Shown piece after piece: positions 1 through 32,267 of a stretch of 32,267 bases of DNA. Position 1 is the first letter of the stretch, and the number at the start of each line of letters is the position of its first letter. The stretch lies in the IMG/VR virus record IMGVR_UViG_3300045988_064271, one strand, 5' to 3'. The notes under the pieces are model-generated. The model made no database searches, had not been told where the DNA came from, and worked only from the letters and a program-made list of their open reading frames with translations. The position numbers were made by a program, and so were the translations under genes. The stretch comes from a virus.

Positions 1-99
1 CGTCTGTGCCGTTCTTTTGCAGCTGTACCGCCACGTCTCCTGCGGTGCCGCTCTCGACGGCAATGCCGTTAAACGCGATCTGATATAGTCCCGGTTTTC
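1..99. repeat. Terminal direct repeat, copy 1. It is identical to 32169..32267, so this is a circular genome written with a 99-nt overlap.
   Basis: The string cgtctgtgccgttcttttgcagctgtaccgcc...gatatagtcccggttttc occurs at 1..99 and again at 32169..32267 with no mismatch seen. An ORF stays in frame across the join. Confidence 0.95.
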
Positions 100-247
100 G
101 GATCGTCACGGATCCAGTGCCGTTTGCAAATTCCACGGCGCATCCGGTTTTCTGCGAATTGTTAAATTTTAAAACGTCATTTACTGCAGCCGCCTGGGCA
201 GACAAATTCCACGCCTGCAGCGTGCTCTTTTTGTAAATATTATTCAT
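1..247 (-). CDS. 5' part of a junction-spanning gene. The product is a 144-aa stand-alone BclA-C-terminal / C1q-TNF-like jelly-roll protein (tentative). It continues at 32168..31981.
   Basis: ATG at 247 sits behind a GAAAGGAAAGAG ribosome-binding site. Translation MNNIYKKSTLQAWNLSAQAAAVNDVLKFNNSQKTGCAVEFANGTGSVTIRKPGLYQIAFNGIAVESGTAGDVAVQLQKNGTD joins in frame to the 73-aa ORF at 31981..32202. The beta-rich pattern (PGLYQIAFNG ... LQKNG ... LTVKN) resembles BclA-CTD-type domains. Confidence 0.6.
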   Translation of the reverse strand, partial: MNNIYKKSTLQAWNLSAQAAAVNDVLKFNNSQKTGCAVEFANGTGSVTIRKPGLYQIAFNGIAVESGTAGDVAVQLQKNGTD

Positions 248-264
248 TTTCTCTTTCCTTTCTA

Positions 265-294
265 CGAAAAAAGAGCGGCATGACACCGCTCTTT
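265..294 (-). terminator. Rho-independent terminator after the 220-aa Gly/Cys-rich gene
   Basis: On the minus strand: AAGAGCGG-TGTCATG-CCGCTCTT followed by a T run. Confidence 0.7.
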
Positions 295-311
295 CGGGGT
301 GTAGCCATACA

Positions 312-974
312 CTAATAGCCGCCACAGCATCCGCTGTTTGCAGCGTATGGGCTGCAGGTGATGTATGCCGGTTTGGCAACAGGCTGCAGCTGATTGATCA
401 GGTATGCGTTCTGTGCGCACTGGCTGTTTGCCAGTTTTTCATCCTGCAGACGATCGCGCAGTTCCTGCATCACATTGGCATTGATCAGTGCTCTGGTGGC
501 TTCGCCTTCTGCGTGGATCGCGTTGGCGATCTCGCAGGTCTGCTGCGAATTTTCGTACCGAACAGCATCGATGTTGCGATTTGTTTCACAGCAACAGTTC
601 TGCTGTGCAAAACGATTCTCTGCTATTGCTCTTTCGGTGCCGAAAAAGCCCTGCTGCATCTGCGCGGTCTGGCCGGAAAATCCGTTCAGCATTTCGGAAT
701 TCATCGCATAGAATCCGTCGCACAATCCGTTCTGGATCCCCAGTACGGACCGGTTCAGATTATTGAAGTTGAATTCACTACACAGATCCGCCCTAGTCAG
801 TGCGCCCTGTGCGGCCGCGCCCTGATTTCCGAATCCGAAGCCGCCGCCACCGCCGCCCCAGGCGAGCAGGAAGAACAGCATCATTACCCACATCCAGGCA
901 CCGCCGTTGTCGCTATCCCCGCCGCCTACACTATAGACTGGCTGTGCTGCCGGGCTCATTGTTTCCATTCCCAT
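312..974 (-). CDS. Glycine- and cysteine-rich membrane-anchored protein of unknown function. The N-terminus has a YjcZ-like composition.
   Basis: 220-aa ORF with ribosome-binding site AAGGGGGA. One hydrophobic segment (AWMWVMMLFFLLAW) is flanked by G runs (GGGGGGFGFG). Ten Cys, including CCC and a C-terminal CCGGY. Confidence 0.7.
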   Translation of the reverse strand: MGMETMSPAAQPVYSVGGGDSDNGGAWMWVMMLFFLLAWGGGGGGFGFGNQGAAAQGALTRADLCSEFNFNNLNRSVLGIQNGLCDGFYAMNSEMLNGFSGQTAQMQQGFFGTERAIAENRFAQQNCCCETNRNIDAVRYENSQQTCEIANAIHAEGEATRALINANVMQELRDRLQDEKLANSQCAQNAYLINQLQPVAKPAYITCSPYAANSGCCGGY

Positions 975-999
975 GATCGTATCCCCCTTTCTTTAATAT

Positions 1000-1233
1000 T
1001 TATTTCACGCCGAACTGGCTGAAATTCTGTTTTAATTGTTCGAAATCAATTCCACGTTCCTGACACAGATTCCGCACGATCTGTTCGACCTGCTGCGGAC
1101 TTTTGCCCTGCGCCATCTGCATGGCGCGGCTGAACGTAGGATCACCGCTAAACATTTGCTGCATCATTTGCAGCGGGTTTTGCGCGGTTTTTAGCTGGCC
1201 GAACGCCTGCATCATTTGCATTGGATTTAACAA
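1000..1233 (-). CDS. Small Gln/Met-rich protein, unknown function
   Basis: 77-aa ORF with a TTG start at 1233, 7 nt after a strong AAAGGAGAG ribosome-binding site. It overlaps the upstream ORF by 86 nt in another frame. Confidence 0.55.
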   Translation of the reverse strand: MLNPMQMMQAFGQLKTAQNPLQMMQQMFSGDPTFSRAMQMAQGKSPQQVEQIVRNLCQERGIDFEQLKQNFSQFGVK

Positions 1234-1567
1234 TGTCGATCTCTCCTTTCAGCGCCACGATGGCAGACTCAATTCTCTGGAACCGTTCCTCGGTCGCGTC
1301 GGCGGCCGGAGGCTTAGGTCTTTGCAGTTCGTATGTATTCAGTATCGCCTTGCCGTCCATGCCTATTTGTTTTGTGTAAATTTTCCCGTTGGATAAATCT
1401 GCGAATACGGTGACGGATCCGTCCAGGTCGATCATTGTCCCCTGGGCTTCGTCTATAGATGTGACCGCCATGCACTTTAGCATGTTCTGCGGATTTCGGA
1501 ACTGTTCATACTGCTGCAGCCGCTGCGCTGGTGGCTGGTATGGTGGATAATATGGATTCTGAAACAT
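1148..1567 (-). CDS. Protein with a Pro/Tyr/Gln-rich N-terminus, unknown function
   Basis: 139-aa ORF with ATG behind GGAAAGGGGTG. N-terminus MFQNPYYPPYQPPAQRLQQYEQFRNPQ, then a globular-looking core. The C-terminal ~28 aa are low complexity and overlap the next gene. Confidence 0.6.
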   Translation of the reverse strand: MFQNPYYPPYQPPAQRLQQYEQFRNPQNMLKCMAVTSIDEAQGTMIDLDGSVTVFADLSNGKIYTKQIGMDGKAILNTYELQRPKPPAADATEERFQRIESAIVALKGEIDIVKSNANDAGVRPAKNRAKPAANDAANV

Positions 1568-1597
1568 TTATTTACACCCCTTTCCTATGTTTAGTGT

Positions 1598-1640
1598 AAA
1601 TAAAAAAGCGACCCTCGTTGTTCACGAAAAGGTCGCTTAA
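1598..1640 (-). terminator. Rho-independent terminator after the 76-aa HTH gene
   Basis: On the minus strand: AAGCGACC - 17-nt loop - GGTCGCTT followed by TTTTTATTT. Confidence 0.7.
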
Positions 1641-1643
1641 AGT

Positions 1644-1874
1644 TTACAAAAAGTTATTTAGTTTTTTGAGAATCTTTCGGTGTTTTGCCTTGACGGTCGA
1701 TTCTGACCATCCCAGCACATCTCCGATGTATGCAAGATTCTTTCCTTCCAGATAGTGAAGTCTCAAGATTGTTCTTTCGTCTTCTGTCAGGATGCATTGT
1801 TTTAAAATTTGCTCGAATTCTTCCACCTCACATATCTGCTGCAGCTTCCTGCGCGCTTCAATGTGATTTGTCAT
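1644..1874 (-). CDS. Small sigma-70 region-4 / LuxR-type HTH regulator
   Basis: 76 aa. The segment LTEDERTILRLHYLEGKNLAYIGDVLGWSESTVKAKHRKILKKL matches the region-4 HTH pattern. Ribosome-binding site TAGGAGAA. Confidence 0.7.
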   Translation of the reverse strand: MTNHIEARRKLQQICEVEEFEQILKQCILTEDERTILRLHYLEGKNLAYIGDVLGWSESTVKAKHRKILKKLNNFL

Positions 1875-1883
1875 AGTTTTCTC

Positions 1884-2207
1884 CTATTTTTTGAAAATGT
1901 ACTGTTCCAGCTCTTCCTTGCCCTTTTTTACTTCTCCAGTGTTGTTTCCAGTTTCGGCGTGAGTCAGCAGCAGGTGCAGGCTCTTCAGCATCATTTTCTG
2001 GTCTTCTTTGATTTCCCTCAAGATTTGATCGTGCTCATCCAGGCGCCGCTCGTCGTTCTCCAGGTACTTGGTGTGTTTTTGCATTTCTTTTTTCAGTTCG
2101 TTCGTTGGCTTCATTGCTGCTCCGATTGCTTTGGCGATATATGCGGCGGCGCCGCCTACTGCGGCGATCACGCCGCAGATTGTTAAAATCATTTCTGTGA
2201 TTCCCAT
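1884..2207 (-). CDS. N-terminally membrane-anchored coiled-coil protein in the lysis cassette (possible holin accessory or lysis regulator)
   Basis: 107 aa with an N-terminal TM segment (MILTICGVIAAVGGAAAYIA) and then a charged helical region. Ribosome-binding site AGGAGGG. Lies immediately downstream of the endolysin. Confidence 0.5.
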   Translation of the reverse strand: MGITEMILTICGVIAAVGGAAAYIAKAIGAAMKPTNELKKEMQKHTKYLENDERRLDEHDQILREIKEDQKMMLKSLHLLLTHAETGNNTGEVKKGKEELEQYIFKK

Positions 2208-2219
2208 GGCGCCCTCCTG

Positions 2220-2921
2220 CTATCCGATGTACTTTCTGCCATTTTGCACGGCGCACACGTATCCGGACGGGATCTGCAGCCATATGCTGGATCCGGATGC
2301 GACTACCCTCTGGCAGGTCACGCGCGTTCCAGATTTCAAAACGGCATATGTCTGATTTAACGCATGCGCTTTGCCGCCAGCCGTCAGCTCGCTTCGTTTT
2401 TTCTGGCGATATCCGGTTCCTGGGCCCGTGCGGACTTTCATGTTTGCTTTTAGCGTGTAGGTGCTGCCTACACGGTATCCGGACGAACTAGTAGATCCGG
2501 CCGGTTTATAATTTGCCAACCAGGTCTCCGGATTTTGCCATTTCCAGGTGGACAGACTGCGGACGCCAATGTGCAGGTGCACGCCAGTGCTGGATCCAGT
2601 GGTTCCGGCTACGCCGACTTTGGTGCCTTTGCTGACGCTCTGTCCCTGCCTAACAGATATGCTGTTCAGATGGAAATATGCAACAGCCACGCCCAGGCGT
2701 GGATATTTTACGTATACATAATTTCCGGCCGAACTGTCCCGGCCGCGTTTATAAACGACTCCCGATTCGATAGCGTGAACGGCTACCTTCCCACACCCGT
2801 AGTCTACGCCGTAATGGAATCTTTTCTTTTTTGTTCTCGGATGGATCCGGTAGCCATACCCGGATGTCTTCCGGTAGGATGCGCCCCCGAAGATGATCGC
2901 TAATGTGCTTGCTGTGCTCAC
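2220..2921 (-). CDS. Endolysin: M23 peptidase domain plus C-terminal SH3-like wall-binding domain
   Basis: M23 motifs HYGVDYG and TGVHLHIG. The C-terminal RVGSTYTLKANMKVRTGPG...IWLQIPSGYV is SH3_3-like. 4-nt overlap with the holin gene. Confidence 0.9.
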   Translation of the reverse strand: MSTASTLAIIFGGASYRKTSGYGYRIHPRTKKKRFHYGVDYGCGKVAVHAIESGVVYKRGRDSSAGNYVYVKYPRLGVAVAYFHLNSISVRQGQSVSKGTKVGVAGTTGSSTGVHLHIGVRSLSTWKWQNPETWLANYKPAGSTSSSGYRVGSTYTLKANMKVRTGPGTGYRQKKRSELTAGGKAHALNQTYAVLKSGTRVTCQRVVASGSSIWLQIPSGYVCAVQNGRKYIG

Positions 2922-3244
2922 TTCTCATCCACCTCGCTTTCGTGCTCTTCGGCTGCGGATCCGTCGCCGTTTGTGGCGGCCAGATCTTTGCCTTCGATCA
3001 TTTGCTTGAATGCCTGGTGCAGACCGACTGCGATGCAGCCACCCAGCGCGCCGCCAATGATCGCCGTGATCGCCGGTCCTTCCAGGCACGCCTCTGCGAA
3101 CGCGCCTATGATCGGCAGCACCGTCGGAATGATCCGGTTATCGGTCGGCAGCCATTTCTTGATGATGTATCCCAGAATCAAACAGCCTACGATCACGTAG
3201 CTGTTGACCGGGATCTGTGTGATGATTTCGTTTAAATTGATCAT
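2918..3244 (-). CDS. Holin (three predicted TM segments, charged C-terminus)
   Basis: 108 aa with three hydrophobic segments and the motif GGALGGCIAVGLHQAFKQ. Acidic tail. Sits directly upstream of the endolysin. Ribosome-binding site AAAGGAG. Confidence 0.85.
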   Translation of the reverse strand: MINLNEIITQIPVNSYVIVGCLILGYIIKKWLPTDNRIIPTVLPIIGAFAEACLEGPAITAIIGGALGGCIAVGLHQAFKQMIEGKDLAATNGDGSAAEEHESEVDEK

Positions 3245-3264
3245 GATTTACTCCTTTCTGATCT

Positions 3265-4344
3265 TCACTTCGTTCCTTTAATCCCATAAATCTTGTACGG
3301 GATCATCACGGAAGCGCTCGGACTGACGCTGTCGAATGTGATGTCCTGCGTATGGACTAAAAAAAACCGTGTATTGTTTCCATACGCATTAACTGCAGGC
3401 TGTCCAATCGGTACGATCGACGGTGGTGCTACGCGCCCGTTTGCGTCTAGTTTGAACAGGATTATGGCTAAACTATAACCGGAAAGATCCACATCTAGTT
3501 TTTGATTTGCAAATGCGCTTGTAGGGTTTGGATTTGTCCACACCGTTTCCATTTGTATCCCGTTTTTTTCATCTAGGCTTCTTACCCAGCCTTTTGATCC
3601 CGCGTACCATCCACTGGCATTTCCGGATCGATACCATACCGGGCTGTTTCCGTCGAGACCAACGAATTGTTGTGCCACGACAGATCCGCCCGCTGTGTAG
3701 TTTAGTAGCCATCCATATTTCATGGGCTGATTTGTTAGCATACCTTCCGTGCTGATGCGTGCCATTCCAGGCCCTGCTTTTCCCCAATTGGTTGGCGTGT
3801 CACCATTTCCGTTTCCGGTTAGAAATTTTAACGCATCGCTCGGAATGTTTATCGCTTTTTTTATCCCGCTCAGGCTGGTAAATTTCTGCGTCACCCCGGT
3901 CACGTTGATCCCGTCCAGGGTAACTTCGTAAAATGGCATGTCGGCGATCAGATCTCCGGCGTCCAGGTCTCCGGCAGTATAGGATGGTGCGACAGGTGTG
4001 CCGGTCGTCGGGGTGCCCTGGATCACGACCCAGTCTCCGCTCTGGACTTTTTGCTCTTCATTCACCGTCCAGCGGCAGACGATCAGGTCTTTTCGTTTCT
4101 CGCCCTGGGTACCGTTTGCGATAGTCACTTCGTCGTACGTGCTTGGTTCTACGCAAAAATACCGCCCCTGAATCATGCCGATCCCAGAGCGTATTTTTAC
4201 AGAATTATTGGAGCTGACTTCGGCGGCGAAGTTTTCAAAAAAGTTGAAAACGCAGGAATCTATTCCCGCCATCCCCCGGTGCCACATGGAATCTTGCAGG
4301 GGCGTGATGTGGGGCTCTTTTGCAGCATTCGTTATTGAAATCAT
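3265..4344 (-). CDS. Receptor-binding / tail fibre protein (putative)
   Basis: 359-aa ORF, last in the tail module before the holin. Gly/Asn/Thr-rich and beta-rich. ATGA overlap with the upstream gene. Confidence 0.6.
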   Translation of the reverse strand: MISITNAAKEPHITPLQDSMWHRGMAGIDSCVFNFFENFAAEVSSNNSVKIRSGIGMIQGRYFCVEPSTYDEVTIANGTQGEKRKDLIVCRWTVNEEQKVQSGDWVVIQGTPTTGTPVAPSYTAGDLDAGDLIADMPFYEVTLDGINVTGVTQKFTSLSGIKKAINIPSDALKFLTGNGNGDTPTNWGKAGPGMARISTEGMLTNQPMKYGWLLNYTAGGSVVAQQFVGLDGNSPVWYRSGNASGWYAGSKGWVRSLDEKNGIQMETVWTNPNPTSAFANQKLDVDLSGYSLAIILFKLDANGRVAPPSIVPIGQPAVNAYGNNTRFFLVHTQDITFDSVSPSASVMIPYKIYGIKGTK

Positions 4345-5027
4345 GCGCTAACCTCCTTCCATAGTGCCTCGGTGCCTACGACTCCAGGCTCCCATACGTT
4401 GCTATCGACCTGGGACTCCCACGTCTTTCCGCTGTGCTTCACCTTATCCCCTTTAGCGTATCCGTTAGTGCTCCCAGGCTGTTCCCAGTCTGGTATAACT
4501 TCCGGATCCGGATTTAACACTTTCGCCCACAAGCTCGGCGCGTCTTCCGGCGTCCAGGATGCCTGTGACGTGTGCGCCTGCAGGCACTTGTAAAGTGTGC
4601 CGTTTCTATTGACTTTGTATTCTTTTGGGTATGTCACGGAATCTGGCGACCATTCCGGGTACAGCGACTGCACTGTCATGGCATCTTCATCGTTCAGCGT
4701 TTGCGCCTGGATCTTTGCCACCTGCAGCGATGCCGCTATGATCTCTTCCTTTGCTTCCGGTGTGCGATCCGGTTTATAGTTTGTGACGCCGTAGATCTTG
4801 CCGGTGTACTCTTCGGTCCGGTAGAATTCCGTATAGCCGTCATACGTGGCAATGGTCTCGCCGTCGTCACCTTTTACCGTCATGCTCCGGGTTTTTACTT
4901 CGTCGGAAAAAATCGTCCGAAGATCTTCCGGCGCGGCGCTGATCGTCTTGATCGTCAGATAGTCTTCCGCTTCACTCGTGATCTGCTGGATGGTCAGCTC
5001 TGACAGGTCCGAAAATACGATTTTCAC
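4341..5027 (-). CDS. Tail-associated protein with two CBM5/12-type carbohydrate-binding repeats
   Basis: YKCLQAHTSQASWTPEDAPSLWAKV and GDKVKHSGKTWESQVDSNVWEPG...ALWKEV match the aromatic CBM5/12 (chitin-binding-like) signature. GTG start behind AGGAGA. Confidence 0.65.
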   Translation of the reverse strand: MKIVFSDLSELTIQQITSEAEDYLTIKTISAAPEDLRTIFSDEVKTRSMTVKGDDGETIATYDGYTEFYRTEEYTGKIYGVTNYKPDRTPEAKEEIIAASLQVAKIQAQTLNDEDAMTVQSLYPEWSPDSVTYPKEYKVNRNGTLYKCLQAHTSQASWTPEDAPSLWAKVLNPDPEVIPDWEQPGSTNGYAKGDKVKHSGKTWESQVDSNVWEPGVVGTEALWKEVSA

Positions 5028-6020
5028 TCAATCATCTCCTTTCAGCCGGTACTCGATCCCGGCTCTTCCGTTCTGTAGTGTGTAGATCTTGTTTATTATC
5101 GGCTTTTTGATGCTCATTCCGGTGATGTAGTCCCTGCCGCCGATGATGTCCCCGATCTGCATGTTGATGTCCGTCTTCGTGATGTCCATCGTGAACTGTT
5201 TTTGATTTGCCAGTTCCAGCAGCTTCTCTGTTCCTTTTTCGGTCAATTCCTCAGATTCGGCAGACGAAAAATCGTACACATCGACTACTTCCTGCAGCCC
5301 GGTGTAGTACTTCGTCGTCCCGACAGTTCCATCTTTTTGAATGTAAAGATGTAGCACTACGCGATCCTTCAGTTCGCCTTTTCCTAAACAGATCAGGTGG
5401 TTCACTCCGTTTTTTGTTTCTTCAAATGTGAACTGCAGGCGATTGTTCTGCGACAGTTCCACTTGATCGGAGTAGTCCGTCACGGGTACGGCTTGCATCT
5501 GCACGTATCCCGGTGCCAGCTCCTGGCGGATGTAATCGATCTGCAAGCGGTAATTTTTTGATGCCAGCAGTTTGTCGATGCCTTCCAGCAGAGTGATGTA
5601 CCGGTCGAATTGAAAACCTGTGACGGTCGTCTCCGTGGATCCTTCCGGAACTGCGATCAGTTTCCCCAGCCCTGCGGCTGTGATCAGCGTGCGCAGGATG
5701 TAGTTCAGTTCGCCAGAAACGATCTTGTAGTCTTCTCCGGCTGGTGGCTCGATGATCTTCTTGCTTAAAATTCCGCGCCAGCTTCTGCCTTTTAGGATGA
5801 TCGTCCCGTCCGACGTGTTCGTCTTTTTTCTGCCGATGATCCCGCCAAATTCTTCGTCTGTTACGAATATCCGATTTTCATTCGCAAACAGCTGCGGATC
5901 CCATGCGCCTGCCGGGATGGTCAGCTCGAAATCTTGCGTCTCGTTCAGATCGACATCCAGTTTTTTCAGATTCCGCGCCGGTCCCAGTTCGTTGCCGAAC
6001 GAATCAGTTACGATCACCAT
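5028..6020 (-). CDS. Tail tip / Tal-like protein (Sipho_Gp37-type N-terminal domain, no lysin domain)
   Basis: 330 aa, directly after Dit. Assigned by position and overall pattern (prophage tail endopeptidase N-domain-like). Confidence 0.65.
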   Translation of the reverse strand: MVIVTDSFGNELGPARNLKKLDVDLNETQDFELTIPAGAWDPQLFANENRIFVTDEEFGGIIGRKKTNTSDGTIILKGRSWRGILSKKIIEPPAGEDYKIVSGELNYILRTLITAAGLGKLIAVPEGSTETTVTGFQFDRYITLLEGIDKLLASKNYRLQIDYIRQELAPGYVQMQAVPVTDYSDQVELSQNNRLQFTFEETKNGVNHLICLGKGELKDRVVLHLYIQKDGTVGTTKYYTGLQEVVDVYDFSSAESEELTEKGTEKLLELANQKQFTMDITKTDINMQIGDIIGGRDYITGMSIKKPIINKIYTLQNGRAGIEYRLKGDD

Positions 6021-6835
6021 GCCGGTTCACTCCTTTCCTGGTACAGCGTCAGGTCGAATCCGAAATTTCCGTTCCATCCGATATCTATGGTTCCGCCGGG
6101 TATTTTTTGGAACACGGAATTTTCTTTTGCCTGTTTATCCCAGATGTTTCCGACAGTGCCGTTGCTTCTGTTTTTTGTGATGGTCAGATCCCGTGAGTTG
6201 ATCGTGGCGTATTCGCCAGTTTCTACCGTGTCCAGGATCTGGTACGGATGTCCTGCGATGTTGATCCGCGGATTTACGCAGGGACCGTATATGGTCAGTT
6301 TGAATTCAGACGGTGCAAAATGCCCGGTGCTCCACCTGGCGGCTCCCTTAGATCTTCCGGCGTAATTGTATGGGTAATCATGGGGGTAGTTCAGCCCGCC
6401 TTCCTCCGTCTCGGATCCGCCCGCGAAGAACTGCCGGAACGCCTCTTTGATCCAGAAGGCTCTCGGCGCTACGATTTTCATCTCGCGCTGCGCTCCGAAA
6501 AACTCTTCGCTCGGTGTGGTGGTCGCCGAAATGATGTTGCACTGGATGTAGTAGTCGCCCCAGTACAGCTTGCCTCTGGCCTTATTCACGATGTCGTATT
6601 CGGTGATTTCCAGGATTCGATTCAGCTGCTGCGCACGGTCTGCAGATCTTGCTGCTACGATCATGTTCAGTTCTAGCGGGTCCTTTGTGTATTCTTCGAT
6701 GTCTATACCGTAGTCCTGGGATGTGCCTTCGTATTTCCATTCGTATGTGTGAAAATTTCCCTCGAAGATCTGGGTCTCGAACGACCGGAAATCGATCGTT
6801 TCGTTTTGGGAATTCACATATTTTAGTTGTTTCAT
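6014..6835 (-). CDS. Distal tail protein (Dit)
   Basis: 273 aa immediately after the tape measure gene, with an ATGA overlap. Siphovirus tail component pattern. Confidence 0.75.
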   Translation of the reverse strand: MKQLKYVNSQNETIDFRSFETQIFEGNFHTYEWKYEGTSQDYGIDIEEYTKDPLELNMIVAARSADRAQQLNRILEITEYDIVNKARGKLYWGDYYIQCNIISATTTPSEEFFGAQREMKIVAPRAFWIKEAFRQFFAGGSETEEGGLNYPHDYPYNYAGRSKGAARWSTGHFAPSEFKLTIYGPCVNPRINIAGHPYQILDTVETGEYATINSRDLTITKNRSNGTVGNIWDKQAKENSVFQKIPGGTIDIGWNGNFGFDLTLYQERSEPAW

Positions 6836-9588
6836 GCGAATTGCACCCCCATTCCCCGCAGTCCGCGGCCTAGTTCTCTCTGGTCCATCACGATGGTGAA
6901 CGTGATCCCGGATGCGGCAGCTTTTACGACCTGTGCCAGCTGGTTATAATCAAATTTTGTAGCTTTTGCAGATGTCGTGGCTTGCAAAGATTTCTGCGCG
7001 GTTACATTTGGATTGAAACCCGCACCGATAACTGCGTCAGCTGCGCCAGCCAGTTCTGTGGCTGCCGTTCGCACCATGGCGCGTCTGTTCAGCATACCGA
7101 TGGCGAGACCTTCGGCAATGTACTGACCGTTTCGCATCTGCAGTCTGGACGGCGAAGCAACTTCCTGTTTTTTGCGGATTGCTTCGTCTGCTGCCGACGC
7201 CAGTGCATGCGCAGCATTTCTGACAATAGTCAGCGCATTTCGCATCCCGTGCGCCAGTCCTGCTCCGATATTGTATCCGGTACTGTACAGCGAAACGCTT
7301 CCGGCTCCGCTTTGTGCTGCCTGTCCCAGGGATGTACCGGCAGATCTAGCCTGTCCACTCGTCCCCTTTGCTCCGGACGCGAATGATTTTCCGGTCGAGC
7401 TTCCCTTTGCTCCGGCTTTTGGAACTTCTGCTCCCAGTCCGTTATCGATTGCAGACGACAGCATTTGTGCTGCGGTCTGGGCATCGATCTGTCCGGCTGC
7501 CAGCTTCGCCGACAGTTCTTTCGCTGTTTTTGTTCCAGAAACTCCGGCGCGATTTACCATGTCGTCGAACTGGATCAGTGCTTTTAGTTCTTCCACCGTG
7601 GTCGGGATCGCGTACTGCCCGGACTTGATGCCCTGCGTCAGATTTTCCGGGATCTTGATCCCGGCCGACTTCGCTTCGCTTACCAGTTTGTCCCACTGGC
7701 CGGATGCTATGGCTGCGGCGTTCGATTGTTTCAGATACTCTGTCCAGTACGTCGATGTGGCGGACTTTAGATCGTTATACTCCGCCTTTGCCTGCGCCAG
7801 ATCTGTGGATAGCTGCTGGCTCACGTATCCGGATTCGGCTGCTTTGTCATAGGCTTCCTGTGCCGCCTTGACTTTCTCCTGCGCTTCCGCCATTTTGATC
7901 TGGCTTTCTGTGTAGGACTCCAGTGCCTTTTTTGAATGCTCCAGGTATGCGCTCTGCAGCGCTTCCTGTTTCATTGCGTCGATTTTTTTATAAACCGCAT
8001 CGGTGGACTGATTCAGTTTGTCGGTCTCGGCATCATACGACAGCCCCAGACCTTCCACAGATCCGTTCAGTTTGTCCACGTACGCCTGGATCAGCTGCTT
8101 GTCTTGTGCGGTCTTGTTTTCTTTCTGACTTAGGGCGTCCAACTGCTGGGCGTAAAACTGCGCTGTTTCTGCCTGGCTGTTTATCGACGAAACGCTTTCG
8201 GCGTTTGCTTCGCTCATCTCTTTGGCGGCATTGGTATACTTGTGCGTGCTTTCATATGCCGAATAGATCGCACCGCCAACAACGACGGCGGCTGCGGCTG
8301 CGGCTGCGGCAGGTGCCGGAATGACCGACAGCGCCGATGCGACGCCTTTTCCCGCTCTCGTCAATGCTTTGGCTGCAGTCGATCCTTCTTCGGCTGCAGT
8401 TTTTAATTTGCTAATCCCTCCGGCCACTTTTCCGGCGGCCGAGATTGTCGGACCTGCGGCGGCAGTGATCCCTACCAGTCCGCCAGCAACGGCTTGCATC
8501 GGCTTCGGCAGTCCATTGAATGCTTCCAGTCCGGCGGTCGCCAGTTTCGCCAGTCCTGTAACGATCGGCGATATCGCTTCTGCCAGATCTCCGAGTGCCA
8601 TTTGCATTTCCAGCGTGGAGTCTTCATACTCCGCCAGCGCTTCATTGTTGTCGCGCCAGCCCTTGTACGAATCCATGAGCCCGGCTTTTGCCATGGTCTG
8701 CAGTGCGTAGTTCTGTTTTTCCGCTTCAGTCGTGCAGTTTGCCAGCCCGTTCGAGAAATTGTCTGCCCCGATCCCCAGACGGTCGAGCAGTTCGCCAAAC
8801 GGTCCCACGGCTTTTCCTGTTGCCAGGGTCTCCTGCAGTCCGTCTGCCAGCCCCTCGATTTTTAACGTGTCCGGAAACCTGGATGCAGCTCCTGCCAGTC
8901 CTTCGACTGCGATCTGCAGATTCGATGTTGTGAACCCTGCCTGCAGCAGGTTAGAAACCGCTTCAACGGATGAATCGGTCTCTCCGGAAACGGCATTGAA
9001 TGTTTTAAAAGCTTTTTCAGTCGCTCCGATCCCTACGCCTGCATCTCTGGCGTTTTGGTATAAAAACGACAGATCCCGGCGCAGTTCCTGGGTGGCTGGT
9101 ACAGCTGCAGCCGCTCCGGCGGCAAGTCCTCCTGCCGCTTTGCTGACTCCGGAGAGCTTTCCGGATAGCGAGTCGGCAGACGATGCGAACGAATCTAGCC
9201 CACTTGACGAACTTTTCAGCGCTGCGCTAGTTTCTGATGCCTTGCTTTTAAAACTGTCCAGCTGTCTTTCCGTCGCAACGATCTCTCGCTGCAGAGCGTC
9301 GTACTTTTCCTGGCCAAGTGTGCCAGCCTCAAGCTGCTGCTTCGCCTGGGCTTGCGCTTCTTTCAGACTCGACAGCTTTTTTTCTGTGCCGTCGATGGCA
9401 TCTTGCAAAAGTCTTTGCTTTTGCGCCAGCAGGTCAGTGTTTCCCGGGTCAAGCTTCAGCAGCCTTTCCACGTCGCGCAAAGAGGACTGCGTTTTGCTTA
9501 AATCGCTGTTTACATGTTTCAGGGCGCTTTCGAGCGGTTTGGTCTTTCCATCGATCTCGATAGTGATCCCCTTGATTCTCGATGCCAT
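6832..9588 (-). CDS. Tape measure protein
   Basis: 918 aa, Ala/Gly/Gln-rich helical protein with hydrophobic glycine-zipper segments. Lies after the G/GT chaperone. Ribosome-binding site GGAAGGAGGAG. Confidence 0.92.
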   Translation of the reverse strand: MASRIKGITIEIDGKTKPLESALKHVNSDLSKTQSSLRDVERLLKLDPGNTDLLAQKQRLLQDAIDGTEKKLSSLKEAQAQAKQQLEAGTLGQEKYDALQREIVATERQLDSFKSKASETSAALKSSSSGLDSFASSADSLSGKLSGVSKAAGGLAAGAAAAVPATQELRRDLSFLYQNARDAGVGIGATEKAFKTFNAVSGETDSSVEAVSNLLQAGFTTSNLQIAVEGLAGAASRFPDTLKIEGLADGLQETLATGKAVGPFGELLDRLGIGADNFSNGLANCTTEAEKQNYALQTMAKAGLMDSYKGWRDNNEALAEYEDSTLEMQMALGDLAEAISPIVTGLAKLATAGLEAFNGLPKPMQAVAGGLVGITAAAGPTISAAGKVAGGISKLKTAAEEGSTAAKALTRAGKGVASALSVIPAPAAAAAAAAVVVGGAIYSAYESTHKYTNAAKEMSEANAESVSSINSQAETAQFYAQQLDALSQKENKTAQDKQLIQAYVDKLNGSVEGLGLSYDAETDKLNQSTDAVYKKIDAMKQEALQSAYLEHSKKALESYTESQIKMAEAQEKVKAAQEAYDKAAESGYVSQQLSTDLAQAKAEYNDLKSATSTYWTEYLKQSNAAAIASGQWDKLVSEAKSAGIKIPENLTQGIKSGQYAIPTTVEELKALIQFDDMVNRAGVSGTKTAKELSAKLAAGQIDAQTAAQMLSSAIDNGLGAEVPKAGAKGSSTGKSFASGAKGTSGQARSAGTSLGQAAQSGAGSVSLYSTGYNIGAGLAHGMRNALTIVRNAAHALASAADEAIRKKQEVASPSRLQMRNGQYIAEGLAIGMLNRRAMVRTAATELAGAADAVIGAGFNPNVTAQKSLQATTSAKATKFDYNQLAQVVKAAASGITFTIVMDQRELGRGLRGMGVQFA

Positions 9589-9600
9589 TGCTCCTCCTTC

Positions 9601-10148
9601 CTATAGCGCGTCTATATCTGCCTGCGTTGCTATCAGTGGATATTTGTAGTCGTCGTTTTTTAATTCGACGAACATGTCATTTACCATCCCGATAGTCAGA
9701 TCGTCCAGGTCAGATATGGAAATACCGCACTGCACGCATCTAAGCATGAACAGTGCGGTATTGATTTTTCTTACTGACCTACGGTCTTTTTTTTTGATGT
9801 TGACGTCTGATGCAGGTTATCCTCCCACATTTTCATGATGGTGCCATAGGTGCCCGTGATCGCTCCGATCTCGAAGCTAGCCAGCCATTCGAAGATGTCT
9901 TCCGGCTGTTCTGGTTCTGCCTGGCGGTTACAGACGAAAATCAGATTCTCCATCATTTCCAGTTCTTCCGGTGTGAATGAAACCGAATCGTCCTTCTTTT
10001 CTTCGTCTTTCTTTTTCCCCTCGTTGCTCAGCCGTTCATACATGGCATCCATCTGCACGATGATGTCTTTTCCGAATTTCGCTCTGTAGATCCGCGGCGT
10101 TGCTGCCGACATCTTTAACTTGTGATTAGTTTCGAATATCTTGCACAT
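9601..10148 (-). CDS. Tail assembly chaperone GT-type fusion product, made by a -1 programmed frameshift at 9786..9795
   Basis: The -1 frame is open from the A9 run for about 63 codons (DRRSVRKINTALFMLRCVQCGISISDLDDLTIGMVNDMFVELKNDDYKYPLIATQADIDAL). It stops at TAG 9603..9601, just before the tape measure ribosome-binding site. Confidence 0.75.
9721..9762 (-). promoter_or_regulatory. Perfect 12-bp stem / 18-nt loop hairpin, 23 nt downstream of the slippery site
   Basis: aataccgcactg (9721..9732) is the exact reverse complement of cagtgcggtatt (9751..9762). Confidence 0.6.
9771..10148 (-). CDS. Tail assembly chaperone (G-type, zero-frame product)
   Basis: 125-aa acidic protein between the major tail protein and the tape measure. 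Ends ...TSTSKKKTVGQ with the slippery run inside. Confidence 0.8.
   Translation of the reverse strand: MCKIFETNHKLKMSAATPRIYRAKFGKDIIVQMDAMYERLSNEGKKKDEEKKDDSVSFTPEELEMMENLIFVCNRQAEPEQPEDIFEWLASFEIGAITGTYGTIMKMWEDNLHQTSTSKKKTVGQ
9786..9795 (-). promoter_or_regulatory. -1 programmed ribosomal frameshift slippery site (A_AAA_AAG within an A9G run)
   Basis: Minus strand reads TCA AAA AAA AAG ACC. The heptamer is the same as the E. coli dnaX slippery heptamer. Confidence 0.75.
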
Positions 10149-10702
10149 TATGCAGCCTCGCTTTTCTGGTATACGGATTCATACCATTTGCTGTATACGG
10201 TAGGGTCTGTGTCTTCTGTTGTTTTGCATCGGATGATTCCATCTGCGTTCGGTGCGCAGGAGATCGTCACCGTATCCGTTCCCGGCTCTACGGACTCTTC
10301 TTTTGTATCGGATCCAATGGACGGACGTGTCATAGTGCAGTTGTAGAAGCAGAACCGCGTTGCTTTGGTGTCTGTCGTGATCTCAAACAGCAGCGCGAAC
10401 GCTTTGGATGTTTTGGACGCATCTTCAAACAGCACTTTTTTTGCATCCTCAATTTCCTGCAGGACCGCTGTTCTGATTTCGTCCGTAAACAGTGCCATTT
10501 CCAGATCTCCTTCGTATCCGTTATTAGCAGCAGTCTGATAGTAGACGATGTCGTCAGCATAAAACTTGTTGATATCACCCTGCGCTTCCAGGGACAAAGA
10601 TTTTGCGCCCGGGAATTTGATCGGTGTTGCGTACGGTGCCGATGTGCTGTCAGACATCACCGCAATGTGTACGTTTTTCAGTCCAAATTTTACTTTTGCC
10701 AT
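10148..10702 (-). CDS. Major tail protein (phi13/TP901-1-like)
   Basis: 184 aa with N-terminus MAKVKFGLKNVHIA. Position is upstream of the chaperone/tape measure pair. Confidence 0.85.
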   Translation of the reverse strand: MAKVKFGLKNVHIAVMSDSTSAPYATPIKFPGAKSLSLEAQGDINKFYADDIVYYQTAANNGYEGDLEMALFTDEIRTAVLQEIEDAKKVLFEDASKTSKAFALLFEITTDTKATRFCFYNCTMTRPSIGSDTKEESVEPGTDTVTISCAPNADGIIRCKTTEDTDPTVYSKWYESVYQKSEAA

Positions 10703-10712
10703 TTTTACCTCC

Positions 10713-11018
10713 TTATAGTGTGAAATAGTAGGCTGTCATAATCAGCCTTTCTTGTTCGATATAACTCTCTTCTTTCTCCCACGGGGTATCGTTTTCCGCG
10801 AAAATCTGTTCGATCTTGCTTTCGATCTCGTGTTCTTTCTTTTCTGTGTACAGTTCCAGGATGTAGTCCGTTCTTTCCAGGTACACGATGTTGTCCGCTG
10901 CGAAATTCTCCGTCATGTCTTCGTAATACACGGCAAACGGTATCGGCGGTTTGCTCCTGTATACCCGGTACCTGATAGGAACTACTCCCTTGATCTGCTT
11001 GATAATCGTGTCGATCAT
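10713..11018 (-). CDS. Tail terminator / tail completion protein (positional call)
   Basis: 101-aa ORF between the HK97 gp10-like gene and the major tail protein. Confidence 0.5.
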   Translation of the reverse strand: MIDTIIKQIKGVVPIRYRVYRSKPPIPFAVYYEDMTENFAADNIVYLERTDYILELYTEKKEHEIESKIEQIFAENDTPWEKEESYIEQERLIMTAYYFTL

Positions 11019-11371
11019 TTTAAAATCCTCCGGAATTTTTCCGGCGCTTCTCTGGCAATCTGGTCTTCCACCGGTTTGATATGTACGATGGCGCTGACGC
11101 GTCCGCCATTTCTTTTGGCGTGACCCTTTTCCAGCAGATGCGGCAGCTGATAAACACGGTTATGCACGACGTATTTCGTGCCCTGCTTTGTTTTTGTCCA
11201 GCCTTTCCGATATTTCCCCCGGCGCTTCGGAGATGTCTGTCTCAATGTCTTTACCGCTTCATCTGCCAGTTCCTTCTTGGTATCTTCCAGGGCTTCCGTC
11301 ACTTCTTCGGTGTATTCATTCAGGCATCGCATGATTTCATTCGCCAGCTGGCTCGGTTTTATTGTACTCAT
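11015..11371 (-). CDS. HK97 gp10-family head-tail joining protein
   Basis: 118 aa. KRRGKYRKGWTKTKQG...HLLEKGHAKRNGGRV is the gp10-family pattern. Confidence 0.75.
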   Translation of the reverse strand: MSTIKPSQLANEIMRCLNEYTEEVTEALEDTKKELADEAVKTLRQTSPKRRGKYRKGWTKTKQGTKYVVHNRVYQLPHLLEKGHAKRNGGRVSAIVHIKPVEDQIAREAPEKFRRILK

Positions 11372-11691
11372 GGCTTCTCCCTCAGATAGATTTCTGTGTA
11401 TCCGTCGACTCTTCTGTACTTTCGCTCTACCGCATAGATTTTTCCGTACAGTTCTACTTCGTCAGCTCCGTTTTCTTCGTCGGTCCTAACGACGATCCCG
11501 CATACCATCCGCAGCCCTTCTCTGGCCGCTTCATAGTACTCGTTTTCGTTGATCGAAAAGATCCCACAGAACATCTCCGCTCTGATTTCAGTCTCTGGCA
11601 CATCGTTGTCCGCTGCATCCGGATCGAACTGGCGGCGAATCAGCGTGCACTCATCGTTCAGTGCCGCCTGTTTTTTTGTGCTAATTTTCAT
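11368..11691 (-). CDS. Head closure / head-tail adaptor protein
   Basis: 107 aa. Assigned by position and size in the HK97-type connector series. Confidence 0.65.
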   Translation of the reverse strand: MKISTKKQAALNDECTLIRRQFDPDAADNDVPETEIRAEMFCGIFSINENEYYEAAREGLRMVCGIVVRTDEENGADEVELYGKIYAVERKYRRVDGYTEIYLREKP

Positions 11692-11962
11692 AACTCTCCT
11701 TTTGGCTCAATGCCAGCGCCGCGCTTGCCCGGTTGTATGCAGCCTCGTATTTTTCGCCTTCGCCTTCAAAATTCATCATCCATTTGCAGTAAAACTCTGC
11801 TGCGTTGAAAACCAGCGGATTTACCAGGTCTGCATCCGTCACGTTAGCGCCGGATCGTTTCAGATCCAGCAGCGCCGCTTTGATGTAGCTCTGCACTTCT
11901 GCTTTCAGCGTATCGCTTTTGATTCGGATCCGCTTCATCATCTCCTGTACGTACTCGTCCAT
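11681..11962 (-). CDS. gp6-like head-tail connector protein
   Basis: Start moved to the ATG at 11962, which sits behind GGAGGGG. MDEYVQEMMKRIRIKSDTLKAEVQSYIKAALLDLKRSG is the typical gp6-like pattern. Confidence 0.7.
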   Translation of the reverse strand: MDEYVQEMMKRIRIKSDTLKAEVQSYIKAALLDLKRSGANVTDADLVNPLVFNAAEFYCKWMMNFEGEGEKYEAAYNRASAALALSQKESYEN

Positions 11963-11971
11963 GTGCCCCTC

Positions 11972-12010
11972 CAAAAAACAAATTTAAGAGGGCAGCCTCT
12001 GCCGCCCTCT
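11972..12010 (-). terminator. Rho-independent terminator immediately after the major capsid gene
   Basis: On the minus strand: AGAGGGCGGC-AGAG-GCTGCCCTCT (10-bp stem with one GU pair) followed by TAAATTTGTTTTTT. Confidence 0.7.
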
Positions 12011-12019
12011 GTTCATACT

Positions 12020-13153
12020 CTAGCTAGTTGCTTTCACCAGTTTTACGAACGCCTCTCCCAATGCCGGAGCACCGTCGAAGATCGCAACGCCCAGGTACTT
12101 GTTGGAGTTGGTATCGATATCGAAATCCGCTTTTACGTTTACGGACTCAGCCAGATTTGCAACGTACTTCTTCAGATCGCCCAGGTATGCCTCGTGCTCC
12201 GTTACTCTGGAATCGATCAGCACTGGGTATCCGTAAACGTAGTAGCTTCTTCCTTCGCGTGTCACGATGTCGTTTTTGGAGTTATCCTGCAGTGGCATAA
12301 AGTCCGTGTACAGGGTCTTTTTCGACATGATAAATTTTGCATTTGCGTCGTATCCGCCGCCCAGCAGTCCGATCAGTGTCTGCACGTTTGCAGCTGTCAG
12401 GCTTCCTGCCTTGGCTACGCTCACGCTGTTTGTGTCGCCCCAGGTATTTGCCTTTTCGATACCTTTTGCCTGGCTGGATCCAGTTCCGTTGATGATCATA
12501 TCGGAAATCTTGTCGGCGATAGATTCTACCAGCATGTCAACCAGCCATCCCTCGAACGCATTGATGGACATCGTTTTTACTGTGTCGGAAACCTGGATCA
12601 GTTTAGTTACTTCCCAGCCGGACAGGCTTACCTTTACCAGCGTGTCCGCTGCCGGTGTGATGCTGGCATTTTCCGTATGGATAGCCGCAGCGTTATTCGT
12701 TCCTTCAACTGCGAATGTTACATTGCCCTGAACCTGCAGCAGTGTGATCTCCTGCAGCAGCGGTGCTCTTTCTTTCAGCTTGGTGATGATCTCTTCCGCG
12801 GTCTGCGTCGGGATCACTGCTCCGGCAGAAGATGCTCCGGACGAGTATGCCGTCAGCTCTTCCGGGGAAAGTTCCTTACCCTGCAGGCGTTTAAAGAACG
12901 CCACCCTGTAGATCGCTTCCTTGTTTTCCGGATCGCCTGCCATGTTTTCGCGCGCGGAGAACGGTGCTGGCGGCTGGATGTTTGCCAGCGCGTTTAAGTT
13001 AGCAGTTTCGGTTGCTGCAACTTCAAATTCTTCGTCGAGCCTTTCCACCTGCGCTCTTTTTTCTGCGGCTTCCGCCACCTTTCCAGCATCCAGAAGCTCC
13101 TGTGCTTCTGCGATCAATGCGTTTCTTTTGTTCGTGTATTCTTTTCTATTCAT
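12020..13153 (-). CDS. Major capsid protein, HK97 family
   Basis: 377 aa with an N-terminal coiled-coil delta domain followed by an HK97-like core. Follows the prohead protease. Confidence 0.92.
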   Translation of the reverse strand: MNRKEYTNKRNALIAEAQELLDAGKVAEAAEKRAQVERLDEEFEVAATETANLNALANIQPPAPFSARENMAGDPENKEAIYRVAFFKRLQGKELSPEELTAYSSGASSAGAVIPTQTAEEIITKLKERAPLLQEITLLQVQGNVTFAVEGTNNAAAIHTENASITPAADTLVKVSLSGWEVTKLIQVSDTVKTMSINAFEGWLVDMLVESIADKISDMIINGTGSSQAKGIEKANTWGDTNSVSVAKAGSLTAANVQTLIGLLGGGYDANAKFIMSKKTLYTDFMPLQDNSKNDIVTREGRSYYVYGYPVLIDSRVTEHEAYLGDLKKYVANLAESVNVKADFDIDTNSNKYLGVAIFDGAPALGEAFVKLVKATS

Positions 13154-13796
13154 GTTTTCCCTCCAATCTTAAAATTTTTAATCTTTCCGCTTCAACGGCT
13201 TTTCCGCCTAGAGCGTTTCTTGCTCTGTTGATTTGTTCTGTTGTTAGGATCTCGCAAAATCCGTTGTACAGCCCCGGAGCCTGGGCGATCTCGTCCACGA
13301 ATCCCAGTTCGACTGCCCGCTCTGCGTTGATCCAGGTTTCTTCCTCCATCATCTGCAAAAGCGTGTCGCGTTCCATTCCAGTCTTTGCGACGTATGCGGC
13401 AGCGATCGCCTGATCGCATTCCCTCAATACGGTCGCTTCATGCTCGAATGCCTGATGATCTCCGCTTGCTCCGCCGCTGACGTTGTGAATCATCAGCATT
13501 CCAGTCGGTGCGATGCACGACTCGGCAGCACAGGCTATCACCGATGCCGCAGATCCGGCGAATCCTACGATTTCGATTTTTTTGCTTCCGGTCATCGTCA
13601 GGATCGCGTGGTAGATCTCCGATCCTGCGAATATAGATCCGCCTCCGGAATTGATCTCGAAGACGATGTCATCTCCGTCCGCTTCAGTAATCCCTGTTTT
13701 GACATCGTTCGGACAGGTGCTTTCTATCCCGAACCAATTGTAAAAGTCTTTATAATCATTCGGGATGATCGTTCCTTTGATTCCGATCCGTTTCAT
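13146..13796 (-). CDS. Prohead maturation protease, ClpP-like (S14)
   Basis: INSGGGSIFAGSEIY ... GFAGSAASVIACA ... MIHNV are ClpP-family motifs. Confidence 0.9.
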   Translation of the reverse strand: MKRIGIKGTIIPNDYKDFYNWFGIESTCPNDVKTGITEADGDDIVFEINSGGGSIFAGSEIYHAILTMTGSKKIEIVGFAGSAASVIACAAESCIAPTGMLMIHNVSGGASGDHQAFEHEATVLRECDQAIAAAYVAKTGMERDTLLQMMEEETWINAERAVELGFVDEIAQAPGLYNGFCEILTTEQINRARNALGGKAVEAERLKILRLEGKHE

Positions 13797-14959
13797 TATT
13801 CCTCACCTCCTTCCCCCTCGGTCGCCAGTCCAGTATCTTTTCTGCGCAGCGGCTTGTCTCCACCTGGAACTGGCGCGAGATTGAATGCTTCTCGCCATTC
13901 GTTCGGTGTGAGTGCTCCGCGGTCCACCATCTCCCGCATATTCAGCTTGGTGGTAATGGACGCGTGCTGCAGGTTTGCAGACTCGAAAAATATCTTGTTC
14001 CCATATCCGCGCTGACGGCGGTTGAACAATTTTCTGGTGAATTCGTTCCCCAGTTTCATCGCTACCGGCTCGATCACCTGCTCGAAGTAGGCATCCCATT
14101 CCTCTTCGTTGGCGATCGACTGCACGATTTTTTTGTTGGTATTAAAAAAATTCAGGATCCGCTCGTAGATGCGGTCCTGAACTGATGCGTTCGGCACATA
14201 ATCTTTCGGTTCTACCCTGGTGGCGTCTGTTTTGGCGTCAACGCCAGCGGCACCGAAGGTTTCTGATTCGTAGTCCAGATAGTTTTCCACGAATTCTTTT
14301 ACTCGGACCCTGGTATCTTCCGGCCGGAGCGATGTGTTGAACTTTAACAGCCAGCGGATCACCCCGCTGTTTTTGATGGCTTTTATCAGACCTTGATCCA
14401 TGACTGTCACCAGTTCCATCAATCCCACGAGTGCGGGTGCCGGAGATGTCCCGAAAATATAATTCTCTCCGTAGTCTCTGCGGATGTGGATCACGTCCTC
14501 GTATTTCACTGTCATGCGGTCGCCGTATTTCAGGGTGAAGTCCAGCCACAGCGTTCCGTTTTTCGTTACGGCTTCTGCTCCGTAGCACGGTACCGGGTAG
14601 ATTCCTGCAGGTATCCCGTTTTCGTCTCGCGCGATCATGGCAAAAGCGTTTCCGTTCAGCGTCAGCTGTGTGGCCAGCTTTTCCTGCATGTCCTGCCCAG
14701 TCATGTACTGGTTTGGTTCTTCCAGCAGGAAGCGCATGTATACTTCCGGATTTACCTCGATCTGTTTCTCGCCGTTTTTCTCCGTTTCTCGGATATGTTT
14801 TGCCAGCAGTTTCCCTATGGCAGTCACTTCCGGCCGGATGGTTGCCCGCACCAGTTCGCTCCGGTACAGTACGCCGTCGTAGGAATAGAATCCATTCTGT
14901 CCGACTGTGACCATCTGGAATTTTGATTTATTTTGTTTTCGTTTTTTGAAAAATTTCAT
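13796..14959 (-). CDS. Portal protein, HK97 family
   Basis: 387 aa. Position is upstream of the protease and capsid genes, and the pattern is typical for portals. Confidence 0.9.
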   Translation of the reverse strand: MKFFKKRKQNKSKFQMVTVGQNGFYSYDGVLYRSELVRATIRPEVTAIGKLLAKHIRETEKNGEKQIEVNPEVYMRFLLEEPNQYMTGQDMQEKLATQLTLNGNAFAMIARDENGIPAGIYPVPCYGAEAVTKNGTLWLDFTLKYGDRMTVKYEDVIHIRRDYGENYIFGTSPAPALVGLMELVTVMDQGLIKAIKNSGVIRWLLKFNTSLRPEDTRVRVKEFVENYLDYESETFGAAGVDAKTDATRVEPKDYVPNASVQDRIYERILNFFNTNKKIVQSIANEEEWDAYFEQVIEPVAMKLGNEFTRKLFNRRQRGYGNKIFFESANLQHASITTKLNMREMVDRGALTPNEWREAFNLAPVPGGDKPLRRKDTGLATEGEGGEE

Positions 14960-15726
14960 CGTTCCTCACTTTGTTTTGTTAACCTGTCAATGATTTCTTT
15001 TTCGGTTTCCGACAGTTCAAATCGTTCTCTACGTTCGGCTTCCCGCAGGCGTTCGGCTTCCCGCAGGCGTTCTGCCGCCTGGTCCGAAATCAGAAAGCCT
15101 CCTCCAAAAATCGCTTTTCTTCCTTGTGCTTCCAGTTTTGATACTTTATGTATCTCTGATGCTTCAAATGCGAAATCAACGGATCCCCGCGCCAGTTTCC
15201 CCAGCCTGGCGGCACTCGTTACATTTTCGGGGTATTCGTATTTCGGAAGTTCTTTCGTTGTCCCTGCATTTTGATCCGCCGCGCGTACTATTTCTCCCAG
15301 CGGCCCACATATTCGAACTTTAGACCCCGGCAAGTTTGTTATGAAACTTGTCGAAACCGTCGCGCCGTTTTCGTACGTCGTCCGCGCATTCGTGATGATA
15401 TAGTTCGTCTTGTCATCATACGAACTGCACAATGTCAGCGCCGGAGCAAATAGGAAGAATTTGATTTTACGATCGTTATAGAATCGTTTGATTTTGCTGA
15501 TGATTGAAAATGGTGGATTATCAATCACTATACAGTTTTCCGGGTATTCATATTTTTCGTAATCTCCCCCAGGCCAAAACGGTCTGACAATCGTTACTGC
15601 GTCGTCAATTTTCCATTCTTTTTTTACCCAGTCTTTCACCGCTTCATAAACTGCGGGCGGTGTCATGCAGTCGTCCGTAGTTTTTTCACGTTTGAATTTT
15701 TTAACGAAATCTTCATATTCGCCCAT
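14956..15726 (-). CDS. Putative N6-adenine DNA methyltransferase (NPPF motif), inserted between terL and portal
   Basis: TDDCMTPPAVYEAV near the N-terminus and CIVIDNPPFS (catalytic motif IV). The C-terminal charged tail contains AERLRE AERLRE AERRER. Confidence 0.7.
   Translation of the reverse strand: MGEYEDFVKKFKREKTTDDCMTPPAVYEAVKDWVKKEWKIDDAVTIVRPFWPGGDYEKYEYPENCIVIDNPPFSIISKIKRFYNDRKIKFFLFAPALTLCSSYDDKTNYIITNARTTYENGATVSTSFITNLPGSKVRICGPLGEIVRAADQNAGTTKELPKYEYPENVTSAARLGKLARGSVDFAFEASEIHKVSKLEAQGRKAIFGGGFLISDQAAERLREAERLREAERRERFELSETEKEIIDRLTKQSEER
15032..15072. repeat. 18-nt tandem repeat (about 2.3 copies) inside the methyltransferase 3' end
   Basis: cgttcggcttcccgcagg occurs at 15032..15049 and 15050..15067, followed by a partial third copy. 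It encodes AERLRE repeats on the minus strand. Confidence 0.9.
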
Positions 15727-15735
15727 GTGTTCCTC

Positions 15736-17397
15736 CTAAATCAGCGTTAAGTATTCCTCCATGTTGTTTTCCAAAACGGTGTACCCGTTTATCAGCGTCA
15801 CGGCTCCGTCAATCCTCTGGCGGCGGTCGGTCGATTTCACCGGCTGCACGTTTCCGTTTATGTCTTCCTTCGCGTGCAGGTTTATCAGATTCCACACGTC
15901 TACCGGGTTGTTTTCGTGAACGATTTTCCCGGCTTCCAGATCCGCTTTGAAATTCTTCATTGGCTGGGACAATGTGTACGGTCCCTGTCTGACCGGCACC
16001 ATCGCATCTCGCCCGAAAGCCTGTTCAAATAGCAGCAGTAGCGAGTCGTCCATGTGCCATGGGTCATATGCCACCTTGTAGATGTATATGTCCTCTTTTT
16101 CCTGGAATTCTAAAAGCCAGTCCAGCATCACCCGTTTGTTCACTCGGTTTCCTTCGTAGGTTCTCATGTAGTCCTGCTGGATCCACAGCCGGTATGGCGC
16201 ATCGTCTCGTTCTTTTTCGTTGCCGTTTTTATAAACCGCTTCGATGACCGACTCCGGTATCCAGTACATGGACTTGGTGTATATGTTTTCATCGTCCCGC
16301 CGCATGAACATCACGCGGGCAGAATTCAGGTCTACGGAATCGGCTGCGTCCAGGCTGGCGATCCCGTATCGGAAATTTGCATCCGGTATCTTTTTGTCGT
16401 TTATGATGCTCTCGTATTTTAGGAACGCAGATGCTGCGTTTTGTCTGACGTTGAAATCCTTGGTGAGTACTGTCGGCAGGAACGACGGATCGTCTTTCGC
16501 TTTGTCCACGATGTCCTGCAGGTAGCTTTCACTTTTGATCGTTCCCAGTCCGGGGTTTGCCAGGATCCAATATTTCGGATCTTTCCATTGCGACATCTCA
16601 TCCAGTTCGTAAATAAACGGGAGAAATCGCTTGTTCAGCGTGGTCAGTTTTCCATGGAGCAGTTTGTCTGCGTATTCATACTGGCTGTCGAAAATTCCGT
16701 TTCTGACGAACCCCATGGTTGTGATAGCGATCAGCAGCGGCTGACTGCGTGCTCCCATCGACTGCTTCATGTCGTCGTAGATCTTCCGCTTCACCATGGC
16801 GCCCAGTTCATCGACTACGGCCGCATGCGCGTCCAGGGAATCCAGATCTTTGACGTTTGACGCCATCGCTTTGATGGTGCCCATGTTGTAATCACAGTAC
16901 AGATCTGACGCCCGCTTGTGCAGGTGCGCGGCGATCGCTGAACTCTGGCGGCGCATATTGTTTACAGCCGTCCAGCCTTTCATCGCCTGCTCGTACTTTG
17001 TGGCCAGATTATAGATTTCCGGTGCGCCTTCGCCGTCGTTCATGCACAGATCTAATTCGATCGCTGCGGCTTCGGTGGTCTTTCCGTTTTTTCTGCCCTC
17101 TACGATGAAAACTTCCTGGTACTGTCTTAGGTCGTCATCGTCTACGAATCCGAACACTGCCTGCCAACGCGCTTTCTGGAACGGTTCCAGCTTTAACGGC
17201 TGTCCGACTTTTCCAGCCGGAACCTTGCAAAACTTCTCAATAAATTCGATGTGTCTGTTCGCCAGTTCCAGGTCAAAATGAAACTCGTCCGGATTTGCTG
17301 CATTTTCCAACAGCATTTCCGAAATCCGCTTCATTTTTTCGCATGCCAGGATCTTCCCGTCATATATCCCGGTGAAATATTCCGCAAACTCGCTCAT
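15736..17397 (-). CDS. terL: Terminase large subunit
   Basis: 553 aa with Walker A EGRKNGKT and a Terminase_1-like layout. Confidence 0.93.
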   Translation of the reverse strand: MSEFAEYFTGIYDGKILACEKMKRISEMLLENAANPDEFHFDLELANRHIEFIEKFCKVPAGKVGQPLKLEPFQKARWQAVFGFVDDDDLRQYQEVFIVEGRKNGKTTEAAAIELDLCMNDGEGAPEIYNLATKYEQAMKGWTAVNNMRRQSSAIAAHLHKRASDLYCDYNMGTIKAMASNVKDLDSLDAHAAVVDELGAMVKRKIYDDMKQSMGARSQPLLIAITTMGFVRNGIFDSQYEYADKLLHGKLTTLNKRFLPFIYELDEMSQWKDPKYWILANPGLGTIKSESYLQDIVDKAKDDPSFLPTVLTKDFNVRQNAASAFLKYESIINDKKIPDANFRYGIASLDAADSVDLNSARVMFMRRDDENIYTKSMYWIPESVIEAVYKNGNEKERDDAPYRLWIQQDYMRTYEGNRVNKRVMLDWLLEFQEKEDIYIYKVAYDPWHMDDSLLLLFEQAFGRDAMVPVRQGPYTLSQPMKNFKADLEAGKIVHENNPVDVWNLINLHAKEDINGNVQPVKSTDRRQRIDGAVTLINGYTVLENNMEEYLTLI

Positions 17398-17753
17398 CGT
17401 TTCTTTTTGACGAATCCGATCAGTTCATCGTTCGCCGATGCTCCCTCCGGCATCAAATCCACTAGCACTTTGATGGTCGCATTGTAATTTTTGATCATTG
17501 TGTTGTACGTCTTCTGCGCAGGGTTTTCGGATCTCACTTCAAATCCGTTTCCATTTACCGCTTCAACGATCGTTCCCTCTTTGTTGATCTGATCCTGCAG
17601 GTCTTCCAGCGTCACCTCCATGAACGCGGCTTTTTGGCATAGTTTTACTGCAATATTTTTGCGATCTCTGCTTAGATTTCTGCAAAAACCTTTGAATTTG
17701 CGCAACTCCGTGGCGATCCTCTCTTCTTTTGTTTTATTTATTTTATTTTCCAC
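17394..17753 (-). CDS. terS: Terminase small subunit, P27 family
   Basis: 119 aa with a GTG start behind AAAGGGGG. 4-nt overlap with terL. Pattern NGNGFEVRSENPAQKTYNTMIKNY. Confidence 0.8.
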   Translation of the reverse strand: MENKINKTKEERIATELRKFKGFCRNLSRDRKNIAVKLCQKAAFMEVTLEDLQDQINKEGTIVEAVNGNGFEVRSENPAQKTYNTMIKNYNATIKVLVDLMPEGASANDELIGFVKKKR

Positions 17754-17800
17754 AAAGGCCCCCTTTCATATGCGCGTCACGCGTGAAAATTGTGGTGCAC

Positions 17801-18166
17801 TCATCGGTCTCTTTTTGGATGGGCGCCCTTTTCCGGAAGGGGGGAGTCTGGTTTAGGGACTGGCATCCCGTTCCGGTCAAAAAAAACAAAAAGCTTTCGT
17901 TCTCCCCTTGCCTCGTCGAAGTGATCTTCTTCCGCGTCGTGGCACGGCTTGCATTCCAGCTTTAAGTTCTCTTGATTCAAACTAATGTTCGCGTCCGATA
18001 TGTTCGCAGGTGTCAGCGGCTTGATGTGATGCACGATCACGCCCAGGTTTCTGCGGCATGTCTCGCACAGTCCGCCGTCTGTCGCTGTGCGCTCTGCGAT
18101 GTATGCAGCTCTGGTCTTCTTCCAGGCTGTTGAGTTGTAAAATTGTTTCGCGAATTCTTTTGCCAT
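17801..18166 (-). CDS. HNH endonuclease associated with the packaging module
   Basis: GVIVHHIKPL...N...LECKPCHD is the HNH motif. Start set at the ATG at 18166, because the longer ORF would read through the terminator hairpin. Confidence 0.85.
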   Translation of the reverse strand: MAKEFAKQFYNSTAWKKTRAAYIAERTATDGGLCETCRRNLGVIVHHIKPLTPANISDANISLNQENLKLECKPCHDAEEDHFDEARGERKLFVFFDRNGMPVPKPDSPLPEKGAHPKRDR

Positions 18167-18170
18167 TTTC

Positions 18171-18220
18171 AAAAAATAAAAGACAAGGATCACGCCTACC
18201 CTGTAGAGGTGTGATCCTTG
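18171..18220 (-). terminator. Strong rho-independent terminator directly upstream of the HNH/terminase late operon
   Basis: On the minus strand: CAAGGATCAC - 17-nt loop - GTGATCCTTG followed by TCTTTTATTTTTT. The hairpin ends about 5 nt before the HNH ATG. Confidence 0.8.
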
Positions 18221-18260
18221 CTCGTGTATGATCTTGCGCAATCCTTATTTGCTCAATACC

Positions 18261-18269
18261 ATTTTAACA
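18261..18269 (-). promoter_or_regulatory. Candidate extended -10 promoter element (TGTTAAAAT) between the late regulator gene and the terminator
   Basis: Minus strand reads TGTTAAAAT. No good -35. Flanked by two copies of TGCGCAAGAT (18231..18240 and 18269..18278). Confidence 0.35.
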
Positions 18270-18289
18270 TCTTGCGCATGCCAATTGTG

Positions 18290-18706
18290 CTAATCTTCTC
18301 GGAGGTATCCGTTGATCAGCTGATCGATGCGCTGGCGTGAATAGTTCAGTTCTTCTCCGATCTCTGCGTTGGTCTTGCCGTGGCGGAGTTTCTGCCGAAA
18401 GATATGATAAAGCAGTGGGTCATCGATGTGATCCGCCCACTCTTCTACTTCCTCGATCGCCTTCTCGTATTCCGCTTCACGCTCCCGCAGCAGTCTCGCC
18501 CATTTGTCTCCCACCGTGTTGTCGATGCTCTCGATCTTCATTCTCGATGGCAGGTACGGGAACTCTGGCGAGGATCCTTTGGCCACGTCGGTCATCACGT
18601 GTCCTTCCGATCGCTCGACTCTGCTTGCGTATTTCTTCAGGTCTTTGCGGATACTTTCCAGCGCCACAGTCATGCTGCGGTACTCTTCCAGTCGTTTCTT
18701 ATTCAC
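18290..18706 (-). CDS. Late-gene regulator, sigma-70 region-4-like HTH (DUF1492/ArpU-RinA-like class)
   Basis: 138 aa with C-terminal HTH GKTNAEIGEELNYSRQRIDQLINGYL. It is the last gene before the packaging operon. Confidence 0.65.
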   Translation of the reverse strand: MNKKRLEEYRSMTVALESIRKDLKKYASRVERSEGHVMTDVAKGSSPEFPYLPSRMKIESIDNTVGDKWARLLREREAEYEKAIEEVEEWADHIDDPLLYHIFRQKLRHGKTNAEIGEELNYSRQRIDQLINGYLRED

Positions 18707-19511
18707 TCCATTCCCCCCAGTTTTCCATATCCATTTCCAGCTGCTGATCGGTACGGTAGATCTTCTCAGGTCTGACTCGTTTCCCTCGCCGTCCCTTCGC
18801 CGGTCCGTCCAGGCTGACCAGTATGTACTCCTTGCACTCCACGTCCAGGATGGCGTGATCGTATACCCGAACAGTATCCTCGTCCAGGTAGTAGCCTCTT
18901 GGCACCTGGATCTCGTCAGTTACTTTCCGGCTGCTGATCTTTTCCCGGCGCGTCTCTGGCGTGACGATGCTGCGGCTGCAGTTGTATCTTCGTTTGCTTG
19001 GGCTTCCGGCTTCCCGGAATGTCTTCTCGGTTTCTTTCAGCAGGTACTCTGCCAGTTTGTAGTAGTTGCCGGTATCATCCAGCGGTTTCACGTCCACATA
19101 TCCATACTTCCATTTTTCGGCGATCAGTTCCACGTCCAGTCTACTCATGACTACGTGGTGATGGATCCGGTGATGCTTGTACTCAGTAACGGCGATCCAT
19201 TTGAATTTGATCTCTCTTTTCTTGCAATGAATGTGCAGATTGCGCAGGAATCTTTCCAGATCCTTTCTGGCTTCGGTTTCAGTCGGAGCATCCCGGTAAG
19301 TCAGAGTCAGCAGATAATCGCCTGGCTGAAAGTTATGATTCAGCTTCGCTGTCAGAGCCTTGACGGAATTTCTAAAATTCAGTTTAGCCACAGCTTCCGG
19401 GGTCGGGTTCGACTTCGGCTTTCTCTTCTGTCCCTTTTCGTATGTTCTGGTGACGGCGCGAAGGCTTACCAGTTTTGTTCTTCCTGCTATGATCGTGTCG
19501 CGGTAAAACAT
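18699..19511 (-). CDS. HUH-superfamily rolling-circle replication initiator-like protein
   Basis: Three ordered motifs: YLLTLTY (motif 1), HRIHHHVVM (the HUH motif) and YYKLAEYLLKE (Y..K motif 3). Confidence 0.65.
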   Translation of the reverse strand: MFYRDTIIAGRTKLVSLRAVTRTYEKGQKRKPKSNPTPEAVAKLNFRNSVKALTAKLNHNFQPGDYLLTLTYRDAPTETEARKDLERFLRNLHIHCKKREIKFKWIAVTEYKHHRIHHHVVMSRLDVELIAEKWKYGYVDVKPLDDTGNYYKLAEYLLKETEKTFREAGSPSKRRYNCSRSIVTPETRREKISSRKVTDEIQVPRGYYLDEDTVRVYDHAILDVECKEYILVSLDGPAKGRRGKRVRPEKIYRTDQQLEMDMENWGEWSE

Positions 19512-19537
19512 GTCGATGCTCCATTGTTAATACTCTA

Positions 19538-19567
19538 ATCAAGTTCTAAGGCGGCCACCCGGCCGCC
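19538..19567 (-). other. Candidate Rep nick site / origin element: GC hairpin plus an AACTTGAT motif upstream of the Rep gene
   Basis: Minus strand reads GGCGGCC-GGGT-GGCCGCC, then TTAG, then AACTTGATTAGAGTATTAACA. The phiX174/pC194-type nick motif is CTTGATA. Confidence 0.3.
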
Positions 19568-19596
19568 GGTGTTTCCTTTATATATAATGTAGGATT

Positions 19597-19860
19597 TTAT
19601 TTGTCGATTTCGTTTTCTATGTGTTCCTTTACCCATTTCTTGAACTCTTGCACTTGTTCGTCTTCTTGTGCGCGTTGCATTCCTTCATGAAATCCTTTCA
19701 CTATTATGTCCTTAGTTTCATATTGCAACGCCCGGACCGGTGAATATAACGGCCACGCGATCAGATTCACCACCGCCGCTATGACTGGGTGCTTCTTTCG
19801 CGTTTTCCAAATCCAGTATGTATACTGGCCTTTGGCTTTATTCCATCGTTTTCCTTTCAT
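19597..19860 (-). CDS. Hypothetical protein with one hydrophobic segment
   Basis: 87-aa ORF with 4-nt overlap to the upstream gene. Basic N-terminus, then VIAAVVNLIAWPL. Confidence 0.55.
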   Translation of the reverse strand: MKGKRWNKAKGQYTYWIWKTRKKHPVIAAVVNLIAWPLYSPVRALQYETKDIIVKGFHEGMQRAQEDEQVQEFKKWVKEHIENEIDK

Positions 19861-20018
19861 ATTCTCCTCCGTTTCGCATGAGGCTTGTTCTTGTTCCCCA
19901 GTAATTCAACCAGAACTCTAGCCGCTGCTTTAGCCCCTTCTTCTAGTCCCTGCATATATACGCCCAGCTCTTCTATAGACTCAGGACGTCTTTTTTCAAT
20001 CTCCAGTTTCAACTTCAT
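19857..20018 (-). CDS. Hypothetical small protein
   Basis: Start moved to the ATG at 20018, behind AAGGAG (CACAAAGGAGAAACAAATG). 53 aa. Confidence 0.5.
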   Translation of the reverse strand: MKLKLEIEKRRPESIEELGVYMQGLEEGAKAAARVLVELLGNKNKPHAKRRRI

Positions 20019-20193
20019 TTGTTTCTCCTTTGTGTGGTTTAAACTTCCCGACATTGTCTATGACTGCATAGTCCGATTTTTCCAGTTCCATTGCAGCTGT
20101 TGACACATTTGCCCCGTGTCGGCTCCACCCGACTGCCGTCACAGTTAAAACTGTTGCATATGCATCATCTATATCTATCACGACTCTTTTCAT
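19996..20193 (-). CDS. Hypothetical small protein
   Basis: Start moved to the ATG at 20193, behind AGGAGG (GTAGGAGGTACAGAATG). 65 aa, beginning MKRVVIDIDDAYATV. Confidence 0.55.
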   Translation of the reverse strand: MKRVVIDIDDAYATVLTVTAVGWSRHGANVSTAAMELEKSDYAVIDNVGKFKPHKGETNEVETGD

Positions 20194-20203
20194 TCTGTAC
20201 CTC

Positions 20204-20425
20204 CTACAACATCGACAGGATCCGGCCCAACTCTTTGGCTGCATCTCTGTCCAGCGTTCCGATCTTGGCGGATCTGACATGATCAGGATCCCAGGTCCTG
20301 ATGTCTATCTTCGGGTCCTGGCCATTCCAGGACACCAGGTTGACCTCTTTCGTCCATCCGGATTCGGTCTGATCGAACACGCCATAGTGTTCGATGATGT
20401 TAAATGTAAATTCTTTATTTCTCAT
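20204..20425 (-). CDS. PC4/YdbC-like ssDNA-binding protein
   Basis: 73 aa. GWTKEVNLVSWNGQDPKIDIRTWDPDH...GTLDRDAAKELGRIL matches the YdbC/PC4-like pattern as I recall it. Confidence 0.65.
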   Translation of the reverse strand: MRNKEFTFNIIEHYGVFDQTESGWTKEVNLVSWNGQDPKIDIRTWDPDHVRSAKIGTLDRDAAKELGRILSML

Positions 20426-20714
20426 ATTTCCACTCCTTGAATCCCGCAGAGAGTTTTCTGTGTTCCAATCCCTGCCGATCTATTTCTGCTTCGCGCCCTC
20501 GATATCGCAGCTCTTCGATGTGCGCTCCACAATTCGGGCACGCTGCTGGTTCCCATCTAATCGGCGGGAATTTGTGCAGTATCGTTTCGTTGTCAACAAT
20601 TTTCGTTTCCTCTGGTCTGCGTATCATTGTCAGTGATTCAAACACATAGCCACATCTTACGCATACCGGGCACATGTTTGCGATCGTGGTCTTGGCTTCT
20701 TTGTATTCACCCAT
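20415..20714 (-). CDS. Zinc-ribbon protein, unknown function
   Basis: 99 aa with CPVCVRC ... CPNC. Ribosome-binding site is the G-rich run GGGGGGGAG. Confidence 0.6.
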   Translation of the reverse strand: MGEYKEAKTTIANMCPVCVRCGYVFESLTMIRRPEETKIVDNETILHKFPPIRWEPAACPNCGAHIEELRYRGREAEIDRQGLEHRKLSAGFKEWKYEK

Positions 20715-20971
20715 GCTTTTGCTCCCCCCCCTATTTTATTTTTTCCGAGTAATGGTATGCAGAGTTCTTCGGCCTGCTGCGGCCCATTCCGATAGGCCGC
20801 ACGCCCTATGTTTACGATGACTTCATTCACTGCAGTTTCATCGTAGTATTTTTCCAGTCCTTTCCGAACAGCCTTGATCATCGCTGCTAGTTCTCCGACT
20901 ATTTCCACTGTGTTCCCTTCTATCTGGCACTCCACACCTATCCCTATGCGGTTTCTTCTTGCTTGTATCAT
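20657..20971 (-). CDS. Hypothetical protein. The 3' end is uncertain because of a G8 tract.
   Basis: 104-aa ORF that overlaps the next gene by 58 nt. With G7 at 20724..20731 it would instead stop at TGA 20709..20707, an 8-nt overlap. Confidence 0.5.
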   Translation of the reverse strand: MIQARRNRIGIGVECQIEGNTVEIVGELAAMIKAVRKGLEKYYDETAVNEVIVNIGRAAYRNGPQQAEELCIPLLGKNKIGGGAKAWVNTKKPRPRSQTCARYA

Positions 20972-21198
20972 TTTTCCTCTCCTCTCTTATATGGTTCTGG
21001 CAGCGGCGCCCAGGCGATGATGTTGTACAGCAGTTTCTCCCAGCCCTCGTCGTACACCGCCCAGTCTTTGAATATTGGATTCCACCAGCCCACCAGTACG
21101 AACAGATCATCTCCTTCGTCTGGTCTCTGCACTGTTACCAATACATCGTCACCTCCGGCCGGCAGTCCCTGCGTCACCGGCATCCAGTCTACTCTCAT
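20968..21198 (-). CDS. DUF551-like phage protein
   Basis: 76 aa. WMPVTQGLPAGGDDVLV...WAPLPEPY is the DUF551-type pattern. Confidence 0.6.
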   Translation of the reverse strand: MRVDWMPVTQGLPAGGDDVLVTVQRPDEGDDLFVLVGWWNPIFKDWAVYDEGWEKLLYNIIAWAPLPEPYKRGEEK

Positions 21199-21199
21199 C

Positions 21200-21412
21200 T
21201 TACTTCCTCCTTACTATGATATAGTCTCCCCAGTTGGTGATGTGTGCCTGGTCGGTGTAGATCACCACACCACCGCCTTCCCAGCACTCTACTCTTCCGG
21301 CTGCGCTACTACATTCTGCCGGGACTGCAGATGCAGCCCCGATCCCTATTCCGATCCACAGGATCGTCAATGCTGCCACTGCAGCTGCTATGATCAGGAT
21401 GGCGTGCCTCAT
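21200..21412 (-). CDS. Small protein with a signal/TM segment
   Basis: 70 aa, beginning MRHAILIIAAAVAALTILWIGIGIGAASA. Confidence 0.55.
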   Translation of the reverse strand: MRHAILIIAAAVAALTILWIGIGIGAASAVPAECSSAAGRVECWEGGGVVIYTDQAHITNWGDYIIVRRK

Positions 21413-21684
21413 TCCTCGTGCTCCTTATCTTTTTCCATTTCAAACATGTGCTCGTACGGTTCCATAATGACCAGCTCGGCATCGCAGATTTTCACGAATT
21501 CGTTTTTATCAAAATGTTTCAGCTCTCCCCGTTCCAAGTTAACTGCGTTTATAGTAAATCCGGTGTTAAGATCTATATGGTCATCCCGGTCAAGCCTCAT
21601 GTGCACTTCCCTGTCGTGTTTAAAAGTTTCCCCTTTTTCAATGACTGAGAATGGTCTTTCCCTGCTTATCTTTGTAATCTTCAT
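21409..21684 (-). CDS. Hypothetical protein
   Basis: 91-aa ORF with 4-nt overlap to the downstream gene. Confidence 0.55.
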   Translation of the reverse strand: MKITKISRERPFSVIEKGETFKHDREVHMRLDRDDHIDLNTGFTINAVNLERGELKHFDKNEFVKICDAELVIMEPYEHMFEMEKDKEHEE

Positions 21685-21690
21685 TCCTCA

Positions 21691-22840
21691 TCACTCCAAT
21701 CTCTTTGCAATTTCATAAATGACATTCACCGTCACGCTGTTCCCGGCCTGTTTATACAGTTGCGAATCACTGTTGACCGCAGCTGCACGGTCGAAATATT
21801 CATCCGGAAAACCTTGCAGACGGAAACATTCCCGCGGAGTCAGACGACGGATCCGAATTCCATCGGTTGCGAAATTGTTCTGCTGCCACGAGTTTCCCGT
21901 AAGCGTTGGCGCTTCATTATGCATGCCACCTTTGTTGTAGCCTCGCGGTCTCTGAATCACTGCATACAATCCGGTTTTGGCGCCTCTTCCACCACCCTGC
22001 GATGAAAGCGTTACGCTGATGCCGCTGGGATCATAAACTCTGTTCCCTTGTGATCTGCCTATCACCTGTTTGCAAGTCGCTTCTCTGACCATGACTCCCT
22101 GTCTGTCCTGTGCTGTCAGCGTGAACATTTCATCGCCATTTTCCTTAAACCGCCGGCCATTCTGCCGTTTATTCGGTCTGTCCGGAGTCATGACGGGGAT
22201 TGCTAATCCTCCCCGCCTCTTTGAGACTCCTTTGTGGCTTGTTGCTGTAAGTGCCGGAACTCCCGGCTCGGTTTCCAGTCGTTTCGAATCAGGTACTCCA
22301 TCGTCGCATCTGACAGGAAATACTTTTCGTCCACTTGCTTCTCTAAGATGTCCAACAATGAACACTCTTTCCCGATTCTGGGGAACCCCAAAATGCTTGC
22401 TGTTAAGCACCTGCCATTCGACATCGTACCCCAGCTCATCCATTGTGGATACGATGACTCCGAAGGTTTGCCCCCCCCTCATGATTGAGAAGGCCTCGGA
22501 CGTTTTCTGCGAAAAGTAAACGAGGCTTTCGCTCTCTAGCCAGCCGCATGACTTCAAAAAACAGAGTTCCTCTTGTATCTTCGAAGCCTCTTCGCTTTCC
22601 AGCAATGCTGAAAGCCTGGCATGGAAATCCGAAGCAGTAGCAGTCAGCTTCCGGAAGCTCTTCGGGCTCAACTCTTGTAATGTCATTTGCATACCATTCA
22701 CTCTCCTTCACATTGTGCATCGCTCGGTATGATCTGTCGGCAAACTTGTCTATTTCGCAGTGACCTACACAGGTATGTCCTGCCATTTCCATCCCGAGCC
22801 TAAAGCCACCGATTCCAGAGAAGAAATCAAGAAATCTCAT
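21691..22840 (-). pseudogene. dcm: DNA (cytosine-5)-methyltransferase, split by a +1 frameshift in a G8 tract (22471..22478)
   Basis: The upstream ORF carries FSGIGG, PCQAFS and ENV motifs. The downstream ORF carries QNRERVFIVGH, RRLTPRE and GNSVTV. Removing one G gives a continuous ...ENVRGLLNHEGGQTFGVIVSTMDELGYDVEW... Confidence 0.85.
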
Positions 22841-22940
22841 CTCCTCACACCTCCTTGATCTTGTAGCCTTCATTTGCCATCATCTACCCATTCGCCATGT
22901 TTTGCTTCTTTCATTCTGCGCGCTCCTCGTTTTTATTCAT

Positions 22941-23060
22941 CTACACTATGTAGATCTGTGTGGCGCACTGGATTATAGCTTCTTCGTGATTCCCGTATCC
23001 CCCGTGGAAGGTTCTAATGCACGTCCTTGTTACCATTTTTACTATTTCTTCAAAAGTCAT
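22941..23060 (-). CDS. Possible 39-aa ORF
   Basis: ATG lies 3 nt after the upstream stop, with GAGGAGAG upstream. Translation MTFEEIVKMVTRTCIRTFHGGYGNHEEAIIQCATQIYIV. Below the ORF-track size cutoff. Confidence 0.3.
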   Translation of the reverse strand: MTFEEIVKMVTRTCIRTFHGGYGNHEEAIIQCATQIYIV

Positions 23061-23063
23061 TTC

Positions 23064-23492
23064 TCATCTCTCTCCTCTCAACTCTTTCTCAGTCACTTCC
23101 AGCAGCTCGCACAGCTTCGCCATCCGTTTTTTCTTCGGAATCGCTTTTCCTCTGCAATAATAGTTAATGTTCGTCGAATCTATCCCTGCGGCCATGGCAA
23201 ACTGCCGCTGGCTTTTGTATTTTTTGGCTATCGCAGTTTTTAAGTTTTCCCCAAAGGTCACCCGCGCTTTTTCCTTTGCTTCTTCCGCAGCCTTCTTTTC
23301 TACTGGATCCAGTATCGGCTGGATGCCCGTGCCGGTTCGCTGCCGTTTTCCGGAACGGTACCGGGTGCATCCTACGATCGGACAGCCCCGGCGCTTTCGC
23401 GTGATCACCATATAGTCGCACGTGCCTTTGTCCGGCCCTTTATGCGGATGATAGACGCAGTCAGTTCGGGTGCAGCAGTACTTACTCGACAT
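23064..23492 (-). CDS. Cys-rich (zinc-binding?) N-domain + XRE-type HTH regulator
   Basis: 142 aa. N-terminal Cys/His cluster (CC..C..H.H....C...C....C). C-terminal HTH SQRQFAMAAGIDSTNINYYCRGKAIP. Confidence 0.65.
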   Translation of the reverse strand: MSSKYCCTRTDCVYHPHKGPDKGTCDYMVITRKRRGCPIVGCTRYRSGKRQRTGTGIQPILDPVEKKAAEEAKEKARVTFGENLKTAIAKKYKSQRQFAMAAGIDSTNINYYCRGKAIPKKKRMAKLCELLEVTEKELRGER

Positions 23493-23976
23493 TTTCCTCG
23501 CCCTCCTGGTAGATGACTGGCTTTCCCAGGCTCCGAGCGTATTCCAGTTCGTGGCATGCTCCCGGGCTGTCCTGCCAGTTCGATAGCATGTAGATGGCGT
23601 CGCAGATCTGGATCAGCACCTCATCCAGGCGCATGTACTCTGCCCAGGCAAGTTTGTCGCCGTAGTCGATGCCGGTCGGCGAGATCGGGATCACGTCCGG
23701 ACGGCACAGCTGCCGTTTTGCTTCCTTGAAGTTATCCGCGATCTCCTGCGCTTCCAGTCCGGTCATCTTGCCGGATATGTAGATTCTTTTCGCTCTCGTA
23801 TCGTCCTGCGGCCCGATAGCTTTCTGGATCCGCTGCCGGATGTCTTCGTTTACTGCTTCCTCTCGCAGTATCTTGATGATCTCTTCCAGCAGGGCTTCCT
23901 TTTTCAGTCCTGCGAATCTCGGTGTTTTTTCAACCATTTTTTCTAATCGTCTTATTATCCTTTTTTCGTCTATCAT
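23482..23976 (-). CDS. DUF4406 / nucleoside 2-deoxyribosyltransferase-like fold protein with an N-terminal extension
   Basis: RIYISGKMTG ... CDAIYMLSNWQDSPGACHELEYARSLGKPV is the DUF4406-type pattern. Confidence 0.6.
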   Translation of the reverse strand: MIDEKRIIRRLEKMVEKTPRFAGLKKEALLEEIIKILREEAVNEDIRQRIQKAIGPQDDTRAKRIYISGKMTGLEAQEIADNFKEAKRQLCRPDVIPISPTGIDYGDKLAWAEYMRLDEVLIQICDAIYMLSNWQDSPGACHELEYARSLGKPVIYQEGEENVE

Positions 23977-24349
23977 GCTCCTGTCTCAGCAGCCCCTGCA
24001 GGCGGATCACTTCGTTCGTGATCAGGCCCCCGATGTCGGGGCGGTTCGCCCGATAGGCCGCTCTTGCCTCCTTATCTTTTTTCTTGATCGCTTCCTCGAT
24101 CAGTTCTATCTTTGTTTTTGTCTGTTTCCGGATCTTGGTGTGCTCTTTTTCACACTCCTGCTGCTGGTTCTTTTTCTGGTTTTCTTCGATCCGCTTCTGC
24201 AAATCCTGGTAGTCCGGATCATCCAGCAGGCAGGATGCGTGCTTGCATTCTTCGTCCGTATCCCGTCCGAAGCACAATACGTTTCGTTTTGGGCAGAATA
24301 AAAAGGAACCATACTTTTCAAATCGCTCTTTTCTGATTTTTTCGTCCAT
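23930..24349 (-). CDS. Hypothetical Cys-containing, highly charged coiled-coil protein
   Basis: Start moved to the ATG at 24349, behind AGGAGG. 139 aa. Confidence 0.55.
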   Translation of the reverse strand: MDEKIRKERFEKYGSFLFCPKRNVLCFGRDTDEECKHASCLLDDPDYQDLQKRIEENQKKNQQQECEKEHTKIRKQTKTKIELIEEAIKKKDKEARAAYRANRPDIGGLITNEVIRLQGLLRQEHDRRKKDNKTIRKNG

Positions 24350-24366
24350 GATTCCTTTCCTCCTGT

Positions 24367-24762
24367 TTATAAATAGTTCCTGCCTATCAGCATCATCCAT
24401 GCCGATCTGGCTTCCTCATCGCTCGCCCCTTCGGCGATCATCTCTTCCTCGTACTTCGTCTGGTAGTACATCCGCCATTTCCGGTTCTCTATCCTTGCCC
24501 AGTCGTCACAGTTTGCGTGCAGGCGGGCGTGGATCTCCGGGCAGACATCGACCTGGAACCCCAGCTCTATGCTTTTTTGGCGGTTCGGCCCGCCAAAAAT
24601 CTCATGGCGCTCGGCACCCGGACGATTAGTATACCAGCATCGCCTTTGCGGTTTATCTTTATAGCCGTTAGATAACGGCTTCTTTTTGGTCGTTCTTGGC
24701 TTTGGGAATGGGCAATTTCTATAATATCCAACCAAATCATCAGATGTTTTCTCCCTGCTCAT
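24367..24762 (-). CDS. NinG-like / HNH-fold protein (putative recombination or structure-specific nuclease)
   Basis: 131 aa. RRCWYTNRPGAERHEIFGGPNRQKSIELGFQVDVCPEIHARLH resembles the phage NinG-type Cys/His pattern. From memory only. Confidence 0.4.
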   Translation of the reverse strand: MSREKTSDDLVGYYRNCPFPKPRTTKKKPLSNGYKDKPQRRCWYTNRPGAERHEIFGGPNRQKSIELGFQVDVCPEIHARLHANCDDWARIENRKWRMYYQTKYEEEMIAEGASDEEARSAWMMLIGRNYL

Positions 24763-25117
24763 ACTTCAAGCTCCTTGCTATTTTGATTTTTTCGCCACCT
24801 TTGATCGTGACTACAGTCCCGTCTACGGATATCCGCGCCTGCTGGATCTTGCCCTCAACGACCATCTGCCCAATGTGCAGGATCATATTGCACGTCTCAT
24901 CCCGCAGCGGGCGGAAATTCTGTCCTTCGCACCCCGGCGCGATCAGTGCCATCAGCGCGCCTGTCATGTGCTCTTTTCGCTCTGCTATCTGTTGTTCTCT
25001 CTGATAGCCTCCGCAGCTGCAGTCTCTTGATGCCTGTCTATCTGCGTCTTCTTGACTTTCTGCGATGATACTTATTTCTTCGCCGCAGTATCGGCATTTC
25101 CCAGTAAAAGTACCCAA
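24740..25117 (-). CDS. Hypothetical Cys-rich protein
   Basis: 125 aa with a TTG start behind GAGAGGAGAG. CRYC ... CSC. Confidence 0.5.
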   Translation of the reverse strand: MGTFTGKCRYCGEEISIIAESQEDADRQASRDCSCGGYQREQQIAERKEHMTGALMALIAPGCEGQNFRPLRDETCNMILHIGQMVVEGKIQQARISVDGTVVTIKGGEKIKIARSLKYEQGENI

Positions 25118-25259
25118 CTTCTCTCACTCTCCTCTCTTTCAGGGTGTCTATAATCTCATCGTCGGGCGGTTTCATGCTCCCGGTGAGCGCTCTGGTGATC
25201 CTGGCGTTGCGTTCTTCTTCCCGCTGCGCCAGGAAGTCTTCCTCGGCTCGCCAGTTCAT
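25038..25259 (-). CDS. Hypothetical protein (the 3' end overlaps the next gene by 80 nt)
   Basis: 73-aa ORF. The C-terminal Arg-rich tail lies in the overlap and may not be real. Confidence 0.4.
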   Translation of the reverse strand: MNWRAEEDFLAQREEERNARITRALTGSMKPPDDEIIDTLKERRVREVGYFYWEMPILRRRNKYHRRKSRRRR

Positions 25260-25498
25260 CGTTCGATGACTCGGCCGGATGCTCCGTTCCCGTAGATCTC
25301 TTTGGCGATCTCCAGCATATTCATGCCGTTGCTGTTAGCGTCGGCGTGGATCCGGCGCTCAAAGCCGCCCAGGTAGCGGATCACGATCCACTCTCTTCCA
25401 TCTTCCTTCTGGTATTTGATGTTCTCAACGCCAGAGCGATCGTCAGCTATGACGGCCGCTTTCAGGCTGTTCACGAAATCTTTTTTTGAAATGTTCAT
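25256..25498 (-). CDS. Hypothetical protein
   Basis: 80-aa ORF with 4-nt overlap to the downstream gene. Confidence 0.55.
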   Translation of the reverse strand: MNISKKDFVNSLKAAVIADDRSGVENIKYQKEDGREWIVIRYLGGFERRIHADANSNGMNMLEIAKEIYGNGASGRVIER

Positions 25499-25655
25499 CG
25501 TCCCGTTCCTTTTCCTGAATCGGGAGCACGAACGCCAGCAGGATCGGGAGCACCCACTCCGGGCCTATCCCGAATTCTCCGCGGCAGATCCATGCCCCGC
25601 CTATGGTTATGATTGTTGTCGCTGTTAAGATAAGGATTGCTACAAAGGCTCTCAT
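25443..25655 (-). CDS. Small two-TM membrane protein
   Basis: Start moved to the ATG at 25655, behind GAGGGGG. MRAFVAILILTATTIITIGGAWI ... WVLPILLAFVLPI. Confidence 0.5.
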   Translation of the reverse strand: MRAFVAILILTATTIITIGGAWICRGEFGIGPEWVLPILLAFVLPIQEKERDDEHFKKRFREQPESGRHS

Positions 25656-25810
25656 GCCGTCGCCCCCTCTTTCTCTTTCTGGGCTTTTTCTTCCGCCCAT
25701 TTTCGTTCAACGTATGCCGTCGCTACTTCCACGCAGGCTTTCGTGAATCTCTCCCGGTATCCGGGAGTGAATTCAACCACAACTTTTACTTCTTTCCGTT
25801 TTCTCGCCAT
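25652..25810 (-). CDS. Possible 52-aa ORF
   Basis: ATG at 25810 behind AGGAGG. Translation MARKRKEVKVVVEFTPGYRERFTKACVEVATAYVERKWAEEKAQKEKEGATA. Its TGA overlaps the next ATG (ATGA). Confidence 0.4.
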   Translation of the reverse strand: MARKRKEVKVVVEFTPGYRERFTKACVEVATAYVERKWAEEKAQKEKEGATA

Positions 25811-25943
25811 CTTCTTTCCTCCTGTTCAGGTCGACCATGGCTTTACCATATCCGATCAATTCGCCCTTTTTGCCTTCCGTCATGTATGGCAGGGCATCAG
25901 CCACCCGTTTCATTACCTCTATATCTCGCTGGTCGTTCGTCAT
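25773..25943 (-). CDS. Hypothetical small protein
   Basis: The internal ATG at 25943 overlaps the upstream stop (ATGA). 56 aa, beginning MTNDQRDIEVMKRVADALPYM. Confidence 0.45.
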   Translation of the reverse strand: MTNDQRDIEVMKRVADALPYMTEGKKGELIGYGKAMVDLNRRKEDGEKTERSKSCG

Positions 25944-26404
25944 CCCTTTTCCTCCTCTCTTACATATGGCTCCGGCTCTTCTATGATCAGCTTCCACGCT
26001 TCCACGATTTCTGCTTCTCCGACGATCCAGTCTCCCATGTACGTGGCGACTTTCACCGTTCGCACTCCGTCCTCGTTTACTGTCACCCAATAATCTCCGT
26101 TCTTTCCCGGTGTCATTATTTCGGCATCATTCCACCCGCTGCTTCCGTGGCTCTTGCTCCATGCAATCCACCTTTCTGCGTCCTGCAATCTCCGGATCAG
26201 GTTTTGTCTCACCTGGCACGCCTTGTCGGCGTGCTCGTACAGGAGCCTCAACGCCTTTTTGTGCTCTCCGACCGTCTGTTCCAGATCGTCCATACATCTT
26301 TTTATCTGGTCATTTATTCTTTTTTCTGCTCTCGCCGCCCACCAGTACGCGACGATCATGTACGCTACGATCAGCGCTGCCCAACTAATGAAAAAAATCT
26401 TCAT
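25940..26404 (-). CDS. N-terminally anchored protein with a DUF551-like C-terminal domain
   Basis: 154 aa with TM segment IFFISWAALIVAYMIVAYWW. C-terminus GDYWVTVNEDG...AWKLIIEEPEPY. Confidence 0.55.
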   Translation of the reverse strand: MKIFFISWAALIVAYMIVAYWWAARAEKRINDQIKRCMDDLEQTVGEHKKALRLLYEHADKACQVRQNLIRRLQDAERWIAWSKSHGSSGWNDAEIMTPGKNGDYWVTVNEDGVRTVKVATYMGDWIVGEAEIVEAWKLIIEEPEPYVREEEKG

Positions 26405-26419
26405 TCTCTTTCTCCTTTT

Positions 26420-26761
26420 TCACACTTCTCTTTCCAGTGCTGTCTTTTTCTTTTTGATCCCGGCGATCATTTCGTCCGCCATCGCTACACGTCCGACCTC
26501 CACGATTATCTCTCTAGCACCGGCTTCTCCCAGTTTGTCTTTTGCTATCACATACAGGTTCGTCATAACCAGTGCAGTATCCGCCATGATCTCAATTAGA
26601 CCTCCTTCTATCTCTGTGATCCCGTTTTCTGTTTTAATCATTTTCCCCTCCGTTATCCTGTACTCCGTCTCTACTACTTCGGAGTTCATTCGCGCGGCTG
26701 GAGCCTTCGCCAGCGACCGAGCCGATACATCTGCATATGCGGATCTGTTGTCTGCACTCAA
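26420..26761 (-). CDS. Hypothetical protein (start uncertain: TTG 26761, ATG 26689 or ATG 26641)
   Basis: 113-aa ORF. The best ribosome-binding site (GGAGGGG) precedes the ATG at 26641. Confidence 0.5.
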   Translation of the reverse strand: MSADNRSAYADVSARSLAKAPAARMNSEVVETEYRITEGKMIKTENGITEIEGGLIEIMADTALVMTNLYVIAKDKLGEAGAREIIVEVGRVAMADEMIAGIKKKKTALEREV

Positions 26762-26891
26762 CAGAGCTCTTCTCTTTTGCGATCATAAAAACAAGACTGT
26801 TCTGCATGATTTTCTTGGTTTTATAGACAGCGAGTTCTTCAACTCCGGCGAAGATCTGGACAGTTATCGCAAATACAGCGAGCGGCTCCAC
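26634..26891 (-). CDS. Doubtful ORF at the start of the early operon
   Basis: 85-aa ORF with a GTG start and a weak ribosome-binding site. The 3' half looks like off-frame translation (Arg/Cys/Ser/Gly-rich). Confidence 0.25.
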   Translation of the reverse strand: MEPLAVFAITVQIFAGVEELAVYKTKKIMQNSLVFMIAKEKSSVECRQQIRICRCIGSVAGEGSSRANELRSSRDGVQDNGGEND

Positions 26892-26924
26892 GGCGTTGCT
26901 GACTGCCTAAGCCTAGACCTTGAA

Positions 26925-27077
26925 TCAACTAAGCCACGCGTAGATTGAGTACAGCGTCGCCACGAATATGGCCCACGCCGGGTACAGCTTGCCTCCGGAT
27001 TGTAATTTTTTCATCACTATGATCCCGACTATTGCCACCGCCCATATCACTATTGCCATTATGATTTCGAACTTCAT
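26925..27077 (-). CDS. 50-aa two-TM membrane protein, first gene of the leftward early operon
   Basis: GGGAGGTCACAAG precedes the ATG. Translation MKFEIIMAIVIWAVAIVGIIVMKKLQSGGKLYPAWAIFVATLYSIYAWLS. Below the ORF-track size cutoff. Confidence 0.6.
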   Translation of the reverse strand: MKFEIIMAIVIWAVAIVGIIVMKKLQSGGKLYPAWAIFVATLYSIYAWLS

Positions 27078-27100
27078 CTTGTGACCTCCCTGTTTTTTCC

Positions 27101-27120
27101 TTTTTGTTCCTCGTGGTTAC
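27101..27120. promoter_or_regulatory. Candidate operator, copy 1 of a 20-nt direct repeat
   Basis: tttttgttcctcgtggttac compared with tttttgttccttctggtaac (27154..27173) gives 17/20 identical. Lies just downstream of the leftward -10. Confidence 0.4.
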
Positions 27121-27149
27121 AGTGTAGTCCCTTCCGGGTACTTTGTCAA
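27121..27149 (-). promoter_or_regulatory. Leftward early promoter
   Basis: On the minus strand: TTGACA - 17 nt - TACACT. Confidence 0.6.
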
Positions 27150-27153
27150 TTCT

Positions 27154-27173
27154 TTTTTGTTCCTTCTGGTAAC
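27154..27173. promoter_or_regulatory. Candidate operator, copy 2 of the 20-nt direct repeat
   Basis: Lies between the two divergent -35 boxes. Confidence 0.4.
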
Positions 27174-27180
27174 TTTTTTA

Positions 27181-27209
27181 TTGACCCACTGCATTTGCGG
27201 GGCTATAAT
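27181..27209 (+). promoter_or_regulatory. Rightward promoter of the repressor gene
   Basis: TTGACC - 17 nt - TATAAT, then GGGAGGA and the ATG at 27235. Confidence 0.75.
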
Positions 27210-27234
27210 GAACTCACAGGGAGGATCGGAAAGT

Positions 27235-27609
27235 ATGACATATGGAGAAAGGTTAAAAAAATTAAGGAAGCATTTTGGGTTGACGTTGGAGCAGTTCGGG
27301 AATCGTTTAGGCGTTCAGAAAAACACAATCTCCCGGCTGGAGCGCGAAGTGAATGGTTTGACCGATCAGATGGCGACTGCTATTTGCAGAGAGTATGGTG
27401 TGTCAAAAGAATGGCTGCGCGACGGCGAGGGTGAGATGTTTGCTCCGGTAACTAGAAATGAAAAGATTGCCCGGTTTGCAGGGGAACTCATGAAGGACGA
27501 GACGCCGGACTTTCGGCGACAGCTGGTCGAGATCCTGGCTGATCTGGACGACGATGGTTGGGAAGCCCTGGCTTGCTTTGCAGAAAAGCTGGCCGGAATA
27601 AAAAAATAG
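27235..27609 (+). CDS. XRE-family HTH repressor (CI-like, no S24 peptidase domain)
   Basis: MTYGERLKKLRKHFGLTLEQFGNRLGVQKNTISRLEREVNGL is a classic HTH_3 domain. 124 aa. Divergent from the early operon. Confidence 0.85.
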   Translation: MTYGERLKKLRKHFGLTLEQFGNRLGVQKNTISRLEREVNGLTDQMATAICREYGVSKEWLRDGEGEMFAPVTRNEKIARFAGELMKDETPDFRRQLVEILADLDDDGWEALACFAEKLAGIKK

Positions 27610-27631
27610 AGCAGGCACGCTGCCTACTCTA
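27607..27631. terminator. Bidirectional hairpin terminator between the repressor gene and a convergent small ORF
   Basis: TAGAGCAGGCA-cgc-TGCCTACTCTA (11-bp stem with one mismatch). There is a T7 run on the minus-strand side and a weaker T-rich tail on the plus side. Confidence 0.6.
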
Positions 27632-27743
27632 TCATTGCTTTTATAAATGCATGGATCAATTTTACCTGCTCGAAGTTCAACCGCTTCATCATCTCTTCAA
27701 TCTTTTCTACAAAATACTCTTTCCCTTCTTTATTTGTTTTCAT
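27624..27743 (-). CDS. 39-aa helical ORF convergent with the repressor
   Basis: AAGAGGAGG lies 8 nt before the ATG at 27743. Translation MKTNKEGKEYFVEKIEEMMKRLNFEQVKLIHAFIKAMIE. Confidence 0.5.
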   Translation of the reverse strand: MKTNKEGKEYFVEKIEEMMKRLNFEQVKLIHAFIKAMIE

Positions 27744-27855
27744 AATCGGGACCTCCTCTTAGCTTTAGTTTAATACTTTAATTCCGTTTTCGGATTTTTA
27801 TTGCACTCTAATTTTTACACAATTTCGACATAATCCGGCGGAGAAAGGAAAAATC

Positions 27856-28770
27856 ATGACTGTTCAGCAATTCAAAGAAGTAGAGGATTATCGCAAATTC
27901 ACAGCACCTGCAGAACTGCACAAGGCTGTGAATACCCTTCGCGGCCTTGTCGCCGGTATTACTACTGACCGTACCGTTTCGGATGATGAAATCAACGAAC
28001 TGTCTAACTGGTGCCTGGTTAATAGCAGATTTTCGTCGCGCCATCCATTCAGCGAGCTGATTCCTAAAATAAGAGAGATCTATGAGGACGGCATTATCAC
28101 TGAAGAGGAATCTGCGGATATTTTATGGTTGTGCAACAATTTCGTTTCGGATTCCGACTACTACGATCTGATCACATCTTCGATCCAATTTTTGTTCGGT
28201 CTGATGCACGGCGTCATGGCAGACGGCGAGATCAGCGACAAAGAGATCCTGTCATTGTCTGACTGGGTTCGCACAAATCAATATCTTTCCGGCTGCTATC
28301 CGTTTGACGAGCTGGAGAGTCTTATTCTTTCCATTCTTGCAGATGGAAAGATCGACGAGGATGAGCGAAATATTTTAAAATCTTTTTTCAGCAACTTCAT
28401 CGACACGACTTTGTCTTACAATCTAAACGAATCCGAATTGAAAGCACTCCGCGACCAGTACAGTGTCGAAGGCATCTGTTCTATTTGCCAGTCTATCGAC
28501 TTTCCCGGTTCCGTCTTTTCTTTCACCGGGCAGTCTTCAGTTGCCACCAGGCAAGAGATCGCAGAACAAGTCGAATCTCTTGGCGGGATTTTCAAAAATA
28601 ACGTTACCAAAAAAACAAACTATCTGATCGTCGGGAACGAAGGGAATCCGTGTTGGGCGTATTCCTGCTACGGCCGCAAGGTGGATGCTGCGATCAAGCT
28701 GCGCAAATCCGGTATCCCGATTGTGATTGTGAACGAAACGGATTTTTGGGATATCCTCGAAGATCTGTAG
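27856..28770 (+). CDS. Protein with two TerB/DjlA-N-like repeats and a C-terminal BRCT domain
   Basis: Internal duplication: TDRTVSDDEINELSNWC...PFSELIPKIREIYEDGIITEEESADILW against ADGEISDKEILSLSDWV...PFDELESLILSILADGKIDEDERNILKSFF. The C-terminal FSFTGQSSVATRQEIAEQVESLGGIFKNNVTKKTNYLIVGNEG...IVNETDFWDIL is a LigA-type BRCT pattern. Confidence 0.75.
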   Translation: MTVQQFKEVEDYRKFTAPAELHKAVNTLRGLVAGITTDRTVSDDEINELSNWCLVNSRFSSRHPFSELIPKIREIYEDGIITEEESADILWLCNNFVSDSDYYDLITSSIQFLFGLMHGVMADGEISDKEILSLSDWVRTNQYLSGCYPFDELESLILSILADGKIDEDERNILKSFFSNFIDTTLSYNLNESELKALRDQYSVEGICSICQSIDFPGSVFSFTGQSSVATRQEIAEQVESLGGIFKNNVTKKTNYLIVGNEGNPCWAYSCYGRKVDAAIKLRKSGIPIVIVNETDFWDILEDL

Positions 28771-28809
28771 CAACGCTGATCGAATTTTAAAAGAGTTGGA
28801 GGACTATAT

Positions 28810-30366
28810 ATGAGAATTGCAATCTATGCTCGAAAAAGTGCTTTTTCCGATAAAAGTGAAAGCGTGCACAACCAGGATCGGATGTGCCGTGAGTACTGTG
28901 CTCTTCATTTTCCAGGGGAGCACATTTTTTTGAATTATACTGACGAGGATAAGACAGGAGCGAACACGAACCGGCCAGCACTGCAGAAAATGATGCGAGA
29001 CGTGCATACCGGGATCATCGACTTGTTGATCGTGTACCAGCTGGACCGGCTGACTCGTGATGTGCGAGACTACTGCAATCTATCCGCTGAGCTGAATGAT
29101 TGTGGCGTTCACTTTACATCCGTAAAAGAATCTGTTGATACGTCCACCCCGATCGGCGAAGCGCTGACGACTCTTTCCGCCGTTTTTGCACAGATGGAAC
29201 GAAAAACACTCTCTAATCGTGTTTACGATAACATGATGGGGCTTGCTCGTTCCGGATGGTGGACTGGCGGGAACCTTCCGTGCGGCTACACTACCCGGAG
29301 AGTCGTAGAGAACGGCAAGCCTCACACTCTTCTCGTTCCTGATCCGGAAAAGGCAGAGCAACTGGTCACCGTTTTTAAACTGTTTGTGGAGCGCGGCTCT
29401 TCTTTTCATTCGTTCGCATCATTCGCACTGACGAATGATTGCTTTGATATATTCGGCATTCCGTCAACTTCGCAGGTTCGCCGCGTGATCACGTCCCCTT
29501 ACGGTGCTCCAGCTAACAAGGATCTGCGCAACTACTATCTTTCGATCGGGGCGAACGTGATCGGTGCAGAGTCCGACTGGGATGGTGCCCATGGTGTGAT
29601 GCGGTACGGGGTGACTGACCAGCGCAATGGAACCACCACGAATCCCCGCGAGTCCTGGATAGTGTGTCCCGGCAGGCATGAACCTATCCTGCCCGCAGAT
29701 CTCTGGCTCGCTGCGCAGGATCAGGTCAAGTCAAACATGTTTTGTAAACAGGCAAAGTATCCCCCAGTGCTCCTGAAGGGAATCCTTTGTTGCAAATGTG
29801 GCCGCATGATGTCCCCAGTCCGATCGCGGTACAAAGACAAGATGTACATCTCATACCGCTGCACTCGTACCGGCGAGGTCGGTCGAAAGTCTCCAGACTG
29901 CGTCTCTGCCTGCCGCGACTATGTCTTGGACGAAAAAGTCTTATCCGTTTTCCGCGAGATCGAAAGAGATCCAGAGGTTATAAAAAAGTATTCCCCTGCG
30001 GCACCAGCTACCGATCAGGATGCGCTCCACAAAAAAGAAAAAGAAATCGAATCACTGCAGAAAAAGATCGGCAATCTGTCCTCCGCCCTGGCTATCAATC
30101 CGGAGTCGACAGCGGCGAAGTACATCATTGCAGACATGGAGTCCCTGGATTCGCAGATCCAGAAGAAGCAGATGGAGCTGGCCGGTCTACGAGCGAACAG
30201 GTTGACGGCAGCGCAGGCAGAAAAAGAACTGGCTGCCAAACAAAAGGAGATCGCCCGGCTGGTGCGGAATCTGGATGACCTGCCGCCAGAAGAACAGAAC
30301 AAGATCGCACGCAGTGTGCTGCGCAAATGTGTGTGGGACGGGGATACTCTTTTTTTAGAGTTTTGA
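28810..30366 (+). CDS. int: Large serine recombinase (integrase)
   Basis: MRIAIYARKSAFSD catalytic Ser motif and LIVYQLDRLTRD. Also a recombinase domain, a zinc ribbon (CCKCGRMM...YRCTR) and a C-terminal coiled coil. 518 aa. Confidence 0.92.
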   Translation: MRIAIYARKSAFSDKSESVHNQDRMCREYCALHFPGEHIFLNYTDEDKTGANTNRPALQKMMRDVHTGIIDLLIVYQLDRLTRDVRDYCNLSAELNDCGVHFTSVKESVDTSTPIGEALTTLSAVFAQMERKTLSNRVYDNMMGLARSGWWTGGNLPCGYTTRRVVENGKPHTLLVPDPEKAEQLVTVFKLFVERGSSFHSFASFALTNDCFDIFGIPSTSQVRRVITSPYGAPANKDLRNYYLSIGANVIGAESDWDGAHGVMRYGVTDQRNGTTTNPRESWIVCPGRHEPILPADLWLAAQDQVKSNMFCKQAKYPPVLLKGILCCKCGRMMSPVRSRYKDKMYISYRCTRTGEVGRKSPDCVSACRDYVLDEKVLSVFREIERDPEVIKKYSPAAPATDQDALHKKEKEIESLQKKIGNLSSALAINPESTAAKYIIADMESLDSQIQKKQMELAGLRANRLTAAQAEKELAAKQKEIARLVRNLDDLPPEEQNKIARSVLRKCVWDGDTLFLEF

Positions 30367-30374
30367 TTTATGTA

Positions 30375-30410
30375 TTTTTGTGACTGTTGGGACTGCAATA
30401 GAATCAAAAA
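30375..30410. other. Candidate attP core (imperfect dyad just downstream of int)
   Basis: tttttgtgactgttg ... caatagaatcaaaaa. The arms match at about 11 of 15 positions around a gggact centre. Confidence 0.25.
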
Positions 30411-30436
30411 GATGCAAAAAAACATTTGAAAAGGTA

Positions 30437-30465
30437 TTGACACGCCACTCATTGAGTGTTATAAT
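30437..30465 (+). promoter_or_regulatory. Consensus sigma-A/sigma-70 promoter
   Basis: TTGACA - 17 nt - TATAAT exactly, preceded by A-tracts (UP-like). Confidence 0.8.
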
Positions 30466-30496
30466 TAAGATACATTAAAGGAAGGGAGGTGGTGAT

Positions 30497-30589
30497 GTGA
30501 ATGATCCCATAGAAATAATAAAAGACCTGCTCGAGATCATCGTTCTTCTCGAAACGCTTCGAACGATTGAAGAGAAGAAAGATGAGTAG
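30497..30589 (+). CDS. 30-codon micro-ORF (leader peptide or small regulatory protein)
   Basis: GGGAGGTG is followed 5 nt later by GTG. Translation MNDPIEIIKDLLEIIVLLETLRTIEEKKDE. The stop lies 7 nt before the terminator stem. Confidence 0.5.
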   Translation: MNDPIEIIKDLLEIIVLLETLRTIEEKKDE

Positions 30590-30596
30590 CAGGTCA

Positions 30597-30625
30597 AGGG
30601 CGGAAGCTTCCGCCCTCCCTTTCTT
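30597..30625 (+). terminator. Rho-independent terminator / attenuator
   Basis: AGGGCGGAAGCTTCCGCCCT is a perfect 20-nt palindrome, followed by CCCTTTCTT. Confidence 0.7.
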
Positions 30626-30654
30626 GGGATTTCATTTTACCACATCACAAGATT

Positions 30655-30798
30655 ATGAACAAGAAAAAAATAAACATCTTATTGCTGGTTCTATTCGTCC
30701 TGATCGTTCTGGACGATACCCACGGGTGGCTGGACGCCGTAAAAATCGGATTGATTGCCGCCTGCGGGATTTTAAACAATCGTAACGCACACAAATAA
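30655..30798 (+). CDS. Possible 47-aa small membrane protein
   Basis: MNKKKINILLLVLFVLIVLDDTHGWLDAVKIGLIAACGILNNRNAHK has a basic N-terminus plus two hydrophobic stretches. No obvious ribosome-binding site. Confidence 0.4.
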   Translation: MNKKKINILLLVLFVLIVLDDTHGWLDAVKIGLIAACGILNNRNAHK

Positions 30799-30819
30799 CA
30801 TTTAATGGAGGTACAACAA

Positions 30820-31455
30820 ATGAGAAGAGTATTTTTAGAATCAAACGGATACAACATGATCGGATTTATTTTTAGCGATGGTATGGTCGCATTTGACTGC
30901 ACCACGATCGACGAAGCCATCCACATGGACTACAGCGGCGTTCGCGGCTGCAAATCTGCAGAAGAAGCGGCTGTTAACTGCAACACAGAAGTGATCCCAT
31001 TCATCGAAGACGAATGGGAATCCGTCGTAGAAATCGGCGAGATCAAAATTGCCCGCCAGAACGCAGGCATCAGTCAGCAGCAGATGTCGAATCTGTTCGA
31101 CATCCCAAAAAGAACGATTGAAAATTGGGAATCCGGATCCAGATCCTGTCCGGAATGGGCGGAGGATATGATCGTCGAAAAACTGAATCGTTTCCAGCAC
31201 AGACGTCCGATCATGCACGCAATCGCACGCCAGATTGACTGGCTGTGGGATGTGATCTGCAATCCGAAAAACGAAGGAAAAGATATGACTGCGCACGAAG
31301 ATGACATCATCGTGCTTGCGAACGAATATTTCTCACTGCGTGGTCATTCCGGAAGAGTCTCTTTTGTCGCAGGAATGGATGACGAAGCGAACACGGTTTC
31401 TGCAATCCGCGACATGGTCCATCAGGATCGGGGGGAAGACAATGAATCGTGTTAA
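30820..31455 (+). CDS. 211-aa protein with a central XRE-type HTH flanked by unknown N- and C-terminal domains
   Basis: Start at the ATG at 30820, behind GGAGG. The HTH is ARQNAGISQQQMSNLFDIPKRTIENWESGSRSCPEWAEDMIV. Confidence 0.7.
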   Translation: MRRVFLESNGYNMIGFIFSDGMVAFDCTTIDEAIHMDYSGVRGCKSAEEAAVNCNTEVIPFIEDEWESVVEIGEIKIARQNAGISQQQMSNLFDIPKRTIENWESGSRSCPEWAEDMIVEKLNRFQHRRPIMHAIARQIDWLWDVICNPKNEGKDMTAHEDDIIVLANEYFSLRGHSGRVSFVAGMDDEANTVSAIRDMVHQDRGEDNESC

Positions 31456-31537
31456 GGATCTTTCCGGTCAGAGATTTGGTCGGCTGGTAGTTCTGCAACG
31501 CAAAGAAATAAGAGGGCATCAGAGCCCTCTTTTTTAA
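31442..31537 (+). pseudogene. Truncated remnant of a gene with the (L)SGQRFGRL(V)V N-terminal motif
   Basis: MNRVKDLSGQRFGRLVVLQRKEIRGHQSPLF. After about 20 codons the frame runs into the terminator hairpin and stops. Confidence 0.4.
31510..31535. terminator. Bidirectional rho-independent terminator between convergent transcription units
   Basis: AAGAGGGC-atcaga-GCCCTCTT followed by TTTT on the plus strand and ATTTCTTT on the minus strand. Confidence 0.75.
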
Positions 31538-31971
31538 TACATGAAATATTTTGCTATCTTATCCGGTTTTGCATCTTCGTCGTTTATGAAATCATATGCC
31601 AGATTGAAGTAGAAGTCTGCATCGTCCTGTCCGATGATCTTGGCGGTTCTGCTGTAGTCGTTTACCATCATATTCATCACCAGGTAGTAGTCAGTTACAT
31701 GATCGTTGATCCCTTTTTCCTGCAGGTATTCGGCGATGTCTTCCCGGCTCCAGCGCTGCCCATACGGGATCATGCCCTGGACGATCCGGGCAGCTTCTTC
31801 CGGTTCGATCTGGTAGGCTACCTGCTCGGCTTTTTTGACGTAGTCCTGGTACTTTTCCGGGAAATTATCTTTTAAAAAATCCCCCATTTCATAGTATACC
31901 AGATCCATCGCCTGTTTTTTCTCGACGCTTTTTCCTGCATAGACGGCGTCGGATATTTCTCGCAAATCCAT
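31534..31971 (-). CDS. Hypothetical acidic protein, last gene of the post-lysis cargo island
   Basis: The ORF 31534..31980 starts with GTG, but the ATG at 31971 sits behind AGGTGA and is preferred. YYLVMNMMVNDYSRTAKIIG...FINDEDAKPDKIAKYFMY. No family recognised. Confidence 0.6.
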   Translation of the reverse strand: MDLREISDAVYAGKSVEKKQAMDLVYYEMGDFLKDNFPEKYQDYVKKAEQVAYQIEPEEAARIVQGMIPYGQRWSREDIAEYLQEKGINDHVTDYYLVMNMMVNDYSRTAKIIGQDDADFYFNLAYDFINDEDAKPDKIAKYFMY

Positions 31972-31980
31972 GACGGTCAC

Positions 31981-32168
31981 CTAGCACAGTTTCACGACAG
32001 ACAGATTTGCGTTTGCAAAATTTGCAGCGACGCCGATATTTTTCACTGTCAGGACTGCGGTGTTATTTACGCATGCGCAGGACTGCGGCACTTCGATAAT
32101 CGTTTCGAATGCCGGATTTACTACCGCGGTAGCATTGGCACTCGTCGCCTGGGCGATAGCCCCGGGCA
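31981..32168 (-). CDS. 3' part of the junction-spanning BclA-CTD/C1q-like gene (5' part at 1..247)
   Basis: The frame is continuous through the 99-nt repeat. The C-terminus is ...NPAFETIIEVPQSCACVNNTAVLTVKNIGVAANFANANLSVVKLC. Confidence 0.6.
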
Positions 32169-32267
32169 CGTCTGTGCCGTTCTTTTGCAGCTGTACCGCC
32201 ACGTCTCCTGCGGTGCCGCTCTCGACGGCAATGCCGTTAAACGCGATCTGATATAGTCCCGGTTTTC
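32169..32267. repeat. Terminal direct repeat, copy 2 (identical to 1..99)
   Basis: Same 99-nt string as the window start. Confidence 0.95.

Follow-up and report, generated by a model that had tools for sequence, protein, structure and literature searches.

A six-gene cassette behind the lysis genes of a temperate phage recurs in the same order in divergent phages

Gene content and boundaries of the locus

The window, meaning the whole stretch of 32,267 nucleotides that was analyzed, contains a 99-bp assembly overlap in which bases 1..99 are identical to bases 32169..32267. Because the two ends are identical, the window represents a circular unit of 32,168 bp; it is the genome of a temperate phage. 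Downstream of the genes for a holin and an M23 endolysin lie six minus-strand genes, which we call P1 to P6 (Table 1). As a preliminary description of the sequence had reported, these genes run across the circular junction; an ORF of 107 aa intervenes before P1. P5, reconstructed across the junction, starts at position 247, stops at 31981, and encodes 144 aa. All six are considered real genes because their homologues number in the hundreds to thousands per gene and because their order is kept in unrelated phages. The cassette adjoins the integrase end of the prophage.

Table 1. Features of the cassette and the adjoining genes (positions in the window).
Feature	Position	Strand	Evidence and remarks
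Hol44-type holin	2918-3244	-	Pfam 9e-11
M23-peptidase endolysin	2220-2921	-	5e-20
107-aa ORF, TM and coiled coil	1884-2207	-	Between endolysin and P1
P1, 76-aa region-4/GerE-type HTH, first cassette gene	1644..1874	-	Pfam and PHROG matches
Intrinsic terminator P1/P2	1598..1640	-	RNAfold dG -17.8; stem 1638-1631 with 1613-1606; U-run 1607-1602
Candidate weak -10 element TACACT	1593..1598	-	Predicted; 4/6 match; behind the terminator, before the P2 RBS
P2 RBS	1577-1585	-	3' of the candidate -10
P2, 139 aa	1148..1567	-	phrog_21718 5e-5
P3, 77 aa, TTG start, good RBS	1000..1233	-	ORF and homologues before P4
P4, 220 aa	312..974	-	phrog_16490 1e-28
Intrinsic terminator P4/P5	265..294	-	RNAfold dG -18.6, then U-run
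P5, N-terminal part	1..247	-	ATG at 247; RBS AAAGGAAAGAG at 251-261
P5, C-terminal part	31981..32267	-	Stop 31981-31983; 32169-32267 duplicates 1-99
P6, acidic, 145-148 aa, DUF7841 domain	31534..31980	-	Pfam DUF7841 3.2e-11
Bidirectional terminator closing the cassette and the convergent HTH gene	31510..31531	both	RNAfold dG about -14.6 on both strands
HTH gene, convergent with the cassette	30805-31455	+	Closed by the shared bidirectional terminator

P1 had been described as a sigma-region-4 HTH protein, and the profile searches bear this out. It matched Pfam Sigma70_r4 (5.4e-12, 45.5 bits), Sigma70_r4_2 (3.4e-9), and phrog_36, a transcriptional regulator (5e-13). The match to GerE (5.9e-6, 26.3 bits, cut-off 23.5; residues 28-73) shows one LuxR-type HTH domain that clears the threshold of the family; Sigma70_r4 scores higher. 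The sigma models were matched in their last ~60 positions only (Sigma70_r4; positions 103-164 of 165 in TIGR02937), and sigma region 2 is absent from the 76 residues by the Pfam and TIGR02937 model matches; P1 therefore cannot be a sigma factor. P1 resembles GerE and the stand-alone LuxR/sigma-70 region-4 HTH regulators in having a region-4-type HTH only, and like GerE-type regulators it heads a group of genes that are putatively under its control; a connection to the control of coat genes is an analogy only. The P1 start lies 9 nt past the stop of the preceding 107-aa ORF, and this spacing from a late/lysis ORF suggests late lytic expression.

The two internal terminators and the bidirectional terminator near 31510 were all recovered by RNAfold; the last was also detected on both strands by a terminator scan. 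A hairpin and U-run equivalent to the P1/P2 terminator is present in 30 of the 62 unique P1-P2 spacers from divergent loci. A terminator is located at the place equivalent to P4/P5 in some divergent loci (for example L001, L088, L090, L124, and L131), and the majority of the P6-bearing loci have one 3' of P6. These findings support the earlier view of the locus as a distinct accessory unit that is bounded and punctuated by terminators. Among the 62 unique P1-P2 spacers, 25 from other lineages contain a perfect TATAAT, versus 7.1 expected from shuffles (3.5-fold), mostly 14-34 nt ahead of the P2 start. P2 appears to have a promoter-like element of its own. The stems of the P1/P2 hairpin vary freely among lineages; the notion of a P1 operator within the terminator palindrome was set aside as speculation, since the stems are not conserved.

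The encoded proteins

The characterization of P2 as rich in Pro, Tyr, and Gln holds for its first ~30 residues, but not for the rest of the protein, which comprises a small beta domain (residues ~30-80) and a long C-terminal helix. None of its 4,730 homologues is named. In Foldseek searches, the AF2 model of P2 (mean pLDDT 75) had no match in the PDB under an E-value of 0.02, and its matches in BFVD were uncharacterized viral (gut-virome) proteins only. The P3 gene overlaps the tail of P2 by 86 nt in a different frame. Its product was correctly called Gln/Met-rich (Q 21%, M 12%); NPMQMMQ repeats are located in the Met/Gln-rich N-terminus, and the C-terminus is helical.

P6 is acidic, as had been stated (pI 4.4); however, the ATG at 31971 that was assigned to it gives 145 aa, and a length of 148 aa needs the GTG at 31980. 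The ATG, with its AGGTG RBS, is probably the start. A homologue of P6 scores 2.7e-31 against DUF7841.

P4 had been labeled a Gly/Cys-rich membrane protein. The composition was confirmed (G 12%, 10 Cys); however, its single short hydrophobic segment, a stretch of 10-14 residues with a KD19 of 1.51, is only borderline for a TM helix. From the N-terminus, P4 consists of an acidic flank, a short hydrophobic helix, a Gly/Trp/Phe-rich stretch, NGF-type repeats, an invariant CCC motif, long helices, a PAYITCSPY motif, and a Cys/Gly tail. The CCC motif is kept in 93 of 93 P4 sequences, which average 10 Cys per protein and have an N-flank with a net charge of -1.6. At one locus, a group-I-intron-like GIY-YIG insertion is located exactly at this motif. 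Insertions of this kind usually sit in conserved, important phage genes, which argues that P4 matters to the phage. The AF2 model of P4 is of low confidence (pLDDT 49; helices at 26-38, 72-123, and 140-196) and too poor for a fold search. For P4, the PDB profile search gave no significant match with a solved structure; the profiles of P2, P4, and P5' (see below) returned nothing but coiled-coil noise; a 119-aa protein of Clostridium perfringens phage PMQ04 had no match in a profile search against PDB sequences.

P4 shares with coiled-coil viral attachment and fusion fibers a hydrophobic, Gly-rich N-terminal segment ahead of long helices, and helices that are split by a Cys-containing stretch. 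Homologues of P4 in Crassvirales carry the labels "spike protein/glycoprotein" or "outer capsid protein/viral fiber"; these labels are computational, and show that other annotators gained the same impression. In contrast to such fibers, P4 has no sequence match to a solved structure, a low-confidence model, and a weak heptad periodicity. P4 was also considered as a spanin or holin and rejected: it matches no such family, the cassette is spread over monoderm, diderm, and archaeal hosts without distinction, and a holin is already encoded in the window.

P5 probably belongs to the BclA-C-terminal/C1q-like proteins, as had been proposed. P5 matched Pfam BclA_C (2.1e-5; 24.8 bits, below the curated 38-bit cut-off) and C1q (2.8e-3), and its family profile matched the F-BclA-CTD structure 9H38 (4.3e-5) and BclA (3TWI, 1.3e-3) in the PDB, with ~70-95 residues aligned. 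The best match, 9H38, comes from the tip fibrillum of an endospore appendage, the F-ENA of Bacillus thuringiensis. Judged by these matches, P5 is a predicted stand-alone BclA-CTD/C1q-like domain. Such domains form trimers in the structures that have been solved, and the size and beta-rich character of P5 would suit a trimeric knob. Its relatives form 490 representative clusters, with lengths of 130-160 aa in nearly all; the best 150 are nearly all 130-168 aa long and align end to end. Collagen-like GXX repeats are absent from the 144 aa of P5 and from these 490 clusters, and the domain match begins near residue 13-25, which leaves no N-terminal extension for an exosporium-targeting sequence. 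P5 and its relatives differ in both respects from BclA-type glycoproteins, and the hosts of P5-carrying phages include non-sporulators. Depending on the lineage, the fifth slot holds either P5 or P5', a small Cys-rich beta protein; an hhalign probability of 0.4% ruled out that the two form one family. The filling of one slot by unrelated proteins is common for recognition modules.

Recurrence across phages and hosts

The comparison loci, 87 in total, were selected through P4. In iterative searches of these loci, P2 was found in 82 and P5 in 38, P1 homologues were located directly 5' of P2 in 63, P3 homologues directly 5' of P4 in 60, and P6 after P5 or P5' in 56. The order and orientation of P1 to P6 never vary across the 87 loci. 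P1-P2-P3-P4-[P5 or P5']-P6 is a collinear, recurring phage cassette, and not loose cargo. The preliminary description had asked whether the six genes co-occur in other phages; they do so, in order, in divergent phages, and some phages hold subsets.

In a scan of GTDB genomes with a six-sequence alignment, complete P1-P6 sets were found in prophages of Phascolarctobacterium (545-kb contig) and Megasphaera (205-kb contig), genera of the Negativicutes that are not known to sporulate. P2-P3-P4 are found in phage PMQ04, which has no integrase among its 68 annotated features. Both PMQ04 and a second C. perfringens phage, HMD-PC1, carry P5' in addition to P2-P4. Crassvirales carry P4 (4e-35) and P6 (3e-28). 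P4 is encoded in 179 records from phages whose hosts are Gram-negative, for the most part enterobacterial, and virulent enterobacterial siphophages match the P4 HMM with E-values of 1e-22 to 1e-40; the coliphage genera Seuratvirus and Tlsvirus are among its virulent carriers. It is also present in viruses assigned to methanogens (Methanomassiliicoccales). The genes that accompany P4 in coliphages (CAjan gp22-25, Segz_25-27) were examined as counterparts of P2, P3, P5, and P6 and proved to be unrelated. Contigs of the L014 type (94-120 kb, with P2-P4-P5) had no blastn match in the phage collection and are therefore not called crAss-like.

A characterized homologue was found for none of P1-P6, and searches of the literature for DUF7841, the PHROG ids, the crAss labels, and the coliphage locus turned up no work on the cassette genes. 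No virion, lysis, or replication signature had been seen in the six proteins, and none of them matched a family annotated as such. Coat, crust, and appendage families (Pfam, Ena/DUF3992) gave no match to P1-P6 at E-values up to 1, nor did spore-coat Pfam families to P5' and neighboring proteins at E-values up to 0.1. The profile searches that had been recommended returned the P1 HTH, BclA_C/C1q for P5, and DUF7841 for P6, but no coat family. In the PADLOC defense models, P2-P6 had no match and the P1 HTH aligned only with the HTH portion of a CARF model (5e-5); on this result, an anti-phage defense system was rejected.

The preliminary description had read the locus as a lysogenic-conversion module whose products would act on the spore coat, exosporium, or cell surface of the host under a private GerE/sigma-like regulator. 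The closest solved relatives of P5 are indeed BclA-type C-terminal domains of exosporium and endospore-appendage fibrils, P1 exceeds the GerE threshold, and the low-complexity and Cys-rich compositions are real. Likewise, the lack of secretion signals is compatible with assembly in a mother cell, and the location beside the integrase end of the prophage suits conversion. However, the full cassette resides in prophages of the non-sporulating Negativicutes; parts of it occur in the integrase-less PMQ04, Crassvirales, coliphages, and archaeal viruses, and are thus not confined to temperate phages. No spore-coat family was matched, the P5 relatives have no collagen repeats, and P1 is probably coupled to the late/lysis transcript. 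The carrier phages number in the thousands and many of their hosts never sporulate, which makes a spore-coat role unlikely; we consider conversion of the spore or cell surface highly improbable. Spore-coat readings of phage genes that are drawn from composition need to be checked against the host distribution.

Possible roles of the cassette

We put forward tentatively, and with less than even confidence, that the cassette is a very-late operon whose Cys-rich helical P4 and knob P5 assemble in the cytoplasm, probably onto virions, as an accessory fiber or adhesin. P1 would be the final gene expressed from the late/lysis transcript, which would end at the P1/P2 terminator; P2 and the genes that follow would be read from their own promoter just behind the terminator, possibly aided by P1, as a "very late" unit. 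The KD19 maxima of P2, P3, P5, and P6 are at most 1.1; lacking a strongly hydrophobic N-terminal segment, these proteins would probably stay in the cytoplasm, where virions form. P4 would most likely assemble into an extended oligomer, linked through Cys residues or metal, with a small knob that can be exchanged; in the window phage, this knob would be the BclA-CTD/C1q-like P5. P2, P3, and P6 may be adaptors or assembly helpers. The end site of assembly would most likely be the virion.

Several observations are consistent with a virion fiber. The gene order is fixed over the 87 loci, and the full set was also found in GTDB genomes. The terminators after P1, P4, and P6, the TATAAT enrichment, and the spacing of P1 point to a transcription unit of its own, and the low KD19 maxima agree with cytoplasmic assembly. 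The cassette appears indifferent to the host envelope, given its distribution over phages of Firmicutes and Negativicutes, Crassvirales, enterobacterial siphophages, and methanogen viruses. P4 adjoins adsorption genes: it is located directly 3' of the lateral tail fiber gene in CAjan, where it is gp21, and in DanielBernoulli (Bas08), where it is bas08_0030, after the tail fiber in one myovirus prophage, and after DGR-associated tail proteins in cr53_1 and vir215. The BclA-CTD/C1q match of P5, the swapping of slot 5 between unrelated small beta-rich proteins, and the computational spike and fiber labels in Crassvirales point in the same direction. However, P4 homologues are almost always labeled "hypothetical protein" in the 179 records from phages of Gram-negative hosts, an unexpected label for a virion component in phage groups that are well studied, and a private regulator and internal terminators are rare for structural accessory genes. 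In Bacteroides phage C3_41T2LP, P4 is located among recombination genes. The poor P4 model, its weak heptad periodicity, the variation of the hairpin stems, and the weak -10 element of the window also count against the proposal.

The hydrophobic segment of P4, with its acidic flank, is no less suited to anchoring in a membrane than to anchoring in a virion. P4 could be inserted N-out/C-in, with P2, P3, P5, and P6 at the inner face of the membrane, and the complex could modulate lysis timing or egress or block superinfection, like single-TM exclusion or holin-associated proteins. In 91 family members, the one hydrophobic stretch is preceded by an acidic flank and followed by a neutral or positive one, and the homologues in phages of Gram-negative hosts have a glycine-zipper-like segment at this position. 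In the window, L086, PMQ04, cr116_1, cr53_1, and Dulem virus 35, the genes for holin and endolysin are neighbors of the cassette, and all of the host groups have a cytoplasmic membrane. The private regulator and the terminators are moron-like; HK97 gp15 is an example of a moron. Against this, the stretch is short and borderline, the window phage already has a holin and a second TM/coiled-coil ORF, and a C1q/BclA-like knob has no obvious cytoplasmic role. A set of six genes is large for an exclusion function, and no holin, spanin, or PADLOC family was matched. We regard such a membrane complex as possible, yet less probable than the virion fiber.

The location of P4 directly after tail fiber genes in coliphages and the myovirus prophage would also fit chaperones or scaffolds for tail fibers or other late structures that are absent from the finished particle. 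This would account for P4 never having been annotated as structural and agrees with the predicted cytoplasmic location. However, the P4 companions are wholly different between Firmicute and enterobacterial phages, the cassette also lies away from fiber genes (in Dulem virus 35 it is flanked by head genes, and in C3_41T2LP it is surrounded by recombination genes), and similarity to known tail-fiber assembly proteins is lacking; a role in assembly alone is quite unlikely.

Extending the virion fiber further, the cassette might encode a pan-phage "very late" structure that had gone unrecognized, in which P4, the exchangeable knobs P5/P5', and low-complexity helpers self-assemble in the cytoplasm under a private regulator and coat, tether, or decorate particles, as the virion's equivalent of the exosporium nap. 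Phages of Firmicutes, Negativicutes, and Bacteroidota would have this structure in common, and its core protein would extend to coliphages and archaeal viruses. We consider this extended version unlikely. P4 and P2 account for more than 7,500 and more than 4,700 protein clusters in public data, respectively, all unnamed, and the six-gene order is retained among phages that otherwise share little. P4 is present in laboratory-tractable phages (BASEL Bas08, CAjan, C. perfringens phages, and a Bacteroides uniformis phage); through knock-outs and virion proteomics, a large part of the gut-virome "dark matter" could gain a function.

Phage morons are autonomous promoter-gene-terminator units inserted in late operons, as exemplified by lambda bor and lom. 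The cassette resembles them in its position at the end of a late operon, in being flanked and punctuated by terminators, in the promoter-like -10 behind the first terminator, and in a genome position that differs from phage to phage. In contrast to morons, it comprises six genes in fixed order together with its own regulator; and whereas morons are typically host-specific, the cassette is conserved in virulent and temperate phages across host phyla.

Gene layout of the window

The window ends with an exact copy of its opening 99 bases (1-99 and 32169-32267), so the contig is circular and measures 32,168 bp; the P5 gene contains this repeat. All six genes in the preliminary description, here P1 to P6, were confirmed as open reading frames, placed between the minus-strand late block and the plus-strand integrase/HTH block, and the island crosses the circular junction, as had been proposed. 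A seventh small ORF, which that description did not contain, is located ahead of P1. Its product has an N-terminal TM helix, with a match to phrog_1009 and a weak one to DUF7365, is confined to the closest relatives (8 loci), and may be a second lysis-associated membrane protein.

Features of the window, with the six cassette genes as P1 to P6
Feature	Position	Strand	Remarks
Late genes, in order: Dit, Sipho_Gp37-type minor tail protein, CBM5/12 protein, 359-aa fibre-like protein		minus	
Hol44-type holin	2918-3244	minus	after 359-aa fibre-like protein
M23-peptidase endolysin	2220-2921	minus	after holin
107-aa TM and coiled-coil ORF	1884-2207	minus	between endolysin and P1
P1	1644-1874	minus	76 aa; aligns only with last ~60 positions of full sigma models
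P2	1148-1567	minus	
P3	1000-1233	minus	TTG start, good RBS
P4	312-974	minus	
P5	start 247, end 31981, across junction	minus	
P6	start probably ATG at 31971	minus	DUF7841, 3e-11
304-aa BRCT-domain protein	27856-28770	plus	phrog_3989, 4e-87; just upstream of integrase
Large serine integrase	28810-30366	plus	
Perfect sigma-70 promoter	30437-30465	plus	TTGACA, 17 nt, TATAAT, upstream TG; between integrase and 216-aa HTH genes
216-aa HTH protein	30805-31455	plus	

Most of the proposed protein characters were borne out. P1 is a sigma-region-4 HTH protein (Sigma70_r4, 5e-12; also above the GerE threshold), P3 is rich in Gln (21%) and Met (12%), and P5 matches BclA_C (2e-5, short of the curated threshold) and C1q (3e-3). 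P2 had been called Pro/Tyr/Gln-rich, which applies to its first 30 residues but not beyond. P4, described as a Gly/Cys-rich membrane protein, has 12% Gly, 10 Cys, and a single short run of hydrophobic residues. P6 has the acidic character proposed (pI 4.4), but its length is probably 145 rather than 148 aa. P2 and P3 overlap out of frame by 86 nt (1148-1233), a stretch that takes in 28 codons at the end of P2 and as many at the start of P3. In the overlap, the P3 frame has a conserved NPMQMMQ motif and the P2 tail is unconserved low complexity; overlaps of this type, roughly 30-85 nt long, recur in several other lineages. The three proposed terminators are genuine hairpin/U-run structures (dG -17.8, -18.6, and ~-14.6), the last of them bidirectional. 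The perfect promoter behind the integrase gene is probably a lysogeny-side promoter. BRCT domains, one of which is encoded beside the integrase, are uncommon among small temperate phages.

The stop of the ORF ahead of P1 lies 9 nt before the P1 start and is overlain by the P1 RBS; P1 is therefore probably part of the late/lysis transcript. Among 62 unique P1-P2 spacers, taken from divergent lineages, 30 contain a strong hairpin with a U-run. Behind the hairpin, a perfect TATAAT is present in 25 of the 62 spacers (7.1 expected from shuffles), mostly 14-34 nt before the P2 start; the window's own -10-like element is weak (TACACT, 1593-1598). From these features we infer that P2 onward forms a separate, late-firing unit, with P1 as its likely, putative regulator. 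In the lineage typified by locus L048, TATAAT is located ~192 nt upstream of P2, and the P1-P2 spacer of ~244 nt contains an extra small ORF (MSYEQRLERMGYDPECARRIV...).

Conservation and distribution of the cassette

A scan of IMG/VR with P4, the core protein, recovered 80 loci with P4 identities from 97% down to 33%. The ORFs neighboring P4 were compared using tblastn and iterative HMM searches, and 87 loci were counted. The gene order was always P1-P2-P3-P4-P5-P6 on a single strand. P2 was present in 82/87 loci, P1 in 63/87, P3 in 60/87, P6 in 56/87, and P5 in 38/87. The six genes are a conserved cassette rather than loose cargo, a fixed operon-like unit that carries terminators and a putative regulator of its own, and the proposal of a separate accessory module holds. 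The cassette has a BclA-CTD/C1q-like member and an exchangeable fifth slot, which in P5-less loci is usually filled by P5', a Cys-rich beta-type protein of 119-140 aa. A relationship between P5 and P5' was ruled out (hhalign probability 0.4%). The families are large (more than 7,500 proteins for P4, 4,730 for P2, and 490 clusters at 50% identity for P5) and all unnamed; every PHROG match is labelled 'unknown function', and a literature search on the cassette families found no paper.

The genomic position of the cassette varies. In 44-54 kb contigs, it follows tail and amidase genes, with replication genes converging on it; a myovirus prophage has it at the prophage end, behind the tail fibre. 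In the Dulem virus 35 genome, its place is between the minor capsid and scaffold/major capsid genes, with XhlA-like TM proteins encoded ahead of it. Clostridium perfringens phage PMQ04, in whose genome annotation no integrase was found, carries it between lysis and replication genes.

Scanning one genome per GTDB species gave 51 loci. The complete set was found in a 545-kb Phascolarctobacterium contig, a 205-kb Megasphaera contig, and further Megasphaera contigs, and five of the six genes in a Veillonella bin. These three genera (Negativicutes) are diderms that are not known to sporulate. Further carriers are Oscillospiraceae, Lachnospiraceae, Ruminococcus, Anaerofustis, and others, although many of the other records are small MAG contigs with untrustworthy binning. 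The cassette is independent of host envelope type.

The preliminary description had linked the genes to spore coat or exosporium and to lysogenic conversion. Among solved structures, the best relative of P5 does come from a spore-appendage protein: 9H38 is the F-BclA C-terminal domain, F-BclA being the tip fibrillum of B. thuringiensis F-ENA (PMC12357932). P5 and its relatives, however, differ from BclA-type proteins in standing alone, at a length of 130-160 aa, and in lacking collagen repeats; no spore-coat family was matched in Pfam searches of the cassette proteins, P5', and neighbors. Since the cassette is also common in phages of non-sporulating hosts and in phages without integrase, both readings are unsupported, and we consider a role in the spore very improbable.

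P4 outside the cassette

P4 alone is spread much further than the cassette, with 179 phage records, mostly enterobacterial virulent siphophages (Seuratvirus, Tlsvirus, pSf-1-like, and T5-like), whose homologues (HMM E-values 1e-22 to 1e-40) have the CCC motif in common. In CAjan and DanielBernoulli, P4 is located directly downstream of the lateral tail fibre gene and followed by three small genes, none related to P2, P3, P5, or P6. This trio is conserved in enterobacterial siphophages (CAjan, L141, 7603-9003; DanielBernoulli, L142, 6551-7654; Segz_1, L003, 5410-6524); one member is His-rich with a weak MazG/PRA-PH-like C-terminus (Pfam 0.016). CAjan has an additional 67-aa Cys-rich ORF similar to the P4 tail.

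Many Crassvirales carry P4 adjoining holin and lysis genes, labelled 'spike protein/glycoprotein' or 'outer capsid protein/viral fiber'. In cr53_1 (L144, NC_055889.1), a P6/DUF7841 gene and a P4-family gene are neighbors (4628-5263 and 5293-6207); the former (3e-28) is labelled 'RNA polymerase sigma factor/ubiquitin-like protein' and the latter 'spike protein/glycoprotein', and both public labels look like over-interpretations. A cultured Bacteroides uniformis phage also has P4, as do two viruses assigned to Methanomassiliicoccales. One of the latter two, vir215 (L145, NC_092586.1), has its P4-family gene (5878-6759, phrog_16490) near the integrase; a tail protein and a reverse transcriptase come immediately before it, in a DGR-like layout.

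Protein properties and possible function

The CCC motif is invariant in 93 P4 sequences, which average 10 Cys per protein, the final 15 residues holding ~3 of these. The AF2 model of P4 is poor (pLDDT 49), with a helix at 26-38 and long helices at 72-123 and 140-196. The hydrophobic stretch is preceded by 15 residues with a net acidic charge (-1.6), and its C-terminal flank is neutral to positive; were it to span the membrane, most of P4 would be on the cytoplasmic side. A membrane-anchored late complex affecting lysis, egress, or exclusion is the main rival explanation, which we regard as rather unlikely. A hydrophobic N-terminal segment was looked for in P2, P3, P5, and P6, and none was found. 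The AF2 model of P2 has moderate confidence (pLDDT 75), with a small beta domain and a long helix; a fold search found no structural relative in the PDB, and in BFVD only uncharacterised viral proteins match.

Our tentative preference is for products that would assemble in the cytoplasm late in infection, where an elongated, Cys-linked structure based on P4 would bear P5 or P5', with P2, P3, and P6 as putative helpers, and would most likely decorate the virion as an accessory fibre or adhesin. A chaperone system serving assembly only seems improbable, and the remaining share of probability goes to something else. The cassette fits best among phage morons or late accessory units, as an unusual variant that is multi-gene and self-regulated. 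P4 is present in model coliphages, so standard genetics could assign a function.

In a Bacteroidales-binned contig (L111, 4983-6121), a ~1.1-kb insert that encodes a GIY-YIG-type homing endonuclease interrupts P4 precisely at the CCC motif; the insert resembles a group I intron or homing insertion. P4 seems to be split in three further loci (L108, L112, and L135).

What the first reader, a model, noticed from the sequence alone, without database searches (positions are those of the whole stretch)
27856..28770. Duplicated TerB-like repeats fused to a BRCT domain, wedged between the repressor and the serine integrase
The 304-aa protein has a clear internal duplication. Each repeat has two DG-I-x-x-x-E helices around a W...PF.EL core, which looks TerB/DjlA-N-like. 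It ends in a textbook LigA-type BRCT domain (F.FTG...R.E....GG.....VTKKTNYLIVG).

It has no catalytic domain and no obvious phage role. It lies on the lysogeny strand directly upstream of int, with only a 39-nt gap, so it may be co-transcribed with int. It is visibly more AT-rich than the structural genes.

Genes at this position in temperate phages are typically superinfection-exclusion or defence cargo, or integration cofactors. BRCT domains bind DNA ends, nicks or phospho-ligands. A BRCT sensor coupled to TerB-like modules would therefore suit a DNA-end or DNA-damage-sensing immunity or induction factor. I know of no characterised system with this architecture.
Basis: partly seen in the sequence, partly recalled or inferred. 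Interest (0 to 1): 0.7.

Follow-up and report, generated by a model that had tools for sequence, protein, structure and literature searches.

The report
Swappable prophage BRCT protein upstream of integrase
This temperate-phage gene encodes a non-enzymatic protein made of two acidic helical repeats and a phosphate-binding BRCT domain; it sits in a swappable cargo slot just ahead of the integrase and belongs to a very widespread family of untested function that most likely acts on DNA ends or nicks, perhaps to protect lysogens from other phages.

Summary
The ORF (27856-28770, +, 304 aa), its internal duplication and its C-terminal BRCT domain are real. The BRCT is of the RFC1/LigA class, and its phosphate-pocket residues (T224, G225, R232, K275) are invariant or nearly so.

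The "TerB-like" label holds only for a ~22-residue DG-x5-E helix motif. Fold and profile-profile tests find no TerB/DjlA-N domain. The N-terminal half is a distinct, very acidic four-helix repeat with no PDB match.

- The gene is not tied to serine integrases. Ser and Tyr integrases follow it equally often (23 vs 23), usually about 1 kb away.
- It is accessory. Six of 7 sibling phages with a ≥94%-identical integrase carry a lipoprotein or a membrane protein in exactly this ORF-precise slot.
- K139-like Vibrio phages show the same variable cI-int slot.

About 8% of relatives are fused or adjacent to a DEDDh 3'-5' exonuclease. That form matches PADLOC candidate PDC-S48.

Best reading (confidence ~0.4): an autonomous, nuclease-less protein encoded in the lysogeny module that binds DNA ends, nicks or another phosphate ligand, and probably serves superinfection defence. 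No function has been tested in the literature I could search. It is a good experimental lead, not a demonstrated system.

The parts
27856..28770 (+). Gene for the 304-aa repeat-repeat-BRCT protein (stop codon included)
   Evidence: ORF list. Full-length match to phrog_3989, E=3.7e-87. 1,396 homologues.
27904..28155 (+). Repeat 1 (aa 17-100): acidic four-helix unit with D38-x6-E45, W52 and D78-G79-x5-E85
   Evidence: AF2 helices 19-35, 43-55, 65-76 and 83-94. Net charge -8. Invariant G30, G34, E45, W52.
28156..28410 (+). Repeat 2 (aa 101-185): acidic four-helix unit with D123-G124-x5-E130, W137, P149 and D163-G164-x5-E170
   Evidence: AF2 helices 105-120, 128-140, 150-161 and 168-179. Net charge -11. 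35% identical to repeat 1.
28411..28491 (+). Linker with one helix (aa 186-212); the least conserved segment
   Evidence: AF2 helix 192-202 and low pLDDT at 205-209. Between-clade identity 0.08.
28492..28767 (+). BRCT domain (aa 213-304) of the RFC1/LigA class, with pocket residues T224, G225, R232, K275
   Evidence: Pfam BRCT above cut-off. PDB RFC1 BRCT alignment. Foldseek. Residue conservation 66-67 of 67.
27744..27855 (+). AT-rich intergenic region with the RBS (GGCGGAGAAAGGA). It is shared by sibling phages whatever cargo gene follows, and is the presumed promoter/5'UTR of the cargo-int transcript.
   Evidence: Alignment of siblings is homologous up to the cargo ATG. Only a weak promoter-like match at 27825-27854, so the promoter is inferred, not shown.
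28810..30366 (+). Large serine integrase, 39 nt downstream, probably co-transcribed
   Evidence: Pfam Resolvase, Recombinase and Zn_ribbon_recom. Homology between siblings resumes exactly at its ATG.
27235..27609 (+). HTH (Xre/CI-type) repressor candidate, 124 aa from the ATG at 27235; no S24 peptidase domain
   Evidence: Pfam HTH_19/HTH_3. The same 124-aa gene is called in L065. Divergent promoter-like sites at 27181-27209 (+) and 27149-27121 (-).
27624..27743 (-). 39-aa ORF (MKTNKEGKEYFVEKIEEMMKRLNFEQVKLIHAFIKAMIE) with a strong RBS. It is convergent with the repressor and divergent from the BRCT gene.
   Evidence: Sequence. Called in L065/L066. Present in all 7 sibling phages at 54-97% aa identity.
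27605..27633 (.). 13-bp-stem hairpin between the repressor stop and the end of the 39-aa ORF. It is terminator-like on the minus strand and separates the repressor transcript from the BRCT gene.
   Evidence: Terminator scan.

Best explanation
The gene is an accessory 'moron' in the cargo slot immediately 5' of the integrase, in the lysogeny module of a temperate phage that probably infects a gut Lachnospiraceae-type Firmicute. It encodes an autonomous, non-enzymatic protein.

Shown here:
- The C-terminal BRCT domain keeps the complete T-G/R/K phosphate-binding pocket.
- Relatives are repeatedly fused or adjacent to DEDDh 3'-5' exonucleases or to a LigA-type HhH2-BRCT tail.
- The N-terminal half is two strongly acidic four-helix repeats with invariant Asp/Glu pairs.

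Inferred:
- The BRCT pocket binds a phosphate-bearing ligand, most likely a 5'-phosphorylated DNA end or nick. This rests on the use of the same pocket in RFC1.
- The acidic repeats regulate or gate the BRCT domain, for example by cation or partner sensing, or by autoinhibition of the DNA-binding face.
- The protein is made together with Int from the conserved upstream region. In the lysogen it acts on incoming foreign DNA: it either caps ends or nicks so they cannot be sealed or replicated, or it guides a nuclease supplied in trans. The effect would be intracellular superinfection defence.

The nuclease-fused relatives (PDC-S48 type) would be the 'armed' version of the same targeting module.
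For: Slot and accessory status:
- Seven IMG/VR siblings share a ≥94%-identical integrase, the repressor and the 39-aa ORF. Only one has this gene; five have a 171-aa lipoprotein and one a 252-aa TM-anchored protein in the same place.
- Homology runs up to the cargo ATG and resumes at the int ATG.
- K139 has cI-orf2-glo-int. The K139 GenBank record annotates a PL 'lysogenic operon' promoter immediately upstream of cI.
- The relative PV94 has two unrelated genes there. A V. cyclitrophicus relative has HEPN, MazG and HNH cargo.
- Prophages with an identical protein (P0076) differ in a neighbouring Fic / Abi_2 / empty slot.
- About 17 of 50 immediately downstream neighbours in viral loci hit PADLOC models: PDC-S03, PDC-S17, PDC-S20, RmrA, AbiD, PifA, QatA, capP and DEDDh.

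BRCT and pocket:
- Domain evidence.
- T224 is present in 66 of 67 members; G225, R232 and K275 in 67 of 67.
- The same TG-containing pocket binds DNA phosphate or DNA ends in RFC1, PAR in XRCC1, and phosphopeptides in tandem BRCTs (PMC9359705, PMC6334254).

DNA link:
- Fusions exo-repeat-repeat-BRCT, repeats-BRCT-exo and repeats-BRCT-HhH2-BRCT.
- Stand-alone exonuclease genes lie 17-55 nt away in 7 loci.
- The PDC-S48 model consists of exonuclease + repeat + BRCT.

Autonomy and spread:
- 3,144 clusters at 50% identity carry the repeat.
- At least 213 species genomes from Bacillota, Verrucomicrobiota, Planctomycetota, Spirochaetota and γ-proteobacteria carry it.
- No conserved partner gene was found.
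Against: - No experiment exists for any member. I could not obtain the original K139 control-region paper. The K139 record annotates Glo, not orf2, as involved in phage exclusion.
- The window protein has no effector domain, and the window encodes no DEDDh exonuclease, so any killing or blocking mechanism is conjecture.
- PDC-S48 is itself only a candidate system.
- Conservation is high and uniform across domains, with about 45% identity across phyla and no hypervariable region. That is unusual for arms-race sensors and would also fit a housekeeping-like interaction with a conserved host machine.
- The ligand of the BRCT pocket is unknown and need not be DNA.
- Expression in lysogens is inferred from position only.
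- The alternative slot occupants (lipoprotein, TM protein) have unknown function themselves.
Confidence: 0.4

Rival explanations
1. Lysogeny or induction modulator. The protein senses DNA damage (5'-P junctions or nicks) or shields DNA or RecA substrates, and so tunes prophage induction or maintenance. The precedent is 434 Hex, which is co-expressed with the repressor.
For: - In 53 of 60 viral loci the gene lies just downstream of, and co-oriented with, a CI/Xre-type repressor.
- In K139 it lies directly downstream of cI, within the cI-to-int gene block that follows the annotated PL lysogenic promoter.
- The window repressor lacks an S24 autocleavage domain, so some accessory induction route is needed.
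- BRCT domains act as DNA-damage sensors in eukaryotes.
- The Hex precedent is PMC3564112 (listed).
Against: - Partner repressors are of unrelated types: HTH-only, S24, P2-type CI, ImmR/ImmA.
- Six of 7 sibling phages with the same repressor family lack the gene and carry a lipoprotein or TM protein instead.
- In the window a terminator and an opposing ORF separate it from the repressor.
- 47 loci have no repressor or integrase detected nearby.
Confidence: 0.15
2. Host-fitness moron unrelated to phage defence. It would be a DNA-repair or stress-tolerance accessory, for example recruiting or competing with host LigA, clamp-loader or exonucleases at nicks, that benefits the lysogen.
For: - RFC1/LigA-class BRCT.
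- High cross-phylum conservation suggests a conserved cellular target.
- In non-prophage loci some neighbours are repair or housekeeping genes such as IMS polymerase and RNase HII.
- Links to DEDDh exonucleases and HhH2 domains resemble repair-protein architectures.
Against: - There is no conserved chromosomal context or partner.
- Occurrence is patchy and accessory, concentrated in prophage lysogeny modules and next to defence-type genes.
- It is nearly absent from plasmids.
Confidence: 0.15
3. Counter-defence or immunity decoy. A nuclease-less paralogue occupies the same DNA ends, nicks or ligand as exonuclease-BRCT (PDC-S48-like) systems, or sponges a phosphate-bearing nucleotide signal. 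This would protect the phage or prophage from such systems.
For: - It is the exact architecture of the exo-repeat-repeat-BRCT proteins minus the nuclease.
- It sometimes lies adjacent to exonuclease genes.
- In XRCC1 the BRCT pocket binds poly(ADP-ribose) (PMC6334254).
Against: - The adjacent downstream exonucleases have no BRCT or repeat detected by my family HMMs. That fits a split two-subunit enzyme better than a toxin/immunity pair.
- About 92% of loci have no linked exonuclease.
- Placement on the lysogeny strand next to int is unusual for anti-defence genes, which are normally early lytic genes.
Confidence: 0.12
4. Integration or excision cofactor of the serine integrase (an RDF-like or directionality factor).
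For: - 39-nt gap to int, with probable co-transcription.
- The BRCT domain could bind DNA at att sites.
Against: - Ser and Tyr integrases are equally frequent downstream (23/23). Only 5 of 46 are directly adjacent, and the median gap is 1 kb.
- Six of 7 phages with the same integrase (≥94% identity) lack the gene.
- Many loci have no integrase.
Confidence: 0.03

Closest known systems
Vibrio phage K139 Orf2 (K139p03; also Kappa kp3) and PHROG family phrog_3989
   Same: Same full-length architecture (two repeats plus BRCT, ~300 aa): 27% identity over 89% of the protein, and phrog_3989 E=3.7e-87. Same place in the genome: after the repressor and before int, on the lysogeny strand.
   Different: The host phylum, the integrase type (tyrosine) and the phage type (P2-like) all differ. 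In K139, orf2 follows cI directly and is followed by glo. No function is assigned to either protein.
PADLOC candidate defence system PDC-S48 (DEDDh exonuclease-repeat-BRCT single-gene candidate)
   Same: The window protein aligns to positions 234-406 of 411 of the model, covering one repeat plus the BRCT. Fused relatives with the exact exo-repeat-repeat-BRCT layout exist.
   Different: The window protein lacks the DEDDh exonuclease, which is the only catalytic part, and it has two repeats. PDC-S48 is itself a candidate only; I found no paper that mentions it.
BRCT domains of RFC1 (p140) and bacterial NAD+-dependent DNA ligase LigA
   Same: These are the best sequence and structure matches. The phosphate-pocket residues are conserved: RFC1 T415/G416/R423/K458 correspond to T224/G225/R232/K275. 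The residue numbering comes from my memory of Kobayashi et al. 2006/2010; the role of the pocket comes from PMC9359705 and PMC6334254.
   Different: There is no clamp-loader or ligase catalytic domain. Database labels such as 'NAD-dependent DNA ligase' or 'DNA polymerase III epsilon' for family members are misannotations based on the BRCT tail alone.
TerB / DjlA-N (Pfam PF05099) and DUF533
   Same: A helix-loop-helix motif, hydrophobic-x-(A/E)-D-G-x5-E, occurs four times. TerB is the commonest non-BRCT Pfam hit across the family: 28 of 67 members at E≤1, best 7.9e-5.
   Different: No domain-level similarity. The score is below the gathering threshold, there is no Foldseek hit, and hhalign aligns 22-27 columns only. 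The same motif also matches YmfL and EF-hand loops.
Superinfection-exclusion and defence morons of temperate phages located between repressor and integrase (for example λ rexAB, lactococcal Sie2009, S. thermophilus Ltp, K139 Glo)
   Same: Same genomic niche and accessory, swappable behaviour. Alternative occupants of the slot are a lipoprotein and a membrane protein, the classes to which Ltp and Sie2009 belong (established knowledge).
   Different: This protein is cytoplasmic, acidic and DNA/phosphate-binding, not a membrane or surface blocker of injection. No exclusion phenotype has been shown.

Membership tests
BRCT domain (Pfam PF00533) | Profile score above the curated gathering threshold | tested here: met
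   32.2 bits against a cut-off of 21.3, aa 213-271. 66 of 67 family members hit BRCT.
BRCT domain (Pfam PF00533) | β-α-β-α-β-α fold superposable on solved BRCT domains | tested here: met
   AF2 secondary structure at 220-303. Foldseek probability 1.00 to RFC1 (2ebu, 2k7f), Rad4, XRCC1 and LigIII BRCTs.
Phosphate-binding BRCT subclass (RFC1/LigA/XRCC1-BRCT1 type) | Conserved T/S-G, Arg and Lys pocket residues | tested here: met
   T224 (66/67), G225, R232 and K275 (67/67), aligned to the RFC1 'ITG...R' segment. Ligand binding itself is not testable here.
NAD+-dependent DNA ligase (LigA) | Adenylation, OB-fold, Zn-finger and HhH domains | tested here: not met
   Only the BRCT tail of the LigA models matches (model positions 582-631 of 652). 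Scores are 34 bits against a cut-off of 444. There are no other Pfam domains.
TerB / DjlA-N (Pfam PF05099) | Profile score above the gathering threshold over the domain | tested here: not met
   14 bits against a cut-off of 24.4, matching only aa 160-180. The best family member reaches E=7.9e-5.
TerB / DjlA-N (Pfam PF05099) | Domain-level profile-profile or fold similarity | tested here: not met
   hhalign against a DjlA-N profile: 22-27 columns, probability <1%. Foldseek of the pLDDT-91.5 N-terminal model against PDB: best E=0.8, with no TerB entries among the 50 matches listed. Caveats: the DjlA profile has low diversity, and AFDB and HHpred-Pfam were not available.
PADLOC PDC-S48 (candidate) | N-terminal DEDDh 3'-5' exonuclease domain | tested here: not met
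   The window protein matches only model positions 234-406. There is no exonuclease ORF anywhere in the window.
PADLOC PDC-S48 (candidate) | Repeat plus BRCT C-terminal module | tested here: met
   E=8.4e-7 over aa 116-302. The same region matches in K139 Orf2, the Marin protein and P0076.
YmfL family (NCBIfam NF041471) | Score above the curated cut-off (90 bits) | tested here: not met
   22.9 bits. 20 of 32 repeats hit weakly, but hhalign to E. coli YmfL aligns 21 columns only, at probability 14.6%.
Prophage accessory (moron) / superinfection-defence gene | Variable presence among closely related phages at a fixed slot | tested here: met
   Present in 1 of 7 siblings, with ORF-precise replacement. 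K139 vs PV94 shows the same pattern.
Prophage accessory (moron) / superinfection-defence gene | Expressed in the lysogen and protects against other phages | not testable with these tools
   Needs RNA-seq and plaque assays. The only indirect support is position and the K139 record's 'lysogenic operon' promoter annotation upstream of cI.
Integrase accessory factor (RDF/cofactor) | Strict co-occurrence with one integrase family | tested here: not met
   Ser 23 and Tyr 23 downstream. Only 5 of 46 are adjacent. Absent from 6 of 7 phages with the same integrase.

The most novel reading that the evidence does not exclude
The two acidic four-helix repeats plus a phosphate-pocket BRCT form a new, autonomous DNA-end/nick-sensing immunity module with a previously undescribed fold. 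It works without any enzyme of its own, by capping or marking incoming phage DNA. In a minority of lineages it is 'armed' by fusion or operon linkage to a DEDDh exonuclease. This would make it a widespread (>3,000 clusters, at least five phyla) new class of prophage-borne defence.
Probability: 0.3. Interest if true: 0.75.

Novelty: new variant of a known kind. Interest (0 to 1): 0.58.

Why it matters
If the best reading holds, this family would be one of the commonest uncharacterised occupants of the repressor-integrase slot of temperate phages, in hosts from gut Firmicutes to Vibrio and Pseudomonas.

It would define a defence (or host-manipulation) principle based on recognising DNA ends or nicks through a bacterial or phage BRCT domain. 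BRCT domains have had almost no assigned role outside LigA in prokaryotes.

It would also explain the candidate system PDC-S48 as targeting module plus nuclease, and add a new helical repeat fold. On the practical side, K139 orf2 in V. cholerae offers an immediately tractable genetic system.

Even if the function turns out to be different, the ORF-precise cassette swapping next to int, seen in seven sibling phages, is a clean example of how lysogeny-module cargo is exchanged.

Tried and rejected
1. TerB/DjlA-N homology. I tested it by Pfam on 67 members, Foldseek of a dedicated N-terminal model, a PDB profile search and hhalign against a DjlA-N profile. Only a short motif is shared, so I rejected it as a domain assignment.
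2. YmfL homology, suggested by NCBIfam. hhalign to E. coli YmfL shows the same short motif only. YmfL has no known function anyway: its overexpression gives no filamentation (bioRxiv 10.1101/2020.11.19.390815).
3. Ligase or Pol III epsilon identity, as some databases label family members. Rejected, because only the BRCT tail matches.
4. Integrase cofactor. Rejected on distribution.
5. A conserved partner gene in Verrucomicrobia, Planctomycetes and Spirochaete loci. None was found; the neighbours are heterogeneous.
6. Plasmid carriage. Essentially absent: 6 partial hits in 72,556 plasmids.
7. Known relatives of the phage. No close relative in INPHARED.
8. Literature. Ten full-text searches and several papers yielded no functional data on K139 orf2, PDC-S48 or BRCT proteins in prophages. 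The original K139 paper (Nesper et al. 1999) was not held.
9. Annotation of the alternative slot occupant (the 171-aa lipoprotein). No informative homologue in phage records or PDB.
10. A hypervariable 'sensor' region. Not seen; all domains evolve at similar rates.
Full report
**1. The observation**

A good RBS (GGAGAAAGGA) lies just upstream.

The internal duplication is genuine. Residues 24-105 align without gaps to 109-190, with 29 of 82 identical (BLASTP E=1e-14). The BLOSUM62 score is 9.9 SD above 20,000 shuffles.

The motifs are present as described. D-[G/R]-x5-E occurs at 38, 78, 123 and 163. W..PF.EL occurs at 52 and 137.

The C-terminus is a bona fide BRCT domain:
- Pfam PF00533 scores 32.2 bits against a cut-off of 21.3.
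- NCBIfam matches only the BRCT tails of LigA and of an exonuclease-BRCT protein family, PRK06195.
- The closest PDB sequences are the RFC1 BRCT domains.
- An AlphaFold2 model (mean pLDDT 81.4) shows a β-α-β-α-β-α unit at 220-303.
- Foldseek superposes that unit on RFC1, Rad4/TopBP1, XRCC1 and LigIII BRCTs at probability 1.00.

No catalytic domain is detectable. The 39-nt gap to the serine integrase is correct. The GC content is 0.459 against 0.501 for the window, which is correct but modest (9th percentile).

**2. The 'TerB-like' claim does not survive beyond a short motif**

For the window protein, Pfam TerB scores 14 bits (cut-off 24.4) on residues 160-180 only. Across 67 family members, TerB is the commonest non-BRCT hit: 28 members at E≤1, best 7.9e-5. 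DUF533, which I recall as being in the TerB clan, matches 10 members. So there is a consistent weak signal.

Three further tests fail to extend it to a domain:
- A dedicated model of residues 17-205 is very confident (pLDDT 91.5, pTM 0.88). It shows two four-helix units plus a linker helix. It has no significant Foldseek match in PDB (best E=0.8), and no TerB or DjlA entries appear among the 50 matches listed.
- A profile of the 83-residue repeat unit finds nothing in PDB sequences. The top chance-level hits are EF-hand loops of the 'D-G-x-I-T-x-E-E' type.
- hhalign against a DjlA-N profile aligns only 22-27 columns around 'ADG-x5-E', at probability <1%. The precomputed Pfam labels on the DjlA hits confirm that this domain is PF05099.

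The NCBIfam YmfL signal (20 of 32 repeats) reduces to the same 21-residue motif when tested against E. coli YmfL.

My conclusion is that the N-terminal half is a distinct, unannotated repeat that shares only a helix-loop-helix motif with TerB, YmfL and EF-hands. It is strikingly acidic. Net charge is -8 and -11 for the two repeats here, with family means of -9.5 and -10.8, whereas the BRCT averages +2. Asp/Glu pairs at spacing i/i+7 are invariant or nearly so.

**3. The BRCT pocket**

In the HMMER alignment to RFC1, the family's F-T-G...R segment matches RFC1's I-T-G...R. The family's G-R-K motif corresponds to the G-x-S-K of RFC1 and LigA.

T224 is conserved in 66 of 67 members. G225, R232 and K275 are conserved in all 67.

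The literature held here states that this pocket has three known uses:
- It mediates phosphopeptide binding in tandem BRCTs.
- It binds poly(ADP-ribose) in XRCC1.
- It binds DNA ends in RFC1.

The TG motif contacts a DNA backbone phosphate in RFC structures (PMC6334254 and PMC9359705).

It is shown that the pocket is intact. It is inferred that it binds a phosphate-bearing ligand, most probably a 5'-P DNA end or nick.

**4. Family and architectures**

The protein matches phrog_3989 (unknown function) over its full length. It has 1,396 homologues at E≤1e-3 in the protein collection.

Distant full-length relatives include Orf2 of Vibrio phage K139 and Kappa (27% identity). A large γ-proteobacterial clade also exists. 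One-repeat forms occur in Pseudomonas phages, and an exonuclease-BRCT form occurs in a Streptococcus satellite.

An exhaustive search with the repeat profile finds 3,144 clusters at 50% identity with E≤1e-3, of which 1,608 have E≤1e-10. A pattern scan of one genome per species finds at least 213 species. They span Lachnospiraceae, Oscillospiraceae, Bacillaceae, Syntrophomonadaceae, Verrucomicrobia, Planctomycetes and Spirochaetes, at 42-65% identity.

Longer variants are informative:
- DEDDh exonuclease (RNase_T)-repeats-BRCT
- repeats-BRCT-exonuclease
- repeats-BRCT-HhH2-BRCT

In the fetched loci, four proteins are exactly exo-repeat-repeat-BRCT. Seven loci have a separate exonuclease gene 17-55 nt away. 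The downstream exonucleases among these have no BRCT or repeat detected by my family HMMs, so they look like a split two-gene version.

The PADLOC candidate PDC-S48 consists of exonuclease + one repeat + BRCT. The window protein matches only its non-catalytic part. The window encodes no such exonuclease.

**5. Genomic context**

In the window the gene order is:
- an HTH repressor (27235-27609, no S24 domain);
- a hairpin terminator (27605-27633);
- a 39-aa minus-strand ORF with a strong RBS (27624-27743);
- a 112-nt AT-rich intergenic region;
- the BRCT gene;
- 39 nt;
- the serine integrase.

The gene is therefore not in the repressor transcript here. It probably shares a transcript with int.

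Across 60 IMG/VR loci, 53 have a CI/Xre-type gene upstream on the same strand within 1.1 kb, and 46 have an integrase downstream on the same strand. The integrases split 23 serine to 23 tyrosine, and only 5 are directly adjacent. The median gap is 1 kb. These are lower bounds from crude HMMs, and the loci are not all independent.

Upstream repressors are of several unrelated types. Downstream neighbours are highly variable, and about 17 of 50 hit PADLOC models.

Prophages that carry an identical BRCT protein (P0076) have Fic, Abi_2 or nothing between it and int.

In 47 loci, mostly Verrucomicrobia, Planctomycetes and Spirochaetes, no repressor or integrase was detected. Their neighbours are heterogeneous. 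They include Schlafen-type helicases, ResIII, AbiEii-like AAA, ABC-3C, Fic and integrases, mixed with housekeeping genes. No partner is conserved. The gene is almost absent from plasmids.

**6. Accessory status (the decisive result)**

I used the window's integrase as an anchor. Seven IMG/VR phages have a ≥94%-identical integrase together with the same repressor family and the 39-aa ORF. Only one carries the BRCT gene.

Five carry a 171-aa protein with a classic lipoprotein signal (MKKILSVILLSFLILGLCACGSGG...). One carries a 252-aa N-terminally membrane-anchored protein.

The DNA alignments show homology through the terminator, the 39-aa ORF, the intergenic region and the RBS, up to the cargo ATG. 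After that the sequences diverge completely. Homology resumes exactly at the int ATG.

So the BRCT gene is one allele of an ORF-precise cargo slot that uses shared upstream signals. The same logic holds in K139-like phages:
- K139 has cI-orf2-glo-int.
- PV94 has two unrelated genes there.
- A V. cyclitrophicus relative has HEPN, MazG and HNH cargo.

This rules out a core role in lysogeny or integration. It places the gene among lysogeny-module morons. From established knowledge, the characterised examples of that class are mostly superinfection-exclusion or defence genes: rexAB, Sie2009, Ltp and Glo.

**7. Mechanism**

Shown:
- the slot and its swapping;
- an intact phosphate-pocket BRCT of the RFC1/LigA class;
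- acidic tandem repeats with a confident but unmatched fold;
- recurrent fusion or operon linkage to DEDDh exonucleases and HhH2;
- an autonomous, patchy distribution across phyla.

Inferred:
- The protein is produced with Int from the conserved upstream region.
- The BRCT binds 5'-P ends or nicks.
- The acidic repeats gate or regulate this, or bind a partner or cation.
- In the lysogen the protein interferes with incoming linear or nicked phage DNA, or guides a nuclease supplied in trans.

I put this at about 0.4. The rivals are scored separately: an induction modulator, a host repair or stress moron, an anti-defence decoy, and an integrase cofactor. The integrase-cofactor idea is essentially excluded by distribution.

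**8. Comparison with what is known, and novelty**

The family is catalogued as phrog_3989, as NCBI 'BRCT domain-containing protein' and as K139 orf2. I found no functional study of it. Labels such as 'NAD-dependent DNA ligase' or 'DNA polymerase III epsilon' are BRCT-tail misannotations.

It is best described as a nuclease-less, two-repeat variant of the unvalidated PDC-S48 candidate family, occupying a classical prophage cargo slot. I therefore rate it 'new variant of a known kind'.

The N-terminal fold and the role of a prokaryotic BRCT outside LigA would be new biology if confirmed. The interest is moderate to high as an experimental lead, and K139 orf2 is directly testable. Nothing about function is demonstrated yet.

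Noticed in passing
window 27624-27743 (-), with hairpin 27605-27633: A 39-aa ORF (MKTNKEGKEYFVEKIEEMMKRLNFEQVKLIHAFIKAMIE) with a strong RBS lies between the repressor and the cargo slot, convergent with the repressor and sharing a hairpin terminator with it. It is present in all 7 sibling phages (54-97% aa identity) whatever the cargo. Its function is unknown; a small regulator, antirepressor or RDF candidate is possible.
   Followed up: partly
L155:3978-4493, L157, L159-L161 (171-aa lipoprotein); L158:3731-4489 (252-aa TM protein): These are the alternative occupants of the same slot in sibling phages. One is a lipoprotein with the lipobox LGLCAC and an acidic mature part. The other is an N-terminally anchored, Lys-rich protein. 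Both have the look of Gram-positive superinfection-exclusion proteins, but neither has an annotated homologue in phage records or PDB.
   Followed up: partly
window 30437-30465 and 30597-30616: A perfect consensus σ70-type promoter (TTGACA-17-TATAAT with an upstream TG) lies 70 nt after the integrase stop. A GC-rich hairpin terminator follows about 130 nt later. This could be a short transcript, or the attP/host junction region.
   Followed up: no
window 27121-27209: Back-to-back promoter-like sites, 27181-27209 (+, 11/12) and 27149-27121 (-, 10/12), lie between the repressor and the oppositely oriented early genes. This is a classic PRM/PR-type switch region.
   Followed up: no
window 30805-31455 (+): A 216-aa protein with a weak central HTH_3 match is encoded beyond the integrase. 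It is unclear whether it belongs to the phage, to the host flank or to another element.
   Followed up: no
window 22309-22630: This is the only stretch with nucleotide similarity to isolated phages: 73-87% to DNA-cytosine methyltransferase genes of Streptococcus suis phages. The rest of the phage has no close relative in INPHARED.
   Followed up: no
L067-L072 (prophages carrying P0076): Prophages with a 100%-identical BRCT protein are integrated next to cotJB/cotJA spore-coat genes. They differ in a second cargo slot (Fic, Abi_2 or empty) and in repressor allele (123 vs 128 aa). A conserved 79-aa ORF sits between the repressor and the BRCT gene.
   Followed up: partly
P0255 (551 aa), P0341 (498 aa), P0383 (1057 aa): These long proteins carry the two repeats but have no Pfam domain at all, not even BRCT. 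They may be further architectures with unknown effector domains.
   Followed up: no
L124, L129 and other Verrucomicrobia loci: In Verrucomicrobia the gene often follows a ~800-aa Schlafen-group-3/DUF2075-type helicase, and in L124 also a MazG-like gene. This suggests defence-island contexts outside prophages.
   Followed up: partly
L033, L034, L094, L039 (genes 17-21 nt downstream of the BRCT gene): These stand-alone DEDDh exonucleases carry an extra 120-150-aa N-terminal region of unknown nature and have no detectable BRCT or repeat. They look like a split two-gene version of the exo-repeat-repeat-BRCT fusion.
   Followed up: partly
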